In this document: positions 1 to 64,000 of the stretch, one piece after another
How the letters are laid out: every line of letters begins with the position of its first letter
Position numbering within the stretch: the first letter of the stretch is position 1
From: a virus
DNA length: 64,000 bases
Direction: 5' to 3' (one strand)
IMG/VR virus record: IMGVR_UViG_3300025000_000061
Coordinates: 1 to 64,000 of that record
Made by a program: the position numbers and the translations under genes
Notes under the pieces: model-generated
Database searches by the model: none
Seen by the model: the letters and a program-made list of their open reading frames with translations, nothing else
Told to the model about the DNA's origin: nothing

Positions 1-745
1 ATTTAGACAAATTAAAAAACCAATATATAAAAAGAATCCTGATTATATTAAATTAACAGGGTATGAAAAATATTCTCAACCTTTTCATTATGAAGTATAT
101 GACTGTGATGGAACGATACTATTTAAATCTGATATAGTTAAAACTGATTTTGAATATTCAAATAATGAGCATTGGAAATTCTTTGACCATTTAGATGAAA
201 TAGAGAAAAAAGCAAAAGGCCAATGTCTAGAATGGCTGAATAATAATTATCCTGATTGGGAAAATGATTTAGCATATTGGGATTAGGAATAATTAATATG
301 AAAAAACTAGACTTAAATGAACTACACAATTTTGCATGGTTATGGTTAGTAGAAGGTGAACAATTTGAAAAGTTAACTTCAGAGCAATCATTGTTCTTGT
401 ATTATGTAATGGTTGTATTGAATAAGGTGAAACAGAGTGAAATGGATATAATTGTTTGGGGATGAAATACAGAGGAATATGTGTGTTGACAAATGTAGAA
501 AAGAGGTTAAGTAATAATATGATTAATATAGATTTACAATATGAAACTATGGAGAAATGTCAGGAGTATTATGATGCCGTAACTGCTGAGATAGGTAAAA
601 AAGGTTTTATATGGTTAAAGAATGAAGAAACAAGGCAATTAATGGTTTATACTAGAGGTGAATATACTGAGCAGATACTTAAATTTCTTAAGAGTTTAAA
701 ATAAATCATGTCCAAATGAGATTTTTATTCAAAGGAGAGAATATT

Positions 746-1189
746 ATGAATTTCATATTAATTGAAAATATTGTTGATACCTTAGTAAATACAAATTTGA
801 TGTTTGACGAAGGAATTAAAAAGACTTGGTATTATAATAATCAAATAAAAGATATATACCCAAATAAACAAGAAATTGAGGTTATTCATAGATTAATTTT
901 TTGGAGTACTCCTAGCCAGTTATGGTCAAAAACATATAAAAAGCCAACTAATGAAGAAAAATATAAACTAGTTGAAAATATTTCTGATAAAGAGAAAATA
1001 GTTCTTAAAGCTTTAATAATTTTGAAATATAATCAAATTTACAGATTGAATCATGTTTTTATTCCTGTAACAGAAACTTATGAAATAGATATTAATGAAA
1101 GAAATCACCCTCAATTATTTTTTTATGGTTTATTTCATAACTTAGAAAGAGAAGTTTTTTATAATATCAATAAATTATTAGAAATATAG
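746..1189 (+). CDS. hypothetical protein
   Basis: ORF; start moved to ATG 746 behind SD AAAGGAG. Confidence 0.7.
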   Translation: MNFILIENIVDTLVNTNLMFDEGIKKTWYYNNQIKDIYPNKQEIEVIHRLIFWSTPSQLWSKTYKKPTNEEKYKLVENISDKEKIVLKALIILKYNQIYRLNHVFIPVTETYEIDINERNHPQLFFYGLFHNLEREVFYNINKLLEI

Positions 1190-2218
1190 ATTATAACATG
1201 ATAGATTGTGAATATGGTCATGATATTAAAGGAGAATAATTTAATGAGTAATAAATATATGTGTGAAGGTTTAGGTCATAAAAATGATTATTGTTGTTAT
1301 ATGATTAGTCCAATATTATGTAAAGGGTGTCCTTACTTTGAAAAAGAATGGCAATATAAAATAAAACAAAGTCAATTTACATATTGTATAATCTATGAAA
1401 AAAAACCTATAAATGTCCTTATAAAACAATAAGAAAAGAATTTATAAAATAATAGAGGGAGATGTTATAATGAGTCATTCAATATTTAAAATTAATTTTG
1501 ACACTCAAAAACATACGGTATTATATGAATGTATAAGTAATATTAAAGATGCAGAATTATTAGCACAATTAGCAATGGTTAATAAAAGTGTTGATGATTT
1601 AATTTTTATAAGTGCAGGATGGAATAGAGGTATAGAAAATAATCCTGAAGAATATGAAAAGGCATTAGAATTAGCAGAGAAATATAAATGTGAAAGGAGT
1701 AAATAAATATGAAAGAAATTAAACCGTTTTTTATATCATGTTCAATAGAAAAAGTAAGATACATGAGAGGTGAATTTATTTACAATCATCCTATAAATTT
1801 ATCTCTTTGTATAAGCATAAGTAAAAGTAATTATTCTTGGTATCCTGATAATATTGGGAAACCATCTATAAAATTAAATGGTTGTGATCAAGAATGGGTT
1901 TACAATAATGAAGAAGAAAGAGAAATTGATTATTTGAAAATTGTCAATAATGAATATTAATTATAAAAGGAGATATAATTACATTATGAATAATAATTCT
2001 CACAAAGATATCAAAGGTAGTCATTTAGCACCCAATGAAATATGTGAATATTATTATAATTGTAAAATAGAAAATTGTGAAGGTAAGAATAAAAACAGAA
2101 ATAATAAATTAAGTTGTGGATTACGGAGAGCGTTTTTAATGTCAGATGGTTACGAAGTTGAATATGGCTGTATTAATAATAAATTAAAATAATAATTATA
2201 GAAAGGAGATGATTAACT

Positions 2219-2539
2219 ATGCTAAATAAAATCATGCAAGAATTTAACTTAAAACATGATTGGTGTTCTGATTATGATGTTTATGTTTGTAAAAACGATA
2301 ATTTACTAATTCAATTCATAAATCCTCATAATGGTACAGATTGGAAATATTGTTTAAGAGCAGATTTTCCAGAGACACTTGATAGATGGGGAGTATGTTT
2401 GTTTGAAGAATCATTTGAATATGATGAATTAGACATAGTTATTGAGAAATTGAGGGAGTTTGTTAATGATAAAGAGAGTATTATTAAGAAGCAAAAAGAA
2501 AAATATCTAGAATTGTATGATGATGATTATAAATTATAA
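2219..2539 (+). CDS. hypothetical protein
   Basis: 106-aa ORF with SD AAAGGAG. Confidence 0.75.
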   Translation: MLNKIMQEFNLKHDWCSDYDVYVCKNDNLLIQFINPHNGTDWKYCLRADFPETLDRWGVCLFEESFEYDELDIVIEKLREFVNDKESIIKKQKEKYLELYDDDYKL

Positions 2540-3079
2540 TAAAAGAAAAGGAGAGATTAATTATGAGCGACGAAGTATATTATAAAATTTATTATTTAGA
2601 TCGTGAAGATCATGTAACTGTAGTTTGTATGCAAGATTTTGATGAATATGATTATATACAAGAACATTTCTTTAAAGATGAGAATGGAGAAATATTAAAA
2701 TTTGAATGGGAACATGAAGCAATTCAATGGCTTATAGATAACGTAAAGGAAGATAAGGTTGATCCTGAGTATAAGCAATATGGATTTAATCAGAGTAAAT
2801 ATATGAAATAATATAGGAGGTAGTTATATGTTAAAATATCTACATTTACAATTTATTAAATTAAAATCATTAATAAATAAAGATATAATAATATGTGCTA
2901 TTGATAAAAAAAATAATATGTCTTACATTATTAAAAATGGTAGTATTGTAGATACTATTCCGATAAGTAATAATATAATTAGAGGCAAACGAAGTAAGAT
3001 ACCACTATTCTACGATGAATTTGAATATAATAAAGAGAATTTAGATAAGGTAATTAAAGAATACATAATATAATAAAGG

Positions 3080-3472
3080 ATGTTAATTAATATGCTCATT
3101 CCATTAAATAAAATAAAAGACACTTCAAATGATTTCTATCAACCATTAACTCAATGGGAATGCATTATAAAAGGTATTTATGCTGGTGTTAATGGTTTTT
3201 ATCATTGTAAAATAGTTAGATATTATAGTGTTTGTAGTATTGATGATATGGAATACGCTATGATTGATTTTATTGTAGAAGTTAATTTTGGAGAAACTGA
3301 GGAAATATCTAAAAATGTTATATTATCACAAAGTATAACTTGTTCTGCACATAGGATAGGTGGTACTAATATGGATATTAGGAAAAGACATGATAATCTT
3401 GAATCTGCAAAAAGATTTGCTAAATCATTAATCAATGAGAAGCAAGGAAGAATGAAATGGATTAAAACATAA
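3080..3472 (+). CDS. hypothetical protein
   Basis: 130-aa ORF (start may be 3092). Confidence 0.7.
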   Translation: MLINMLIPLNKIKDTSNDFYQPLTQWECIIKGIYAGVNGFYHCKIVRYYSVCSIDDMEYAMIDFIVEVNFGETEEISKNVILSQSITCSAHRIGGTNMDIRKRHDNLESAKRFAKSLINEKQGRMKWIKT

Positions 3473-3530
3473 TAAAAGATTGATTTGGTCATGACATACG
3501 ATTCAATAAACCCTTTGTTTATAAGGGTTT
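3472..3530 (-). repeat. Composite site (reverse orientation): core ATAAA-N8-TTGGT-CATGAC plus 23-bp palindrome AAACCCTT-N7-AAGGGTTT
   Basis: Core 3472-3489, palindrome 3508-3530, 18-bp gap as in six other copies. Confidence 0.8.
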
Positions 3531-3557
3531 TTGTTTTATATAATTTAAATATTTATA

Positions 3558-3606
3558 AGAATACTAAAATAAATATGTTGACATTGTATTTCTTATATGT
3601 TATCAT
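3558..3606 (+). promoter_or_regulatory. sigmaA promoter with upstream AGAATACTAAAATAA motif
   Basis: Motif 3558-3572; TTGACA 3578-3583, 17 bp, TGn-TATCAT 3601-3606. Confidence 0.8.
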
Positions 3607-3642
3607 TAATTAATTAATTAATCCAATCGAGGAGGAATACAT

Positions 3643-4119
3643 ATGATTACACAAGAACAATTTAATAAACTCGAAATGGAATATGGTTGTGGATACTGGA
3701 ATATATGTTGGGAACATGCTTGCCCTTGTGCTATTACTATTGAGAATAAAGGATTAACAAAAGAAATATATGATAGTTTAGTAGAAGAAGCAAGAGAAAT
3801 TGTTGAGATGGATGAGCAACAAAACGATGATTACTATGAAGAATACGGAGAAGAAAATAGTTTAGAAGATATTTTCTATGAAGATTATGAACAAGATTGG
3901 TTTGAGGAAGAAGATTTATTAATAAATTTTACTGAGAAGCAATTACCATTATATGAAAAAGCTGTTCAGGAATTTGGTGACGATACACTTTTTATTAGTG
4001 ATGAAACATATCATAGCAATGGATTTAGACTTGAAGGATATTATTCATTAAGAACAAAAGAGCATAAAGATAGACATGAATTTTGGAATTTATTTGATTC
4101 AATAAGAAAATCATTTTAA
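3643..4119 (+). CDS. acidic hypothetical protein
   Basis: 158-aa ORF, SD GGAGG. Confidence 0.8.
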   Translation: MITQEQFNKLEMEYGCGYWNICWEHACPCAITIENKGLTKEIYDSLVEEAREIVEMDEQQNDDYYEEYGEENSLEDIFYEDYEQDWFEEEDLLINFTEKQLPLYEKAVQEFGDDTLFISDETYHSNGFRLEGYYSLRTKEHKDRHEFWNLFDSIRKSF

Positions 4120-4370
4120 GATATAAAAAGGAGAAAAATACAATGAAAACTATTAAACAACAAAATAAATTCGATGAACAATTATTCAGAAGATACAAAA
4201 AGGCATTAGAAGGTTTAACCGTTGGTGGTTCTGAATATTATAATAATCCTAAAAGATGTGCTGAGTATGTAAGGAGTAGGTTAGATGGTCACGTTAAAAC
4301 AATAAAAAGGTTAATTAAAGAAAGAAATGATAGTAGGAATAAGAATAAATAAAATAAAGGAGAGATACAT

Positions 4371-4913
4371 ATGTTAGTAGATATTAATTTTAAGCAAAGT
4401 TTAATTGACGAATACAGAAAAAAGATTGAAGAACATTGTACACCTGAAAAATTTGAAGAAATCAAAAATCATATACCTAAAAATCTTAATGATATATTTC
4501 ATAGAATAGACACAGGTATATATTATACTGGGTTAAATTTTAATCACAGAATTAAATTACTCTCAACTAATAAAATTAAAGATAAATTTGAAAGTTTTAC
4601 TTTTATGAAACGAGTAAATGGAGAAGTGGATTGGGAATACATCCGTAAGTGTATTAAAGAAGGTAAGGAGCATAAAGACAATTATGGTGTATGTGACAAT
4701 TATCAACAAGTATTAGATCGTTATCCAGAATTAAATGATGTTAATAGGAAATTTGTGTTGTCCTTATGTAAGATCAGTAAAAAAGAAAATAGTGGTTGGA
4801 GATGGCATAAATGGGGAAAGTATATAGGCGTTCAAAATTCTCAATGTGAGTATATTGATGATGAATCTGAGATTGAAGAAGTTTATGTTTATCATATTTA
4901 TGAAATGGAATAG
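4371..4913 (+). CDS. hypothetical phage protein (GWRWHKWGxYIG motif)
   Basis: 180-aa ORF, SD AAAGGAG, motif I recognise from phage proteins. Confidence 0.8.
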   Translation: MLVDINFKQSLIDEYRKKIEEHCTPEKFEEIKNHIPKNLNDIFHRIDTGIYYTGLNFNHRIKLLSTNKIKDKFESFTFMKRVNGEVDWEYIRKCIKEGKEHKDNYGVCDNYQQVLDRYPELNDVNRKFVLSLCKISKKENSGWRWHKWGKYIGVQNSQCEYIDDESEIEEVYVYHIYEME

Positions 4914-5439
4914 GAGGAATTACATAATGTTTGCAACAGACCAACAAGGATGGGATACTTTTGATATGGCAGGTGTATTATCAAATATACCTGATAGTAT
5001 GAAATATATATTTGCAGAAATAATTCGTAGTACTATGACAAGTAGAGAATTAAATCAAGAAATTAAGGATATATTGATTTATGCTTGTTATCATAGTACG
5101 TTATCTTTTGATGATAAAGAAGTGTTAAGTTGGTAATAAGGAGTTAAAAATATGAAAAAATATTTTAAAATTAATGATAAACATACTATCATTATCGAAG
5201 ATACTTGTTCAAATAATTATTATTATGCTGTTATAGCAAAAACTATATTTACTATAAATATACCTTTTACTAATGGGTGCTATACATTATTTAGTAAGAT
5301 AAAATATTATGATATGCCATATTATCATGGTATGGATTTTAAAGAGGAATGTAATAAAATATATGAAATGTATATTAAGGAATTACAAGATAAGAAGGAT
5401 AAATATGAATTGTTAAAGAATTTATAAAGGAGATAAATT

Positions 5440-5874
5440 ATGCAATTAAAATATGGTGGAGAGCGTAAAGTATTTATATTTGATAAAATAGTAATCAAAA
5501 TTCCTTATACATGAAAAGGATGGTTGTCAAATGTTAATGAAATTTATAATTGGCATACATACAAAGAATTAAGATATATTATGTGTCCTATATTGTTTCA
5601 TGATCTATTAGGAATATTTATAGTAATGCGAAAGGCAAATCAAGATAATTTAAAAGAATATGAAAATTATTTAAACACAATAATGAATAAACACAAAGTA
5701 ATATATGATAATACAGAGTATCCACATCCTGTATTGAATGATAAACACCATTCTAATTTAGGTGTATATGAGGGTAAATTAGTTAAAATAGATTACGGAA
5801 ATTGGTATTGGTTATATAATATATATGTAGATATTAAAAACAAATTAAATAATATAAGGAGGAAAATAATATGA
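5440..5874 (+). pseudogene. ORF interrupted by in-frame TGA (5512-5514); weakly kinase-like (VIKIP...KIDYG)
   Basis: SD and ATG at 5440 are in frame with ORF 5524..5874; single TGA in KIPYT*KGW. Confidence 0.6.
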
Positions 5875-7043
5875 TAATCAAGAAAACAGAATTTGAAGGT
5901 ATTATGCATGGAAATGGTGAACAAACTATATTTGCAGTAACGGAAGATAGTTTTATGAATATATTTTTTGATTATCCACAGAAATATGATAGAGATTCTA
6001 GGTATGAAAACTTATATGAATTGTTGCCTGAACATTGCTATCCAGAATTAGAAGATGGTAAGATGTATAAGTTTGAGATAATTGTTAAGGCAATACCTAT
6101 TGATAAATAACATGATAAAAGCAATTTTTCATGCAAACTTAAATTAAATTTAGGAGGAATAAAATATGAAAATTCAAGATTATGTAAATCAAGGTATAAA
6201 CGTAGTAGATAGCATGAGAGGATTAAGAAAAACTACATACTCAGATACTTATATTTCTATTGTATTTCCCAATGGATACGTTGCGAGTATTTCTATAAGA
6301 GACAATAAATATTCAGTTGCCACTTGTGATTATGATGGTTATTTTGATTGGGATATATTAAAGCAATTTAAAAATAGTGATAGTGGTGCAGTTAGTTGTG
6401 ATACCGAAGATGAAGTATGTAGTATATTAAAATTTATTAAGGAATTGAGAGGTAGATAACCATGAATAATACTCAGAAAATACTAAATAAGATTATTAAT
6501 TTCATAGATGATTATTATAAAATAGCACCTATATTTTACAAAGATTGGTTAGATAAATATGGAATTAGTAATTTCAATTTTATAAATTATATATCTTTTA
6601 AAGAAGAGAATGAGGATATTGAAGAATATTTAAATTATTGTTTGTATATGCTTGAAGAATGTGAAAGACAATATCCTAAAGGTAGTGAGATTGTAGGATT
6701 TCAAATTGCTGATGTTATGAGAATGATGGCAGAAAGTAAAGAGTTGAATGGATTGTAAAGAGAGAGAAAAGGAGGAATACATATGAAATTAACAATAGAG
6801 AAAGAATTAAATCAAATTAATAATTTTAAGAAAAGTGAAGAAATAGAAGTAAAAGAAATAAAATTAGAAATAGGCAATATTACATTGTGTATAACTGAAC
6901 ATCAATTAGGATTGCCGTTAAATAAACCATATATTAATATAATAACTGATAGTGTAGTATATAGTATGGATTTAGATGCATTTATTAATAAAGGTATAAG
7001 TTAATACAAAGAGAATTTTAATCACAAAAAAGGAGCAAATAAT

Positions 7044-7409
7044 ATGAAAAAGTCAGATTTAAAAAATGGAATGATAGTAAAAACAAATGGTGACGATTAC
7101 GGAGTAGTTATAATTAAAGATTCTACAAATGAGAATTGTATAAAATTTTTATATTGTCCTAGATATTTAGTAGATAACGGTTGTTTGTTGAATAGTAATT
7201 TTGGTATAGTACATCCATTAGATGAATTAGATGATAATTTAAACTTTTATCATATTGTTACTGAGAATGATTTAGAACATTTTATAGATTCTAAAGTAGG
7301 AGATAAAATAATATTAGGACAAATAATTGAAGTGTTTGACTTAAATAGAATATGGATAAGAAATAATTTACAACCAACTCCTAGCGGGTTAATGGGAGAT
7401 TGTGAATAA
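7044..7409 (+). CDS. hypothetical protein
   Basis: 121-aa ORF with SD. Confidence 0.75.
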   Translation: MKKSDLKNGMIVKTNGDDYGVVIIKDSTNENCIKFLYCPRYLVDNGCLLNSNFGIVHPLDELDDNLNFYHIVTENDLEHFIDSKVGDKIILGQIIEVFDLNRIWIRNNLQPTPSGLMGDCE

Positions 7410-7423
7410 AGGAGGAAAAATTT

Positions 7424-7726
7424 ATGTATTATAGAGGAATGGAAATAATAGGAAATGATATTTTAAATTATAAATATCCCCATAATTTTAGTATAGATGA
7501 TATTATCAATGAATTATCTAAAGATAATAATAAAAAAGTTAAAAAACATTTATTATGGATGTTAGGGAAACATTTAAATCATATGAAAGAAACTATAAAT
7601 AAACACGAAGAAGTTATAAATAAACTTGTTAATTATATTAATAGGGTTGATAGAATGGTTTCCATGATGGATCATAGTGGTACAGCTAGAAATCTCGTTA
7701 ATAAACATAATTATGATTGGAGATAA
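7424..7726 (+). CDS. hypothetical protein
   Basis: 100-aa ORF with SD. Confidence 0.75.
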   Translation: MYYRGMEIIGNDILNYKYPHNFSIDDIINELSKDNNKKVKKHLLWMLGKHLNHMKETINKHEEVINKLVNYINRVDRMVSMMDHSGTARNLVNKHNYDWR

Positions 7727-7750
7727 ATAATTCAAAATCTATGATCCTAC

Positions 7751-7809
7751 AAACCATTGATTTTATTGGGTTTGTAGACTTGTAAATTATGACAAAAGAG
7801 ACATTTTAT
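7751..7809 (+). repeat. Composite site: 23-bp palindrome plus ACAAA-N8-TTTAT core
   Basis: AAACCATT-GATTTTA-TTGGGTTT 7751-7773; core 7792-7809. Confidence 0.85.
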
Positions 7810-7832
7810 TCAAACTTTAAGGAGGAAATATA

Positions 7833-8276
7833 ATGAGAGATAAAATAAGATTGAATGCCAGTTTTCCATTATTTACTGATGAATTTATGAAAAAATTTTT
7901 ATTAGATGTTAAAAATACTATTGACAATGAAGATATATTGTATGAACATTCTACTAATAATACTAATATATTTGTTTATAAATTAGATGAAGCAGAAGTA
8001 TGTATTAGCAACATGCATTTTTGTTTAGAATTTAATCCAGAGAATATTAACATAAGAAAATTTATTGATACGTTAAGGTGTGAATATAATAAATTAAAAA
8101 TTATTTATGAACACTTGGATACATTGTATAAATTTACTATCTACACACCTTATGCCTACAATGATGAAATCAAAAATCAATTAATTGAATTAGGAATTAT
8201 ATTTGAGGAAAATAAATCATGTAGGGATAATACAATGTATTTTACGGTTCATAGTCAAGTAAAGTTTTATAATTAA
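7833..8276 (+). CDS. hypothetical protein, paralog of 34419..34859
   Basis: Shared MRDKIR...FMK.FLL..KN.ID.EDIL.EH sequence. Confidence 0.8.
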   Translation: MRDKIRLNASFPLFTDEFMKKFLLDVKNTIDNEDILYEHSTNNTNIFVYKLDEAEVCISNMHFCLEFNPENINIRKFIDTLRCEYNKLKIIYEHLDTLYKFTIYTPYAYNDEIKNQLIELGIIFEENKSCRDNTMYFTVHSQVKFYN

Positions 8277-8443
8277 AGGAGGAGATTATATTGAAAAACA
8301 AAAGAAGACAACTAACACTATTAGAAAGTATTAAATTTAATATTTACATTGACAAATTAGGCATAACCAATATGCTTATCTATGAAGCAATATTAGAAGA
8401 TTATCTTGATGGTTATATAAAAATATAAAGGGAGGAATTATTA

Positions 8444-8764
8444 TTGGAATTAAGCAATAATGATATTTATGAATATATCAACAAATTAAATTTTAATGAA
8501 GGTTATGAATTGATTAAAAATTTAGTAAATATAATTAACAATAATATTAGTAAAGATAATAGTTATCAATTAACAAATATTAAACTAGGAACAATAAATC
8601 CTTATATAATTGATGTTTCATTAAAAGATATAAGAGAAAATGTTAATTATGGTTCTTTTTTATTAGATAGATTAGAGGGACAAAAACAGGCAGAGTGTAA
8701 TTATACAAATAGTTTAGATTGGCATACAAGAATTCAATATGATAAGTTTCATAAAGAAGGATAG
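8444..8764 (+). CDS. hypothetical protein
   Basis: TTG start with SD GGAGG. Confidence 0.7.
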   Translation: MELSNNDIYEYINKLNFNEGYELIKNLVNIINNNISKDNSYQLTNIKLGTINPYIIDVSLKDIRENVNYGSFLLDRLEGQKQAECNYTNSLDWHTRIQYDKFHKEG

Positions 8765-9004
8765 AAAGGATTGATTAATTCATGACTAGATTACAGGCAC
8801 TAGAAGCAATGAAACAGGGACATAAAGTAACTCATAGATATTTTATACTCCAGACGAATATTTGTATATGGTAGATGATAATATTAAATCAGAAGAAGGT
8901 TATAACTTCGATGATTGGTTTGAAGATGGAACTGAATGGAAGGAAGATGGATGGAGTATTTATTGATAAATATATAGTTATAAAATATAAAGGAGGAATT
9001 AATT

Positions 9005-9610
9005 ATGGGATTATACGATATATTTTTAGGTGAAGTAAAATGTCCTTATTGCGGAGAAATACATGAATTTGAAGATCAAACAAAATCTTATGAATGTTCA
9101 TTAGAAAATTTTCATATAGGAGATTATGTAGATAGAGGTAATGCCAATTACATTCATAAATTTAAATGGTGGTGTGATAATGATAGAAGTAAATTATTTG
9201 ATATTGGTATTGCTATTCGTAAAGGACAAATAATTAAATTTCTTATAAACGATGAAATAGAAACAATTAATATTATGGATTTAGATAATATTGAAGATGG
9301 ATTAGGTAGAAGATTGCTTTATGAAAAAACATGTAAAGAAGCAGATGGATACCCAAAAGAAGAATTAAAATATGAATTAAATCCATATTCTGAAAGTTAT
9401 AAATTTATTGCATTTGGTGTTGAATGGGAGATAAATAAATTTTATATGCAAAGAAAAGCATTTTTTGTTGGTGATATGGAATATTATTATGAAATTAAAT
9501 CTAAAGAGCATGGAATGAGAATTATGAAATCTATTAATATGTATGGTGAAGGTAAGATGGAGATTGTTAGTTTAGAATTTGCAGAGAAATATAAGGAATT
9601 ATATTTTTGA
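9005..9610 (+). CDS. hypothetical Zn-ribbon protein (CPYC...QTK)
   Basis: 201-aa ORF, SD AGGAGG. Confidence 0.8.
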   Translation: MGLYDIFLGEVKCPYCGEIHEFEDQTKSYECSLENFHIGDYVDRGNANYIHKFKWWCDNDRSKLFDIGIAIRKGQIIKFLINDEIETINIMDLDNIEDGLGRRLLYEKTCKEADGYPKEELKYELNPYSESYKFIAFGVEWEINKFYMQRKAFFVGDMEYYYEIKSKEHGMRIMKSINMYGEGKMEIVSLEFAEKYKELYF

Positions 9611-9666
9611 TAAAATAATCGGTGCAATATTATTTAATTTTCTCTTGCAAATAATCAAATTTTATC

Positions 9667-9695
9667 TTGACATTCTAACAGAATACTAATATAAT
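9667..9695 (+). promoter_or_regulatory. sigmaA promoter containing AGAATACTAATATAA motif
   Basis: TTGACA-17-TATAAT; motif 9680-9694. Confidence 0.85.
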
Positions 9696-9990
9696 AATAT
9701 TAAAAAAAGGAGGTGAGCAATACATGAAAAATATTAAAATCAAAGTAGTAGAATCAGAAAGAGGTTATATCCTAACTGCTAATGGTTGTAAATATCATTT
9801 AGGCACTACTTAGATAAAGATTGTGCAAATGAAATTGCTTTAAGGGATGCAAAATATTATGGCTGTCAAGTTGAATTAGCGTAAGGTTAATATATTCTGC
9901 TTTGGTAAATTTCTGCTAGGGCAGATAAAATAAATAAAGGGGAAAAATTTATACTAATAGACAATACTATAATGAAAGGAGATAAATTAG

Positions 9991-10314
9991 TTGAGATTAG
10001 ATACATATTTTATAATTCTTGCAATTATATTTGCGGTAATATTTATACATTTTCTTGTAAAAGAAAAAATAAATATTGCAATACCATTTCTTATATTATT
10101 TTTATCATGTTCTTTTATTATATTGCCAATACAAGATAAACAAAATGCAATAGTATTTAAAAAATCTACAATAGAACAACTTAAAAATACAGAATATAAA
10201 GATTTTAAAATAGATAATAATTATTCAAATTCATCAAGTATAAAAATTTATATGAATAATAAAGCATATATTGTGAAAAGAGAATATGGTAAATTAGTAT
10301 TTATAGAGAATTAA
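9991..10314 (+). CDS. membrane protein, hypothetical
   Basis: Two N-terminal hydrophobic segments, SD AAAGGAG. Confidence 0.7.
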   Translation: MRLDTYFIILAIIFAVIFIHFLVKEKINIAIPFLILFLSCSFIILPIQDKQNAIVFKKSTIEQLKNTEYKDFKIDNNYSNSSSIKIYMNNKAYIVKREYGKLVFIEN

Positions 10315-10819
10315 AAGAAATAATAAAAAGGAGAGATGATACATAAATGACTATAGATAAAGATTTACTAAAACTTGCAGAATTCTACGGGATTGAAATT
10401 ACAGAAGGAAATGGAGGTGTTATAATAATGCCAGATGGTACAGAGAAATTGTTTAGTGAATTGTTAGATGAAGAATTACTTGAAATTATGAGTTTGAATT
10501 ATATTTTGAGTTGATAAAAAGTAGAGATAGATGAATAAAATTAATATCGAATATAAAATTAATGATTATAAATTAGTTGATAGTAAATCCATATTAGATG
10601 TATAATATAGAAAGGAGATTGAAATATGTTAGCACTAGAATCAATATCTGATAATAATAAGATATTAATAACCAAAGGTAAGAAGTATAGAATAGGGAAA
10701 GAAAGTTATAATTATCATATTAAATATTATGTTATTGATGATTATGGAGAAAAATTATATATATCAAAAGAAGAAGTTGTATTTAAATTTAAACTATCAG
10801 GTAAGGAACATGAAAGGGT

Positions 10820-11386
10820 ATGATTAAAATGATTAACTTCGTATTTGACTTACCAAGAAAAAGTGACATACTAGATTCAAAATCATTATGTGTGCTTGCA
10901 ATTAGCAAAGATGAAATATTAACTAGAGATTTTAGAAGAGTAGACAAATTTATGAAATTATTACAAGAATGTAAAATATCCTCTCGTCAAAAAGTTATGA
11001 TAACATTCATGGGATATGACAATACGCCACAAGAAATATATGAAATTAAAGCAATAAGAAGATTTACAGAGAAGTTATTTCGTAAATATCCATATATTTT
11101 ATATTTTATTAATAACTTCGAATCTAATGCAGGATTATTATTAGCGTGTATTGCTGATATTAAGATGCAAGTAGATATAGATAGAAAACCATTTGTTGAT
11201 TATATGGGTAGTAAGGAGAAATTTATAAATAGACCACAACAATCAGTTGAAGTTAGTTTACCAGAAGCTAAATGTATAGGTATAATTAATGATATTGTTG
11301 AATATGGGTTGAAAATTGGTGAGAGTGAAGCAAGAATGAAGGAATTAATTAATAGTATCCCATTATTGGGCAAATATTTGAAATAG
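10820..11386 (+). CDS. CRR6/DUF1817-like domain protein
   Basis: ITFMGYDNTPQEIYEIKAIRRF...YPYILYF resembles the family signature. Confidence 0.55.
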   Translation: MIKMINFVFDLPRKSDILDSKSLCVLAISKDEILTRDFRRVDKFMKLLQECKISSRQKVMITFMGYDNTPQEIYEIKAIRRFTEKLFRKYPYILYFINNFESNAGLLLACIADIKMQVDIDRKPFVDYMGSKEKFINRPQQSVEVSLPEAKCIGIINDIVEYGLKIGESEARMKELINSIPLLGKYLK

Positions 11387-11402
11387 TAAAGGAGAGAATA
11401 AT

Positions 11403-11792
11403 ATGAAACCAACACAAATAAAATGTGAATTAATAGGTCTAGAAAGAAGAAAAGATAATAAAGTAGGTACAATCATTATACTAAAAGAATTAGCGAACAA
11501 TACTAAACATGAAATAATCGTTGATGAATCATTAGGTAGAGTTAAACCAAGATTAATTCAACAATATTATGGTGATTCAAGGGATGGTATTTATTTAACC
11601 AGAAATATGACCAATATTGATATTAATACTCAAGGTGATATTTGGGATATTAATCAAGAGGATTGGATTTGGTATACATTTAGTAAGGAAGATGTTTTGA
11701 AAAATGTTATTGATAAGGATAAAGTGTCTATCCCTATTGATTATGAGAAGATTAAAGAAATTGCTGAAGGATTAAAACCGGGAAATAGATAA
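11403..11792 (+). CDS. hypothetical protein
   Basis: 129-aa ORF with SD. Confidence 0.75.
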   Translation: MKPTQIKCELIGLERRKDNKVGTIIILKELANNTKHEIIVDESLGRVKPRLIQQYYGDSRDGIYLTRNMTNIDINTQGDIWDINQEDWIWYTFSKEDVLKNVIDKDKVSIPIDYEKIKEIAEGLKPGNR

Positions 11793-12338
11793 ATTATATA
11801 GTGATAATGAAAAGTAAATCTATTAAATATAAAAGGAGATATATTATGAATAAAATAATTGAAAAATGTGCATGGTGTGAAGAAGATTTATCTATGTTTC
11901 AAAGTTTAAAATTTGAAGGTAAATTAATAAATTGTCCATTATGCAATAATCAATATTTAGTAGAATATGATGATAATTGTTATAGTTATCTTCTTAAGAA
12001 ATGCATAAATGGAGAAACAGTTAATAGTATATGTATTAAAAGATATTCAAATAAAAAATAAGGAATGGTGAATTATATGAATGAATATGTTCTAGATCAA
12101 GAAGTTAATAAACTTTCAGTAAAAGATATGAAAACTGCATATTATGAATTGAAAGAACTTTCTGAAACAGGAATATTAGTAAATGGGATTGTTAGAGATA
12201 TTTTACGTAAATCTCAATTACAAAATCCATCTTTAAGTATTACTAATGTTCAATTAGCAATCTATGATAAATTAATTGAAAAATTAATATCATTATAAAT
12301 TCGTGAATTTATAATGATATTTTAAGGAGGAATGTTTA

Positions 12339-12827
12339 ATGTCTAAAATATTTAAATGTAATTATTGTGGTAAAAAATTTACGATGGAATATTATGAAGG
12401 TGGATATATAGATCATGAAAATTTTTGTAGAAATGTAAGTAATAGAGATGCGGAAGATATTATTGGAATGCTTGAAGAAGAAAAAGGATCTTCGGATTGT
12501 ACAATAAGCGTTCAGCAAAATAAATTAGATAGTTTGCTTAAAAGAAAAGATGTAAAACAAGATGTTAAAGATTCAGTTAAAAAACATTTTGACGAGAAAT
12601 ATGAATTTTTAAGAAATATTTTTAATGAAGATTTTATTGAAAAATTTAATTTTTATGTAAAAGATATTAATAAATTATTGAAATTTTCAAAAGAAATGGA
12701 CTTAAAGAACAAAGAATTTCAAATTGTGTATTTAGAAAGTTATCCAAAATCATATTTGTCATGGGCAGAAAAACCAAATATAGCAATAGTTATTGATGGT
12801 AATGGTTATTTATTATTAAATAAATGA
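12339..12827 (+). CDS. hypothetical protein with N-terminal CxxC
   Basis: 162-aa ORF, SD AGGAGG. Confidence 0.75.
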   Translation: MSKIFKCNYCGKKFTMEYYEGGYIDHENFCRNVSNRDAEDIIGMLEEEKGSSDCTISVQQNKLDSLLKRKDVKQDVKDSVKKHFDEKYEFLRNIFNEDFIEKFNFYVKDINKLLKFSKEMDLKNKEFQIVYLESYPKSYLSWAEKPNIAIVIDGNGYLLLNK

Positions 12828-13366
12828 ATTTAAGGAGATTATTAAAAAATGAGCAGAGAAGCGTCTATGAATTATACAAAACATCAAATAGATACTCAAT
12901 TAAATGAATTTCTAGAAAAGTTTAATATTGCAAGTAAGAAAATATCAGATATTATCAATTCTAATATATCTCCTGTTAGTAAAATTACAACCTTATTAGT
13001 ATTACTTAAAGGTATAGATAGTAGTTTAGATGTAGCAACATTAGTAAATCTTTGTGCAAATTATGAATTTAATTATGGTTGTCTATATAATAGTAAAGGA
13101 GAATCAAAATTATGATTAAAACAACAATATACTTGCATAGAATAGGCGAAAGATTATATGCTAGGGATTGTGATTTAATAGCAGAATTTGATATAATAAA
13201 TGAACCTGATGATGAATATATTGGTAAAATAATCAAGCAAAAATTTGGGTTTGAAATGAAAAAGAGTGAAGTAGAAAGTAATTCTTTTGTAACTGAGGAT
13301 GGAAGAATAGAAGTTAGGTATCATAATTATAAAAGAGTAAATTAAAATTAAGGAGAGTGTTTAATA

Positions 13367-13690
13367 ATGTTATATGAAATTAAAAGAGATGAAAAAGAGG
13401 TTAATGGTGTTAGAGTAGAAACATGGAAAAGAGAAATTATACATTGTAATATTCTTGAAGTAGAAGTAGGAACAACGGGATTTCAAGGTGGAGACACAGG
13501 ACATGGTGGAAGAACATATTTAAGGATAGAAAATTTAGCAAGCACAGATATAAATGTTGCCGTAATAAAAGATGATAACTTTGATACACAAGGACTTACT
13601 CTTGAATTAGGTGGAGATGCAGAATTAGAAACATTTATTGAAGCATTAGAATTTGCTTTAAGAGTATTGAAAGAGCAAAGTAAAGAATAA
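13367..13690 (+). CDS. hypothetical phage protein (GTTGFQGGDTGHGGRT)
   Basis: 107-aa ORF, Gly-rich motif, SD. Confidence 0.8.
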   Translation: MLYEIKRDEKEVNGVRVETWKREIIHCNILEVEVGTTGFQGGDTGHGGRTYLRIENLASTDINVAVIKDDNFDTQGLTLELGGDAELETFIEALEFALRVLKEQSKE

Positions 13691-13711
13691 CATTATTGGA
13701 GGTAATTAGAA

Positions 13712-14047
13712 ATGCTTTTGAATTTTATAATTGACAAAAATATTGTTTTCCCAGTAGCTTTAGAATGGTTAATTGAAAATGGAATTTTAAATAAGGCAGG
13801 TGTGTCTTCGGTATTTTCTAAGGAAAAAGATTTATATTTAACTATTGAATTAAAAGTTGCTCCTAATTTGTTAATAGATTACATGATAAAATTTAATCAC
13901 CCTGATTTATATTTAACAAATGTAAATTTATATGGTATTGTTGGATTTACAATGAGTGAATATGAGGATGAGGATGATAATATAGAAAATTTATTTATAC
14001 CATTTAGTAATATTAGTTGTATTTATAAAAAGGAAAAATCTGTATAA
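13712..14047 (+). CDS. hypothetical protein
   Basis: 111-aa ORF with SD. Confidence 0.75.
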   Translation: MLLNFIIDKNIVFPVALEWLIENGILNKAGVSSVFSKEKDLYLTIELKVAPNLLIDYMIKFNHPDLYLTNVNLYGIVGFTMSEYEDEDDNIENLFIPFSNISCIYKKEKSV

Positions 14048-14362
14048 AAATCTAGTTTTGTTTTAAATAGAAAGGAGTGATTATTTATTATGGGATCATA
14101 TTATGTAGAAATTCCTATTGTTTTAAAGTTGATGGTATCTATAGAAGCGGAAAGTAGAGAGGATGCAAGAGAAAAAGTTTTAAATAGTGATATAAATATA
14201 GACATAAATGATGAAAAGAAAGAATTTGAATCTATTGATTATGAATGGGATATTTATGAAAGAATAGTGCAAGGAAATGTTTATTATGGTATTATTAATG
14301 AAATGAGTATTGAAGAAGATGAATAAAAAATATTAAAAATATTAAAGGAGGAATTACATATT

Positions 14363-15058
14363 ATGGACGATGCAAAAACATACGAACATGAAAGTTTTGC
14401 AATGTTAGGAATTTCAAGAACTACTTGTAACAAAGGTCAGAATCTATTTGGTAGTTCAATCAAACATAATAATACAATCAGTTTAAGAATTAAACCAGCA
14501 AAGGTTGATAGATATTTAAATAGAGATTGGTATCATGCAAAAAGTTTACCATATATCGAAGTTGAAATGTCATATTCCCAATTTGCCGAAGCAATTACAT
14601 CATTAAATTGTGGTGATGGAATTCCTGTAACACTTAGACAATTAAATGGGAAACAAATGGAAGAATGTCCTCAGTTTGATAAAAGACAAGAATTTGAAGT
14701 AGAATTTGAAAAGGAAATGCAAGGTATTGGTCAAAGTTTAAGAAAATTAACTGAACATGCTGAAGCATTATTGAATAGTAAGAAAGCACCTACTAAATCA
14801 GAAAAAGAAATAATACTTAATGGTATTAAATCTTTGAGACAAGAGATAGAGAAAAACATTCCATTTATTCAGCAGAGTTTTAATGAGCAAATGGATAAAA
14901 CTGTGCTTGAAGCAAAAGGTGAAGTAGAAGGATTTGTGATGCATAAAATTATCTCAGCAGGATTGGAAGGACTTCAGAATGAGTTGAAGTTACTTGGTAA
15001 TAATGAAAATGAAGATGAAGAGATGTTAGAATTGGAGGTTATAAGCGATGGAAAATAA
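14363..15058 (+). CDS. hypothetical phage protein
   Basis: 231-aa ORF, SD AGGAGG, LFGSSIKH...EVEMSYSQFAEAITS. Confidence 0.8.
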   Translation: MDDAKTYEHESFAMLGISRTTCNKGQNLFGSSIKHNNTISLRIKPAKVDRYLNRDWYHAKSLPYIEVEMSYSQFAEAITSLNCGDGIPVTLRQLNGKQMEECPQFDKRQEFEVEFEKEMQGIGQSLRKLTEHAEALLNSKKAPTKSEKEIILNGIKSLRQEIEKNIPFIQQSFNEQMDKTVLEAKGEVEGFVMHKIISAGLEGLQNELKLLGNNENEDEEMLELEVISDGK

Positions 15059-15428
15059 AGTATGGGATATTTTAAAGAATCAAAAAGAAGTTTACACAGA
15101 AGAAGGACAGAAGCAAATTGAACAATTACATGACGTTATTGCTATGATATTTGAAAAAGTAAATAAAAATGATATAAGAATATTACATGATGGTATGTGT
15201 ACAAAATTATTTCCAACAATGGATATATTAGAGGAATATTTAAAAGAAGAAAATTGCAAAATAGAAGATAAAAAATATTCATTTTCATATAATTGTAAAG
15301 GTGCAGTAACATGGATTGGTGGTTGTAAAACTGGTTATGTAATGGCAAAAGATGAAAATGAAGCAAGACAAAAAATTAAAGAATTAATGGAAAGAATGAA
15401 TGGTGAAGTGTGCAATGAATATTTTTAA
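15048..15428 (+). CDS. hypothetical protein
   Basis: 126-aa ORF with SD. Confidence 0.7.
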   Translation: MENKVWDILKNQKEVYTEEGQKQIEQLHDVIAMIFEKVNKNDIRILHDGMCTKLFPTMDILEEYLKEENCKIEDKKYSFSYNCKGAVTWIGGCKTGYVMAKDENEARQKIKELMERMNGEVCNEYF

Positions 15429-15448
15429 AGAAGGAGGAATGAAAAACC

Positions 15449-15763
15449 ATGAGAAAAATAATCCCAATCATAGCAGGTAGGCAGATAGATATATCTTCTC
15501 ACATTGATTTATCTAAAATTAAAATAAATCATCTATGGACATTATATGATGAACAAAAGATGTGGGATTCTTGTAAGTTTAATCCGCAAACAGGTGAACC
15601 AGTTAAAACACTAGAAGATTTATATTTACAACATCATGAAGGTGTATTTATTGAGGATTGGGTACACGATTGGAACATTAGAAATGGTAAGTTAGATTAT
15701 TATTCTAGGGTTGTTGGGCAGGGTGAAAGTGTTAAGATATTGATTGAGTATGAGGAGATGTAA
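15449..15763 (+). CDS. hypothetical protein
   Basis: 104-aa ORF with SD. Confidence 0.75.
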   Translation: MRKIIPIIAGRQIDISSHIDLSKIKINHLWTLYDEQKMWDSCKFNPQTGEPVKTLEDLYLQHHEGVFIEDWVHDWNIRNGKLDYYSRVVGQGESVKILIEYEEM

Positions 15764-17593
15764 ATGAATATATTTAACATATTTAACATATTTAAGAACA
15801 AGAAGGATAATAAAATTACGTGTAAAAATTGTGGAAAACATATTTATAATTTAATTGGCAATGTAGAAATTCAAGGTGAACATCCTGTATACCCTCCAGA
15901 GTCATTTCAACCAGTAAATATAGATATTAAACAACCTAAACATGGTGATAAAACTATTTGTCCTTATTGTAATGAGCAATGGCATAATTAATAAAGATAT
16001 TAAAGAGGAGTTAATATAATATGTATAAATATGATATTTTTCAAGTTTACAGAGCATTAATTGATTATGATTGTGGTAGAGGAACTATTATTCCAAAAGA
16101 TACATTATTGCAAATTAAACAATATAGAGGTTCAAGCATTGCACTATTAGCAGAAGATAAAGAAGGATACTATTGGATTCAAGCAAGGGATTTATTAAAC
16201 GAAGATAATTTTCAGAGAGTATTTTAAGAAGGAGGAATAATTATTATGAAAAAAATTGAATTAGAATTAACTGATGATGAAGCATTATATTTGAAAAGTG
16301 AAATGGATATGTTATTAAGATCATATAAAAGAAATTATGCAGGACAAAGATATGATAATGATACTATGGGAGATGTTTTTAATAAGGTTTATAAAGCATT
16401 GTCTGGTGAAGACCATAATCATTATTTGAGAGTTAATATATTAAAATTTTAATTGAATATGAGGAGGAGAATAATTAATATGTTTACAGTAAAAGATGCT
16501 ATTTTAACTTCATTGAGAAATAGTAATAAGCAAGTATATGAATTTATATGTATTCTTGAAAATGAGATAATAAGTGAATCTCATAAAGGTAATAGATATT
16601 GTAATGGAGAATTTATTTTACAAAATAAGGTAGAAATAATAGATATAAATATTGGTGATGTAATAGAATATTTTGAAATATTAGGATATGAAATAGATTT
16701 TGATAGGTCTATTAGTCCTTTTAACCAAGCAATAACTTATGAAGTTAAAATACAGTGGTGAGATTATAAAAACGGAAAATTTATTACTAATTAGGGAGTT
16801 ATATTATGAAAATTAGAAATATAAATAGCGGTGAAATATATCAAGTTTATGGAATTAGTGGTTCAGGATTTAGCAGATGGATTAATCGTTCAGATAAAAT
16901 TGATAGACTTTTAATTTGGGATTTTGGTTATAGATGGGTAAGTATAGATAACTTTGAATTAATATAGGAGAATAAATTATGCAAATATTAAAAGAAAATA
17001 TAGAAGTAGAAGTTGTAAAAATGACAAAACAAGAGTATGAGAATAAATTAAAGGAATATTACAATAAAGGAAAAAAATCTTTAGCAATTGATATTATGAA
17101 TATGATAAAAAATTTTGAATATAGATTAAATTGGGGAGGATTAGATATATTATGTTCTAGAATAATTAGTAAAGTAGCAAAGGAATCGGAATAAATATGT
17201 TAGGAGACATGTCAAATGAGAATTGATAGTTTAGTAAAAGTAAAAGGTAAAAATATTACAGGCATTGTAAAATGGATTGGTGCAGATTATCCACAAACAA
17301 TTAAAATTAAAAATTTAGAGAATGGTGAATTAATAACTTGTTTAAAAAATGAATTAGAAAATATTAACAAACTTTTATTTCTAATCATAAGGGGTGAATG
17401 AATATTTTATTTGATATATTATTATTTATATTATTATTTTTATCTTGTTTTATTATTGGATGTGGTATTTGTATAATAAACGACAAAAGTATAAATGGTC
17501 AGTCTTATATAAAAAATACATCTTATTTAAAAAAATTAGTAGATGAGACACCATTACCATCAAAAAGAAAATAAAAAAGGAGATTGTATAAAT

Positions 17594-17986
17594 ATGAACA
17601 TTAACAGAGATACAATTGAGAAAATATCTAAAGACAATAATATTCAAACTATATCAGAATTGTTAAAACATATTGACCACGAAGAATTCTTTGAATTAGT
17701 TTATGAAAAAAGCAAAGAACTAGAAAATGGAATATTAAGATTCAGATATAAAGATAGGGAAGAAGTATTGAATAATTATAAAAGAGAATTATATGATATA
17801 ATGATAAGTAAAGGAAGATATTTAGATAAGGAAAAATGTGGTATAAGTGAAGAAGTAAAAGATAATGTAAAATATGTTTGTAATTATATTATTAAATGTG
17901 ATAATCAAAAATATGATTCTCAATTACAAACTATGATTTGTGAATGGGAAGATGCGGAAGATTGTGTACATTGTTTTAAAGTATAA
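17594..17986 (+). CDS. hypothetical protein
   Basis: Start moved to ATG 17594 behind SD. Confidence 0.7.
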   Translation: MNINRDTIEKISKDNNIQTISELLKHIDHEEFFELVYEKSKELENGILRFRYKDREEVLNNYKRELYDIMISKGRYLDKEKCGISEEVKDNVKYVCNYIIKCDNQKYDSQLQTMICEWEDAEDCVHCFKV

Positions 17987-18426
17987 TTATTAAGGAGGTT
18001 ATTAACATGAATAAAAATGATAGAATATTATTAAATGAAGCAACAAGAGAAGCAGGGAAATTAATGATAAATCAAGGTATATCTATAGCAAATATTTTAA
18101 ATGAGTATGAGAAAGTTAAACATTTAATACTTTATGAAGACTTTGTAGAGTTATGTAAGAAAAGAGTTGTTAATTTTTATAAGGATGTGGTGTAATTGGA
18201 CAAAAATGAAGCATTAGACATATTGAAAGCATTTGTAATTTGTCATATTCCAAGTAGAAAATTTACTTGCAATGATTGTCCTTTTAATGGAGATTTTATA
18301 AAGGAAAATGGAAAAACTATATTACATTGTACTTATCATAAGAAACTATCAAATGAGAGAGTGGAAGAAGCATTGAAAGTTTTGTCTGAGTGAGATATGA
18401 TTATTATAAGAGGAGGAATTTTTAAT

Positions 18427-18738
18427 ATGGATAAGTTATTTATTAAATGTATTGATAATAGTCAAAATGTTGATAATTTATTAGTATGGAAACTAGTGGA
18501 TTGTGTTAAGAAAAACATATATAGTGAATTATCTATAGGTGAATTATATGAATTATTATTTTGGGATGTAATGTTAACTGAATATATTGTTAAAATTCCT
18601 TATGTACAATTAGTGTTTATAAAATATGGTGATAATGTTGCTACTTTAATGATTGAGTATATAAAACAATCAACAAAAGAGTATAATTTAAAAGGTGAAG
18701 ATAAAGTTATATTTAAAAATATTATTAAAAAATTATAA
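18427..18738 (+). CDS. hypothetical protein
   Basis: Start moved to ATG 18427 behind AGGAGG. Confidence 0.7.
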   Translation: MDKLFIKCIDNSQNVDNLLVWKLVDCVKKNIYSELSIGELYELLFWDVMLTEYIVKIPYVQLVFIKYGDNVATLMIEYIKQSTKEYNLKGEDKVIFKNIIKKL

Positions 18739-19467
18739 AAATTATTAATAATAAATTGGAGATTTCGATTGGAGGTTTCGTTGTGAATACAGATAAATAT
18801 AGTGATATGATTAATAAATTAAAGAAGGAAAAGAAATTAGATTTAACTGAACAGGAATATATTGAATTAAAAATGCATGTTAGTAAGAGTAGAAATTTTC
18901 ATGATGCAGTTAATTTATTTTATTACGAGGATAAAATTAATGTCATTCATAGATAAGATCAAATTTTCATTTTTAATACAATATAAAAGGAGAATATAAA
19001 TGGAATATATTGGTGGAGTATTAAATGTATTAGGTTCACTTATAGCTTTAATTAGTAATATTAATTTTAAAAAAGATATTAAAAAACAAACAGAAGCAAT
19101 TTGTGGTGGGAATCCGCATTTAGAAAAAAGTCTTATTAAACAATCTATATTATCAGCTATAGGGTTTTCTATGATAACTATAGGTTTTATATTGCAGTTG
19201 ATATCAAAATAAAAACATAGGAGGTATATATTATGGAATTAAAAAATTGTTTTTCAAATACAGATGATTCAATATTATTTAAAGCATTTGAGGAGTTTCT
19301 TAAACATGAAGAAACAGGAGATTTGAAAAGTGGTATAATTAAAAATCTTGCATATCAAATAAATCAATTTCAAGCTATTTCTATAGCAATTAATTTTGTA
19401 GAAATGGAATTGCTAAAAGAAATGGCAATGAGATATTATGAACGAGGTTAAAACAGGTTTAGATTGC

Positions 19468-19496
19468 TTGACAGAATACAAAAATAATGTTATTAT
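19468..19496 (+). promoter_or_regulatory. sigmaA promoter containing AGAATACAAAAATAA motif
   Basis: TTGACA-17-TATTAT with extended -10 TG; motif 19473-19487. Confidence 0.8.
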
Positions 19497-19528
19497 GTTT
19501 GAAATACATATAAGGAGATGAATAAACT

Positions 19529-20008
19529 ATGGATATTAAACCTAATCCCAATAAGCAAATTAAGCAGTTTAAAAAGCTAATCAAATCATTTGAGAAACAA
19601 ATACAACAAATTAAAGTAGAAAACTTTATTAATAAGAAAAATATAATTGAAGAACGTATTAAATTGCATTGTGGATTAACTGGTTCTAAATATACTATAG
19701 ATAAATATTCAGAAGAAAATATGGAATTAAAAATTATAGTAAGAGAAAAACCTATTTACAAAAATGAAGAAACAGGGTTAGATATTTATTTTACTATTGA
19801 AAATGAACATTTGGCAATATCAACAGGAATATGTCAACCTTATAAATATTGGGAGAAAAATCCTGATTGGTTTAAGATTATGAGTATGAATAATACTGAT
19901 GAATGTATATTAGGTAAAGTAAATAAAATACTTGTAAAAGTAGATCATCATATGCAAAGTAGAATTCAACGGACAGAGTATCAAGAATGTAAATTTAAGA
20001 TTGTATAA
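19529..20008 (+). CDS. hypothetical protein
   Basis: 159-aa ORF with SD. Confidence 0.75.
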   Translation: MDIKPNPNKQIKQFKKLIKSFEKQIQQIKVENFINKKNIIEERIKLHCGLTGSKYTIDKYSEENMELKIIVREKPIYKNEETGLDIYFTIENEHLAISTGICQPYKYWEKNPDWFKIMSMNNTDECILGKVNKILVKVDHHMQSRIQRTEYQECKFKIV

Positions 20009-21469
20009 ATTTTGATTGGATAGGTGAATGAAATGATTAAAGATAATTGTAATAATTGTTTATGTAATAATTGTGCTAAGAGAAAACATGATGGTGCAAA
20101 TGGATATTATTGGCATGGTAAATGTGAAAGATGCAATAAAAATAATTGTAATAAATCGGTGATTGAGTGTGATAGATATTTAAGTGAAGAAAAATATAAA
20201 GAAATGTAATAATTAATATTAAATATTAGGAGGAATAAATTATGGAGAACAAAAATTACCTAGAAGAAATTATTTATGAATATATTAAAAAACATCAAGA
20301 CCATAATCTTGATAGTTTAGATATAATTAGTCATTTTATGTTACGTGATACATTAATTACACTTAGTAGTTTAGAAGAGAAAAATAGAATTAAACGTGAA
20401 TATGTTTATGGAGTTAATTATAGATATGTTGTTTGTTGAAATAATTTATAAATGAAAAGGAGAATAATGATGAATAAAAATAAAATATATGTTGTAACAA
20501 TGTATAGAAATGGAACTAGAGACAAACATTCTTATGTACTTGGAGCATATACAAAGAAAGCATTGGCATTGTCAGAAGCAGATAAAGAAGAAAATGATAG
20601 AGGTGGTAAATATTTATCTGAAATATTAGAATATAATCATAATGAAACCAATAGTCAACCAAAAGAAATTAGAGGATTGTTTAGATAATTAACATCATAT
20701 AAACCTTTGTTCAAATTTTAAGGAGGAATTTTTAACATGCCAGATAAAAATTATCGTGATATGAGTAAACCATGTGCATTTGTTACTGGTGAAGAAATGA
20801 TGGATTTAGTTGATTATCACCATGCTTTTAGTAGAAGTCATAGTTTTATGTTAATTACTTATAAATTATGGAATGAATTAATGAAGAATGAAGATAATAA
20901 GAAATTGGTTAAATCATTGCAAAGTAAAGGAGATAATTAATATGCATACAGAAAAAGAATTATTAAAACTAGCAGGTAAACTTGCTATGGCATGTGAACA
21001 AATTTTATTAAGTAATTCAAAAACATTAAGTGATAATATTAAATTAATGGAAATTGCTTTAAATAGTTATAATAATGCTATCATTGAAAATTTAATGGAA
21101 AATGAATTAAATAATAAATAATAAATAATAAATAATAAAAGGAGAATATCAAATGCCAAAAATTAAATGTATCGGTTGTGGAAAATCTAAAATAATTCCA
21201 TCACAGAATATAGATTTACAAATAGTATTAGACAATGGATTTAACTTTGTTTGGAATGTATCAGATGGATTAGTTAGTGAGATACTATGTGGTGAATGTG
21301 CTGAGAAGGTTAGAGAACACGTTCATGCAATTGAGGATATTATAGGAATTGAAATTGGGTTATTACATTTAGGTGATTATAGTAAGTATAAGTTAGATAA
21401 ATCTGATTGAATAAGAATACTAAAATAATAAATAGTATGTAAGCACATGTAAATAAAATCAGAAAGGAA

Positions 21470-21916
21470 TTGATAATGAAAAATATAATTGTAGCAACAT
21501 TTACTTTACTTTTTGTATTTACGTTTTCTACAGAGTTGTCTTATAGTCAAATCAGCACACAATTAATTAATAAACCAATAGAATCAGTTAGTATTCATAA
21601 TCCTCCTGTTATACCTTTGAAAATAGAAAAAGAAAATTACATAATCATGAGAGCATCGGCATATACAAAAAGTGTTGAAGAAGGGACAAGCAGAGGAATT
21701 ACTAGATGTGGGACAAAAGTAAACAGAGGTACAGTCTCAGTAGATCCTAGAATAATACCACTAAAAACTAAGTTATATATAGAAGGATATGGGGAAGCTA
21801 CTGCATTGGACACTGGTGGAGCAATTAAAGGTAATAGAATTGATCTATATATGGAAACAAAGAAAGAAGCATTAGAATGGGGATTAAAGGAAGTTAAGGT
21901 TTTTATTTTAGAATGA
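21470..21916 (+). CDS. secreted 3D-domain cell-wall hydrolase-like protein
   Basis: Signal peptide; ASAY...VSVDPRIIPL...ALDTGGAIKGNRIDLY (three Asp). Confidence 0.92.
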   Translation: MIMKNIIVATFTLLFVFTFSTELSYSQISTQLINKPIESVSIHNPPVIPLKIEKENYIIMRASAYTKSVEEGTSRGITRCGTKVNRGTVSVDPRIIPLKTKLYIEGYGEATALDTGGAIKGNRIDLYMETKKEALEWGLKEVKVFILE

Positions 21917-21938
21917 TAGTATTAATAATAGAATTAAT

Positions 21939-21985
21939 AGAATAATAAAATAAATGTTGACATTATATTTGATATAGACTATTAT
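21939..21985 (+). promoter_or_regulatory. sigmaA promoter of uvsE with upstream motif variant
   Basis: AGAATAATAAAATAA 21939-21953; TTGACA 21957-17-TATTAT. Confidence 0.75.
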
Positions 21986-22020
21986 ATATTTATAGTATAA
22001 TAAATCGGAGGTAATTTTAT

Positions 22021-22911
22021 ATGATTCGTAACATTGGATTTGCTTGTATGTCTTTAAAATGTAATACTAAATACAAAACATTTAGACTTGCTAATTTTAG
22101 TGAGCATAAATTATATCAAACTGTAATGCACAATATAAAAGAGACTGAGAGAACCATTAGACAGTGTTCTATAGATGGTATTAAAATTTTTAGATTAAGT
22201 TCTGACATTGTACCATTTGCTACTCATGAGGTAGTAAAAGGTATTGATTTTATGTCTTGGATTAGAAATGATTTAAAGAATATAGGTAAACTATGTAAAG
22301 ATAATGAAATACGTTTTAGTATGCACCCTTCACAAATAGTTAATATAAATTCACCAAGTAAAGATGTTGTTAAGGCTTCGATAAAGGATTTAATATATCA
22401 TTATAATATATTGAATTCTATGAGATTGGAAATGGATGATGATTTTAATATAATCATTCATGTAGGTGGTGTATATGGTGACAAAGTTGAAGCAATGAAG
22501 AGATTTATTAAAGTATTTAATAAATTACCAGAGCAGTTACGAAATCATATTGTGCTAGAGAATGATGATAAAAGTTATAATATTAATGATGTTATGGAAA
22601 TACATAATCATACTGGAGTGAAGATTGTGCTTGATCTACATCATCATATATGCTGTAACGATGGTTTAGTATTAAATTTAAAATCTATATTTAACACTTG
22701 GAACGGTAAATGTCCAAAGATACATATAAGTTCTCCTAAGTCGGACAAAGAGTTTAGGAGTCATGCAGAGATGATTGATTTTGATTATTGTAAGGAGTTT
22801 TTGAAACGGTCAGAAGGTTATGAGTTTGACGTTATGTTGGAGTGTAAGAATAAAGATTTAGCAGTTGATAAATTTAAAAAAGATTTAATGGAATACAAAA
22901 ATAATAGTTGA
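22021..22911 (+). CDS. uvsE: UV DNA damage endonuclease
   Basis: IGFAC, FRLSSDIVPF, SMHP, IHVGG, LENDD, DLHHH, HISSP, HA, MLECK motifs. Confidence 0.95.
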   Translation: MIRNIGFACMSLKCNTKYKTFRLANFSEHKLYQTVMHNIKETERTIRQCSIDGIKIFRLSSDIVPFATHEVVKGIDFMSWIRNDLKNIGKLCKDNEIRFSMHPSQIVNINSPSKDVVKASIKDLIYHYNILNSMRLEMDDDFNIIIHVGGVYGDKVEAMKRFIKVFNKLPEQLRNHIVLENDDKSYNINDVMEIHNHTGVKIVLDLHHHICCNDGLVLNLKSIFNTWNGKCPKIHISSPKSDKEFRSHAEMIDFDYCKEFLKRSEGYEFDVMLECKNKDLAVDKFKKDLMEYKNNS

Positions 22912-22936
22912 CAGGTGAAAATATATAGTATAGAAT
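22890..22936 (+). promoter_or_regulatory. sigmaA promoter with motif GGAATACAAAAATAA embedded in the uvsE 3' end
   Basis: Motif 22890-22904; TTGACA 22908-17-TAGAAT. Confidence 0.75.
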
Positions 22937-23006
22937 AGTTATTAGTTAAATAAATTCCTGAATGGTTAATAGTAAGTTAAATATAAAATATAGGAGATAA
23001 TAATTA

Positions 23007-23333
23007 ATGTATAATAGGATTTTGAGTATTGCAGATATTGATTGGTGTATTAGAAGAATTGAATTTAAAGAAGATACATTGGTATGTCACAAAAAATTTG
23101 GTGTTGGAATAGTATTACATAAAGATTATGAGATTATGAATAATCCAAATGTATTTGCTGAAAATTATTGGTATGTATGTTTTGATAAATCTACAGATGG
23201 GAAAGTAATAAGAAGTATAAGAGCAGATCAATTAAAAAGTATTAAGAATAAAGAAGAAGCAAAATATTATGATTGGAATAAACATAATGATAAATTGATT
23301 AATGCTTATAGAAAAGGAGAATATTATAATTAA
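23007..23333 (+). CDS. hypothetical protein
   Basis: 108-aa ORF with SD. Confidence 0.7.
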   Translation: MYNRILSIADIDWCIRRIEFKEDTLVCHKKFGVGIVLHKDYEIMNNPNVFAENYWYVCFDKSTDGKVIRSIRADQLKSIKNKEEAKYYDWNKHNDKLINAYRKGEYYN

Positions 23334-23342
23334 AAATAAAAT

Positions 23343-23368
23343 AAGGAATGATTTCCACATCATTCCTT
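23343..23368. terminator. hairpin between convergent genes
   Basis: AAGGAATGA-N8-TCATTCCTT. Confidence 0.55.
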
Positions 23369-23875
23369 AGACAAAATTTTTATATCTTTGATAGGATAGT
23401 AAATAAATTCTGCTTTGCCTATTATATCATATATAGGAACTGTTCCCCAATACCTACTATCGTAACTATTGTTTCTATTATCACCCATTAAGAAATAATT
23501 ATTATCAGGTATCTTATAAGGTGAAAAATTGTTAATAGGTGGTGCAGATATATATGATTCTCTCAATGGTTCATTGTTAATATAAACTATACCATTATTA
23601 ACACTTATAGTTTCATTAGGTAAACCGATAACTCTTTTCACAAAAGGTTTATTGTCAGATTCTATTGGAGGATTAAATACAACAACGTCACCTCTATTAA
23701 TATCTGTGAATTTATAAGTGAATTTACTTGTTATAATACGATCACTAATATTTAATGTTGGAATCATAGAACCACTTGGAATGTAATAAGCTTCAGCAAT
23801 ATAGGTTCTAAATACAAAGAAAAATACGAGAGTTATTAATAAGGTTTTAGCATATTCTAAGATTGTTTTCTTCAT
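23360..23875 (-). CDS. lepB: signal peptidase I
   Basis: N-terminal TM, SGSMIPTL, RGDVVVF, FVKRVIGLP, MGDNRNNSYDSR; SD AAGGAGG on minus strand. Confidence 0.95.
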   Translation of the reverse strand: MKKTILEYAKTLLITLVFFFVFRTYIAEAYYIPSGSMIPTLNISDRIITSKFTYKFTDINRGDVVVFNPPIESDNKPFVKRVIGLPNETISVNNGIVYINNEPLRESYISAPPINNFSPYKIPDNNYFLMGDNRNNSYDSRYWGTVPIYDIIGKAEFIYYPIKDIKILSKE

Positions 23876-23982
23876 GTTTTAACCTCCTTGATTATTGATA
23901 GATTTAATTATATCATAATTAAATATAGTGAGCAAGAAATAGCAAGTAAACAAACTGTAAAGTTAAATACCTTGACACTAAC

Positions 23983-24041
23983 AAAGTATTGATATATAAA
24001 GGTTTTAAAAAGTGTAAATCATTACAAAAGAATGGTTTTAT
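23983..24041 (+). repeat. Composite site: 23-bp palindrome plus core
   Basis: AAAGTATT-GATATAT-AAAGGTTT 23983-24005; ACAAA-AGAATGGT-TTTAT 24024-24041. Confidence 0.8.
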
Positions 24042-24757
24042 GATGAAATTAAAAAGGAGTGTATTATGAGTAAGCATTATGAATTTATACATAAAAAAGT
24101 AATAGATATTTGTAATTGTATTTTTGGTAATATAAAAACAAAAACAGATGCAAAAGAAACTATATTACTAATGATTGCTACATCTTGTAAATTATATGAA
24201 AGTGACAATAACTTCAGAAATAAAATTAATGAAACTGAAAGATATATAAAATTAAAAATGAAATTGGAAAAATTATAATAATAAAAAGGAGAATATAAAA
24301 ATGTTTACTTGTTATAATGAAGATACTCATAATTGTGACGGTAGATGTCAAGGTGCATCAGATTGTCCTTTAGCACATGATATAAATATAAGTAAAAGAG
24401 TAATGAAATTATATATTAAACAAGCAATCGAACGGAAGAAAGAATGGGATAAATTTACTGAAGAATTACATCAAGATGAAGAATTTATAAAAGAAATTAA
24501 AAGTATTTTAGATAAATTTAATTATGGAAGGAGAGCAAATAAATAATGAATAAAATTGATCGTTTAATTTATGAATCAGAAAAAGGTCAATCAATCCATA
24601 ATTTTGCAGAAGAACTTTGTGAAGAATATAAATTAAACAACATAGAATTTTATGGTATATTCAATGATATTAAATTAGTAGTAAATCAATATGAAAATCC
24701 TATGTCTTTGTATTGGCAGTATATGTATAAAAGAGAATTAGAAAGGAGTAGATAATT

Positions 24758-25090
24758 ATGAAATACCCAAACTATATTAAAATCTACTTTGATAATGAAG
24801 AATGGTGTGAAAAATTAAACACAAAGAAGAAAGAATATTTTTCAGAGGATTTAGCATTAAGTTGTACAAAAGGTAAAGAAAATGAATTAGTTGTTTTTGA
24901 AAGTGAAACTTATTCTATAGAAGATTTAAAAAACGATGGGTTGAAATATGAAAAGATAACTGAAAAAGAATACAAAGAATTTATAAGGCAAAAACTTAAA
25001 CAGCAATTTAAAGAAGAAATAGAGAGATTGTATAAAAGAATAGAGGAAACTAAAAGAGAAGAAGAATTGATTTTAAGTAAGTATTGTTAA
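24758..25090 (+). CDS. hypothetical protein
   Basis: 110-aa ORF with SD. Confidence 0.7.
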   Translation: MKYPNYIKIYFDNEEWCEKLNTKKKEYFSEDLALSCTKGKENELVVFESETYSIEDLKNDGLKYEKITEKEYKEFIRQKLKQQFKEEIERLYKRIEETKREEELILSKYC

Positions 25091-25649
25091 TAGGGGGAGA
25101 ATTAATTTATGAAATATATTTGTAAAAGCATTGAAAAATGTCCTTGTCAAAATTATGATACTGAATTACGAACAATGACTTGTGATAGTGAATTTAAAGA
25201 AGATTGTTCACATTGTTTTGAAGCAGAAAAGAATGAAGAATCATCTTTAAGATGTCCAGTATGTAAATATAAATATCAATCGTGAAGATTTAATAGAAAT
25301 TATGAGTGATAACAATTTTTATATTTCTAATCCAGAAATAAAAGAATATCCTTGGCTTAGTGATAAAGTAAGAATAGTACTATTTGGCTGTCCGAAGTGT
25401 CATAGTATATGGTTTGTAGATTGAAATAAATATAATTAGAAAGGAGAAAATAAATTATGCGTATAACTATTGACAAAAAATTATATTTCAAACCAGTTAA
25501 TCTACCAATTAAATTCAATAAAAAGTTATCTTGTGTAAATTGTATATTATCAAAAACATGGCCTTGGGTTTTGACATTTGGATTGTTTTATGGATTGGCT
25601 GTTTTAGGGTTAAGGTGTTTTTAAATTATATATAAAAGGAGATATAAAT

Positions 25650-26027
25650 ATGAAAATAGAATTTGAAATTCCTGATTTAAAATTTAATGTTGAAGATATT
25701 GTAGAAATTAAGAATACTGAAAATGATAAATCAATATTTGTGAGAGTTGAATCTTATGAAATATCAGGTAATTGGATACATAGTGATAAGCATACGACAG
25801 TAAGAGAAAATAAACATTGTTTTTATAATACAACGGTACAGTTAAATAGTTATTACAATACTAGTGATATAGAATTAATAAGACCTGGGAAAATTATATG
25901 TTTTAGTATAGAAAGATTAGAAAAATTCAAAAAGGTAAATTGGGATTTGCAAGTTACAACACCTGATACAATAGAAAATATAGATCGAAGAGAAAAAGAA
26001 TGGTTAAAGAGCAAATTAGAAATTTAG
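25650..26027 (+). CDS. hypothetical protein
   Basis: 125-aa ORF with SD. Confidence 0.75.
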   Translation: MKIEFEIPDLKFNVEDIVEIKNTENDKSIFVRVESYEISGNWIHSDKHTTVRENKHCFYNTTVQLNSYYNTSDIELIRPGKIICFSIERLEKFKKVNWDLQVTTPDTIENIDRREKEWLKSKLEI

Positions 26028-26036
26028 ATAGTCTAT

Positions 26037-26095
26037 AAACCCTTATAATATAAGGGTTTATAAAACACAAAATCATGACAAAAGTGTAATTTTAT
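26037..26095 (+). repeat. Composite site: 23-bp palindrome plus core
   Basis: AAACCCTT-ATAATAT-AAGGGTTT 26037-26059; AAATCATG-ACAAA-AGTGTAAT-TTTAT (core 26078-26095). Confidence 0.9.
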
Positions 26096-26301
26096 GCAAA
26101 GTTGAAAAAGGAGATTAAAATATATGAGATATTTAATTTGGTATTTTAAAAGTTGTTTCTGTAAACATGAATGGATATACGAAGAAAGAAAATGGACGGG
26201 TTCTAGTCTTTTAGGACAACAATCTAGTGGAGTAACTGTTTCTGCAACATGTAGTCAATGTGGATGGCATAGAAAATATGAAAAGTTTTAATAAATAATT
26301 C

Positions 26302-26330
26302 TTGCAACATTACTAAAATGATAATATAAT
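26302..26330 (+). promoter_or_regulatory. sigmaA promoter with degenerate motif
   Basis: TTGCAA-17-TATAAT; ACATTACTAAAATGA 26307-26321. Confidence 0.7.
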
Positions 26331-26364
26331 AATAAGCAAGTAAATAAACAAGGAGGAATTTATC

Positions 26365-26691
26365 ATGTCAAGAACAACACAATACATAGGGTTATCATCT
26401 AGAGCAGAGGAGTTTTTAAATAAACATAAATACATTAAATTATGTGATTATCATATGACAGAGGGTATGTTTGGTGAGCCAGTTTTAGGAAGTATTTATG
26501 AATGTACATTGCAAAGAGAAGGTATGTATAGTATACCTGATAATAGATACATGGAAGATTATAAGGAAACTTATGCAGAAGTAGTTCAAGCAACACCTTG
26601 GAGTGGTGGTATGATGATTTTTACTTGTTTACAAGAAATTCAGACAGGTAGAAGGATAGGTGAATGGACAAAAGAAGAAATTAATAGTTAA
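26365..26691 (+). CDS. hypothetical phage protein
   Basis: 108-aa ORF, SD AGGAGG. Confidence 0.75.
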   Translation: MSRTTQYIGLSSRAEEFLNKHKYIKLCDYHMTEGMFGEPVLGSIYECTLQREGMYSIPDNRYMEDYKETYAEVVQATPWSGGMMIFTCLQEIQTGRRIGEWTKEEINS

Positions 26692-26707
26692 GGAGGTAAA
26701 TTAAATA

Positions 26708-27040
26708 ATGGTTATTAAAAACAATTATGATACTATAGAAAAATTATATAAATTAAAAGATAAAACAAGTATATTTGAATTTCTTGATAGTAATAGTTAT
26801 TTAACTGATTTTCTTATTGATGCTCATAAACAAATAGTAAATATTTTTGAGAATTCAGTTATTCAATTAAACCTAGTGATAGATGAAGGGATAGAAAGTT
26901 TGTTTGCAAACATTTTTACAGATTTATTAGTTGATGAAGCAATGTCAAAAATGGACTATTTAGATGAGAATTGGTTTTTGAGTAATATGGATAAAGCAAA
27001 AGGAAAGTTTAATTTTGATGTAGAATGGAATTTTAATTAA
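26708..27040 (+). CDS. hypothetical protein
   Basis: 110-aa ORF, SD AGGAGG. Confidence 0.75.
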   Translation: MVIKNNYDTIEKLYKLKDKTSIFEFLDSNSYLTDFLIDAHKQIVNIFENSVIQLNLVIDEGIESLFANIFTDLLVDEAMSKMDYLDENWFLSNMDKAKGKFNFDVEWNFN

Positions 27041-27295
27041 ATATAAATAAATAAGGAGATTAAAAATGAGAGGTAAAAGAATTGTATTATATATGTTACT
27101 AAGTATGTTATTAGGATTTTTAAATCAATACTTTAAAATATTTATTATTAACTACAGTGTAAAGTATATGATGGATGCGTGTGTAATATTTTTTGGTATT
27201 ATGTTTTTCTTATCAATGTTTGATTATTACTACAGTGTACATTGATTTGTTAGATAAATAAATATAAATTTATAAAAAATAAGGAGGAATTTATC

Positions 27296-27922
27296 ATGCG
27301 TGAAGATTTTGAAAGAAAGTTAACTAAAAACGAATTTGATAACTTAATAAAAGTATTAAACAGACACTTTAAACCTAAGTCAGTATTAGAAATCTTTGAA
27401 TATTTCATGGAAAAAGGTAGTTATACATGGACTAAAGGTAAATTTACTAATAAGATCGGATTATTATATAAAACTCATGCCGATATTATGTTACATAAGA
27501 TTAATAAGCAAGAAGATTTAGAAATACTCAAAGATATGATTGATAGTGAACAAGGTGAAAATAAACAATATTTCTTGTTTATCAATTATCATAAAGCACT
27601 TCAAATGTGGAGATTAGAAGATGATAGATGTATATGGGGTGTAGACGTACATGAGAATTATAAACCATTGCAGAGTGAATATTTTTTAAGGTTAAGAGAA
27701 TTGAAAGAGAAAGAAAGACAGAAAAATTTAAATGAATTTTACAATAAATACGTCGAAGAAATTGAAGTAAAAGATAATCATATAATTAATGGAACATCTG
27801 GAGTATGTAATCGTTGTAACACATATAATACACTTTATTATTCTGAAATTATTAATAAATATGTTTGTAAAAATGTTGGGATTATATTAATGACACAGAT
27901 AATAATGAAGAATTGCAAATAA
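27296..27922 (+). CDS. hypothetical protein (probable A-run frameshift near 27870)
   Basis: 208-aa ORF; the CxxC pair is completed only in an alternative frame. Confidence 0.7.
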   Translation: MREDFERKLTKNEFDNLIKVLNRHFKPKSVLEIFEYFMEKGSYTWTKGKFTNKIGLLYKTHADIMLHKINKQEDLEILKDMIDSEQGENKQYFLFINYHKALQMWRLEDDRCIWGVDVHENYKPLQSEYFLRLRELKEKERQKNLNEFYNKYVEEIEVKDNHIINGTSGVCNRCNTYNTLYYSEIINKYVCKNVGIILMTQIIMKNCK

Positions 27923-28014
27923 TTATAGACGATGTATTTGAGAAATATGATAATGAATAATATGAGGAAATTCTGGTTTCGTTTTAATATTAAATAAAAG
28001 GAGATATATAAATA

Positions 28015-28422
28015 ATGGCAACATGGATAGATGGTAAAGCATTTGTACCTGAAATAAGTGAAGAAAAATTAAGTAGTTTAATTGAGAAAATTGTCCCTGT
28101 GGTAAGGGAAAATAATAAATTGTATCAGATTAAAATACCTGATTTACGTAATGTGGCTTATACATGGGATTATAAAGTTGTTGAAGAATGTAAAAATCTA
28201 AAAGAAATTGTAAGAATCAAAACTCATCATTATTGTGGATATTATGGTTTATTCAAACCAAGTATTGCTGAAGTATTATCTCAAATACCTGAAGATTTTA
28301 TTGACAAAGTAAATGCTTTTGAAATTATTAGTGATGTTTGTTCTGGAACAGATGATGAAACAAAGATATTTAAAGAAGGTAATGGACATTTAGCAACTAC
28401 GATATTATATGAAAAATTATAA
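28015..28422 (+). CDS. hypothetical phage protein (YGLFKPSIAEV)
   Basis: 135-aa ORF with SD. Confidence 0.75.
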   Translation: MATWIDGKAFVPEISEEKLSSLIEKIVPVVRENNKLYQIKIPDLRNVAYTWDYKVVEECKNLKEIVRIKTHHYCGYYGLFKPSIAEVLSQIPEDFIDKVNAFEIISDVCSGTDDETKIFKEGNGHLATTILYEKL

Positions 28423-28440
28423 TTTGGAGGGAAATAATTA

Positions 28441-28824
28441 ATGGGATTTATGACAACATTAACATTTCTTAATGATGGATTTGACCAGATTGAAAAACAT
28501 CCTGAACAATTTATTGAAGCAATTAAATTAGGTATTAACGGAATTGATAAATACCATAAAAATTCAGGTAGAAAGTTTATTACTACTCATGGTATTGGGT
28601 TTCATGTAAATTTAGTAAAAGTTGCTAAATCTCATCATGCAGATGATTATAGATTATATTTAGTTGGTAGAAATACAATGACCACATTTGGATATGCGAA
28701 TGAGATCGATGATATTAAATATAGAAAAGAATTAGTAGAAATAGCTAAGTTTATTATTGAGGAAGAAGAAAATAGGATTAAAAAGTTAGAAAAACATTTA
28801 AAAGGAGAAATAGAATATGAATAA
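28441..28824 (+). CDS. hypothetical protein
   Basis: 127-aa ORF with SD. Confidence 0.75.
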   Translation: MGFMTTLTFLNDGFDQIEKHPEQFIEAIKLGINGIDKYHKNSGRKFITTHGIGFHVNLVKVAKSHHADDYRLYLVGRNTMTTFGYANEIDDIKYRKELVEIAKFIIEEEENRIKKLEKHLKGEIEYE

Positions 28825-29587
28825 AAAAGATGGTTTAGGTGACAGAATGAAGAATTATGAAAATGTTACACGTAATCATTTAATTAGGAGAGTGCCAGTT
28901 ATAATTCGCATAGACGGTAAGGCATTTCACTCATTTACAAAAGGATTTCAAAGACCATTTGATGAAATATTAATTTCAACTATGCAACAAACAGCAAAAT
29001 ATTTTTGTGAGAATATTCAAGGTTGTAAATTAGCATATACACAATCAGATGAAATAACTTTGTTATTAACTGATTATGAAACTATTGGAACGCAGGGATG
29101 GTTTGATTATAATATTCAGAAAATAGTGTCTGTATCTGCAAGTATGGCAACATTAGCATTTAATAAAATATTTAGAAATATATATGATGAAATTGATTTA
29201 GAAAATATATCAGATTATGTTGACATCTATCGAAAAAGAATTGGTAATGCAATGTTTGATTCAAGAGTATTCAATATTCCCAAAGAAGAAGCATGTAATT
29301 GTTTTATTTGGAGACAGCAAGATTGCACAAGAAATGCTATTGAAATGGTAGGTAGAAATTATTTTAGTCATAAAGAATTGCACAAAGTAAATTGTAATCA
29401 GATTCAAGAAAAATTATTTCAAGAAAAAGGTATTAATTTTAATGATTTACCAACTTATCAGAAACGTGGTAGTTGTATAGTTAAAGAGCAGTATGATAAG
29501 GACGGTACTGAACGTAGTAGATGGATTATTGATAAAGATATACCTATATTTACTCAAAATAGAGATTACATTGAGAAATATTTGTAA
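28817..29587 (+). CDS. tRNA(His) guanylyltransferase Thg1-like protein
   Basis: RMKxYE, IRIDGKAFHSFT, YTQSDEI, FDSR, WRQQDCTRN motifs. Confidence 0.93.
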   Translation: MNKKDGLGDRMKNYENVTRNHLIRRVPVIIRIDGKAFHSFTKGFQRPFDEILISTMQQTAKYFCENIQGCKLAYTQSDEITLLLTDYETIGTQGWFDYNIQKIVSVSASMATLAFNKIFRNIYDEIDLENISDYVDIYRKRIGNAMFDSRVFNIPKEEACNCFIWRQQDCTRNAIEMVGRNYFSHKELHKVNCNQIQEKLFQEKGINFNDLPTYQKRGSCIVKEQYDKDGTERSRWIIDKDIPIFTQNRDYIEKYL

Positions 29588-29853
29588 AAATTAAAAAATT
29601 ACTTCAAAAGGATGATTTGGTTATGAATTTATTAGACAATAAAAATTTTATGGAAAATGTTTATAAAAAATTTCCAAGAAAGGATATGTATCCTAATACC
29701 TATTATGATGGATTACATAATTGTTTTGATAATTCACAAGTAATTTATTGTGGATTGGATACAGATATTCGCAGATGTAATCTATGTGGTGATGAATGGG
29801 AATGTAAATGTAATTTTGATAATAATTTTAGTTAAAATTATGAAAAATAATCC

Positions 29854-29882
29854 TTGACAAATAAACAGAATATTAATATAAT
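29854..29882 (+). promoter_or_regulatory. sigmaA promoter containing AGAATATTAATATAA motif
   Basis: TTGACA-17-TATAAT; motif 29867-29881. Confidence 0.85.
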
Positions 29883-29959
29883 AGTAAACAGATACAGTAA
29901 TGATAAAAACAAAAATAATTAATAAAATAAAAATATAAATAAAAAAGGAGATTAAAAAC

Positions 29960-32017
29960 ATGTCAAACTTTAAAAATTTCAAAATTTTATTCCAAAAGAA
30001 TTTTCAAGAATTAACTAAAGATGTTAGTCATTTGTTTCAAGTAGAATTAAATAAAGATGAATTATGGGAAAAAATTTATCTTGAGAGTTTTAGACCAGAA
30101 GATAATCCAATCTTTAGAGAACGCAGAGAATTTGATTGTACTTGTTGTAGACAATTTATCAGAAATATTGGAAATGTAGTTCTTCTAAAAGATAATCAAA
30201 TTAAAACTATTTGGGATTTTGATGCAAAAAGTGAAACATTTCAGCCAGTAGTTGATGCTTTAGATAAATATGTTAAATTACATATTGTCTCAGATGTGTT
30301 TGTTAGTAAATTAAAGAAAATTGGCACAGATAAGAATTTTGAGCAATTATCGAATGGACAAATTAATACATGGGAACATTTTTACTTAGAACTTCCGCAG
30401 AAATTTTTAGATCGATCAGGAAAATCCGAAGGTGAAATTAAAGGTGAATTTAGAAGTACGAGAGATGTATTTAAAGGTTCATTAGAAAAAATTACAGAAG
30501 ATAGTTTATTAACTGTTTTAGAGTTAATTTCTCAGAACAGTTTATATCGAGGAAAAGAATGGGAAGGTGTATTGACGGAATTTTTAAAGTATAAGAAAGA
30601 ATATGATAAATTAGAAACAACAGAAGAAAAAGAAAATTATACATGGGAACAGTCAGTTAAAGTTGGTGGTGCTGTTGGCAGAATCAAGAATCACTCAATG
30701 GGAACATTGTTATTAGATATTAGCGAAGGAATGGATTTAGATAAAGCAGTTGGTAAATTTGAATTTATTGTAGGAGATGGATATAAAAGACCAAATCCAG
30801 TATACACAGAAAGAATGTTAAATGATTTTAAAAATAAGATTATTGAATTGGGATATTTAGAATCGTTAGACAGAAGATTTGCTAATCTAAATGATATAAC
30901 TATTAACAATATCTTATTCTCTAATAAAGATTCTGCAAAGAAAATGCAAGGTGGATTAGATGTATTTGATGAAATGTCAAAAAATATTCCTCTTAATCCT
31001 AAAAAATTTAATAAAGTTACTGAAATTTTAATTGATGATTTCATTGCGAATGTATTGCCAATAACAAGAGAAATTGAAGTCTTCTTAGAAAATAAACATG
31101 CTAGTAATATGGTATCATTAATTGCACCTGAGAATAAAGACAGCAAAACAATATTTAAATGGGATAATAACTTCTCATGGGCATACACAGGGAATATAAC
31201 TGATAGTAGTATGAAAGAAAGAGTTAAATCAGCAGGTGGAAAAGTAGATGGAGTATTAAGATTTAGTATTCAATGGAATGATGACAATAGTAAACATGAT
31301 AGAAATGATCTTGATGCACATTGTATTGAACCTAATAGTAATGAAATTTATTTTGGAAATAAAACAAATAGATATACAACTGGACAATTAGATGTTGATA
31401 TAACTAATCCACAAAGAAATAATCCTGCTGTTGAGAATATAACTTGGTTAGATAGAAATAAAATGCAAGAAGGTGTCTATAAATTCTTTGTTAATAATTT
31501 TGCTCATAGAGGTGGGAAAGAAGGATTTAGAGCAGAGATTGAATTTGATGGTCAAGTATTTAGTTTTGATTATGGAAAAGAATTAAGACAAAGCGAGAAA
31601 GTTTTAGTGGCAGAAGTTACCTTTAGTAGAATTAAGGGATTTAGTATTAAAGAAAAACTACCATCTAATATATCGAGTAAAGAAGTATGGGGATTGAAAA
31701 CTAATCAATTTATTCCTGTGAGTGTGATTTGTTATTCACCGAATTACTGGAATTTGCAACAAGGAATTGGGAATAAGCATGTGATGTTTATGCTGAAGGG
31801 TTGTATTAATAATGAGAAACCGAATTCAATGTTTAATGAATATTTGAATCAAGAATTAAATCAACATAGAAAAGTTACAGAGGCATTGGGTAGTAAAATG
31901 GCAGTTAAAGATACACCAAATCAGCTTAGTGGATTAGGTTTTTCGTCAACTAAGAGAAATGAATTGCTAGTGAAGATTAAAGGACAGACTGAAAGAATGT
32001 TAAAAATTAAATTTTAA
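29960..32017 (+). CDS. large hypothetical phage protein with YfaP/DUF2135-like C-terminal domain
   Basis: 685 aa; CTCCRQF; LRFSIQW..DLDAH..GQLDVD..AVENI motifs. Confidence 0.7.
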
Positions 32018-32046
32018 ATAAAATAAAATATAAAATAAAAGGAGAA

Positions 32047-32442
32047 ATGATTATTATGACAATGCAAAATGTAAATATGTTTGAAATGGCAGTTAAAAGT
32101 AAGTTTAGATTTCCTTATAAGGGCATGATTAATGTTGAGGATTTATTTGATTTATCATTGAATGATTTAAATGTTGTTTATCAAACCTTAAAGAAACAAC
32201 AAAAACAAACACAAGAAGAAAGTTTACTTGAAGTTAAATCTCAGGAAGATCAAGAATTGGACATTAAGATTCAAATTGTTAAACATATTTTTGATGAAAA
32301 AGTAAATGAAAGAGAAATGAAACTTAAAGAGAAAGAATTTAAACAACATGAACAAAAAATTATGGCAATAATTGCAAAAAAACAAGATGCAGAATATGAA
32401 AATATGTCCATTGAAGAATTGAATAAGATGATTAGTAAATAG
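32047..32442 (+). CDS. coiled-coil hypothetical protein, probable partner of the upstream gene
   Basis: FRFPYKGMINVEDLFDL motif; co-transcribed. Confidence 0.75.
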   Translation: MIIMTMQNVNMFEMAVKSKFRFPYKGMINVEDLFDLSLNDLNVVYQTLKKQQKQTQEESLLEVKSQEDQELDIKIQIVKHIFDEKVNEREMKLKEKEFKQHEQKIMAIIAKKQDAEYENMSIEELNKMISK

Positions 32443-32451
32443 TTTTAAATG

Positions 32452-32480
32452 GTAGGGAGTAATATAAACATACTCCCTAC
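32452..32480. terminator. stem-loop after the 29960-32442 operon
   Basis: GTAGGGAGTA-N9-TACTCCCTAC. Confidence 0.65.
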
Positions 32481-33029
32481 TAAAATAATAACAATAAATT
32501 ATTTTTAAAAAGGAGAAAATATAATATGAAAGGTAAAGATGCTTTTAAATTATTAGAAGAAGGTATTCTTAAAAAAGGTGTAAAAGTAAAGATGAGTAGT
32601 CTTAAAGATTTTGATAAATTTACAGAAATTGATGATGTTTTTGTAAAAAGAGCAAGACCAGGAAGATTAGAAGATGATTGGGTTGTTGTTATGATTGATG
32701 GACAATTATATGATGCTTTTTGGATTGATGAGATAGAAGGTTATAATATTTAATAAAAGGGAGAAAATATTATTATGTTTAATAAAATTAAAAAAGATAT
32801 TATACCACCTGAATACATATTGCCTGAAAATGTACCTTTAGGTGAGGTTAAATATATTACAGATGGGCAATTTATTAAAGATGAACGATTTATATACAAT
32901 GGTTATATGTATAAATATCATCATAATGCAATATCTACTTTAAGTTCATTTTTAGGATTTAATGATGGTAAACATGCATACATAAGAGGAGAAAAATATA
33001 ATACATACAAATAAAAGGAGATAATAATT

Positions 33030-33392
33030 ATGAATATAAATGAAATATCAGATGAAGAATTAAATAATCTAAAATTAAACATATTAAAAGAAGAAAATAA
33101 ACGTAAAAATAATGATAAAGAATATATTCCAATAACAAGTATAGAAGAGTTGGTAAAACTTGTTAAAAATAATCACCAATTATATTATAAATTATTAAAT
33201 AAATATTGGAAAGTAGATTATGCTAATGTGGTATATTATAATCCAAGTAGGGGAAGATATATGGTTAGTTTTGGAGCAGGTCATATGTCTAATCAAGTAG
33301 ATGAAAATTATGGTTGTTGGTCATGTAATATGGCAGGTGGAGGCAGAAATAATATTTGGTCAGGTTATTATATGTTTATAAAAAATAAATAA
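33030..33392 (+). CDS. hypothetical protein
   Basis: 120-aa ORF with SD. Confidence 0.7.
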   Translation: MNINEISDEELNNLKLNILKEENKRKNNDKEYIPITSIEELVKLVKNNHQLYYKLLNKYWKVDYANVVYYNPSRGRYMVSFGAGHMSNQVDENYGCWSCNMAGGGRNNIWSGYYMFIKNK

Positions 33393-33444
33393 TAAATATC
33401 ATTACCAAATAATATAACATGATATTTAAAAAGGAGCAAAATTT

Positions 33445-33912
33445 ATGAAATCAATATTTCAATTTAAAATATATGAATATTTTTATAAAATAGAAAATTA
33501 TTTATCAATTGATTATATAAAAGATGTCTATCTTATAGGTACTGATATAAAGCATGAAAGAGTATTACCAATACATACTCTGAAAGATAATGAATTGATG
33601 GTATGTAAATACAGTTTGTTTAAAGAAATAATAGATTATTATGAAACAGATAAATATAATTGTAGGTTTAAAGAAAAAGATAAAATATGTATAGATGATG
33701 AAATATATGAAATTATAAGTTGTGTATATGGAGAAGATAAAAATACATATATAATTAAAGGGAAAGATAATATAATTATTGATAATAATAAAGAGAAAGA
33801 AGAGATTATTAAGACATATGAAGAAATGAAAGAAAAAGAAAATATTAAGGTAATAAAATGGTGGCAATTTTGGAAGCAAATTAATAATTTTATTAATAAG
33901 GAGGATTCATAA
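33445..33912 (+). CDS. hypothetical protein (C-terminal KWWQFW)
   Basis: 155-aa ORF with SD. Confidence 0.7.
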   Translation: MKSIFQFKIYEYFYKIENYLSIDYIKDVYLIGTDIKHERVLPIHTLKDNELMVCKYSLFKEIIDYYETDKYNCRFKEKDKICIDDEIYEIISCVYGEDKNTYIIKGKDNIIIDNNKEKEEIIKTYEEMKEKENIKVIKWWQFWKQINNFINKEDS

Positions 33913-34375
33913 CATGAAAAAGTTTTATCTTGATGATGGATGTTTTTACTGCAATAAAGAAGTTGATAATATAATACATGAAACACATATAGAAATAAAA
34001 GCATTAGTAGAGTATGATGTAGAATTTAATCGTATTCAAACACCATATATAATAAGTAGACCTTTAGATAACTATATTGGTTTAGTATGTTCTTGTGGAG
34101 AAGTAGAAGATATTTCGGATGAGTTTATGATTGAAGGTGATTATATTGTTAAAAGGGAAGATGAAGGAGAATTAAAATGATTATACGTGAATTAGGTGAG
34201 CATCAATGTATTGTTAGATTTGGTTATGATAATATTACATTAGAAAAATTAATTGCAGATAATATTATGTATATGTATGATTTAATTGATAAATGCAATG
34301 ATTGTGGATTATGTTGGATGAATGAAGAAGAAACTGATTGGTATATGAGGAAAATAGGGGTATTTTAGAGTCAAA

Positions 34376-34399
34376 ATGAAAGTTTAGTTTCATCACGAT
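34376..34399. repeat. stand-alone core site ATGAA-N8-TTCAT-CACGAT
   Basis: Matches the 18-bp core with a CATGAT-like arm. Confidence 0.7.
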
Positions 34400-34418
34400 A
34401 TTAGGGGGAGGAATATTA

Positions 34419-34859
34419 ATGAGAGATAAAATAAGATTTCATTTTAGTTCAGGTTGTTATGTTAATGATTTTATGAAAGAATTTTTACTAAAAATTAAAA
34501 ATAATATTGATAAAGAAGATATATTATTTGAGCATAAATCAACATTAATTTATAAATCAAATAATGTAGAAGTATCTATTTCTAATGTAGGTTTAGATGT
34601 GCATTTATCTAACATTGAAGAAATAAATATAGAAAAATTTATTAATATATTGTTACAGGAACATAAAAAATTAAAAGATTTATATGAGCAATTCCCAAGA
34701 TTATATGAATTTACTATATTTACTAATGATAAATACTGTGATGAAGTTAGGAAACAGTTAATTGAATTAGAAGCAGATTTTACTGAGAATAATTTTAAAT
34801 CATTTGATGAAATGACGTATACGTTTTGTGTATGTACTAAAATTAAATTTTACAAATAA
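34419..34859 (+). CDS. hypothetical protein, paralog of 7833..8276
   Basis: End-to-end similarity. Confidence 0.8.
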   Translation: MRDKIRFHFSSGCYVNDFMKEFLLKIKNNIDKEDILFEHKSTLIYKSNNVEVSISNVGLDVHLSNIEEINIEKFINILLQEHKKLKDLYEQFPRLYEFTIFTNDKYCDEVRKQLIELEADFTENNFKSFDEMTYTFCVCTKIKFYK

Positions 34860-34864
34860 AGGAG

Positions 34865-35284
34865 ATGAATAATATGGAAAATGAAATTGTTCAATATTTT
34901 GTAGTTAATAATGAGATTAATATTTCTTCGCCCAAATTATCTGCTCAGATAGGGCATGTAGCAACCATAATTACATATGAAATTACCAAATTAATGTATC
35001 AACCAATAAATTTAGATGAATATGTTAATCCTAATGTATTAATAAATATTAATGATTGGATAAATTGGTATGATAATGGCAAAGGGCAAAAGAAAATTAT
35101 ATTAGCAGGTAAAGAAAAACAATTATTAAAATTAATTGATCAAGGATTTTATTATATTAGAGATAATGGTTTAAATGAATTATTGCCGGATACATTAACG
35201 TGTGTAGGACTTCCACCTATGAAAAGATTTGAAGCACAGAAATACATAAAAAGATTACAATTATATAAAGGGGAGAAAGTATAA
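34865..35284 (+). CDS. peptidyl-tRNA hydrolase type 2 (Pth2-like)
   Basis: PKLSAQIGHVA, W...GQKKIIL, IRDNGLNEL.P.TLTCVGLPP. Confidence 0.88.
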   Translation: MNNMENEIVQYFVVNNEINISSPKLSAQIGHVATIITYEITKLMYQPINLDEYVNPNVLININDWINWYDNGKGQKKIILAGKEKQLLKLIDQGFYYIRDNGLNELLPDTLTCVGLPPMKRFEAQKYIKRLQLYKGEKV

Positions 35285-35668
35285 TGAATAAACCATATTA
35301 TATATTAAATAGAGATGAATTTATAAGTATTTTAAATTTATTTCATGCTTATGGATTTGATTTCAAAGAAAATGAATTACAAGAATTTGGCTTGTTAGTT
35401 TTAATTGATAAAGTAATTGGTGATATATCAAAAGAAAAATTTGATTTGAAATATAAATTAAGCAAATTGGAAGGAGAATAATAATCATGTTAGTAGAATT
35501 CAAAGCATGTGAAACTTGTTTATGTGTATCATGTTGTTGGACTTATGATTGTCCAAAAGCAAAAGGATATGTATGTGTTGATTGTAGTGGTGATCCTCCT
35601 AAATCAGAAGAAGAATGTGAATATTATGAAATGGAATCTTATTTTAAAAATAAGGGAGAGTAAAATAT

Positions 35669-36097
35669 ATGAGTTATCAAGAAGCATGGGAAGAACTTAA
35701 AGAATGGTTATTAAGAAGTCAAGAAATAGTTAAAGAATTTAAAGATGATAAGAGTATAGAAAATAATAGATATTTTATTTTAAGATTAAATGAAAAACTA
35801 AAAACGATGAAAATGATTAATAGAAAAATAGATCAATTAGAGAAAATTCATATTGATGACGGAGGTTGTAAGTTAATTGTAAGTCCTGAATTAGAGTATT
35901 TTAGCAATAACTTTGATGAAATATGTTGTAAATATGATGGACGATGGATAGCAATAAAAGGTGATAAGATAGTTGGTCATGGTGATACATTGCATAAAGC
36001 ATGTGAAATGGCAAGAAATAATGGATACGAGAAATATGTGACTACTAGAGCAAATAGAGATGGGTGGAATTGTGACTATGTAAGTTTGTTGGGTTAA
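35669..36097 (+). CDS. hypothetical protein with C-terminal DUF5678-like domain
   Basis: KYDGRWIAIKGDKIVGHGDT motif. Confidence 0.6.
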   Translation: MSYQEAWEELKEWLLRSQEIVKEFKDDKSIENNRYFILRLNEKLKTMKMINRKIDQLEKIHIDDGGCKLIVSPELEYFSNNFDEICCKYDGRWIAIKGDKIVGHGDTLHKACEMARNNGYEKYVTTRANRDGWNCDYVSLLG

Positions 36098-36850
36098 GAT
36101 TAAAAGAGGAGGAATTAAGAAATATGTATACAAATAATTGGGTAGATTTTACAATTGAAGATTTAACATGGGGTGAAGAAACATTATACACTCAAGAAAT
36201 ATTTGAAGAAATGTGTGACGATAAATTTGTAACTATGGAATTAGATGATGAAGGGAAACCAAAATATATTTGGACAGAAAAATTTGCATTTGTAATTAAT
36301 ACTTTTCGTAAGATTGGGATTGGAAATCCTGCTATAGTAGGTGTACCAAGAAATCCTGATTGGAATGATGTATGAATATAATATTTAAAATACTTTGTAC
36401 ATCATTTGGATTGTGGACTATAACATTATGTGCAATTCTAACAGCTATGATTACACCTAATATTATGATGTTTGAAATATCGTATGAATATATTAAATTA
36501 TTAGTATTTTGGTTAGGGAGTATAGTATTAGGATGTTTTTCTTTAGAACAAATTAAAAAATATATTATTGAAGTTTGGAAAGGAGATAATTAATTATGCC
36601 TAGACCATATGTAGTAGGATGGTATTATTTTATAAGAAAAGTAATATATGATATTAGACTACATGGTTTTAAAATTGTAAAGAAAAGAAAGAATATTTAT
36701 AAACAAATGATAAAGAAAAAACATTTTTGGTATACTACTGAAGAAAGAGTAGAAAAACATAAGAGATTTATTGAGGAATTGAAAAAAGTAAGTGCAGAGA
36801 TACAAGATGATTATAAAAAAGTTTTGTTTGATTGTGAGGAATAAAATATT

Positions 36851-36898
36851 TATCTATATATTGTGTGTATATGGTTGTTAGACTACAATATATAGTAT
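36851..36898. promoter_or_regulatory. tandem NrdR-box-like motifs
   Basis: TATCTATATATTGTGT 36851-36866 and CTACAATATATAGTAT 36883-36898 match acaCwAtATaTwGtgt; 32-bp period. Confidence 0.65.
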
Positions 36899-36900
36899 AA

Positions 36901-36926
36901 AAATCATGATAAAAGACAGATTTGGA
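36901..36926. repeat. core site AAATCATG-ATAAA-N8-TTGGA
   Basis: Full left 13-bp arm of the repeated site. Confidence 0.75.
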
Positions 36927-38500
36927 ATTAAAATAAGGAGGTAGTTAAGTTTAAATGACATTAGATGAAGCTATTAAACATGCTAGAGAAATTGCAGACA
37001 ATAAAAAATGTACAGAATGTGGAGAAAATCATAGACAATTAGCTGATTGGTTAGAAGAATTAAAATACTATAGGGAAGAATGTGAAACATTTAAAGTAAA
37101 AAAGATTATTCAACCATTAAAACCGATTAATACAGTGACAGGAAATGTAAGAATTGTAGAAAAACCAAAGAAAATATTTGAATAAAAGGAGAATGATATG
37201 ACAAATAAATCAATTTTTCAATGTCCTAAATGTGGAAAGAAATATATTAGAAATTTTCATTATATTTCAATAGTAGGTATGCAAAATATAATTGCTATTT
37301 CTTCTGGTGGAAAAGAAATTGAAGATATGTGTATGTGTTGTGGTTATGTTATTGAAAAGGAGATAAACAAATATGGATTTTAATATTAATTTAACTATGT
37401 ATGCTATTGTTGATAGTACAGAAGAAGGATATTATTGGAATTTTAAGAAAGAAGATATGAGTAGTAAATTAAATGGAGAATGTTTATTACCTACAAAATT
37501 GATGGCAGAGCAATATATTGAAGAAGAATTGGCAATTTATTATAAAGTTATTGAAGTTAATATAGAAAGCATATCTAAAATTGGAACATGGTGTTATAGT
37601 ACCAATGAACATGAAATATTTGATGAGTATTTTGATGAATAGAAGGAGATAAATAAATATGGATGATAGAATATTTATATTAGGGTTTCCATTGTTAATT
37701 TATTTTATGGCACAATCAAGAAAACAATATGAAAAATCAAATATAGAAAAAATATTTATAGATATTATAGCATTTATATTTGCTTCGTTATTTGGATTTG
37801 GTTTAAATTTTATATTAATGACTTGGAAGGGAAATTAATATTTTAATGAAGTAGGACTTTTATTATGATTTAGAAAGGAGAAAAAGATATGAATTATAAT
37901 TTACAATTAATATTGTTTTTAGGGCTATCTATTTTATTGTTTAGGATTTTTAGTTGGTGGACAAATTGGTTGGAAAGCAGGATATGATTTTTATGATAGA
38001 AATAAAGATGTAATAAATGAAAATAATAAAGATAATAAGATAAGATTGAAATATCCAAATAATTTTTAATTTTTCTTAAAGGAGAATAATACATATGACT
38101 ATGAAATGGAATGATTATCATCCAGATTTAAAGAAACTTTGGAATGCGATAGCAGATAGTTATTTTGAAGTGAGTAGTTATAGGATAAAAGAAGAAGCTA
38201 ATCAGGAAGCGATTAGTTTAATGGGAAAGTTGACGATTGAGTTGAATAAATTGGAGGATGAATAATGTGTGAACATATTTATAGACATTTAGAAACAAGA
38301 AAATTTACTAATGGTGATTTAAATTATAAAGAAAAAACTGTAAATGGCAATACTTATATAAAAATATTTACATTTTATTGTCAAAAGTGTTTGGATATTA
38401 TAGATGTTAGAAAAGAAGTGTATATTAAAACAGGTGAAAAAATACCTGAATGGTATAGGGAATTATAAATAAAATAAAATAAAAAGGAGAATAAATAATT

Positions 38501-38820
38501 ATGAAGAAAAAATTCAAATGTAAAGTAGAAAGAGTAGACGAATACATAATTGAATTTGATGATGAGATTATCAATCAAGAATGGTTAGATGATTTTCAAA
38601 TGATTTTCGTAATTTTAAAACATTAAAAGAACATGCTGAACATTTGGCACAATTTAGAGCAAGATTTTCTGAAATTAATTTTATTGAGGGTTATAGAGTA
38701 CCATTGATTGATGGTAAACTGCCTTTATTTTCAGATAAAAATGATATTGAAGAAGGTATTAATATTATTATTGTAAGTGAAGATGAAGATTGTGAAGTTG
38801 ATGTTGAGGAAATTGAGTAG
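38501..38820 (+). pseudogene. frameshifted hypothetical gene
   Basis: SD and ATG at 38501; coding continues in another frame to TAG 38820. Confidence 0.55.
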
Positions 38821-39301
38821 GGAAAAGGAGAATAGATATGTTTAAGAAAAGAAAAGATGTTATTGTTTTGGATAAACATTTGACACGTTTAGAATCATCA
38901 CCTAAAGATAGTAGACCAAATTATAAATATTCAATCACAAATAATAAGCAAGTTGCGCCAAAATTAAAATGTTGTCCTATTTGTGGAGAATTAGAAGATA
39001 TTGCAACTAGATATGAGAGTTGGAGTATTGATTTTCATTGTAACAAATGTGATTTTAATGGTTCTGTAGATTATTTATGGATAGAAGAATGGGAACCTAA
39101 TGTGAAGGGTGAGGAAGTGCTGTTTTAGGTTGTTTTAGATTGTTTTAGGTGGAAATTAATTATAAAATGGTAAGAAAATATTAAATATTAGTAAAATAGT
39201 AAAATAAATATTCCATAATAAGGTATGAATAGGACATGTGTTGGACAGAATACTATTATAATATAAGAAACAAAATATATTATAATAGGAGAGTGAATTG
39301 A

Positions 39302-39724
39302 TTGAAAATATTACATAATGCTCAGTGTTATAAGCAAGATAGGGAGTTGGATTGGAGAGGGTGGTGTCCGAAGAGGGGTGAGATTTATTTGTGTCAATTG
39401 GGTAATGAAGGTCTTATATATTCAGAGATTAAGGGGTATCGTCCCGTATTGGTTGTGTCAAATAACATAGCAAACAAACATAGTCCAGTAGTTTCTATTA
39501 TACCATTAACTTCTAGTCAAATAAAAAATAATAATATGCCTGTTCATGTTAAAGTAGGAGTAGAAGAAGGGTTACGAACTTCGAGTTTAATTTGTTGTGA
39601 GCAGACTAAAACCGTATCTAAAAATCGTATGTTCATAAATGGTAGTTTAACTAGAATTTGTAAATTGAGTAGTAAATCGATGTGTAAAGTGGACGAGGCA
39701 ATACGAATACAATTTGGATTGTAA
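39302..39724 (+). CDS. mazF: MazF/PemK-family endoribonuclease
   Basis: PKRGEIY, SEIKGYRPVLVVSNNIANKHSPVVSIIPLTS, HV, S.ICCEQ.KTVSK.R. Confidence 0.92.
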   Translation: MKILHNAQCYKQDRELDWRGWCPKRGEIYLCQLGNEGLIYSEIKGYRPVLVVSNNIANKHSPVVSIIPLTSSQIKNNNMPVHVKVGVEEGLRTSSLICCEQTKTVSKNRMFINGSLTRICKLSSKSMCKVDEAIRIQFGL

Positions 39725-39873
39725 ATAAATTGGGAATAGATTATAAATATAAATTATAATATATATTATCATATATTATAAAAGGGTGTGATGTCTTTGA
39801 TTGTGTAAAAATAAATTAAAAAGTTATTGTGTTTAAATTGTATCTATTAAAAAATAATATAAAAGGAGGATAT

Positions 39874-41412
39874 ATGTTAGTAAAAAATCAAAAAGTTAAA
39901 ATGAATTGGAGTGGAAGTAATAGAAAACATTATGAATTAAAAGGATATCCTTTTACTAATTATAATGATGAATTTGAAGTTAAAATAGAGGATTTAGCAC
40001 CAAAAAGTCAAAAATATGTTTTGATTAGATGTGATTATTGTGGGATACCTTTTTTGAGAAGGTATGTAAATCATAATACAAGAAAAGAGAAATATGGTAT
40101 AAATGATAAAGATTGTTGTGATGATTGTAGAGCATATAAAAGAGAAGAAACATGTTTAGATAAATATGGTGTTAAAAACGCTGCTCAGACAGAAGAAATA
40201 CAAAATAAAATAAAAAGAACAATTAAAGAAAAATATGGAGTAGAATATATTTCTCAATCAGAAGAAATTAAAAACAAAAAGAAACAAACTTGTTTAGATA
40301 AATATGGAGTAGAATATACCTTACAAGTGCCAGAAATTAGAGAAATAATTACAGAAACTAATATAAATAAATATAGATGTGAAAATCCATTTCAAGCAGA
40401 AGAAATTAAAGAAAAAATAAGACAAGTCAATATGGATAAATATGGAGTTGAATATGCTTCCCAATCTTTAGAAGTGAAAGAAAAAACCAAACAAACTAAT
40501 TTAATAAAATATGGGAAAGAATACTACTTACAAACAGATGAATACAAAGAAAAGATTAAACAAAATAACCTAGACAAATACGGAGTAGAATATTATTCAC
40601 AAACAGAAGAATATAAAAACAAATATAAGCAAACCTGTCAAAATAAATATGGTGTTGATAATGTTTCACAAGTTCCAGAAATTGCAGAAAAAATTTCACA
40701 ATCACGTACAAAAGAATTTAAAGATTTGACAAATATAAAATTTAACCATTTAACAGTAATTTCTTTAGTACCTGATAAAACAAATAAGCACCATGATAGG
40801 TATTGGCTATGCGAATGTGATTGTGAAAATAAAACTAGAAAGGAAATTTCAGAAAATCATTTAGTTAGAGGAAATATTAAAAGTTGTGGGTGTATACGAA
40901 AAGAATCATTAATTGAAAGATGGGAAGGTAAAACAAAAAAGGATATATATCCTTATTACAAAGAAATATATTGTACATATGATAGTATGAGAAAAAGATG
41001 TTATAATGAAAAACATGATAATTATAAAAGATATGGTGGTAGAGGAATAATTATTTGTGATGAATGGTTGAATGATTTTATGAATTTTTATAATTGGGCA
41101 ATAAAAAACGATTATAAAGAAGGATTAACTATTGAAAGAATTGATTATGATGGCAATTATGAACCTGATAACTGTAAATGGGCAACATGGGAAGAACAAA
41201 GTTATAATAAATCAAATACGTTATACATAGAAGTAGACAATGAAATGAAAACAGTTAAACAATGGTCTGATGAAACAGGGATACCTCAACATATAATATA
41301 TCAAAGATATGCCAGATATAAAAGAAAAGATAAAAAAGAATTAGAGTTATTAACTAAAGAAAAATTCTTTAAACCAGTTAGACAACTCAAAAGAAAGGGT
41401 GATGTTGTCTGA
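39874..41412 (+). CDS. homing endonuclease-like protein: Zn ribbon, KYG repeats, HNH-type C-terminus
   Basis: About 8 repeats of T.L.KYGVEY..Q.EE.K.K; YWLCECDC, KSCGC, MRKRC, YGGRGI, TIERID..GNYEPDNCKWAT..EQ..N; start moved to 39874 behind AGGAGG. Confidence 0.85.
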   Translation: MLVKNQKVKMNWSGSNRKHYELKGYPFTNYNDEFEVKIEDLAPKSQKYVLIRCDYCGIPFLRRYVNHNTRKEKYGINDKDCCDDCRAYKREETCLDKYGVKNAAQTEEIQNKIKRTIKEKYGVEYISQSEEIKNKKKQTCLDKYGVEYTLQVPEIREIITETNINKYRCENPFQAEEIKEKIRQVNMDKYGVEYASQSLEVKEKTKQTNLIKYGKEYYLQTDEYKEKIKQNNLDKYGVEYYSQTEEYKNKYKQTCQNKYGVDNVSQVPEIAEKISQSRTKEFKDLTNIKFNHLTVISLVPDKTNKHHDRYWLCECDCENKTRKEISENHLVRGNIKSCGCIRKESLIERWEGKTKKDIYPYYKEIYCTYDSMRKRCYNEKHDNYKRYGGRGIIICDEWLNDFMNFYNWAIKNDYKEGLTIERIDYDGNYEPDNCKWATWEEQSYNKSNTLYIEVDNEMKTVKQWSDETGIPQHIIYQRYARYKRKDKKELELLTKEKFFKPVRQLKRKGDVV

Positions 41413-42008
41413 TTGAATTTATTATAGGAGCAATTTTATATGCAAAATATAAAAAGAAATATAAATTAAAATACATATTTAAATACCCATACATATTTGC
41501 AATAATACCACCTTTATTATGTGCCTTACTATACATATTTATAGAAATATCAGTTTGGAATCAATGGTATTGGTTTTTACCATATCAACATATAATAAAA
41601 ACTACAACTTTGTTAAGTTATATACCTTTACTTTATATATATAATCTTTATGAAAATGATAATCAAAAATACATAAATAATAATATAATGAATGTAGTTA
41701 CTTCACCTATGTTTAAAGCAGGATTCTGCTTATGGTTAGGTTCGACATTAAATAAAATAGTTATAAATGCTAACAATGGTATGCCAGTTTTCCCTAGTAA
41801 TACATACTGGACTGGTTACGCCAAACCAGATTTATTTAATGATGGTATACATATATTAGGTAATGCTTATACAAAATTAATTCCTTTGTCAGACTGGATT
41901 GATATTTTTTACTCGGTGATTTCCCCAGGAGATATTTTAATTCGTATGTATGTTTTTTTAATTATATATTATGCTATAAAATATTCTAATAAATTATTAA
42001 TAAAATAA
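41409..42008 (+). CDS. DUF5317-family membrane protein (likely CTG start)
   Basis: Frame open from 41403; LIEFIIGAILYAK..., LN..VI.ANNGMPV, H.L, L.D.I, SPGD motifs; SD AAAGGGTG. Confidence 0.8.
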   Translation: MIEFIIGAILYAKYKKKYKLKYIFKYPYIFAIIPPLLCALLYIFIEISVWNQWYWFLPYQHIIKTTTLLSYIPLLYIYNLYENDNQKYINNNIMNVVTSPMFKAGFCLWLGSTLNKIVINANNGMPVFPSNTYWTGYAKPDLFNDGIHILGNAYTKLIPLSDWIDIFYSVISPGDILIRMYVFLIIYYAIKYSNKLLIK

Positions 42009-42048
42009 TAAAATAAATGTTGACACTTAAACAACTCTATGGTAATAT
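42002..42048 (+). promoter_or_regulatory. sigmaA promoter for sensor-agrD with upstream motif variant
   Basis: AAAATAATAAAATAA 42002-42016; TTGACA 42020-17-TGnTAATAT. Confidence 0.7.
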
Positions 42049-42080
42049 ATAAATAGAAAATTACTAAGGGAGTTGGTTAT

Positions 42081-42881
42081 GTGGAACAAAATATTATAAA
42101 TGCGATATTGAATTTTTTCACAATTAGTTTGTTCGAGGAGTTAGGTATAGTTTTACTAATTTTAATATTTTTAAAAAGATTTGATTTACTTGATAAATAT
42201 ATGTGGAGATGGAATATAAAATGGATAATTTTGCCTACAATTTTAACGTCATTCTCCATAAATATATTTATATACATAATACCAAATTTTATATTAAAAT
42301 TTTTTGTTTCTATTATTGTTTTATACTTTTCTATAAATTATATCTTAATTAAAACAGACCCATTAGATGAAAAAATAAAATGGTATAAAATATTAATCAG
42401 TATAATATTAAGCATAGTTATGATAACAAGTGCAGAAATAATATATTTACCAATAATGCTTCAATATGTTAATCAACCAATAGAAATATTGAATAATAAT
42501 ATGTTATTAAAATTTATAGTAAGTTTGCCAGCAAAAACATTTCAAGTGTTATTGATTTATTTCATGTATAAAAAACATAATCAAAGTGAAAAATATGTTT
42601 CTAATATTTTAAAAGATAGAATATTATCTTTAGTTACAATTAGTTTTACTGGTTTAATATTGTTTGCTTTAACATGTATAGTAAAAATTGTAATTAGTTC
42701 AGAAATGATTGGTAAATATTCAATACAAACTCAAATGATGATTAGTGTATTAATAACAATTGTACCAACAATACTAATATTTCTTTATATCATACCAATT
42801 AATTACCTATTATCACGATTATTCAGAATACAACAGAGTTATCAACAAATGTATGATGATGTTGATGATACTGATGTATAG
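42081..42881 (+). CDS. multi-pass membrane protein resembling an AgrC sensor domain, lacking the kinase domain
   Basis: About 7 hydrophobic segments, immediately upstream of agrD, no H/N/G boxes. Confidence 0.6.
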   Translation: MEQNIINAILNFFTISLFEELGIVLLILIFLKRFDLLDKYMWRWNIKWIILPTILTSFSINIFIYIIPNFILKFFVSIIVLYFSINYILIKTDPLDEKIKWYKILISIILSIVMITSAEIIYLPIMLQYVNQPIEILNNNMLLKFIVSLPAKTFQVLLIYFMYKKHNQSEKYVSNILKDRILSLVTISFTGLILFALTCIVKIVISSEMIGKYSIQTQMMISVLITIVPTILIFLYIIPINYLLSRLFRIQQSYQQMYDDVDDTDV

Positions 42882-42913
42882 ATACAATGAATTGAAAGGA
42901 GGTGAAATTTATT

Positions 42914-43039
42914 ATGAAAAAATATACTCTTTTAGTCGTAGCTGGTTTTATTGCTTTAGTTGCTACTGCACTTACTAATTCCGTAGCATCTTTCATGGGA
43001 TTGAATCAACCTAAGAGTCCTTCTATGTTAGTAAAGTAA
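42914..43039 (+). CDS. agrD: cyclic lactone autoinducer peptide precursor (41 aa)
   Basis: MKKYTLLVVAGFIALVATALTNSVASFMGLNQPKSPSMLVK; SD AAAGGAGGTG; leader, S-X4 ring, xQPKxP tail. Confidence 0.9.
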   Translation: MKKYTLLVVAGFIALVATALTNSVASFMGLNQPKSPSMLVK

Positions 43040-43055
43040 TATGACTACATAGAAA

Positions 43056-43093
43056 ATTCTAAAGTAGAGTGTTTACTTCCTCTACTTTAGAAT
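43056..43093. terminator. 14-bp perfect stem-loop after agrD
   Basis: ATTCTAAAGTAGAG-N10-CTCTACTTTAGAAT. Confidence 0.75.
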
Positions 43094-43179
43094 AAAAAAA
43101 TAATATAAAAACTATTGTGTTCTATATTAATATATGGTAACATATAGACAAGAATATAATAAATAAGGAGTGGTAAAAA

Positions 43180-44055
43180 ATGATGTTATTTAATAAAAAA
43201 GAAATTCTTAAAAAAGATAATCTTGTGGATGATAAATTTAAAAAAGAGATGGCATTTTTAGTATTTAAAGCAAAAGGTAGACGAAATATTGAACAATTCG
43301 TAAAAGACATGAAAATGTTTGATCCTACACCAATCGTTAATTTAATAAATAAAAATTATAATGAATTACCTGATAGAAAATTATTAAGGAAAATAGCCGA
43401 TAATAGTATGGGAATGGTTAATTTTAGGATATTATATGATCTCTGTGGTTACTCCGAGAGAGATCCTGAAGAAGATCGTAGTTGGATAAAATGGGTTCCA
43501 AGATGGGCAGAAGTTTATATGTGTGATCTAGGCATAGGAGAGGATTGTATTCAAGGAGGGAAAAGAAATGTATTAATAATTCAAAATAATAAAGGCAACC
43601 AACACTCACCGAATGTATCTATATTGCCAATATCCAGTAAATGTAAATTTAACCATATGCATATACTATTAGAAAAAGAATTGGGTTTTGAAAGGGATAG
43701 TTACGCATTGTCAGAAATGCCATTAACTGTAAGTAAGAGGAGGTTCTTTTATAATACAGTACCTTATAAAATTACAACACTTTCAGATTTTAAAATGAAA
43801 GAAATACAGGTATGTCTTGAGAAACAATTTGGATTTTTACCACTTTATTTTGACGTAGAACATGCATTTGAACTAGTCAGACATATAAAAAATCTAGAAC
43901 AAAATATAAAAATCAAAAAATCACATAATTTAGTAGATATTATGGAAGATAAATTAAATGACCTAAAAGAATACTGTTCAAAATACAAAAAGAATTATCA
44001 ACATTACCTACAAGAATACGATAGAATCAATAACTATGGTATTCAAGCAATATAG
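43180..44055 (+). CDS. extended MazF/PemK protein with N-terminal Xre-HTH-like region and C-terminal helical extension
   Basis: KAKGRRNIEQF..P..KLLRKIA..LYDLCGY, then PRWAEVYMCDLG..IQGGKRNVLIIQNNKGNQHSPNVSILPISS. Confidence 0.8.
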   Translation: MMLFNKKEILKKDNLVDDKFKKEMAFLVFKAKGRRNIEQFVKDMKMFDPTPIVNLINKNYNELPDRKLLRKIADNSMGMVNFRILYDLCGYSERDPEEDRSWIKWVPRWAEVYMCDLGIGEDCIQGGKRNVLIIQNNKGNQHSPNVSILPISSKCKFNHMHILLEKELGFERDSYALSEMPLTVSKRRFFYNTVPYKITTLSDFKMKEIQVCLEKQFGFLPLYFDVEHAFELVRHIKNLEQNIKIKKSHNLVDIMEDKLNDLKEYCSKYKKNYQHYLQEYDRINNYGIQAI

Positions 44056-44126
44056 TGTAAATACTATATTTCTTCTATAAAATATTAATAATAAACAAAA
44101 AACAAATAAAAGGAGATGTTCAACAA

Positions 44127-44600
44127 ATGATTAACGAACACAAATTAAAGTATCTATGCAACAAATATGGTATTAATTATCAAGTATTTCATGCAACAGA
44201 TACCATATTAATAGATGCAAAATTAGATATATGGGAGGTGAAATATTATGAAGAAATACAAAAAAAATTAAATTTATTATACAATAAACAAAAAGAAATT
44301 CAATTGCAATTATTATCTCCTGTATTAGATGAACCAATTAAGAAAAAATTATTATATGAATATGAAAAAATAAACAAAAAAATAAAAGAAACAAAACCAT
44401 ATTATTTACTTCATAAAAATAAATCTGATAATAAATTTAGCAATCAGCACACACAAGGATGGAAGAAAAATTTATATCAAGTAATAACTTTTATATTAGC
44501 ACATAAAAGAGTTTTATATGGCATCCAATTAGGAAAGCCATATATACATAAGCACAATATTAAAATAAATAAGAAGGGAAAAGTATGTTTAAATACATAA
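44127..44600 (+). CDS. hypothetical protein overlapping the agrB start
   Basis: 157-aa ORF with SD. Confidence 0.7.
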   Translation: MINEHKLKYLCNKYGINYQVFHATDTILIDAKLDIWEVKYYEEIQKKLNLLYNKQKEIQLQLLSPVLDEPIKKKLLYEYEKINKKIKETKPYYLLHKNKSDNKFSNQHTQGWKKNLYQVITFILAHKRVLYGIQLGKPYIHKHNIKINKKGKVCLNT

Positions 44601-45271
44601 GATACCTATTAACATTCCGATATATCAAACTAATATCCTATATATCTGCTAAATATCTTCATAATAAAATACCTGTATTCCCACTAATAGATTCAAAAGT
44701 TTTATTAAAATTTTTACCAAAAAATATGTTAGATTTATTTGAAAATTTACATCAACAATCTAAATTAAAACCATATAAACTTAAATATGTTTATTACTAC
44801 GGTTGTCAAATCATCATAGGAGGCATTAACAAATTCCTACTCTTAATCACACTAGGCATCCTACTCAACATCCTCCCATATCTCATACTAACAACAATAT
44901 CATTCGTATCATTGCGAATTTGGTCTGGAGGGTTACATTTTGACTCTTACTCTAAGTGTGCCTACATTTCACTCTTATCATTTACAATCATGGCACTATT
45001 AGCAAAATACATCTACATATCAACCATACCTACTATATTAATATTCTTAATTGTCTTAATTTTAATTCTATTATATGCACCAGTAGAGCATCCCAACAGA
45101 CCAATAAAAAATAACGAAAAAGTTAAATTTAAATTAATTTCAATTTTCTCATTGTTAATATTACTATTAGTTATTTTATGCGTAAATAATATTATTATCT
45201 GTAATTCTATAGTGTTTGGAGTGCTATTAGCAGGTATAATTATGTTGCCTATTATAAACAAACTGAAATAG
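44585..45271 (+). CDS. agrB: AgrB-family autoinducer-processing peptidase
   Basis: YG.QII, LR..SGGLH....C (catalytic His/Cys), YAPVEHPNRPI, several TM segments. Confidence 0.93.
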   Translation: MFKYIRYLLTFRYIKLISYISAKYLHNKIPVFPLIDSKVLLKFLPKNMLDLFENLHQQSKLKPYKLKYVYYYGCQIIIGGINKFLLLITLGILLNILPYLILTTISFVSLRIWSGGLHFDSYSKCAYISLLSFTIMALLAKYIYISTIPTILIFLIVLILILLYAPVEHPNRPIKNNEKVKFKLISIFSLLILLLVILCVNNIIICNSIVFGVLLAGIIMLPIINKLK

Positions 45272-45388
45272 TTGTTAACGCAAGTATATAAAAAGTCGAA
45301 AAATGTCGCTAGGTAATTGTTGTCTATATGTGAAATTTTATGTAAAATAATATACAATAAAATTATTAACAAAATTCAAAAAAAACAC

Positions 45389-45435
45389 TTGTTCTTTTGT
45401 TATCAATGTATTATAATTGGACGAACAGGTGTTCT
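45389..45435 (+). promoter_or_regulatory. sigmaA promoter followed by a LexA (Cheo) box
   Basis: TTGTTC-17-TATAAT (45412-45417); CGAAC-AGGT-GTTCT 45422-45435. Confidence 0.75.
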
Positions 45436-45472
45436 ATAAATAATAACATAATAATATTAGGAGGAGATTGCA

Positions 45473-45703
45473 ACGAATAGTGAAAAAATTTATACAATCA
45501 AAGATGAAAAAGGTAATTTTGTTCATGGTGATGGTATTAGAAAGATCGGCAAAGAATATTATTATTTGCCATATGAAAGTTTAAAAGATGGCTGTATTGT
45601 TTATACTAATAAAATAAGAGTAGAGAAGGCTCTGAATAATCTTGAAATACATAATCGATTAGGTGAGTTAGGACATAAATTTATTATTGAACTTGTCTCT
45701 TAA
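45473..45703 (+). CDS. small unannotated protein (about 76 aa, ACG or ATT start)
   Basis: AGGAGG, then an open frame TNSEKIYTIKDEKGNF...FIIELVS*. Confidence 0.55.
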   Translation, partial: TNSEKIYTIKDEKGNFVHGDGIRKIGKEYYYLPYESLKDGCIVYTNKIRVEKALNNLEIHNRLGELGHKFIIELVS

Positions 45704-45732
45704 TAAGATAAAAATAATAACTGACTTTCCTA

Positions 45733-45761
45733 TTGACATAGTATGAAGATACATATATAAT
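45733..45761 (+). promoter_or_regulatory. sigmaA promoter of the yopQ/mrpR-like operon
   Basis: TTGACA-17-TATAAT; degenerate motif AAGATACATATATAA 45746-45760. Confidence 0.8.
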
Positions 45762-45809
45762 AAGTATTAATGATTATTATATATAATTTAAAATGAGAGG
45801 TGAAGAATT

Positions 45810-47183
45810 ATGCTTAGTATAAAAAATGCTATGTTAATAGGAGAGTTAAAACCACTAATATTAAAGTATGGCAACAATTCAAAAATCTATAACATTATAC
45901 AAGAGGAATTTATTAAAAAAGGGTTATCTGGTAGCAATGCAAAAAACTTACTAACAGGTAAAATTGCTTTAGAAACATTAGATATTACCAATCAAAAAGA
46001 ATTATTCTTATTATTTTCTTTTACAGATGCTATGAAGAAAGCACTAAGTACATTTGATGAAATGTCCAAGGACACTTTTGGCATGGAAGAGGAATATATT
46101 AAATTAAAATTAGAATATTATTTTACACCCATAGAGATTGAAGAATTTACAGAATTCGTTATAGAGAAAGAAGAAGTAAGAAAATATCCGTATAGATTAA
46201 GAAATATGTTAAAAGTAGGAGAAAATCATTATATAGGGATTATAACTTCTAAAGAATTAGCCGAAATAGATTCTACTAATGATATAGTATATGACTTTGC
46301 AACACAAAGAGATCCTAAAATTGATATATTTGGAATGAGACGTATTAATGTTGACACAAGAAAAATTGATGCAATTGAAAAAAGTTTACTTGCTGGTGAA
46401 TATTTTTCAGATGAAATCAAGTTGAATGTTAAGAATGATGGAGAAGATCATATCGAATTCGATTCAAAGGACGGAATTTATGGTGATCTTATTATTCATT
46501 CAGGAACAATAACTTGTTTTGATGGCTATCACAGAAAAACTGCCAATTCTAAAGCGCAAAATAAAAATAATGAATTGCAATTTAACTGGAAGTTAGGTGT
46601 CACCAATTATCCAGAACCTAAAGCAAGAAAATTTATGACACAGATTAATAAACAAAAACCTATTAAACGTGAATACGTTAAAAATATTGATGAAACAAAA
46701 AATGAAAATACAATTGTCAATAATATTATTAATAATTCTAATTCTGAATTTGCCGATAAAATTAAAGAATCTGATGCAGAATTAAAATTTAGTGGTTTAA
46801 CTAAAAAATCTATATTATCTCTAGCAATAGAAGAACAATATGAAGAATTTTTAAACACTAAAATTTATAATATTGAAATCTCTAATTGGATAGTAGACTT
46901 TACAAATTATTTAATGGGACTATATCCTAATGAATTTTTATTTAATGTAGACAAAACTAAAAAAGTAAGTTATATTAATAATAGAAATATGTTCATAGGT
47001 TATATTGCACTTTCAAGAAAGTTATATAAGCAAGATGATTGGAAGAGTAAGACCGTTAAAATAATGAACAGTATTGATTTTAGCATTGAAAATAGCATAT
47101 GGAAGAATATTCGTATTGATGATAATATTTTAAATAAAACATCAAGAAAAGAATTATATAATCTATTTATAAAGGAGGTGTAA
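45810..47183 (+). CDS. DGxHR (DndB/ParB-like) domain protein, SPbeta YopQ-like
   Basis: Y...TQR, I.LN, FDGYHR, F.QINKQKP motifs; 457 aa; precedes an integrase-like gene. Confidence 0.7.
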   Translation: MLSIKNAMLIGELKPLILKYGNNSKIYNIIQEEFIKKGLSGSNAKNLLTGKIALETLDITNQKELFLLFSFTDAMKKALSTFDEMSKDTFGMEEEYIKLKLEYYFTPIEIEEFTEFVIEKEEVRKYPYRLRNMLKVGENHYIGIITSKELAEIDSTNDIVYDFATQRDPKIDIFGMRRINVDTRKIDAIEKSLLAGEYFSDEIKLNVKNDGEDHIEFDSKDGIYGDLIIHSGTITCFDGYHRKTANSKAQNKNNELQFNWKLGVTNYPEPKARKFMTQINKQKPIKREYVKNIDETKNENTIVNNIINNSNSEFADKIKESDAELKFSGLTKKSILSLAIEEQYEEFLNTKIYNIEISNWIVDFTNYLMGLYPNEFLFNVDKTKKVSYINNRNMFIGYIALSRKLYKQDDWKSKTVKIMNSIDFSIENSIWKNIRIDDNILNKTSRKELYNLFIKEV

Positions 47184-47186
47184 ATA

Positions 47187-48251
47187 ATGGTAAAGCATAA
47201 AAATGGTAAGATTAACTTAGCAGAGAGAGTATTTAAACATGATAGAGATGTTAAAGAAGAATTTTTAAAAGATATTAAACCATCAACTGCAAAAACTATA
47301 AGAAGCATACTTTTTAAAGTAGATGATTATGAAGATCGAATCGGTAAAAGTATATATGATTTTACCTTTGAAGAGCGTGATGATTTCTTTATTTCTCAGT
47401 TTTGTAATAAAAGTAAGGGCGTTATTAATACAACAAGATCATATTTAGTAAAGTATATTAACCATTGTATTGATAACAACCTTGTTAGACATATGGAGAA
47501 TAGGTTTGATTTAATTTCTAAAGATGATATTGATAAATATATTAATGATACTGCAATGCAAATGAAATATCTATCTAGAGAAGAAATTAAAGAAGCACAG
47601 GATAAATTAGTTAATAATTGTGATAAGTTAATTTTGCAATTAATACCTTTGTCTGTCAGAGGGCGTACAGAATTGAATAATACTAATGAAGAATTAATTA
47701 ATTTGAGAGTAAAAGATGCTGAAGAATCTTATGAAACAGGTATTTTGCATGTCTGGAATAATGACGGTGATAGAAGACCTGTGAAAATTGATGAAGAAAC
47801 AATAGAATTATTGAAAAAGACAATAAATGATGATAGTTATATTATTAATAACGGAAGCATTTATGATAAAAAAGGGAGAATACTTGGCAGGGGTATCGGA
47901 GAAAAATGTTTTCCTTTAAATGATACTGGTTATGTATTTAGAACTGCTGGTAAGAATAAAAAAGGAAAAGTTAAAACTAATTTTTTTGGTTCTAGGATGA
48001 GAATAATGAAAACCTGGACGATGAATCCATTTATCACCGTAACGAATTTGTATTATTCTGGAATTATCGATTATGCTATGCAATTAAGAAAAGAAAAAGG
48101 TACAGAATTAGATAATCATGATTATATTAAAATAATTGATAAGTTTTCTTATGGTAAACCACAAATACTATCAAACAAAGAATTAGATTGGAGTGTACCA
48201 ATATCAAAAGTAAAATCTATGGTGGAAGATTATATTAATAGAAAATTATAA
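47187..48251 (+). CDS. tyrosine-recombinase-fold protein without catalytic HxxR, MrpR/YopR-like lytic-cycle repressor
   Basis: KEEFL..., E....K.IYDF, YLSREE, DKLIL..VRG..EELINLRV.D; TNLYYSG in place of HxLRHS. Confidence 0.75.
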   Translation: MVKHKNGKINLAERVFKHDRDVKEEFLKDIKPSTAKTIRSILFKVDDYEDRIGKSIYDFTFEERDDFFISQFCNKSKGVINTTRSYLVKYINHCIDNNLVRHMENRFDLISKDDIDKYINDTAMQMKYLSREEIKEAQDKLVNNCDKLILQLIPLSVRGRTELNNTNEELINLRVKDAEESYETGILHVWNNDGDRRPVKIDEETIELLKKTINDDSYIINNGSIYDKKGRILGRGIGEKCFPLNDTGYVFRTAGKNKKGKVKTNFFGSRMRIMKTWTMNPFITVTNLYYSGIIDYAMQLRKEKGTELDNHDYIKIIDKFSYGKPQILSNKELDWSVPISKVKSMVEDYINRKL

Positions 48252-48263
48252 AGAGGTGATAAA

Positions 48264-49145
48264 ATGGCAAAAGACGTTAATTTATCTGATTACACTGATA
48301 TAGAAGTTTATAATATGCTTAGATTTGGTATTATAGGTAGATTTCCTAATAATTTTTGGGGTGGTTTAGATACCTTTAAAACTGCAAAAGATTTAACCAA
48401 GTATATGTTTGAAAATATTCTCAAATGGGATATAGAAGATATTAAAAATAATACAACAGCAGATATTTTTTATGACTATAGACTTGGTGGTATGCTGAAA
48501 CAATTATTTAATGGTAATGTTTTAGATGCATTATTAAATGCATATCCAGAATTAGAAGAAGAATGGGTAGAATCTAAAAGAAGGACTAAAAACGAAAAAG
48601 AAGAAGATAAAAGAGAAAAAGAAGAAAAAGAAACAAGAGAAAAATATACAGATGAACAATTGATAGAAAATTTACAGCAAAAATTTAAACAATTAAATAG
48701 AAATCCTTATATAAGAGAAATGTCAGATCCAGATGGAAATGTATATTTAACAAGATTTGGTAGTTGGACTAAGGCATTAATTGCAGCAGAATTGCTTGAT
48801 GATATTTGTGCAGATGTAGATGATTCCGAAGAAGCAATTTATGAAGCACAAATTAAGATTAAAGAATTTGCATATCAATTAGGAAGATACCCTACAGAGG
48901 AAGAAGTTAATGATTTATTTTCACAAGGAGAAATAAAAGTTTATTTTAAATCTTTAGTTGGACTTTATAATTATTTAAATGAAGGGTATACAAAAGAAGA
49001 ATTGATAAATATTTTGGTTGATAAAAGAAATAAATTAGATAGAAATCCAATAAACAAAGATATAAAATTCCCAAGACCAATTATTTTTATTGATAAATTT
49101 GAAAGTTGGGAAAATGCTTTAAAAGAAGCGGGATTAGATAAATAA
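48264..49145 (+). CDS. DUF4046-like protein with homing-endonuclease-associated repeats
   Basis: RFPNNFW..KYMFENILKW..LGGML..AYP; two copies of YT.E.LI..L...P..F.SW..AL..A. Confidence 0.7.
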   Translation: MAKDVNLSDYTDIEVYNMLRFGIIGRFPNNFWGGLDTFKTAKDLTKYMFENILKWDIEDIKNNTTADIFYDYRLGGMLKQLFNGNVLDALLNAYPELEEEWVESKRRTKNEKEEDKREKEEKETREKYTDEQLIENLQQKFKQLNRNPYIREMSDPDGNVYLTRFGSWTKALIAAELLDDICADVDDSEEAIYEAQIKIKEFAYQLGRYPTEEEVNDLFSQGEIKVYFKSLVGLYNYLNEGYTKEELINILVDKRNKLDRNPINKDIKFPRPIIFIDKFESWENALKEAGLDK

Positions 49146-49163
49146 CTAAATCCTGCTTCTTTT
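49121..49163. terminator. bidirectional terminator
   Basis: AAAAGAAGCGGGATT...AATCCTGCTTCTTTT. Confidence 0.7.
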
Positions 49164-49172
49164 ATTTTTAAT

Positions 49173-49415
49173 TTACATATTCTCTTTCCTAATCCATTCT
49201 TCAGCTACCAATCTACACTCTTCAAAACTATTAAATTTAATATTCTCATCCAAAGACATATATACAATAATTCCATTATAATCTATATGAAAATGATAAT
49301 AATTCATATCAGGTATATAATAAATATATACTTTGCATCCTTTTGCTCATCTTGTTTTGCTTGTCCATGTCGGATAAACATTACGTTTTAATATCCTTTT
49401 AAATTTCATTTTCAT
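49173..49415 (-). pseudogene. 80-codon minus-strand ORF with in-frame TGA (49347-49349)
   Basis: SD GGTGGTG; MKMKFKRILKRNVYPTWTSKTR*AKGCKVYIYY... Confidence 0.55.
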
Positions 49416-49642
49416 ATCACCACCTATATATTAATACGTTATTATTTGTAGAAATATGTCGATTATTCTTAATATTATATATTATTTAAAGAATAAATCT
49501 AATGTAATATATGACATTTTATAGGTATAAGTAGTGTATTAAAAATTTGCTAAAAATTCATAAATAGTTGTTGTAATTATTTTAGTATTATGTTAATATG
49601 TATCTAAGGAAAATTTAATTATCGAAAGGGGCGAAATAAATT

Positions 49643-49792
49643 ATGAGTAACACACATAATAAACCAGAGATATTAGTTCCTCCATACGGTGTTTGCTTGA
49701 ATCCACCTAGACTATCTAATCTAAATTGTAAAGATTGTAAGTATTTTGAAGGATGTACAAATGCAAAAAAAGGTAATTATAAGAGTAAATAA
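49643..49792 (+). CDS. small Cys-containing peptide (49 aa)
   Basis: SD AAAGGGG; MSNTHNKPEILVPPYGVCLNPPRLSNLNCKDCKYFEGCTN... Confidence 0.55.
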   Translation: MSNTHNKPEILVPPYGVCLNPPRLSNLNCKDCKYFEGCTNAKKGNYKSK

Positions 49793-50138
49793 AAGTAAAT
49801 TGAATGTTTTCAGAAAATATAGTACAATATATATTAACATTATCTTATAAAGGATGTTGCATATGACTAAAAATAATGATAATTTTAAAACGTATATCAT
49901 TTGTTCAGGTGACAACCTTGGTAATATAGAGACACTCGATTACAGATGCCCGAAGAAAGGGATTCATAAGGGAGATTGTAGATTGAATGGAAAACAATGT
50001 GAGTATTTTTTAGGGATTAAGAATGATAGACTGAATTTTGATATAATGAATATTAAAGGGTATTGTGAGTATATTTTGAATATGAAGTGATAATTCAATT
50101 CAACATAAACATAAACATAAGGAGTGTGATATAGTAAT

Positions 50139-50897
50139 ATGAATATTGGTGGTAGAGCAATGGCAAATGGTATAATATTACAATCCAATAAAGCAATTGT
50201 AAAGGCTGTGAGAAATAAAAATAATAAAATTGATATTTTTGTTAAAGAATTAAAGAAAGAAAAATTACAAACAAAGAATAAATATAAAAATATTATCAAA
50301 AAGATACCATTGGTTAGAGGTATATATAGTTTTGCATTTACAAATGGAACGTCTTTTGTAAGATTAATAATTGTACTAACAATAATTATAGATTTTTTAG
50401 GGTTTATTAAAACAGATACACAAAATACTGCAATATCTAATATGTATTTATTTTTACTATCAGTATTAAGTCTAATTTCAATAGTATTTTATATTTATAG
50501 TTTTATCAACTTAAAAAATTTTCTTCAGTATCATGGAGCAGAACATAAAACTGTCAATGCATATGAAAATAATATATCATTAGATATTGGTGAAGTGAAA
50601 AAATGTAGTAGAATTAATTACAGATGTGGTACAATATATGCAATATTTTTGCTATTATGTGTGTTAATTTTAAGTAAATTTATAAATTTTACAAGTCTAA
50701 TATTTTTATTGTCTGTAAGTATTGCTGAAGAATTATATTCTAATGATAAATTATATAAATATGGTTTTAAATATTTATATGTGTTAGGTGGATATATTCA
50801 GAAATATTTAACAACATTAGAACCAAATGAAAAACAACTTGAAGTTGGTATTGTTTGTATGAAAAAACTTATAGAAATTGAAAATAAGATTGAATAA
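50139..50897 (+). CDS. DUF1385-family membrane protein
   Basis: IGGRAMANGI, IPLVRG, QYHGAEHKTVNAYE, RCGT, Q..TT.EP. Confidence 0.9.
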   Translation: MNIGGRAMANGIILQSNKAIVKAVRNKNNKIDIFVKELKKEKLQTKNKYKNIIKKIPLVRGIYSFAFTNGTSFVRLIIVLTIIIDFLGFIKTDTQNTAISNMYLFLLSVLSLISIVFYIYSFINLKNFLQYHGAEHKTVNAYENNISLDIGEVKKCSRINYRCGTIYAIFLLLCVLILSKFINFTSLIFLLSVSIAEELYSNDKLYKYGFKYLYVLGGYIQKYLTTLEPNEKQLEVGIVCMKKLIEIENKIE

Positions 50898-52190
50898 ACT
50901 CTTTATTTTGTTATAACTAAAATTTTGAGGTGATTTCATGGAATTTACAAAAGAAGGGTTTGTTGTAGAAACGGAAAGAGGTTGGTATTTAGCAGAAGAA
51001 GGAATAGGCAGATATATTGAAATATCTGATATATTTAGAGCAAATGTTTATGATGATTTAGATTCTGCAATTTATTATTTAAAAAGATTAAAAATATGAG
51101 AAAGAAGATTATCTTGATGCAAGAATTATTAAAGTAAATTGTGTAATTAAAGGAGAAATATTTTAAATGATACAACAAATAATAAGAACACCTCAACAAA
51201 GCAAAAATTGGTATAAATATGTTAATGAATCGCAATTTAGAATAAAATTATTTAATAGAAGTAAATATTGCGAAGAAGGATTCCCTAGATATATTTATTC
51301 AGATCATGGAATGATAAAATTTATTGTTATATTACGTAATGGAGATATTATTGAAGATGTGATATTAGATGTTAGTAGACAGTATATGTCCGAAGGTAGT
51401 CAATGGATAGATAAATATGGTAGAATATATAATGAATATGAAGTGCTTGCTTGGAAAGAAATAATAAACTGAAATATGGAATAATAAAAATGGAGGTAAA
51501 ACACTATGAATTCAAAAGAAGCAATAGAAAATTATATGACCAATGGCAAGAATACACAAACGAAACTTTCCCTGATAATGAATCATTAGACACATATTTT
51601 ACTATACAAGAAAAGAAATGTATATTTTTATCATCTGCTATCGTAGGTATTACAACTTATGATGATGAATTAAGTAAAGAATATGGTAAAATGATTCTTG
51701 ATACATTAATTCAAATTAAAAATAGAACAATTTTTGAGTATATTAAAGATAAAGAAAATTATAAGAATTTTATCTTTTCTTGTAATTTTATTAAAGATTG
51801 GTTAGAATGGGGAATAAGTATTAGGGGTGCATGGTTTAATACTGGTGATGGGAAAATAGTACCAGATGAAGCATTAAGTAATGTTGGTTATGAAGAGGAT
51901 AGTATTAGGATTACTGATGAATTTATGGAATGGTTTATTGATAAGTGAGAAGAATAAGGAAAGGAGATAAATATGACAAAACTAAAAGATATTTATTTAA
52001 AAGAAGATGAATGTTTAGTTGTTTGGTTAAAATCATCTGATGGAACATATGAACCAATAGAGATAAGTGTTGATAAGAATAATAATAAAGAAGTTAAATA
52101 TGGTATTGGTATTTCAGGAAGATGTATTTTAGGTATGAGTAGTAAAAGTAAGAGTATAATATAAAATAATATTTGAAAGGGGAATAAAAT

Positions 52191-52271
52191 ATGTTTTTAT
52201 ATTTAGATGATATTAGAAATCCAAAACTTAATAGTCTTTATATTGTCAGAAACTATGAAGATTTTAAATAA
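52191..52271 (+). pseudogene. truncated remnant of a receiver-like (LDDIR) phage protein
   Basis: MFLYLDDIRNP...VRNYEDF then stop. Confidence 0.45.
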
Positions 52272-52846
52272 AGGAGAATAAAATATGAAAAAAGTAATAA
52301 TAAAATCATGTACTAGATGTCCATATTCTGATTTTAGTATACCTGATGAAGATGAGATGGGAAGTTATATTTGTTATAAAGTAAAAAGAGAACAGTATGA
52401 TTATGAATCTGATTATGATAACAAAGAAGGTAAATTTATTATCACTTTAAAAGGTATTAGTGATCTTGAATATTCTAAAATGCTAGATAGTTATATTCCT
52501 GATTGGTGTCCATTAGAAGATAATTAAAAATTATAAAAAGGAGATAATTTAATTATGAATGTAAGAGAATTAAAGAAATTATTAGAAAATATGAAGATGA
52601 CGTAGAAATTATTACATCATCAAGTAATTATGAGTTAAGTGGTGGTAGAGTTAAAGCAAGAATTATAGAAACAAAATGTTCTATAATAAGAGAAAGATTT
52701 AGAGATGATTTTGATGGAACAATGTATAGTAAAGAAATTTATAAAAGTGATCAAAATGGTAAAACAATGTTATTGGTAGTAGGGTAAAGGAAATAAATGC
52801 CCAAAAAATGTGAATTTTAACAATCTATGAAAAATAGACATGCCAC

Positions 52847-52905
52847 AAACCATTGATATTACTGGGTTTGTAAAACTCAATATCATGACAAAATACTCGT
52901 TTTGT
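52847..52905 (+). repeat. Composite site: 23-bp palindrome plus core
   Basis: AAACCATT-GATATTA-CTGGGTTT 52847-52869; ATATCATG-ACAAA-ATACTCGT-TTTGT (core 52888-52905). Confidence 0.85.
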
Positions 52906-53143
52906 GTTAAATGGAAAGAGGTGAAAATATGACTTGTAAATATTGTGATAAACCTCATATATTTGAATCCGAATATACAGGTGACAAAGTATGTCTTGAA
53001 CATTTGTGCAATATATGTTATTGTAATGATTGCCATAGAAGATTAACTGATTGTCCATGCGGAGGTTGTAATCGTTGTAATGATGATCCACTTGAAATTC
53101 AAGATGGTTGTAGTTGGAGATAATTAATAAGGAGTAAAATATA

Positions 53144-53536
53144 ATGGAATGGAATAAACAAGAAAAATGCAATTCATGTGGTATAAAATATGAAAATGGT
53201 AAACTGATATTTAAAGAATGTTTTCAATATGGATTTTCTGGTGGAACATTAAATACAAGTGGCAAAGGTATATCTATATGTGATTTTGGTTCACTAAGAT
53301 ATTGCAAATGGACAATAGAGAAAGGTAAAAATAATGATTATTGGATTGTTCAAGGAGACAAAGCAAATTTAATTTATCCAACAAAAGATAAATTGATTTA
53401 TATAAAAGATTTTAAAGAGTACGAAGAATATATTGAAATAGTTGATGTAAATAATAATAAGTATAGAATTTGTTGTTGTGATTGTATTTATGTTGAGTGG
53501 TTGCCGATAAGGTATTTGAAAATTAGTTTAAAATAA
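53144..53536 (+). CDS. hypothetical protein
   Basis: 130-aa ORF with SD. Confidence 0.7.
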   Translation: MEWNKQEKCNSCGIKYENGKLIFKECFQYGFSGGTLNTSGKGISICDFGSLRYCKWTIEKGKNNDYWIVQGDKANLIYPTKDKLIYIKDFKEYEEYIEIVDVNNNKYRICCCDCIYVEWLPIRYLKISLK

Positions 53537-53566
53537 GTTATATAAAATAGATAAGGAGAGAATGCT

Positions 53567-53971
53567 ATGAAAATTAAAATAAGAATAAAAGATTTGAATG
53601 GCAATACTGAATGGAATGAAATTTATGACATTGATAATAATATTAATCCTAATATATATGCTAATAATTTAATTAATAATTTTAATGCAACTCTAAGAAA
53701 CAATGAAACTCCTAGAGAATTAATCAATGTAGAAATAATTGATAATAATGAAATGAAACATGAACATGATTGGCAGAAACAAAATATTATTACTATTATA
53801 AAAGGTAATAATATTTATGATATTATGAAATGTTCAAGATGTGGGATAACTGCAAAAAGATATGATTTAAATAATATTGTTCGTGATGCTAAATATAAAG
53901 CAAAAATATATGATTATTGCGAGGATGCTTTAAAACAATTAGAAAAATTAGCAAATAAAAAACTTAAATAA
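53567..53971 (+). CDS. hypothetical phage protein
   Basis: 134-aa ORF; HDWQKQN..YD..KC.RCGIT. Confidence 0.75.
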   Translation: MKIKIRIKDLNGNTEWNEIYDIDNNINPNIYANNLINNFNATLRNNETPRELINVEIIDNNEMKHEHDWQKQNIITIIKGNNIYDIMKCSRCGITAKRYDLNNIVRDAKYKAKIYDYCEDALKQLEKLANKKLK

Positions 53972-54207
53972 AAGGAGAATAGATAATTATGAAATGTTTA
54001 AATTGTAATTGTGAATCAATGTTTAAAACAAAAATTGGTTTTACATTTGAAGGTGGGTATCCTGAAGGAATATTAATGGAAGAAGAAATAAAAATTAGGG
54101 AAAAGGGTTGGGTTTATACTAATTTAAATGCTTATAAATGTGACAATTGTGGATTTGTTATGTTATTTAGTGAGAAAGAATAGATATTATAAAAAATTGA
54201 AATTTTA

Positions 54208-54266
54208 AAAGTATTGATTTATAAGGGTTTGTAGCATGTAAAATTGCGACAAAACCATCATTTTAT
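54208..54266 (+). repeat. Composite site: 23-bp palindrome plus core
   Basis: AAAGTATT-GATTTAT-AAGGGTTT 54208-54230; ACAAA-ACCATCAT-TTTAT 54249-54266. Confidence 0.85.
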
Positions 54267-54700
54267 GAGGAAAGGAAAAAATTATGATAGATAAATTTTT
54301 ATTAACTGGTCAAGATAAATTAATATTTACTGAAATACCACAAAAACCGGATGAATTTACTAATAGTAATTTTGTAAAGATGATTATTCCTATTAAGTAT
54401 ATTGATTATGAAACTGGTGTATTTAAATTAAAAGAATTTATTGATAGTATTAATAATGAAGTAATTCAATTTGAATATAATCCTAAAAATTAAAAACAAA
54501 ATTTAAAAGGAGGTTTTATCATATGCCTAATAAATTATATGAAGAATTAAAAATATATGTATTTGTCAGAGATTATCTTAGACAATATAATGCAATGTGT
54601 ATAAACGGTATTAATGATTGTATTGAATGTGGTTTATGTTGGATGAATCCAAAAGAGATAACTGAAGTAGAAAAATGTTTATAAAAATTAAAATAAATGC

Positions 54701-54729
54701 TTGACATTAGAATAGAATACTAATATAAT
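54701..54729 (+). promoter_or_regulatory. sigmaA promoter containing AGAATACTAATATAA motif
   Basis: TTGACA-17-TATAAT; motif 54714-54728. Confidence 0.85.
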
Positions 54730-56388
54730 AATAACCACAAATAAAAATAAAAGGAGGACACCTACTATGACAGAAATTACACTAAACAGTGAAGTATACG
54801 TTAAGAAAGATGAGATTGAAATTGATTATGAAATGGCAGTTAATATTTTAAAAATCTAGAAGAACACAAATTTATTCAATTAGTTGATGAAATTGTATTA
54901 GAAATGCTTAAAGGAAAATATGATGATTTAGAAAGTTTAATGGAAGGACATTGTAATACAAATAGAACATTACTTAAAATTCACTATGCTACGCATGACT
55001 ATTAAAAATAAATAAAAAGAAAGGATGTGTACTCTATTGGCTTTTGATTATCTTAAAATGACTATGCAAGGATTAAGCAATATTCTTTATAATACTACTC
55101 AAAGTAATTCAGTACATAACTCTAAAGATGAGATTCTTAATAGTATTAAAAGAATGATTTTAGATTACAATAATAAAGTAGATAACAAAAATAAAGTTAA
55201 TTGTGTTGATTTTAGGAAAGGAATAAATTAATATAATGAAAGTTTTTAGAGTATATAGAAAAGATATTAATGAATTGCCTGGATGGTGGAATGAAGTAGG
55301 GTATAGAGAAGTAATTTGTGTTGCAGAAAATGCTAATCAGGCAAAAGGAATTGCTCTAGCAAAACACAGAAGTTTAATGGATGATATAGCTAAAAGGGAT
55401 ATTTTAGTTGAAGAAATAACATTAGAAATAGGAATGATATTGGGAGCAGATTAAATAATAAATATAATATATTAGGAGGAATAATAATATGTGGTATCGT
55501 ATGAGTGGTAATGGAAATATAATTTGTAAAGAATGTAATATGGTGTTTAGTATAATGATTCAACATGATTATTTTTGTCCAAGATGTCAGAATGGTATGG
55601 AAGAAGTAAAAGAAGTTATAAGAAAAGCAGAAAATAAAAATAAATAAAAATAACTAGGAGATAAATTTTATGAATGATTATCATGTAATAACATTTATTA
55701 CTGGAATTGTTGTTGGTGCATCTTTAATGATATATAAACTAAATAAAATAGAAAAGGCTTATTGGACTTGGAAAAATGGTTATGAGCAATTAGAATGTAA
55801 ACTTAAACATTATGAAGAAGTTTTTAGATTAATGGGTAAAGAGGTTGAATAAATTATTGATAATGAAAGGAATTAATATTATTATGGAAAATAAAGAAGA
55901 AATAATATTTGATGTAACAATTATGCATAAAGGTGATGTAATCAGTTATTTTACACACGATAACGGAAGATACTTTATTGAACAAGGTGAAGTCAGAAGC
56001 GAAAATCCATATAAAGATGGTGTAGAAGTTTATGGAGATGGTTGGAGACAGTATGTAGGTAAATGGTTTATTAATAAAGTAGTGCGAAATGGTGAAGTTA
56101 TATTTAAAAAATAATAATGAAATGAAATGAAATTTCATTTCATTTGATCATGATTAAGAAAGGAGAAATAAATTGCTAACTAAAAAGAGTTATATATTGT
56201 TAAAACCTATTGATATAATAGAAACTGTTAATAAATATCATTATAATGAAATTACTATTGAAGTTAATGTATTTTATTTATTTTGGTTTATACCTATTTA
56301 TAAAACACAAAAAACAACTCATATTAATAAATTTAAAAATTCATATGTAAAACCAAAAATAAGAAAGTTAAAATAAAAGGAGTTTCTA

Positions 56389-56982
56389 ATGGATACATCA
56401 AAAGAATACACATTAATGTGCAAAAAAGCAATAGAAATACAAGGTAAAATTAATGAAGATAAAAATAAAGATATTTTAGGTATTTTTCAAGAACGAGGAT
56501 TAAAAAGTGGTGATTATGTAGTAATTCAAAGATATAGTGCATTATCAGAATATGAAGAAAGATGGAAAGAAACAATAACTAATATTCATGTTGATTTTGT
56601 AGTAATTAATGAGGAAGATAGGGATAATTTTTATTTACAAGGAGTAGAAAACTATTCACAATGGCCTTTTGGAATAGTTAAAAGAAATGCAGTTTATTTT
56701 GAATTCCCTTGTTGGGATGTTGATGAAGACGATTTATGCTATACGTCTGGTGAATATGTTTATTGGCTTCCTAGACAAGATCAAATTCATTCAATGTTTT
56801 TAAATGGACTTACCGAATATAATAAATTAAGAAAACTTATAGAATGGTTAGATTCTAAAGCAGAATATAATCCATATACATATTCATTAGAAATGCTATG
56901 GTTAATGTTTTATATGTATGAAAAACATAATAAAAAGTGGAATCCTATTAATAATATAAAGGAATGGGAATATTTGAATTAA
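56389..56982 (+). CDS. hypothetical phage protein (MDTSKEY..MC...WLPRQDQ)
   Basis: 197-aa ORF with SD. Confidence 0.75.
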   Translation: MDTSKEYTLMCKKAIEIQGKINEDKNKDILGIFQERGLKSGDYVVIQRYSALSEYEERWKETITNIHVDFVVINEEDRDNFYLQGVENYSQWPFGIVKRNAVYFEFPCWDVDEDDLCYTSGEYVYWLPRQDQIHSMFLNGLTEYNKLRKLIEWLDSKAEYNPYTYSLEMLWLMFYMYEKHNKKWNPINNIKEWEYLN

Positions 56983-57484
56983 AGGAGAAATCATGAATAA
57001 GGAATTATTATATAAAGCAGAAGGTGTTAAAGAATGTGTTAAATGGTTGATTAAAGAAATAAAATTAGAACAAGAACAACAAAACAGAGCATTATTTTGG
57101 TATGATGATACTACAGATTATAATGAAAGAATAAATACTATGATAAGAATTAAAATTGGATTAGAAAAGTATGCCAAAAAATTAAAACATCAATCAAAAG
57201 AAAATTAATACTCTATTATCTAAGGAAGCGAGGTGAAATATAATATTATATACAAACTATAAAGATAATAAATTTATTAAACATTATAAGGAACGTAGAA
57301 TAGGGATGACCACTAGAATTATTGTTTCAGACATAGCACAAGAATACAATACATATAAAAGACAGAAAAGAAATAAATTGCATAATATTAATGTCGATGA
57401 AGCAACGGAGAGAATTTGTAATATAATTGGTATTTAATTTAAAGAAACAAATAAATAAATAATATAATAAAGGGGTTTATAATT

Positions 57485-57868
57485 ATGAGCAAAGAAAATA
57501 TTTTAATATTTGATAAAGTTAAATGTAATATGGTTTTTGAAATTCAATTTTATACTTTTGATAATGATGAACCATTTGATGAATATGTCGAAGTGTCTTG
57601 TGGAGAAGATATTGAAAGTTTATTAAATGCTTATAAAAGTAAAAAATGGGACGAATTGTTTTATAAGCAAAGTTATAGAAACACTGATATTGCATATGTT
57701 GAATTTAAAGGTTTACATTTTTTTGCAGAAAGTATTGATGGACATAAATTTAGAGTAGGAAATAAAAATGGTATGAAACAATATGCAAATGCTGTTTTAA
57801 ATATTGAAAAACTAGGTGAAGACAATTCTTTAAAGTTAAAACAAATCAGAAATATATTAGATAAGTAA
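57485..57868 (+). CDS. hypothetical protein
   Basis: 127-aa ORF with SD. Confidence 0.7.
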   Translation: MSKENILIFDKVKCNMVFEIQFYTFDNDEPFDEYVEVSCGEDIESLLNAYKSKKWDELFYKQSYRNTDIAYVEFKGLHFFAESIDGHKFRVGNKNGMKQYANAVLNIEKLGEDNSLKLKQIRNILDK

Positions 57869-59208
57869 TATAAATGTAAAATATAAAAATCATAAAGTGA
57901 GGTGAAAATATGAAATTCCAAGATAGTGACTTAGATAAATATACACTAATGAAAAGTGAAAAATTAGATAAATGTTTTATATGTCAAGAAGAGACTTATT
58001 ACATTGATTATTGTTGTGAAGGTAGGTTATGTAGTACAGAATGTCATGATAAATGTTATGAACAATTAATGAATATGATTGAAAGAAATGATTAGGAGGA
58101 ATACATATTATGTTTAATTTATTTAGTGTTTTTAGAAGAAAACAAAGTAAATCAAATAATACTATCACAGTAGAAAAATATATTGTAGATATTTATTATA
58201 AAAATAATACTATGAATTCATTTATTAATGATGGTGATACCTTCCCTATTGATTACCGTAAATTTTTAAAATGGTATTTTTGTAGAGATAGTGAGTTATA
58301 TTGCTTTGGTTATAAAAATGGAGGAATGTTACTTATTAATAGGAATGAGATTAGTAAAATTAATTTCTATAGGAAGGAGGTACAAGAAAAAGTAAAAATA
58401 TAATGTAATAAGAAGTATAAAGTATAAATGAAAGTGAGGTGAAAGTTATATGAATTATAAAGAAGAATTAATTATAATTTGGGATGAGTGTATTGAAGAA
58501 ATATTTGAAGGTGAAGAATTAACTGAAGATGATAAATTAGATTTTGATATAGTAAAAGAATCTATAATTGCACAAATAAAGAATGAAAAAGCATCAGAAG
58601 AAGATCAAAAATATGTATGTGACAATATAGAATTATATAAAAAATTTTTTATGACTATGTTAACTTGTAATGAGAAAGAAATGAAATTAATTACATTGGA
58701 ATTATTAAAAATTAAAAATAAGTAAAATTAAAAGGAGAAATGATAATTATGTTCAATATGTTTAATACCAAGAAAGTTACTCACGCAGAAAGGTTGGACC
58801 AAGCAAAGACAAGGGTATCTTCGGCATTATCTATGTTTGTACAAGCAAAAGAGGAAATGATTAATGCTAAGAATCAACTGAATGAAACTATTAGCAATAT
58901 TGATAATGAAATTAATGATTTGCAGAGTGTTAGAGATAATGTTGTGAGTGAGATGGGCAGTTATGATAGTTTGATTAGGAAATTTGATGAATTTACTTTG
59001 TAGGATAGATTTGCATAGAATAATAAAATAAAAATAAATACATAAAGGAGATAAATTTATTATGAAAACAATGACAAGGAAAGAAAAAAGAAAATTATGG
59101 AAGATAGATTGGATGATTGTTAAAGACAGTATTGAAGGTGATAATAGAAAAGAAAAACGTGAAAATTGGTATCAATCTTGGAGTAAGTTTAAAATTTAAT
59201 TTCTATAA

Positions 59209-59248
59209 GTTTAAGAAGTTATTATATATTTTAAATAACTTCTTAAAC
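59209..59248. terminator. 15-bp inverted repeat
   Basis: GTTTAAGAAGTTATT-N10-AATAACTTCTTAAAC. Confidence 0.55.
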
Positions 59249-59816
59249 CAAAATAAATTATTATAAAGGAGAAAATTATTATATGAATAATCAAACAGAA
59301 AATTATATCATTCTTAAACCTATTGCTGAAAGATTTAATAAAGTTGCTAAAGAAATATCAGACGAAGATATTAAATATATTATTAAAGAAGCAATGCGAG
59401 AACAAATTAAAGGTGTATTTGATTTTAGTAAATTAGAAGAATTGACTTACGAGTATATTGATAAAAATGAAGAAGATATTAAACAAATGATTGCAGATTC
59501 AATTATTGATAGACTTAGATATAGGTAAAAATATTTGTTACAATATATTTTTTTTATTCAAACTTAAAATTAAAGGAGGAAAATAAATATGAATATATTA
59601 CATCAAAAAATACCAATTAATAGCAATGGTGAATACTTATTAAAATTAAGAGAAGTATCAAGAATGCATGATTCTATTAAAGATGTTTTACCTGAAGATT
59701 ATATATTAATAACTTCACCAACCGATATTGCTAAAATTGATGGAAATTATAGAGAAAGCGGAAATATATGATGGACTGTGTAAATGATAAAAAATTAAAA
59801 AAGGTGGAATATAAAA

Positions 59817-61070
59817 GTGGGTGCTACAGCACTAAGCGTTAAAGATTTTGTAATTGATATTTCTGAAGCAAAAGAAAAAACAAAACAAAAAAAGATTCAA
59901 CAAAAACAAAAAGCAAAAACTACATATAATGTGATTCTACAAAATAATATTGATTTTGTAATACACAAGAAAACTACAACTACAGATAAGAATTTAGTAT
60001 TTTTAATTAGTCAAAATCAATTTTATATTCAAGATAATAAAACTAAAGATATTGATACTCTATCCAAAGAAAAATTACGTGGATTTTTTCAATCAATATA
60101 TTGGGATAAATTTGAGAAACTAGATAGGGTCGTTTGGTGGCAAGGAAGTCCTGAAAAAATGATAGAGAAAATGATTGAAATAGTTAGCAATACAGATATG
60201 CAAAAAATGTACCAACATGGAATTTGCGTTGATAGGTATAAAATAGATTCTTGGAAAGAGTCATTTAACAATAATGTTAAGTTATTTAAATATTGCTATG
60301 ATAAATGTCAAGAATCAAGAACAAACAGAAGTTATTTTGATCATATATTAAAACTTGCAACTACTATTGAAAAAGAAATAAATTTTAATAATGCAAGATT
60401 ATTTATTGATAAATTTTGCGAATCTAATGTAAAAATGTTTTTAGAAGAAGGATATAAATATAATGCTAATATTAAACCAAATCATGAAATGTTCTTAAAT
60501 TTAATTAATACATATTCATTAGATTTTAGTAGATTTATTGATTATATTTCTATTGATTTATATTCTCAAGGAATTAGTCAATTTGATAAAAATATATTAA
60601 CTGAATATAATGATTATTTACAAATGCAAGTTAAATTGTATGATAAGGTTAAAGAAAAATATCCTAAATATTTAAGAACTGAACATGATATTGTTGCTTT
60701 AAAGGTAACTTTATATGAAAAACATAAACAGGAATTGATGTTACTTGACATAGTAGACAATTTTAAACATTTAGAGTATAAAGATAGAGAATTTTGTATT
60801 GTATTACCTGAATCAAGTATGAATATAGTTGACGAAGGGGTTAATTTGTCGCATTGTGTCGCAGATTATATTGACAAGGTAGCAAATAATGAAAAATTAA
60901 TTGTATTTTTAAGAACAGTAGATGAACCAGATAAATCATTGGTTACAGTAGAAATAAAAGATAATTCTATTGTTCAAGCAAAAGGATATGCAAATAGATT
61001 AATTAATAAGGAAGAAGAAAAGTTTTTAAAGAAATGGGCAAAAGCAAAAGAATTACATTATAGTATTTAA
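59817..61070 (+). CDS. PcfJ-like domain protein
   Basis: Y.DYL.M...YPKYL..EHD, P.S..I..EG..L.HCV..Y, FLR...PDKSLVTVE, Q..G..N. Confidence 0.85.
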   Translation: MGATALSVKDFVIDISEAKEKTKQKKIQQKQKAKTTYNVILQNNIDFVIHKKTTTTDKNLVFLISQNQFYIQDNKTKDIDTLSKEKLRGFFQSIYWDKFEKLDRVVWWQGSPEKMIEKMIEIVSNTDMQKMYQHGICVDRYKIDSWKESFNNNVKLFKYCYDKCQESRTNRSYFDHILKLATTIEKEINFNNARLFIDKFCESNVKMFLEEGYKYNANIKPNHEMFLNLINTYSLDFSRFIDYISIDLYSQGISQFDKNILTEYNDYLQMQVKLYDKVKEKYPKYLRTEHDIVALKVTLYEKHKQELMLLDIVDNFKHLEYKDREFCIVLPESSMNIVDEGVNLSHCVADYIDKVANNEKLIVFLRTVDEPDKSLVTVEIKDNSIVQAKGYANRLINKEEEKFLKKWAKAKELHYSI

Positions 61071-61110
61071 TGAAATAATAAAATAAAAATATAAAAAGGA
61101 GAATGATATT

Positions 61111-62343
61111 ATGAAAATTGAAGTAGGAATGAAATGTAAACAAATTAAGGCAATTGAAAAGTATGGTTTTGATTGTATTGGTATGGAATTTGAAATCACA
61201 AAAATAGATGACAATGTGATTATGTGTATGGGTAATGGAATTGGTTTTGGCATTGATCCTAATGAGTTTGAGAATTATTTTGAAATAGTTAAAGAGAAAG
61301 TTAAGGAAAAAGGGAAAGAAGATTGCATTATGAACACAAACTACAAAGGCAAAAAAATTAGAATTATCAACACAGAAGGATTCATTAGAGATGATTACAA
61401 AGATTTGGATAAATATATTGGTCAAACAGGAATCGTTAGATGGGATTTTGAAGGTAGTGAACATAGATTATCTATAAAATTTGATAATGAAGTATTAGAT
61501 AGTATAAATGAAAGTAATGGTAGATTATGTTTTAGAGTTGATAGTGTAAAGTTTATTGATGATACTTGTGAAAGAAATATTGATAAAGATAATAAAAATA
61601 AAACTTTAGATATTAATGATATTAAAATTGGTCAAAAATATAGAGTAATTAAGAACAGAGATACTCGTTATGGTTCATGTAGAGATTTAATAGAAATCGA
61701 AAGTCAAGAAGTTGAAATTATGGGGTTGAATGTAGGAGTTAATGGAGATATAAGGATTAAATCAAAAAATAATATACATATTTGTAGAGTTGAAAATCTT
61801 GATAAAATTAATAGTTACGCAAAATTAGGTGATATTGTAGAATTATCAAATGGTTTAAAAATGAAGATATGTGAAGATGAAAATATTAATGGATATTATA
61901 AAACGGTAGATATCTTTACTAATAAAAATATAACAACATATATATCAGAGAATAAATTAAAAGAATATTATTTAGGTAATAAAGTTTGGGGATATGATGC
62001 ATACAAATATGAAATAATTAATATTAAAACTGAGGAAATTAAAAAAGAAACAAAATCTGTAAAAACAAATAAAGTTTATTTCTATAAGATGATACCACAT
62101 AAAATTAATTGGGAAATAACACATGATGATGAAATAATAAATCAAACAACTGATTCAGGTGATGAATCATATAAACTAATAATCAATGGATTAACTACTA
62201 TTGTTATTCTTGATGACGGATGTAAGGGTGTAGCAAAGTGTTTGCCTAGTGATGAATATGATATGGATAAAGGAGTAGATATAGCTTACACGAAAGCATT
62301 AATTAAATCTTATCAGAAAAAATTAAAGAGATTGGTAAAATAG
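61111..62343 (+). CDS. multidomain hypothetical phage protein
   Basis: 410 aa; repeated small beta-barrel-like units and C-terminal TIVILDDG.KGVAKC.P.D.YD..KG. Confidence 0.7.
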   Translation: MKIEVGMKCKQIKAIEKYGFDCIGMEFEITKIDDNVIMCMGNGIGFGIDPNEFENYFEIVKEKVKEKGKEDCIMNTNYKGKKIRIINTEGFIRDDYKDLDKYIGQTGIVRWDFEGSEHRLSIKFDNEVLDSINESNGRLCFRVDSVKFIDDTCERNIDKDNKNKTLDINDIKIGQKYRVIKNRDTRYGSCRDLIEIESQEVEIMGLNVGVNGDIRIKSKNNIHICRVENLDKINSYAKLGDIVELSNGLKMKICEDENINGYYKTVDIFTNKNITTYISENKLKEYYLGNKVWGYDAYKYEIINIKTEEIKKETKSVKTNKVYFYKMIPHKINWEITHDDEIINQTTDSGDESYKLIINGLTTIVILDDGCKGVAKCLPSDEYDMDKGVDIAYTKALIKSYQKKLKRLVK

Positions 62344-62368
62344 TTTAATTCAAAAATATTGATTTTAG

Positions 62369-62433
62369 AAACTGTTGATTTATAATGGTTTCTAAACTTC
62401 AATATTTGCACAAAAGAGAATTTTTATCGTGAT
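62369..62433 (+). repeat. Composite site: 23-bp palindrome plus core
   Basis: AAACTGTT-GATTTAT-AATGGTTT 62369-62391; ACAAA-AGAGAATT-TTTAT-CGTGAT (core 62410-62427). Confidence 0.85.
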
Positions 62434-62968
62434 ATAAAAGGAAAATAAGAGGTAATTTATATGGAAAACTTATTAATTGGTACAATTATTATATATAGTG
62501 TTATTAGTATGCTTATTTCTGGAATACATGTAGATTATTATATAAAAGAAAATATTAACCCATTCAAAGATGCCAAAGATTCAATTAAAGAAATAGAAAC
62601 AATTGGTGATTTAATTATTTTTATACTATTATCTTATGCTTGGTTAATTGCAGTATTGTTTTATGGTATAGTGAAAGTATTCTATAATCGTTATACAATT
62701 TCTTTAATGAATGTAAGAATAAAGAAGAAAGGATAAAATATATGAATAGATTGATTATTAGTAATAATCCTTCAGATTTTACTGTAATAGATCATACTTA
62801 TCATGAAATTAAAGGTAATTATGAATTTTCATTTTATCAAAATCTAAATTATGGTGGTATAAGTAAATATGGTGAAATAGTTATTGATGATTTTGATATT
62901 GATAAAGTGATTGAATATTTACAGTTAATGAAAAAGTTAGGGGATAGAAACAAAGAAAGGAGAGAAAT

Positions 62969-63433
62969 ATGAATCCAACAATTAAAAAACTCTTAGAAAC
63001 AAAACAACCTAAAATAACTACATTATCAGACAAAGAAAAAAGAATATATAAAACTGGTCTAACTATGTTAGGTGCAATTATATCTGATGATTTCTTTGAT
63101 ATTCCTAGATTACCTAAAGATAAATATTCTACTGAAGGATTATTTTATGAAATTACTTATTATGATAGTGATCAATTGTGGACACAAAGTGATGGACAAA
63201 GATTTCTTTTAGTAGTATATAAAATTGAAAAAAGTAAATTAGGTATGAGTTCTCGGTGTCCATTAAGAATTGATTTTAAAATTGTTGATGAAAAGAATTA
63301 TGGTATATATTTTTATGATCAGTCTGGACAGAGGACTGTAAAAAGAGATTTAATGTCTTGTGAAGATGGTAAGTATTATACTGAAATTGATAATTATGAT
63401 AGGGTTAAATTGAGTAAATTGGTGAATATTTAA
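62969..63433 (+). CDS. hypothetical protein
   Basis: 154-aa ORF with SD. Confidence 0.75.
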   Translation: MNPTIKKLLETKQPKITTLSDKEKRIYKTGLTMLGAIISDDFFDIPRLPKDKYSTEGLFYEITYYDSDQLWTQSDGQRFLLVVYKIEKSKLGMSSRCPLRIDFKIVDEKNYGIYFYDQSGQRTVKRDLMSCEDGKYYTEIDNYDRVKLSKLVNI

Positions 63434-63602
63434 TGGATAAATATGAGAAGGAGATAAATATGAATAAATTTATAAAAAGATTAAAGAAAAGAATTAAAAT
63501 GAAATTTTGTAAGCATGAATATGAATGGAAAGCATCTTATTTAGTGATGTTTCAACAATGTAAAAAATGTGGGAAGGTAATACCATAAGATAGATAATAA
63601 AA

Positions 63603-63636
63603 AAATCAACACAAATCATTTCTTTCGTCATGATTT
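63603..63636. repeat. 34-bp 13-8-13 site
   Basis: AAATCAACACAAA-TCATTTCT-TTCGTCATGATTT. Confidence 0.75.
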
Positions 63637-63641
63637 TAGTA

Positions 63642-63670
63642 TTGACAAAATACAAAAATAAATATAAAAT
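63642..63670 (+). promoter_or_regulatory. sigmaA promoter with motif variant
   Basis: TTGACA-17-TAAAAT; AAAATACAAAAATAA 63647-63661. Confidence 0.75.
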
Positions 63671-63705
63671 ATAATAAAACAAAATGAAAGGAGGATAGAT
63701 AAAAT

Positions 63706-63963
63706 ATGGGTAATTTAAACAAAGAAAAAATTAATAATTTGTTTCAACAAATAAAAGATGAGTTATTCCAAAATGAAATAGATGAAGAGTATAATAATTA
63801 TATGATAAAGGTTAAAGAATTGCAAAAAGGATTATGTGAATTAGATATTAAAGAAAGTCAACCAGAAACATATATCCATGCTAGAAATGATGAAATAGAT
63901 GGTTATGGTTATAAAAAGAAAAATAATTATTGCAATTGTAGTGGCAACGGTGGAATATATTAA
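63706..63963 (+). CDS. hypothetical protein
   Basis: 85-aa ORF, SD AGGAGG. Confidence 0.7.
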   Translation: MGNLNKEKINNLFQQIKDELFQNEIDEEYNNYMIKVKELQKGLCELDIKESQPETYIHARNDEIDGYGYKKKNNYCNCSGNGGIY

Positions 63964-64000
63964 ATTAAAAATATTAAAATAAAAATAAAATAAAAATACA

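Follow-up and report, generated by a model that had tools for sequence, protein, structure and literature searches.

To our knowledge, almost the only phages so far known to communicate by peptides are the Bacillus phages with the arbitrium system, and we know of one instance of phage-borne agr genes, in phiCDHM1, for which no role is known. In the agr specificity groups of staphylococci, a hypervariable region spans agrB, agrD and the sensor part of agrC. The agr3 locus of phiCDHM1, a Clostridioides difficile phage, comprises agrD, agrB and agrC (Hargreaves et al. 2014, PMC3901668), and arbitrium acts via the MazF of the host (PMC10769878). AIPs that are built on serine have been described in several bacteria, such as RIPT[STGFF] of S. 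pseudintermedius, GBAP of E. faecalis and the AIP of H. thermocellum (PMC12312760, PMC8251862), and Agr2 of C. difficile, NSA[SSWVA], is listed among those with a Ser ring (PMC12312760). In C. perfringens the AIP is [CLWFT], followed by H in its precursor (PMC12312760, PMC7300355). Serine-based rings, which are not new chemistry, and agr genes on phages are therefore both already known.

Here we describe a locus within 64,000 nucleotides of viral DNA (the window), which are positions 1 to 64,000 of the 151.8-kb IMG/VR record IMGVR_UViG_3300025000_000061. Comparisons across related loci confirmed that a phage gene of 41 codons encodes an Agr-type signal-peptide precursor, predicted to carry serine in place of the ring cysteine.

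A small gene for an Agr-type precursor

The elements of the gene and its flanks are as follows.

42020-42048, + strand: promoter-like TTGACA-17-TAATAT with TG upstream, matching 10 of 12 positions, between the DUF5317 and Mem genes
42895-42904, + strand: Shine-Dalgarno sequence AAAGGAGGTG, 9 nt 5' of the ATG
42914-43039, + strand: agrD, 41 codons, encoding a 41-aa precursor with the translation MKKYTLLVVAGFIALVATALTNSVASFMGLNQPKSPSMLVK*
42914-42988, + strand: hydrophobic leader, M1-A25
42989-43003, + strand: predicted ring, S26-F-M-G-L30
43004-43006, + strand: N31
43007-43036, + strand: follower, Q32-K41 (QPKSPSMLVK), with the stop codon next
43046-43051, + strand: TACATA (UACAUA in RNA), after the agrD stop codon and ahead of the hairpin
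43056-43093, + strand: 3' hairpin of 14 + 1 bp, with an A-rich run after it

An earlier note on this DNA had pointed to a hidden 41-aa open reading frame with a Shine-Dalgarno sequence, a hydrophobic leader, the segment SVA-SFMGL-NQPKSP and a 14-bp hairpin, and all of these are present at 42914-43039 and in its flanks. The frame, its ribosome-binding site and the hairpin are retained in about 60 homologous loci, within a set of viral contigs (L003 and L004), metagenome contigs (L005-L012 and L018-L021) and 49 loci numbered L024-L072. Wherever a related locus extends to this position, the open reading frame and its Shine-Dalgarno sequence lie directly 3' of a gene for a membrane protein of about 266 aa, and AAAGGAGG is kept ahead of the peptide in all loci checked. 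One locus, L050, was considered as an exception to this conservation, which proved only apparent; its follower is HQSK. Codon comparison of the window with L005 gave pS of 0.43 and pN of 0.08 (pN/pS about 0.2), with the follower QPKxPSMLVK unchanged despite synonymous substitutions, and together these values point to purifying selection on the frame. The recurrence is far beyond chance, and confirms 42914-43039 as a genuine, conserved gene.

Profile searches place the peptide among the AgrD precursors by an indirect route. The window peptide itself scores 14.6 bits against TIGR04223 (quorum_AgrD), below the cut-off of 19, and has zero match to the Pfam AgrD family (PF05931); its phage homologues score between 11.6 and 21.9 bits, with a single one passing (the L004 peptide, at 21.9). 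A profile made from the phage peptides retrieves bacterial peptides with E-values of 1e-10 to 1e-3, and bacterial relatives retrieved in this way reach 39-44 bits on TIGR04223. One of them, P0183, has the ring SFVTF and lies within a canonical locus of agrC-like, agrB, agrD and agrA genes. Membership of the window peptide therefore rests on transitive homology, since its own score is sub-threshold and those of its relatives are not. Its architecture has the three parts of an AgrD, namely the leader M1-A25, the core S26-L30 (with N31) and the follower QPKSPSMLVK, and the earlier identification as AgrD holds on architecture, motif and homologues that pass TIGR04223.

Within this architecture, the follower residues Q, P, K and P are invariant among 28 aligned peptides, and every family member examined has Ser or Cys at position -5 from [N/H/Y]QPKxP. 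All phage-clade peptides have Ser at this position and most bacterial relatives have Cys, and the whole window peptide contains zero Cys, all of which bears out the earlier proposal of Ser as the ring residue. The four residues between the Ser or Cys and the follower are hypervariable (27 or more ring types occur in the phage clade), and the N, H or Y after the ring varies as the ring residues do. The ring would comprise five residues, or six including Asn31, and may be a lactone or a rearranged lactam. Bacterial relatives with the same follower type, [Y]QPKxPK, exist, and all members found of the clade with the PSMLVK follower lie in phage-type synteny; with the many ring types, this leaves a phage-specific signal, as the earlier note had suggested, plausible.

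The transcript that carries agrD also has conserved features. The same TTGACA...TGnTAATAT precedes the membrane-protein gene in most of the related loci, and 42020-42048, as a match to consensus only, is the likely start of a Mem/agrD transcript. The hairpin has a folding energy of -17.7 kcal/mol (z = -4.9; 0 of 200 shuffles fold as well). The stem has no T-run after it and the terminator scan makes no call there, and it is thus no canonical intrinsic terminator. When each sequence was folded separately, every one of the 37 distinct downstream sequences formed the hairpin, and 29 versions of its 5' arm occurred among them, showing that pairing is preserved through sequence change; aligned with MAFFT, the hairpins had arms out of register and yielded zero consensus in RNAalifold. 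TACATA lies no more than 25 nt past the agrD stop codon in 36 of 37 distinct loci, and CTACATA is invariant in an alignment of 20 sequences. UACAUA is the reported cleavage motif of Bacillota MazF (bioRxiv 10.64898/2026.08.06.743204), and MazF may accordingly cut the transcript 3' of agrD.

The phage module and its membrane protein

The genes that surround agrD are listed here.

39302-39724, + strand: stand-alone MazF-like gene (PF02452, E 2.8e-24), left edge of the conserved module
41610-42008 (open frame 41403-42008), + strand: DUF5317 membrane protein (PF17248, E 3.9e-15)
42081-42881, + strand: Mem, a 266-aa protein with 7 TM helices, directly upstream of agrD; candidate receptor
43180-44055, + strand: MazF/PemK-domain fusion of 291 aa (domain at 111-216; PF02452, E 1.4e-14; phrog_1936, MazF-like)
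44127-44600, + strand: 157-aa protein without an assigned function, second gene between agrD and agrB
44585-45271, + strand: agrB, membrane cysteine-peptidase/cyclase (PF04647, 126.9 bits, cut-off 23, E 7e-37)
45810-47183, + strand: YopQ-like gene, matching phi3T_96 (yopQ) with E 1e-20
47187-48251, + strand: YopR/MrpR-like gene (PF22822 MrpR_N_CB, E 5.9e-14; phrog_5830)

The AgrB encoded here is the only one of the 151.8-kb record. Its His118 and Cys125 (H-x6-C), together with R111, G115 and G116, are invariant in 25 homologues, and we take the His/Cys pair to be equivalent to H77 and C84 of S. aureus. Of 34 unique loci, 28 gave a match to the gene, and among the other six are contigs that end before its position. 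A predicted complex of AgrB and AgrD had a score of 0.02, which is counted neither for nor against binding. Both genes lie on the same strand, agrB 1.5 kb downstream, and no AgrD-like frame occurs directly downstream of agrB, in the canonical position. This separation is unusual, and agrees with the earlier description of two intervening genes (43180-44055 and 44127-44600) and of a membrane protein alongside agrD. The nearer of the two lies outside the hypervariable cassette; the second has zero family matches, and is retained in L004, other loci having a shorter version or none. The synteny of the MazF-like gene at 39302-39724 is conserved in L003, L005, L018 and L019.

Immediately downstream of this module, the genes at 45810-48251 have tblastn matches only in SPbeta-family and Geobacillus E3 phages, and by these similarities are lysogeny-repressor genes of the SPbeta type. 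Searches of phage records, from which near-identical entries may have been withheld, by megablast of the region, and by tblastn of AgrB, AgrD and Mem, gave zero matches, with nothing for AgrB at E<=1e-5, and a scan of the genomes of 185,579 species with the phage AgrB gave two distant relatives only, at 33-40% identity.

Mem has zero matches to Pfam, NCBIfam or PHROG families. Searching 1.84e9 proteins with a profile of the family gave 168 matches, and the 150 that were listed are all of 326 aa or less, none having the length of a kinase. The strongest link to a known protein came from hhalign, in which the Mem family (A6) aligned over 145 columns with a membrane ORF of the canonical agr locus L022, the N-terminal part of an AgrC-like kinase, with a probability of 97.4% and E of 1e-11. 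An AF2 model with pLDDT of 93.6 had, as its top Atlas fold match, a HATPase_c_5 sensor-kinase cluster, at a TM score of only 0.48, which is borderline. A first model, from 6 sequences, had pLDDT of 52.6 and was discarded. Foldseek of the model against the PDB gave zero matches at E<=0.001, the Mem profile against PDB sequences gave only chance matches to GABA-receptor TM segments, and none of seven HATPase_c_5 kinases from two MAGs matched that profile significantly in HMMER; a search for relatives of the L022 sensor ORF among full-length kinases retrieved none, which is weak evidence. The protein ends about 25 residues past TM7 in an acidic tail (QQMYDDVDDTDV), without DHp or HATPase_c_5 domains, and therefore is not an AgrC. 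Furthermore, PF14501 is absent throughout the 151.8-kb record, which also has zero kinase, LytTR or receiver domains. From these comparisons Mem appears to be a stand-alone, kinase-less member of an unnamed family related to AgrC-type sensor domains, and we infer that it acts as a receptor.

The most conserved segment of Mem is a cytoplasmic loop, RFDLLDxYxW, and conserved glutamates (E19 and E119) lie inside its TM helices; no protease motif was found. The pairing with AgrD persists in distant bacterial members of the family, and some of the bacterial pairs have no agrB nearby. Such pairs also occur in multiple copies in bacterial genomes, where they are unannotated.

Covariation, proposed mechanism and alternatives

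A check of covariation between the ring and the sensor in homologous loci, which the earlier note had proposed, came out in its favour. Distances between rings follow those between Mem proteins (r=0.83; partial r of 0.82 controlling for the next gene, 43180-44055, p=2e-4), and have little relation to those of the next gene itself (r=0.22) or of AgrB (r=0.07), the latter being as expected if AgrB reads the constant follower. Mem distances also correlate with those of the agrD leader (r=0.70) and of DUF5317 (r=0.81; ring against DUF5317, r=0.54), whose gene belongs to the variable cassette and is inherited together with Mem and agrD. For example, L018 and L029 share a next gene that is 96% identical, while their Mem proteins are 73%-diverged and their rings are SHAFL and SFLSF. 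A step in DNA identity, the boundary of a mosaic, falls within agrD. Differences of a single ring residue accompany about 39% divergence of Mem, which argues for the swapping of cassettes rather than point co-evolution. The idea of co-evolution between signal and neighbouring sensor thus holds as far as covariation goes, with two amendments: the sensor has no kinase and is not AgrC, and physical linkage, which confounds the correlation, contributes to it. That the ring changes in step with Mem suggests a private peptide channel for this family of phages.

We think it probable that the window comes from an SPbeta-like phage, large (at least 152 kb) and with an uncultured Bacillota host of low GC, that its agrD is genuine, and that it works along the following lines. 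The hydrophobic leader of 25 residues would take the precursor into the membrane, where the phage AgrB would recognise (N)QPKSPSMLVK, cut the follower off and hold the acyl-enzyme through its His118/Cys125 site. The hydroxyl of Ser26 would then resolve this intermediate into a macrolactone, most likely S-F-M-G-L, and removal of the leader after SVA (Ala25) would leave a ring without an N-terminal tail. Such a ring may undergo an O-to-N acyl shift to an all-amide cyclopeptide, as described for clostridial AIPs. The signal would be read by the 7-TM, kinase-less relative of AgrC sensor domains encoded just upstream, which would pass it to an output pathway. Mem and agrD may be expressed from one transcription unit (promoter 42020-42048, hairpin 43056-93) and swapped between phages as a single specificity cassette, AgrB and the follower remaining constant.

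More tentatively, and with less than an even chance, this could be a phage-to-phage system that sets lysis against lysogeny, an Agr-type replacement for arbitrium in SPbeta-like phages of anaerobic Bacillota. The dozens of specificity cassettes would then give each phage lineage its private channel, Mem would be a receptor that signals without phosphorylation, for instance through binding to, or release of, the phage proteins with MazF domains, and MazF could feed back on production of the signal by way of the conserved UACAUA just past agrD.

Several other explanations share part of this evidence. Mem might be a factor for maturation, export or immunity, such as a MroQ-like leader peptidase or an exporter, with a host kinase of the AgrC/VirS type sensing the signal. 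This would suit a membrane protein without an output domain, in a phage record that has no kinase, receiver or LytTR domain; covariation of the leader with Mem is expected of an enzyme that recognises leaders, E19 and E119 fit a maturation role, and S. aureus requires a second membrane protease (PMC12312760). We consider it rather unlikely, as hhalign links Mem to the sensor part of a kinase, its best match by fold is a cluster of sensor kinases, protease motifs and family matches are lacking, and the RFDLLDxYxW loop on the cytoplasmic side is better suited to an output interface than to an extracellular active site. A real AgrD could instead speak to, or jam, the Agr quorum sensing of the host, the role proposed for the agr genes of phiCDHM1 (PMC3901668). 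The number of ring types in closely related phages, swapping with a receptor-like protein that the phage encodes, makes such host manipulation improbable, even though the phage has no response regulator and bacterial relatives have the same type of follower ([Y]QPKxPK). The restriction of the PSMLVK follower to phage-type synteny also tells against it, as does the finding of just two distant AgrB relatives in the species scan.

Doubts of a different kind concern the peptide product. The follower may be cleaved with no Ser ester forming, giving a linear product, or the ring may be of another size, such as S-F-M-G-L-N. Oxygen esters form less readily than thioesters, and the small number of AgrB/FsrB enzymes for which Ser lactone formation has been demonstrated counts against the proposed ring. 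Clostridial AIPs with 6-membered rings exist (C. acetobutylicum, and Rc-AIP1, CWFWSY), and the residue past the ring varies like those within it. A product without the ester nevertheless sits poorly with a Ser or Cys that is strictly invariant at one position of an otherwise variable core, with the interchange of these two residues between relatives, and with the natural Ser-lactone AIPs that are documented (PMC12312760); we would give these other products a low probability. It is very hard to believe that the frame is no AgrD at all, and is a small secreted or membrane peptide that resembles one by chance. The sub-threshold TIGR04223 score, the missing Pfam match and a leader that resembles Sec signal peptides in its KK, its hydrophobic core and its SVA would allow this, but are outweighed by the transitive homology to peptides at 39-44 bits, the S/C-X4-[NHY]QPKxP register, the presence of agrB in 28 of the 34 unique loci (the other six including contigs that stop short of it) and the relative within a canonical agrCBDA locus.

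Comparison with known systems

Like agr3 of phiCDHM1, the proposed system has a phage-borne AgrD and AgrB, a P-x-x-P motif in the follower and a phage without a response regulator. It differs in that phiCDHM1 has a full-length AgrC histidine kinase (453 aa) beside agrB and agrD, where the present phage has a kinase-less membrane protein of 266 aa, and its agr genes resemble those of its host. The present agrD, furthermore, stands 1.5 kb away from agrB, has Ser as its ring residue and belongs to a cassette that is hypervariable throughout a whole family of phages.

The predicted product resembles the Ser-based AIPs in having Ser for the ring Cys; most of these have five-residue rings directly before the follower, and the clostridial examples are tail-less. 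Their agr/fsr loci are bacterial and include a kinase and a regulator, whereas the phage product is a prediction, and rearrangement of a tail-less Ser lactone to the lactam is unsettled even for the AIP of H. thermocellum. As in the staphylococcal agr groups, the signal core and the sensor (here the candidate receptor Mem) diversify as a cassette between conserved flanks, with many mutually distinct signal/receptor types. In staphylococci AgrB is also hypervariable in part and shows substrate specificity (PMC12312760), whereas AgrB does not track the ring here and the follower that it presumably reads is invariant.

These findings point to a family of large environmental phages with a predicted cyclic-peptide signal of the Agr type, paired with a new, kinase-less, receptor-like protein in many specificity types. 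If the peptide is made and sensed, the family would provide a test case for signalling by AgrC-type sensors without a kinase, and a natural library of matched ring and receptor pairs for studies of AIP recognition.

The agr module lies where related phages keep their module for lysis-lysogeny communication. In arbitrium (aimR-aimP-aimX of SPbeta and phi3T), as here, a small peptide gene and a gene for a receptor or receptor-like protein are found just upstream of yopQ and yopR (MrpR), and the MazF link of arbitrium has a counterpart in the two MazF-domain genes of the agr module. The molecules themselves have no relation to each other: a cytoplasmic TPR protein reads the linear hexapeptide AimP, whereas the phage described here has a predicted cyclic peptide processed by AgrB and a membrane protein as candidate receptor, and none of the domains of the AimR TPR receptor or the linear AimP propeptide occurs in the module. 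The similarity is one of position and logic only, the shared position being that upstream of yopQ/yopR. A cassette of AgrD and a kinase-less receptor candidate at the arbitrium position of SPbeta appears undescribed, and would, if its peptide is made and sensed, be a second and chemically different phage 'language'.

The agrD gene and its predicted signal

The module lies in the first 64 kb of an IMG/VR virus record of 151,782 bp (CheckV completeness, 82%). The ORFs of this window are small and nearly all on the plus strand, and several match PHROG families. Its base composition (1-64000) is A 42.8%, T 32.4%, G 16.9%, and C 7.8% (GC 24.7%), with strong strand asymmetry.

Features of the agr module and its surroundings
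41403-42008, open frame of the DUF5317 gene (homologues of ~200-215 aa)
42020-42048, promoter-like TTGACA-17-TGnTAATAT before the Mem gene, also found upstream in most relatives
42081-42881, Mem, a membrane protein of 266 aa
42895-42904, + strand, Shine-Dalgarno sequence of agrD, AAAGGAGGTG
42914-43039, + strand, agrD, translation MKKYTLLVVAGFIALVATALTNSVASFMGLNQPKSPSMLVK
43046-43051, UACAUA, 3' of the agrD stop codon and ahead of the hairpin
43056-43093, 3' hairpin of agrD, 14+1 bp, dG -17.7, z -4.9
44585-45271, agrB (PF04647, E 7e-37)
45810-48251, YopQ-like and YopR/MrpR-like genes, directly after the agr module

The earlier note had described a hidden agrD ORF, a 14-bp hairpin downstream of it, and two genes between it and agrB. 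The ORF reads exactly as described, the hairpin was found, and the intervening genes encode a MazF fusion (291 aa) and a 157-aa protein of no assigned role. The observation of agrD is confirmed and its interpretation supported. Six homologous peptides were already in the protein collection, a profile search gave 34 peptide homologues, and a metagenome scan with Mem as the query added 49 loci. In every locus reaching that position, an ORF of 37-47 aa lies 15-40 nt 3' of the Mem gene and is preceded by the ribosome-binding site AAAGGAGG. Codon comparison with a related locus, L005, gave pS 0.43 and pN 0.08, the follower being conserved across synonymous changes. These sequence comparisons show agrD to be a real gene.

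All of the peptides have a common layout: an MKK-hydrophobic leader, [V/I]-[A/N]-S, four hypervariable residues, and [N/H/Y]-Q-P-K-x-P. A natural variant in L050 (1346-1465) has HQSK instead of the otherwise invariant HQPK, and for that reason this locus seemed, wrongly, to lack the ORF. PSMLVK is the follower in the phage clade, where at least 27 ring types occur, such as SFMGL, SFMAL, SFSVF, SAAWL, SASWY, SAWTF, SHAFL, SIAWF, and SVIVF. The replacement of the ring Cys by Ser, claimed previously, holds throughout this clade, with Ser at -5 without exception. Bacterial relatives with a PK(A/C)LxK follower mostly have Cys at the same position (ACGTLL|YQPK, ACIFWF|YQPK), and a few have Ser. One such Ser-type peptide, SFVTF|YQPKVPKALQK, sits between agrB and a Response_reg+LytTR gene, with an AgrC-like kinase adjoining. 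Scored with TIGR04223, the curated model for AgrD, whose cut-off is 19 bits, these bacterial relatives reach 39-44 bits, the phage homologues 11.6-21.9 bits with one above the cut-off, and the window peptide 14.6 bits, under it.

Because the window peptide lacks Cys, it cannot form a thiolactone, and Ser26 is its sole conserved nucleophile. The peptide is probably a functional precursor of the AgrD type that closes its ring through Ser26, and a ring of exactly SFMGL is somewhat better than an even bet. The ring would have five residues, or six with N31 included, and the C. perfringens ring CLWFT, followed by H, is in the same register (PMC12312760, PMC7300355). A tail-less Ser lactone may rearrange to the lactam, by analogy with Cys rings in clostridia (PMC8251862). 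The leader is predicted to be cut after SVA25, which fits the preference of signal peptidase I for small residues at -1/-3.

The agrB gene has no second copy elsewhere in the whole record. Residues R111, G115, G116, H118, and C125 of the phage AgrB are kept in all 25 homologues. It was present in 28 of 34 unique loci, and among the six without a match are contigs that stop short of the agrB position.

The upstream membrane protein

Mem matches no Pfam, NCBIfam, or PHROG family, and ten of its relatives likewise have no Pfam family. Searching 1.84 billion proteins with a profile gave 168 relatives; among the 150 matches listed, all are at most 326 aa and none is of kinase length. Of the nearest Atlas cluster, 76% is viral. 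AF2 on 119 sequences gave a confident seven-helix model (pLDDT 93.6, pTM 0.89), and the positive-inside rule suggests an outside N-terminus and an acidic C-tail inside. The most conserved part is cytoplasmic loop 1 (RFDLLDxYxW, identity 0.86), and the most variable runs from TM4 to loop 6. In L067, L069, and L070 the frame is shortened to ~96-152 aa; these may be pseudogenes or assembly errors.

The earlier note had called this neighbour a sensor. A relationship to AgrC sensor domains is probable. In the ESM Atlas the closest structure, with a TM of 0.48 that is borderline, belongs to a 'sensor kinase SpoOB-type' cluster of 452 aa in which 98% of members have HATPase_c_5. Furthermore, hhalign matched the Mem family to an AgrC-like kinase, namely to its N-terminal membrane ORF in L022, a canonical bacterial agr locus (97.4%, E 1e-11), with SIPEE, E/D-x-x-Y/F-x-P, and S/F-x-P as common motifs. 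Identity with AgrC itself does not stand: Mem has no DHp or ATPase domain, and HATPase_c_5, LytTR, and Response_reg are all absent from the whole phage record, so Mem is a kinase-less protein, probably related to these sensor domains. That it is the receptor for the peptide is close to an even call, leaning slightly in favour. The L022 kinase (2170-3532) itself reads as two overlapping ORFs in different frames, one of 166 aa for the membrane part and one of 291 aa with two TM helices, an H-box, and HATPase_c_5; the sensor is either genuinely split or broken by an assembly frameshift.

Family members only ~20% identical, found in two MAGs and on a plasmid-like contig, are each still followed by an AgrD-like ORF, so the pairing is old. 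Two Bacillota MAGs have seven and three Mem-family genes, three of them in tandem (L081, at G001:C2:58000-70000; L082-L086). Nearly every copy has an AgrD-like ORF behind it (C-X4-YQPKxPK; one S-X4), usually without an adjoining agrB. This is an unannotated, multi-copy cassette of receptor-like protein and AgrD in bacteria. On a plasmid-like contig (Rep_1, MobA/MobL; L023 3865-6126), a LytTR-only protein of 111 aa is encoded together with two small ORFs, a Mem-family member of 315 aa, and a Ser-type AgrD, with no agrB within 10 kb, which hints that kinase-less Mem-type proteins may work with stand-alone LytTR regulators.

Exchange of a hypervariable cassette

Covariation of ring and sensor, anticipated in the earlier note, was found across 34 unique phage-type loci. 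The ring tracks Mem (r=0.83; partial on the MazF fusion, r=0.82, p=2e-4). Correlations with the other genes were r=0.54 for DUF5317, r=0.22 for the MazF fusion, and r=0.07 for the AgrB core (Mantel, not significant), the last fitting an enzyme that reads the invariant follower. Mem and DUF5317 are themselves correlated (r=0.81). Individual pairs of loci show the same: between L018 and L029 the MazF fusion differs by 4% and Mem by 73%, and the rings are SHAFL and SFLSF, and L004 and L054 share the ring SAAWL with Mem 98% identical and the fusion 20% different.

This pattern is that expected of signal and receptor specificity groups. Correlation would also arise from physical linkage alone, and where rings differ at a single residue Mem has diverged by ~39%; the data therefore show cassette exchange under diversification but do not demonstrate co-evolution at the level of residues. 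Sliding DNA identity is ~50% up to a step within agrD, located where the ring gives way to the follower, and ~100% beyond it. It follows that DUF5317, Mem, and the agrD leader and ring form the swapped hypervariable cassette, set in a constant frame of follower, hairpin, MazF fusion, and AgrB.

The first ATG/GTG/TTG of DUF5317 is at 41610 (132 aa), though the frame is open from 41403; an unusual start codon or a shortened N-terminus may explain this. Between it and the left-hand MazF, the gene at 39829-41412 (527 aa, DUF7487 repeats) looks like a variable insert, and in related phages it is replaced by DUF4379-type proteins of 452-676 aa.

The MazF motif, phage context, and known systems

All 37 distinct downstream sequences have the agrD hairpin, and its 5' arm (11-18 bp) takes 29 different forms. 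In the window it has no T-run, and the terminator scan makes no call there. The UACAUA preceding it is exact in 36 of 37 distinct loci (L003-L070), and CTACATA is invariant in a 20-sequence alignment; by comparison, the shorter 5-mer TACAT is found in only ~3.6% of 25-nt window segments. MazF of Bacillota is reported to cleave at UACAUA (bioRxiv 10.64898/2026.08.06.743204), and a cut here would separate the Mem-agrD transcript from its hairpin. Plus-strand TACATA sites number 56 in the window (~41 expected from composition across 64 kb), 16 of them within the 6.5-kb module at 39300-45800, including six in the DUF5317 frame (41472-41848).

The 457-aa YopQ homologue has matches limited to SPbeta-family and Geobacillus E3 phages (phi3T_96, E 1e-20) and is followed by a YopR/MrpR-like gene (PF22822). 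The arbitrium genes of phi3T, aimR-aimP-aimX, occupy the corresponding place upstream of yopP-yopQ-yopR, 2.4-3.5 kb from yopQ on the same strand. Arbitrium acts via host MazF (PMC10769878). The agr module, with two MazF-domain genes, thus holds the arbitrium position, which makes a role in lysis-lysogeny communication an attractive hypothesis; control of this decision by the Agr system is a tentative, rather unlikely reading.

Within literature of incomplete coverage, no description was found of a kinase-less AgrC-like protein paired with AgrD, of hypervariable Mem-AgrD cassettes, or of an agr module in SPbeta-like phages. Ser-ring autoinducing peptides are already known: S. pseudintermedius, GBAP, and H. 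thermocellum provide documented cases, and one is listed for C. difficile Agr2 (PMC12312760, PMC8251862). Phage phiCDHM1 also carries agrD and agrB, but with a full AgrC (PMC3901668).

Follow-up and report, generated by a model that had tools for sequence, protein, structure and literature searches.

A gene for a three-part protein, in which a MazF/PemK core is preceded by a domain that is by fold a helix-turn-helix (HTH) domain of the Xre/Cro-C1 type and is followed by a helical tail, is a fixed component of the SPbeta-type lysis–lysogeny control region, where it lies upstream of YopQ- and YopR/MrpR-like genes. We tentatively propose that, much as arbitrium acts on host MazF in phage phi3T, its product is a phage-borne MazF RNase that serves as effector or regulator of a lysis–lysogeny switch under peptide control, and we give this reading, the mechanism of which we infer, a little less than an even chance. 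The gene is located in the window, that is, the analysed stretch of 64,000 nucleotides of IMG/VR record IMGVR_UViG_3300025000_000061, and the phage that carries it is a large, low-GC, SPbeta-like phage, probably of the clostridial type. The three-part architecture had already been recognised in an earlier reading of the bare letters, hereafter the original prediction, and was borne out by Pfam, fold and alignment results. The features concerned are listed in Table 1.

The fusion gene is preceded by the ribosome-binding site AAGGAG, about 8 nt ahead of its ATG. Homologues covering its whole length were found in 61 clusters at 45–80% identity, and more distant three-part relatives extend down to about 25% identity. 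Therefore, this is a real gene and neither a chance open reading frame nor a mis-joined call. The AlphaFold2 (AF2) model of the 291-residue protein has a mean pLDDT of 82, with a pTM of 0.51, the placement of the domains relative to each other not being confident. A megablast search with the 9.3-kb region gave no match among GenBank phages, and no PADLOC model matched the fusion, the second MazF, the orf157 protein, the 266-aa membrane protein or the YopQ-like protein. In the literature, no account of any HTH-MazF-tail protein was found.

Table 1. Features of the fusion gene and its surroundings (positions are those of the window).
Feature	Position	Strand	Evidence
Stand-alone second MazF, 140 aa, accessory paralogue	39302..39724	+	PF02452, E 2.8e-24
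Multi-pass membrane protein, 266 aa, candidate peptide receptor, no kinase domain	42081..42881	+	Homologues, tail conservation
AgrD-like pro-peptide gene, predicted ring S-F-M-G-L, then NQPKSP	42902..43039	+	Weak TIGR04223 match and orthologue layout
Strong hairpin just after agrD, between the receptor/agrD unit and the fusion-orf157-agrB unit	43056..43093	+	Fold and 6 loci
Predicted promoter-like site of the fusion gene: TTGTGT, 17 nt, TG-g-TAACAT (extended -10)	43115..43143	+	8 aligned loci
HTH-MazF-tail fusion gene (P0001)	43180..44055	+	291 aa; ORF with RBS, homologues, AF2 model
Xre/Cro-C1-type HTH domain (by fold), residues 18-90, five helices	43231..43449	+	Domain model m4fa00407c730 and VIA-align wide search
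Acidic linker, nearly invariant, residues 91-106, Y-S-E-x-D-P-E-E-D-R-S-W (DPEEDRSW)	43450..43497	+	Alignment and charge
MazF/PemK endoribonuclease core, residues 107-221	43498..43842	+	Pfam PF02452, PDB profile matches, Foldseek
Three-helix tail, residues 222-291, invariant Y265-C266	43843..44052	+	AF2 helices; alignment A3 (three-part and two-part proteins)
orf157-family protein, invariant Y14, H96, H108, Q110, H126; stop overlaps agrB start	44127..44600	+	Alignment A4
AgrB, AgrD-processing membrane peptidase	44585..45271	+	PF04647, E 7.4e-37, 126.9 bits
YopQ/SroE-like (DndB-like) protein	45810..47183	+	BLASTP against SPbeta YopQ, E 3e-25
YopR/MrpR-like master-repressor homologue, integrase fold	47187..48251	+	Pfam MrpR_N_CB, E 5.9e-14, 52.9 bits

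Every three-part relative with readable flanks adjoins AgrB and/or precedes genes of the orf157-family, DndB/YopQ-like and MrpR-like types. The loci compared were the window, L003/4, L005, L009–L012, L015–L018, L025/26 and L027–L033, spanning 25–80% identity. The original prediction had raised the question of whether the fusion is common outside agr or phage control loci, and none was found outside such loci. Relatives that consist of MazF and tail but have no HTH (phrog_1936) occupy the same position, where they are flanked by a short TPR protein and a pro-peptide with a signal peptide instead of agr genes; at L023/24, L022, L007 and L013, the TPR and pro-peptide genes are followed by orf157-family, DndB and MrpR genes. 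Locus L013 belongs to a related element of Clostridium tagluense A121. Since these HTH-less relatives hold the same position beside another cassette, MazF plus tail, the orf157-family protein, YopQ and YopR can be regarded as a constant core next to which the signalling cassette has been exchanged. Locus L005 has kept the fusion and AgrB and has lost the receptor and AgrD genes, so that a signal of the phage's own is not needed for the fusion to be retained.

Inheritance of the HTH itself goes together with that of the membrane protein/AgrD cassette upstream. The identity of the N-terminal domain tracks that of the DUF5317/TM266/AgrD block (rho of 0.81 in 11 related loci), whereas the identities of core and tail do not, and the linker contains a recombination breakpoint, at which the N-domain block gives way to the core block. 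The corresponding mosaicism values are 89/89/71 versus 44 for L030, and 33-34/48-50/51 versus 85 for L009 and L028. Plain physical linkage of adjacent parts could also produce this co-inheritance, the number of loci being small and the loci related.

The 266-aa membrane protein had no Pfam or PHROG match, its homologues retrieved in a search were all orthologues of about 265 aa, none of them with a kinase, and it has no demonstrable similarity to AgrC. Its acidic/aromatic C-terminal tail is conserved among these homologues. Protein-atlas look-ups were uninformative for both this protein and the N-terminal domain of the fusion. Neither an AgrC-type ATPase (HATPase_c_5) nor a LytTR regulator (AgrA) was matched in the record, which is approximately 82% complete by estimate. 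The AgrD-like gene scores 14.3 bits against TIGR04223, under the cut-off of 19, and in at least 7 loci its orthologues have one layout, with a leader that is hydrophobic, a ring of the S/C-x4 type that varies and a [NHS]QPxxP that is conserved. The sequence ACUACAUAG at 43045–43053 is conserved. The hairpin just downstream has stems of 14–17 bp in 6 of 6 loci with differing stem sequences, indicative of compensatory changes, and its fold in the window has a z of -5.5; as it is followed by an A-run and not by a U-run, its function as a terminator is uncertain. At the promoter-like site of the fusion gene, the TTG and T..TGGTA columns are invariant in the 8 aligned loci. No conserved operator-like palindrome was found around this promoter across the loci, and an inverted repeat in the window (43113–43127 and 43142–43156) was dropped from consideration because it is not conserved in the other loci.

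Downstream of the fusion gene, a hidden Markov model built from alignment A4 recognised the orf157 family after the MazF gene in the agr-type loci and ahead of YopQ in the TPR-type loci L023/L024 (E 1e-11). A complex prediction for two fusion copies and the orf157 protein returned an ipSAE of 0.00, which is evidence neither way. Tblastn matches of the YopQ-like protein were confined to phages of the SPbeta group and related Bacillales phages, and its orthologues carry PF14072 DndB. The YopR/MrpR-like protein aligned with SPbeta YopR over 309 aa (BLASTP E 3e-19). We had also considered that Pfam MrpR might denote a multimer-resolution recombinase and the region a plasmid maintenance locus. This idea was abandoned, as MrpR is the SPbeta master repressor YopR (PMC10516654).

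The assignment of the N-terminal domain as an Xre/Cro-C1-type HTH is based on a fold comparison with moderate Z-scores (6–9). The core of the domain model has pLDDT values above 90, and in the VIA-align search nearly all of the top 50 rows were Xre-family HTH proteins that cover the whole domain with Z-scores of 6–8.9. The best of these top 50 was 2ofy (Z 8.9, rmsd 2.3 over 75 residues), and CapH-NTD, C.AhdI, SinR and ImmR gave Z-scores of 7.2–7.6. Thus, the N-terminus is an HTH by fold, as the original prediction of an Xre-like helical domain had required. Pfam profiles see it faintly, with HTH_3 in 1 of 37 relatives (E 0.0076) and HTH_26 in 2 of 37; the window protein itself gave no match to HTH_3, HTH_26 or HTH_19. 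Comparison of the N-domain profile with SPbeta YopO by hhalign revealed no specific similarity (probability of 0.2). The linker that joins this domain to the core is acidic in net charge and is the best-conserved stretch within the N-terminal part of the fusion, with Y91, D95, E97, E98 and W102 invariant in 29 sequences.

A second MazF gene in the window is 34–37% identical to the fusion core, and an HNH homing endonuclease gene (39829–41412) lies between it and the module. It is present in L003, L004, L010, L029 and L033 and absent from L005, L011 and L012. Its lack of an upstream antitoxin gene, noted in the original prediction, was confirmed: the 173-bp AT-rich gap upstream contains no open reading frame, and neither does the gap upstream of the fusion gene. 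The absence of an evident MazE for either MazF likewise held, as neither MazE_antitoxin (PF04014) nor RHH_1 (PF01402) matched anywhere in the 151.8-kb record. In contrast, the suggestion that the fusion might serve as a MazE sponge or as a heterodimer partner of MazF found no support. Since L005, L011 and L012 keep the fusion without the stand-alone MazF, the fusion is independent of that protein.

The absence of a separate MazE or RHH gene from the record is also what would be expected if the fusion were a single-chain type II toxin-antitoxin protein. The Xre domain and the acidic linker would then act as an antitoxin in cis that autoregulates the gene and blocks the RNA groove of MazF until it is proteolysed or displaced, and the protein would serve addiction (of a prophage or plasmid), superinfection exclusion or abortive infection instead of lysis–lysogeny. 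We regard this as an unlikely but serious alternative. An Xre fold is common to the HigA and HipB antitoxins, and the well-conserved acidic linker with its invariant Trp recalls the C-terminal segments of MazE. Moreover, L005 has, unlike the other loci, a MazE_antitoxin gene about 850 bp upstream. However, the presence of the HTH follows the agr-type cassette and not the absence of an antitoxin, the two-part relatives being devoid of both HTH and MazE. A motif similar to that of the linker, D-W-x-x-W, is kept at the N-terminus of the MazF at 39302 and of the two-part protein of L008, both of which have no HTH, so that it may be no more than a trait of this MazF subfamily. Furthermore, none of the PADLOC defence models matched, and a conserved place beside repressor genes would be unexpected for a free-standing addiction module.

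The MazF core of the fusion is recognised by Pfam PemK_toxin at residues 111–216 (E 1.4e-14; 54.7 bits against a cut-off of 23.1), by profile matches to the PDB entries of Staphylococcus aureus and Bacillus subtilis MazF (E about 1e-26), and by Foldseek as an SH3-like barrel (4mdx_A, E 3e-10, TM-score by target of 0.90, rmsd 1.8 over 119 columns). R129 and S152 are the equivalents of the catalytic Arg25 and Thr48 of Bacillus MazF (B. subtilis/B. cereus), and MazF7 of Mycobacterium tuberculosis tolerates Ser at the Thr position (PMC7354611). R129 is found in 29 of 29 relatives, the position of S152 is occupied by Ser in 23 and by Thr in 6 of them, and Q125, E179 and R187 are likewise invariant in the alignment. 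The change of the usual RP to RN, to which the original prediction drew attention, is correct for the window protein (K128-R129-N130), but it is a clade-specific trait (RN in 7 and RP in 22 of the 29). Because the catalytic Arg, the Ser/Thr and several residues of the RNA groove are invariant over deep divergence, it can be argued that catalysis has been retained. We therefore propose, from the conservation of these residues, that the fusion is a catalytically competent endoribonuclease of the MazF family.

This conservation also bears on the view that the fusion is a transcription factor with a domesticated, non-cleaving MazF fold, in which an Xre-type protein would regulate the repressor or agr operons and use MazF and tail only as a module for dimerisation or for binding a ligand or partner. 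Such a regulator would be in keeping with the HTH fold and with the predicted promoter-like site directly upstream of the fusion gene. AgrA was not found in the record, and the agr genes would therefore need another regulator. There is also a precedent in Myxococcus xanthus, where MazF has been drawn into a regulatory pathway with a transcription factor (PMC2701414). Nevertheless, an active site that is kept over deep divergence speaks against a non-cleaving role, and the same genomic position is held by relatives without an HTH. We consider this view improbable.

The C-terminal part of the fusion is helical, as originally predicted, with three AF2 helices (residues 226–246, 249–268 and 273–290) that are conserved in the alignment. 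The phrog_1936 profile (188 positions) spans both core and tail, aligning residues 111–279 with profile positions 13–179 (E 1.1e-15). A tail profile retrieved nothing credible among PDB sequences and matched neither phi3T_93 nor any antitoxin. Stand-alone tail proteins (P0079 and similar) were at one stage taken for separate antitoxin genes. They were discarded as such because L006, in which a MazF of the 39302 type is followed, in another frame, by a remnant of the last 87 residues of the fusion, is a deletion hybrid and not a natural split.

Words of 5 to 7 nt on the coding strand of the phage were compared with a maximal-order Markov expectation, with UACAU and ACA words standing in for a cleavage motif of the fusion that may be another one. 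UACAU was not depleted but slightly enriched (293 observed versus 245 expected). No strand-specific ACA-type word was depleted, only palindromes of the restriction-avoidance type. Per gene, UACAU occurs 6 times in AgrB where 1.4 were expected (P 0.004, uncorrected for 14 genes); its absence from the fusion gene (1.8 expected) and from the MrpR gene (2.2 expected) is not significant. The weakest alternative, marginally less probable than the preceding one, is an early host-takeover RNase, or MazF-like growth inhibitor, that degrades host mRNA and for which HTH and tail would be accessory and the proximity of agr incidental; the annotation of phrog_1936 as moron/host takeover, the frequency of solitary MazF-like genes in phages and the intact catalytic residues are consistent with it, but the coding strand does not avoid UACAU or ACA-type words, and a position that is kept across 25–80% identity, and with either type of signalling cassette, can hardly be incidental.

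We thus return to the reading that the fusion acts as the phage's own MazF effector or regulator in lysis–lysogeny control. Its RNase activity would be coupled to the peptide signal of the phage, which would be an Agr-type cyclic peptide made from AgrD with AgrB, for which the 266-aa membrane protein without a kinase domain may be the sensor. The HTH may control transcription of the fusion-orf157-agrB unit in a manner coupled to the same signal, and the fusion, when active, would tilt the decision that the repressor pair of YopQ/YopR-like proteins governs. The original idea of a self-regulated or DNA-binding effector is compatible with this, given the Xre fold and the intact catalytic residues, although both functions are predictions; it did, however, miss the YopQ/YopR context and the HTH-less relatives. 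A more specific version would be an Agr-type counterpart of arbitrium. In this version, a Ser-lactone peptide made by AgrB would act on the kinase-less membrane receptor, which by direct contact, for example through its acidic/aromatic C-terminal tail, would control RNA cleavage and/or DNA binding by HTH-MazF and thereby the YopQ/YopR switch. In sister phages, the input to MazF plus tail would come from a TPR receptor that has no HTH and from a secreted peptide of the linear kind, and MazF plus tail would thus be a general output device, agnostic to the signal, for phage communication systems. We consider this full chain possible but, taken as a whole, rather doubtful.

MazF toxins, phage-borne agr genes (phiCDHM1; PMC3901668) and the link between arbitrium and MazF are each already known separately. 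No description was found in the literature of a phage-encoded MazF that constantly accompanies peptide-signalling cassettes and repressor genes of the SPbeta type. If our proposal is true, the use of MazF in phage lysis–lysogeny decisions, a recent discovery, would extend from one Bacillus phage using host MazF to a phage family with a MazF of its own, and Agr-type and TPR/peptide-type cassettes would be exchangeable inputs to one effector. Agr signalling in which neither a kinase nor AgrA takes part would also become amenable to testing, and there would be a natural example of a MazF under the control of something besides MazE.

Compared with MazF/EndoA of B. subtilis and MazF of S. aureus (PF02452), the fusion has the same fold, a core identity of 32–37%, the catalytic Arg and Thr/Ser and an SEQGG-type loop. 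It differs from them by the additional N-terminal Xre HTH and the 70-residue C-terminal helical tail, by the absence of an adjacent mazE, and by being phage-borne inside a signalling/repressor region. With phrog_1936 (phage MazF proteins of about 190 aa, extended at the C-terminus) it shares the core and tail profile, the Y-C motif of the tail and the place upstream of YopQ/YopR-like genes, whereas the phrog_1936 proteins have no HTH and, in the examined loci, have as partners a short TPR protein and a linear pro-peptide that is secreted, and not AgrD/AgrB. Phage phiCDHM1 of Clostridioides difficile reportedly carries agrB and agrD homologues with an incomplete AgrCA pathway, and is said to have an agrC homologue and no MazF fusion. 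The window phage, too, has agrB and agrD homologues without a complete AgrCA; unlike phiCDHM1, it has no recognised kinase or AgrA, and it has an HTH-MazF gene between agrD and agrB.

In phi3T, the circuit consists of AimR/AimP/AimX, YosL, phi3T_93 and host MazEF; the arbitrium output AimX, and also YosL, bind and inactivate host MazF, the activity of which promotes lysogeny (PMC10769878). The likeness to the window phage is one of position and logic only: a peptide cassette lies just upstream of the sro/yopM-R operon with a stem-loop after the peptide gene, the order in SPbeta (aimR, aimP, stem-loop, then yopM to yopR) matches, and the balance of lysis and lysogeny is tipped by a MazF RNase, as was shown for phi3T and as would hold here. 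No MazE mimic of the phi3T kind was recognised in the window phage. In phi3T, the host supplies the MazF and the phage controls it with small proteins that mimic MazE, whereas the MazF of the fusion is phage-encoded and joined to an HTH, and the predicted signal is of the Agr type (a cyclic peptide processed by AgrB), with no AimR-like gene noticed in the module. Lastly, the solitary MazF-mx of M. xanthus resembles the fusion in being a MazF without a cognate MazE that takes part in a developmental decision and is controlled by the DNA-binding protein MrpC (PMC2701414). MrpC is a separate transcription factor encoded elsewhere, whereas here a predicted DNA-binding domain is fused to MazF itself, on a phage.

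The fusion of an HTH domain, a MazF core and a helical tail is real and conserved. Its gene lies in the first 64 kb of an IMG/VR virus record of 151,782 bp (82% complete as estimated by CheckV) with a G+C content of about 25% and nearly every gene on the + strand. On the + strand of the whole record, GATATC, AACGTT, TACGTA and GAACT/AGTTC are strongly under-represented, which resembles restriction-site avoidance. 61 clusters (90% identity) span the full length of the fusion and are 45-80% identical to the window protein, and an exhaustive HMMER scan retrieved further three-part relatives down to about 25% identity. The three-part layout advanced in the original prediction is borne out by the Pfam core, a four-part AlphaFold2 model (mean pLDDT 82), Xre structural matches and the conserved tail.

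Features of the locus in gene order, with residues of the fusion protein indicated as such
Feature	Position	Details
Stand-alone MazF	39302-39724	
HNH homing endonuclease	39829-41412	phrog_374; DUF7487 repeats
DUF5317 protein		
Multi-pass membrane protein	42081-42881	266 aa
AgrD-like peptide	42902-43039	45 aa
Block ACUACAUAG	43045-43053	contains UACAU
Hairpin	43056-43093	
Promoter-like site	43115-43143	conserved, downstream of hairpin; TTGTGT, 17-nt spacer, TG-g-TAACAT
Fusion	43180-44055 (+)	291 aa; preceded by a good RBS
Five-helix N-terminal domain	residues 18-90	AlphaFold2 model, pLDDT above 90
Linker		short, between N-domain and barrel; AlphaFold2 model
MazF barrel	residues 107-221	AlphaFold2 model
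Three C-terminal helices	residues 226-290	AlphaFold2 model
orf157	44127-44600	
AgrB	44585-45271	
Small ORFs		
Sigma-A promoter	45733-45761	perfect consensus (TTGACA, 17 nt, TATAAT); about 50 nt 5' of the YopQ-like gene
YopQ-like protein	45810-47183	457 aa
YopR/MrpR-like protein	47187-48251	354 aa

That the N-terminus is an HTH holds at the level of the fold: in an exhaustive structural search, the N-domain modelled alone retrieved almost exclusively proteins of the Xre/Cro-C1 HTH type, with 2ofy as the top match (Z 8.9, rmsd 2.3 over 75 residues), followed by CapH-NTD, C.AhdI, SinR and ImmR (Z 7.2-7.6) and the antitoxins HigA and HipB (Z about 6). The HTH signal is faint in sequence profiles. 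Within the N-terminal part, conservation is highest in the acidic linker G-Y-S-E-x-D-P-E-E-D-R-S-W, in which Y91, D95, E97, E98 and W102 are invariant. Y265-C266 is likewise invariant in the tail, within the motif L-x-x-Y-C-x-K-Y-x-K-N-Y; sequence searches found no solved relative of the tail.

The HMMER scan also showed that the core and tail without the HTH, about 190 aa long, form a common architecture. This is phrog_1936, 'MazF-like growth inhibitor', whose 188-position profile spans residues 111-279 of the fusion, and the window protein is therefore a phrog_1936-type MazF to which an Xre domain was added. In a pattern-limited scan of 185,579 species-representative genomes, the sole relative was a two-part gene on a Clostridium tagluense contig, located upstream of YopQ- and MrpR-like genes. 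Several proteins of about 250 aa (P0089, P0099, P0100, P0106, P0147, P0159, P0190 and P0210) are tandem MazF pairs, that is single-chain pseudo-dimers, and P0126 (471 aa) has four MazF-like stretches. In the related locus L006, a deletion hybrid (2453-3210) consists of a MazF of the stand-alone type followed, in a different frame, by the final 87 residues of the fusion, so that a 69-aa 'tail-only' ORF remains; recombination of one MazF paralogue with the other is its probable origin.

The 457-aa protein is homologous to SPbeta YopQ (E 3e-25) and the 354-aa protein to the SPbeta master repressor YopR/MrpR (E 3e-19; Pfam MrpR_N_CB), and their order matches that in SPbeta. Flanks were compared on four IMG/VR contigs (42-167 kb), seven more metagenome contigs and several ENA/JGI/NCBI contigs. 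Every three-part relative whose flanks could be used (25-80% identity) lies beside AgrB and/or orf157-family, DndB/YopQ-like and MrpR-like genes; the fusion was not found outside agr or phage-control loci. The AgrD-like peptides have a common layout: the leader is hydrophobic, the S/C-x4 ring of five residues varies, and [NHS]QPxxP is conserved. Neither an AgrC-type ATPase nor a LytTR regulator was found in the 82% complete record. The absence of an evident MazE beside the two MazFs, as first noted, extends to this entire record, where neither MazE nor RHH_1 was matched; because an antitoxin gene is absent, the locus is not a canonical mazEF.

Several neighbours have features of their own. No link to AgrC was found for the 266-aa membrane protein, every homologue of which is devoid of a kinase domain; its last 12 residues, and those of its orthologues in L003 and L009-L012, are always acidic with an aromatic residue (M-Y-D-D-V-D-D-T-D-V, M-F-E-D-F-D-D-D, M-F-D-D-D-Y-I-D and similar). 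The orf157 family, which has no Pfam or PHROG match, shows invariant Y14, H96, H108, Q110 and H126 (alignment A4) and a coiled-coil-like insertion of about 45 residues in the window, L009 and L011. Locus L005 carries a MazE_antitoxin gene (2040-2189) and a 57-aa chimeric ORF (2731-2904) made of the DUF5317 N-terminus and the AgrD C-terminal EPKVPSMLK, a scar left by a deletion in which the membrane protein and the greater part of agrD were lost and the fusion and AgrB were kept. Related loci have the HNH homing endonuclease in full, in shortened form or not at all.

A hairpin of 14-17 bp lies 3' of agrD in six loci, and its stem sequences vary between them; the changes are therefore compensatory. 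Together with the conserved promoter-like site downstream, this suggests that the fusion, orf157 and agrB probably form a predicted transcription unit of their own, apart from that of the membrane protein and agrD. No conserved operator was found around the fusion promoter. Downstream of the agrD stop codon and ahead of the hairpin, the block ACUACAUAG (also in L003, L009, L010 and L011) is invariant in five of the six loci while the stems vary. UACAU is the word cut by Bacillus and Staphylococcus MazF, and the block could be a candidate processing site. The coding strand shows no strand-specific avoidance of UACAU or of any other ACA-type word, and per-gene UACAU counts are at best suggestive.

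In related elements (L007, L013, L022, L023/24), two-part MazF+tail genes hold the position of the fusion beside a different signalling cassette, consisting of a TPR or TPR-like protein of 164-204 aa without an HTH, whose start often overlaps the MazF stop. A 40-56-aa signal-peptide ORF follows in L007, L022 and L023/24, and none was recognised in L013; in L023/24 it is succeeded by orf157-family, DndB/YopQ-like and MrpR-like genes. The constant set across these phages is therefore MazF+tail, orf157-family, YopQ-like and YopR-like, and the peptide-communication cassette is exchangeable, being either Agr-type or RRNPP-like with a TPR protein plus pro-peptide. In the loci compared, the HTH is present on MazF exactly where the cassette is Agr-type (about ten lineages with, four TPR-type lineages without), which is a count over related lineages rather than a statistical test. 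The TPR cassettes (L023:6621-7390, L022:2197-2996, L007:1327-2168) lie directly 3' of MazF+tail, ahead of the YopQ/MrpR-like genes; the TPR match is above cut-off in L023 only and absent in L007, and one signal-peptide ORF has a repeated KDPPDPN. They may represent a phage communication cassette of an RRNPP-like type, so far undescribed, with a receptor that has no DNA-binding domain. In both cassette types, the orf157-family gene adjoins MazF or directly precedes the YopQ-like gene.

Domain-by-domain identities to the window place a recombination breakpoint at the conserved linker: the N-domain co-travels with the upstream DUF5317/membrane-protein/AgrD block (N-domain versus membrane-protein identity, rho 0.81, n=11), and the core and tail do not. 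L030 is 89% identical in both the membrane protein and AgrD, 71% in the N-domain and 44% in the core, and L009 and L028 are 33-34% identical in the membrane protein, 48-50% in AgrD, 51% in the N-domain and 85% in the core. The pattern is consistent with a 'specificity cassette' of which the HTH is a part, but plain linkage of neighbouring DNA can give the same result.

Profile, fold and active site all place the core in the MazF/PemK family and in phrog_1936. Pfam places the PemK/MazF domain at residues 111-216 (E 1.4e-14), a profile from 29 homologues matched the MazF proteins of S. aureus and B. subtilis (E about 1e-26), and the model superimposes on 4mdx, the B. subtilis MazF-RNA structure (TM-score by target 0.90, rmsd 1.8 Å). 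The change of the usual RP to RN that had been pointed out is present, but only in the closest clade, which makes up 7 of the 29 sequences. In the same 29 sequences R129 is invariant and position 152 is always Ser (23) or Thr (6). These are the counterparts of the catalytic residues Arg25 and Thr48 of Bacillus MazF (PMC7354611), and the fusion therefore looks catalytically competent.

In phage phi3T, arbitrium steers lysis versus lysogeny via the host MazF: AimX and YosL inactivate MazF by binding to it, phi3T_93 releases it from MazE, and active MazF tips the balance towards lysogeny (PMC10769878). The region studied here similarly comprises a peptide gene, a stem-loop, effector genes and then yopQ and yopR, whereas these phages carry their own MazF. 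We therefore propose, by analogy and as the likeliest reading, that the HTH-MazF-tail protein may be the phage's MazF effector or regulator of the lysis-lysogeny switch, coupled to an Agr-type signal. The HTH would probably bind a promoter, for autoregulation or for control of the agr genes without AgrA; the acidic linker may hold the RNase in check in cis; and the tail is predicted to be a family-specific docking or regulatory element. A single-chain toxin-antitoxin serving addiction or exclusion is a distinctly less likely account of this architecture. It is improbable that the protein is a non-cleaving regulator using the MazF fold as a scaffold only, and slightly more so that it is a host-takeover RNase. 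A further reading of the proposed switch effector, about as likely as the single-chain toxin-antitoxin, is an Agr-type, kinase-less communication system whose output device would be a phage MazF in common with the TPR/peptide systems.

Full-text literature searches found no paper linking MazF to phage agr genes, and large surveys list AbrB, RHH and XF1863 as MazF partners and no HTH fusion (PMC2701414). Functionally, the closest analogues are the arbitrium-MazF circuit of phi3T, the phage-borne agr genes of phiCDHM1 and the MrpC-controlled solitary MazF of M. xanthus.
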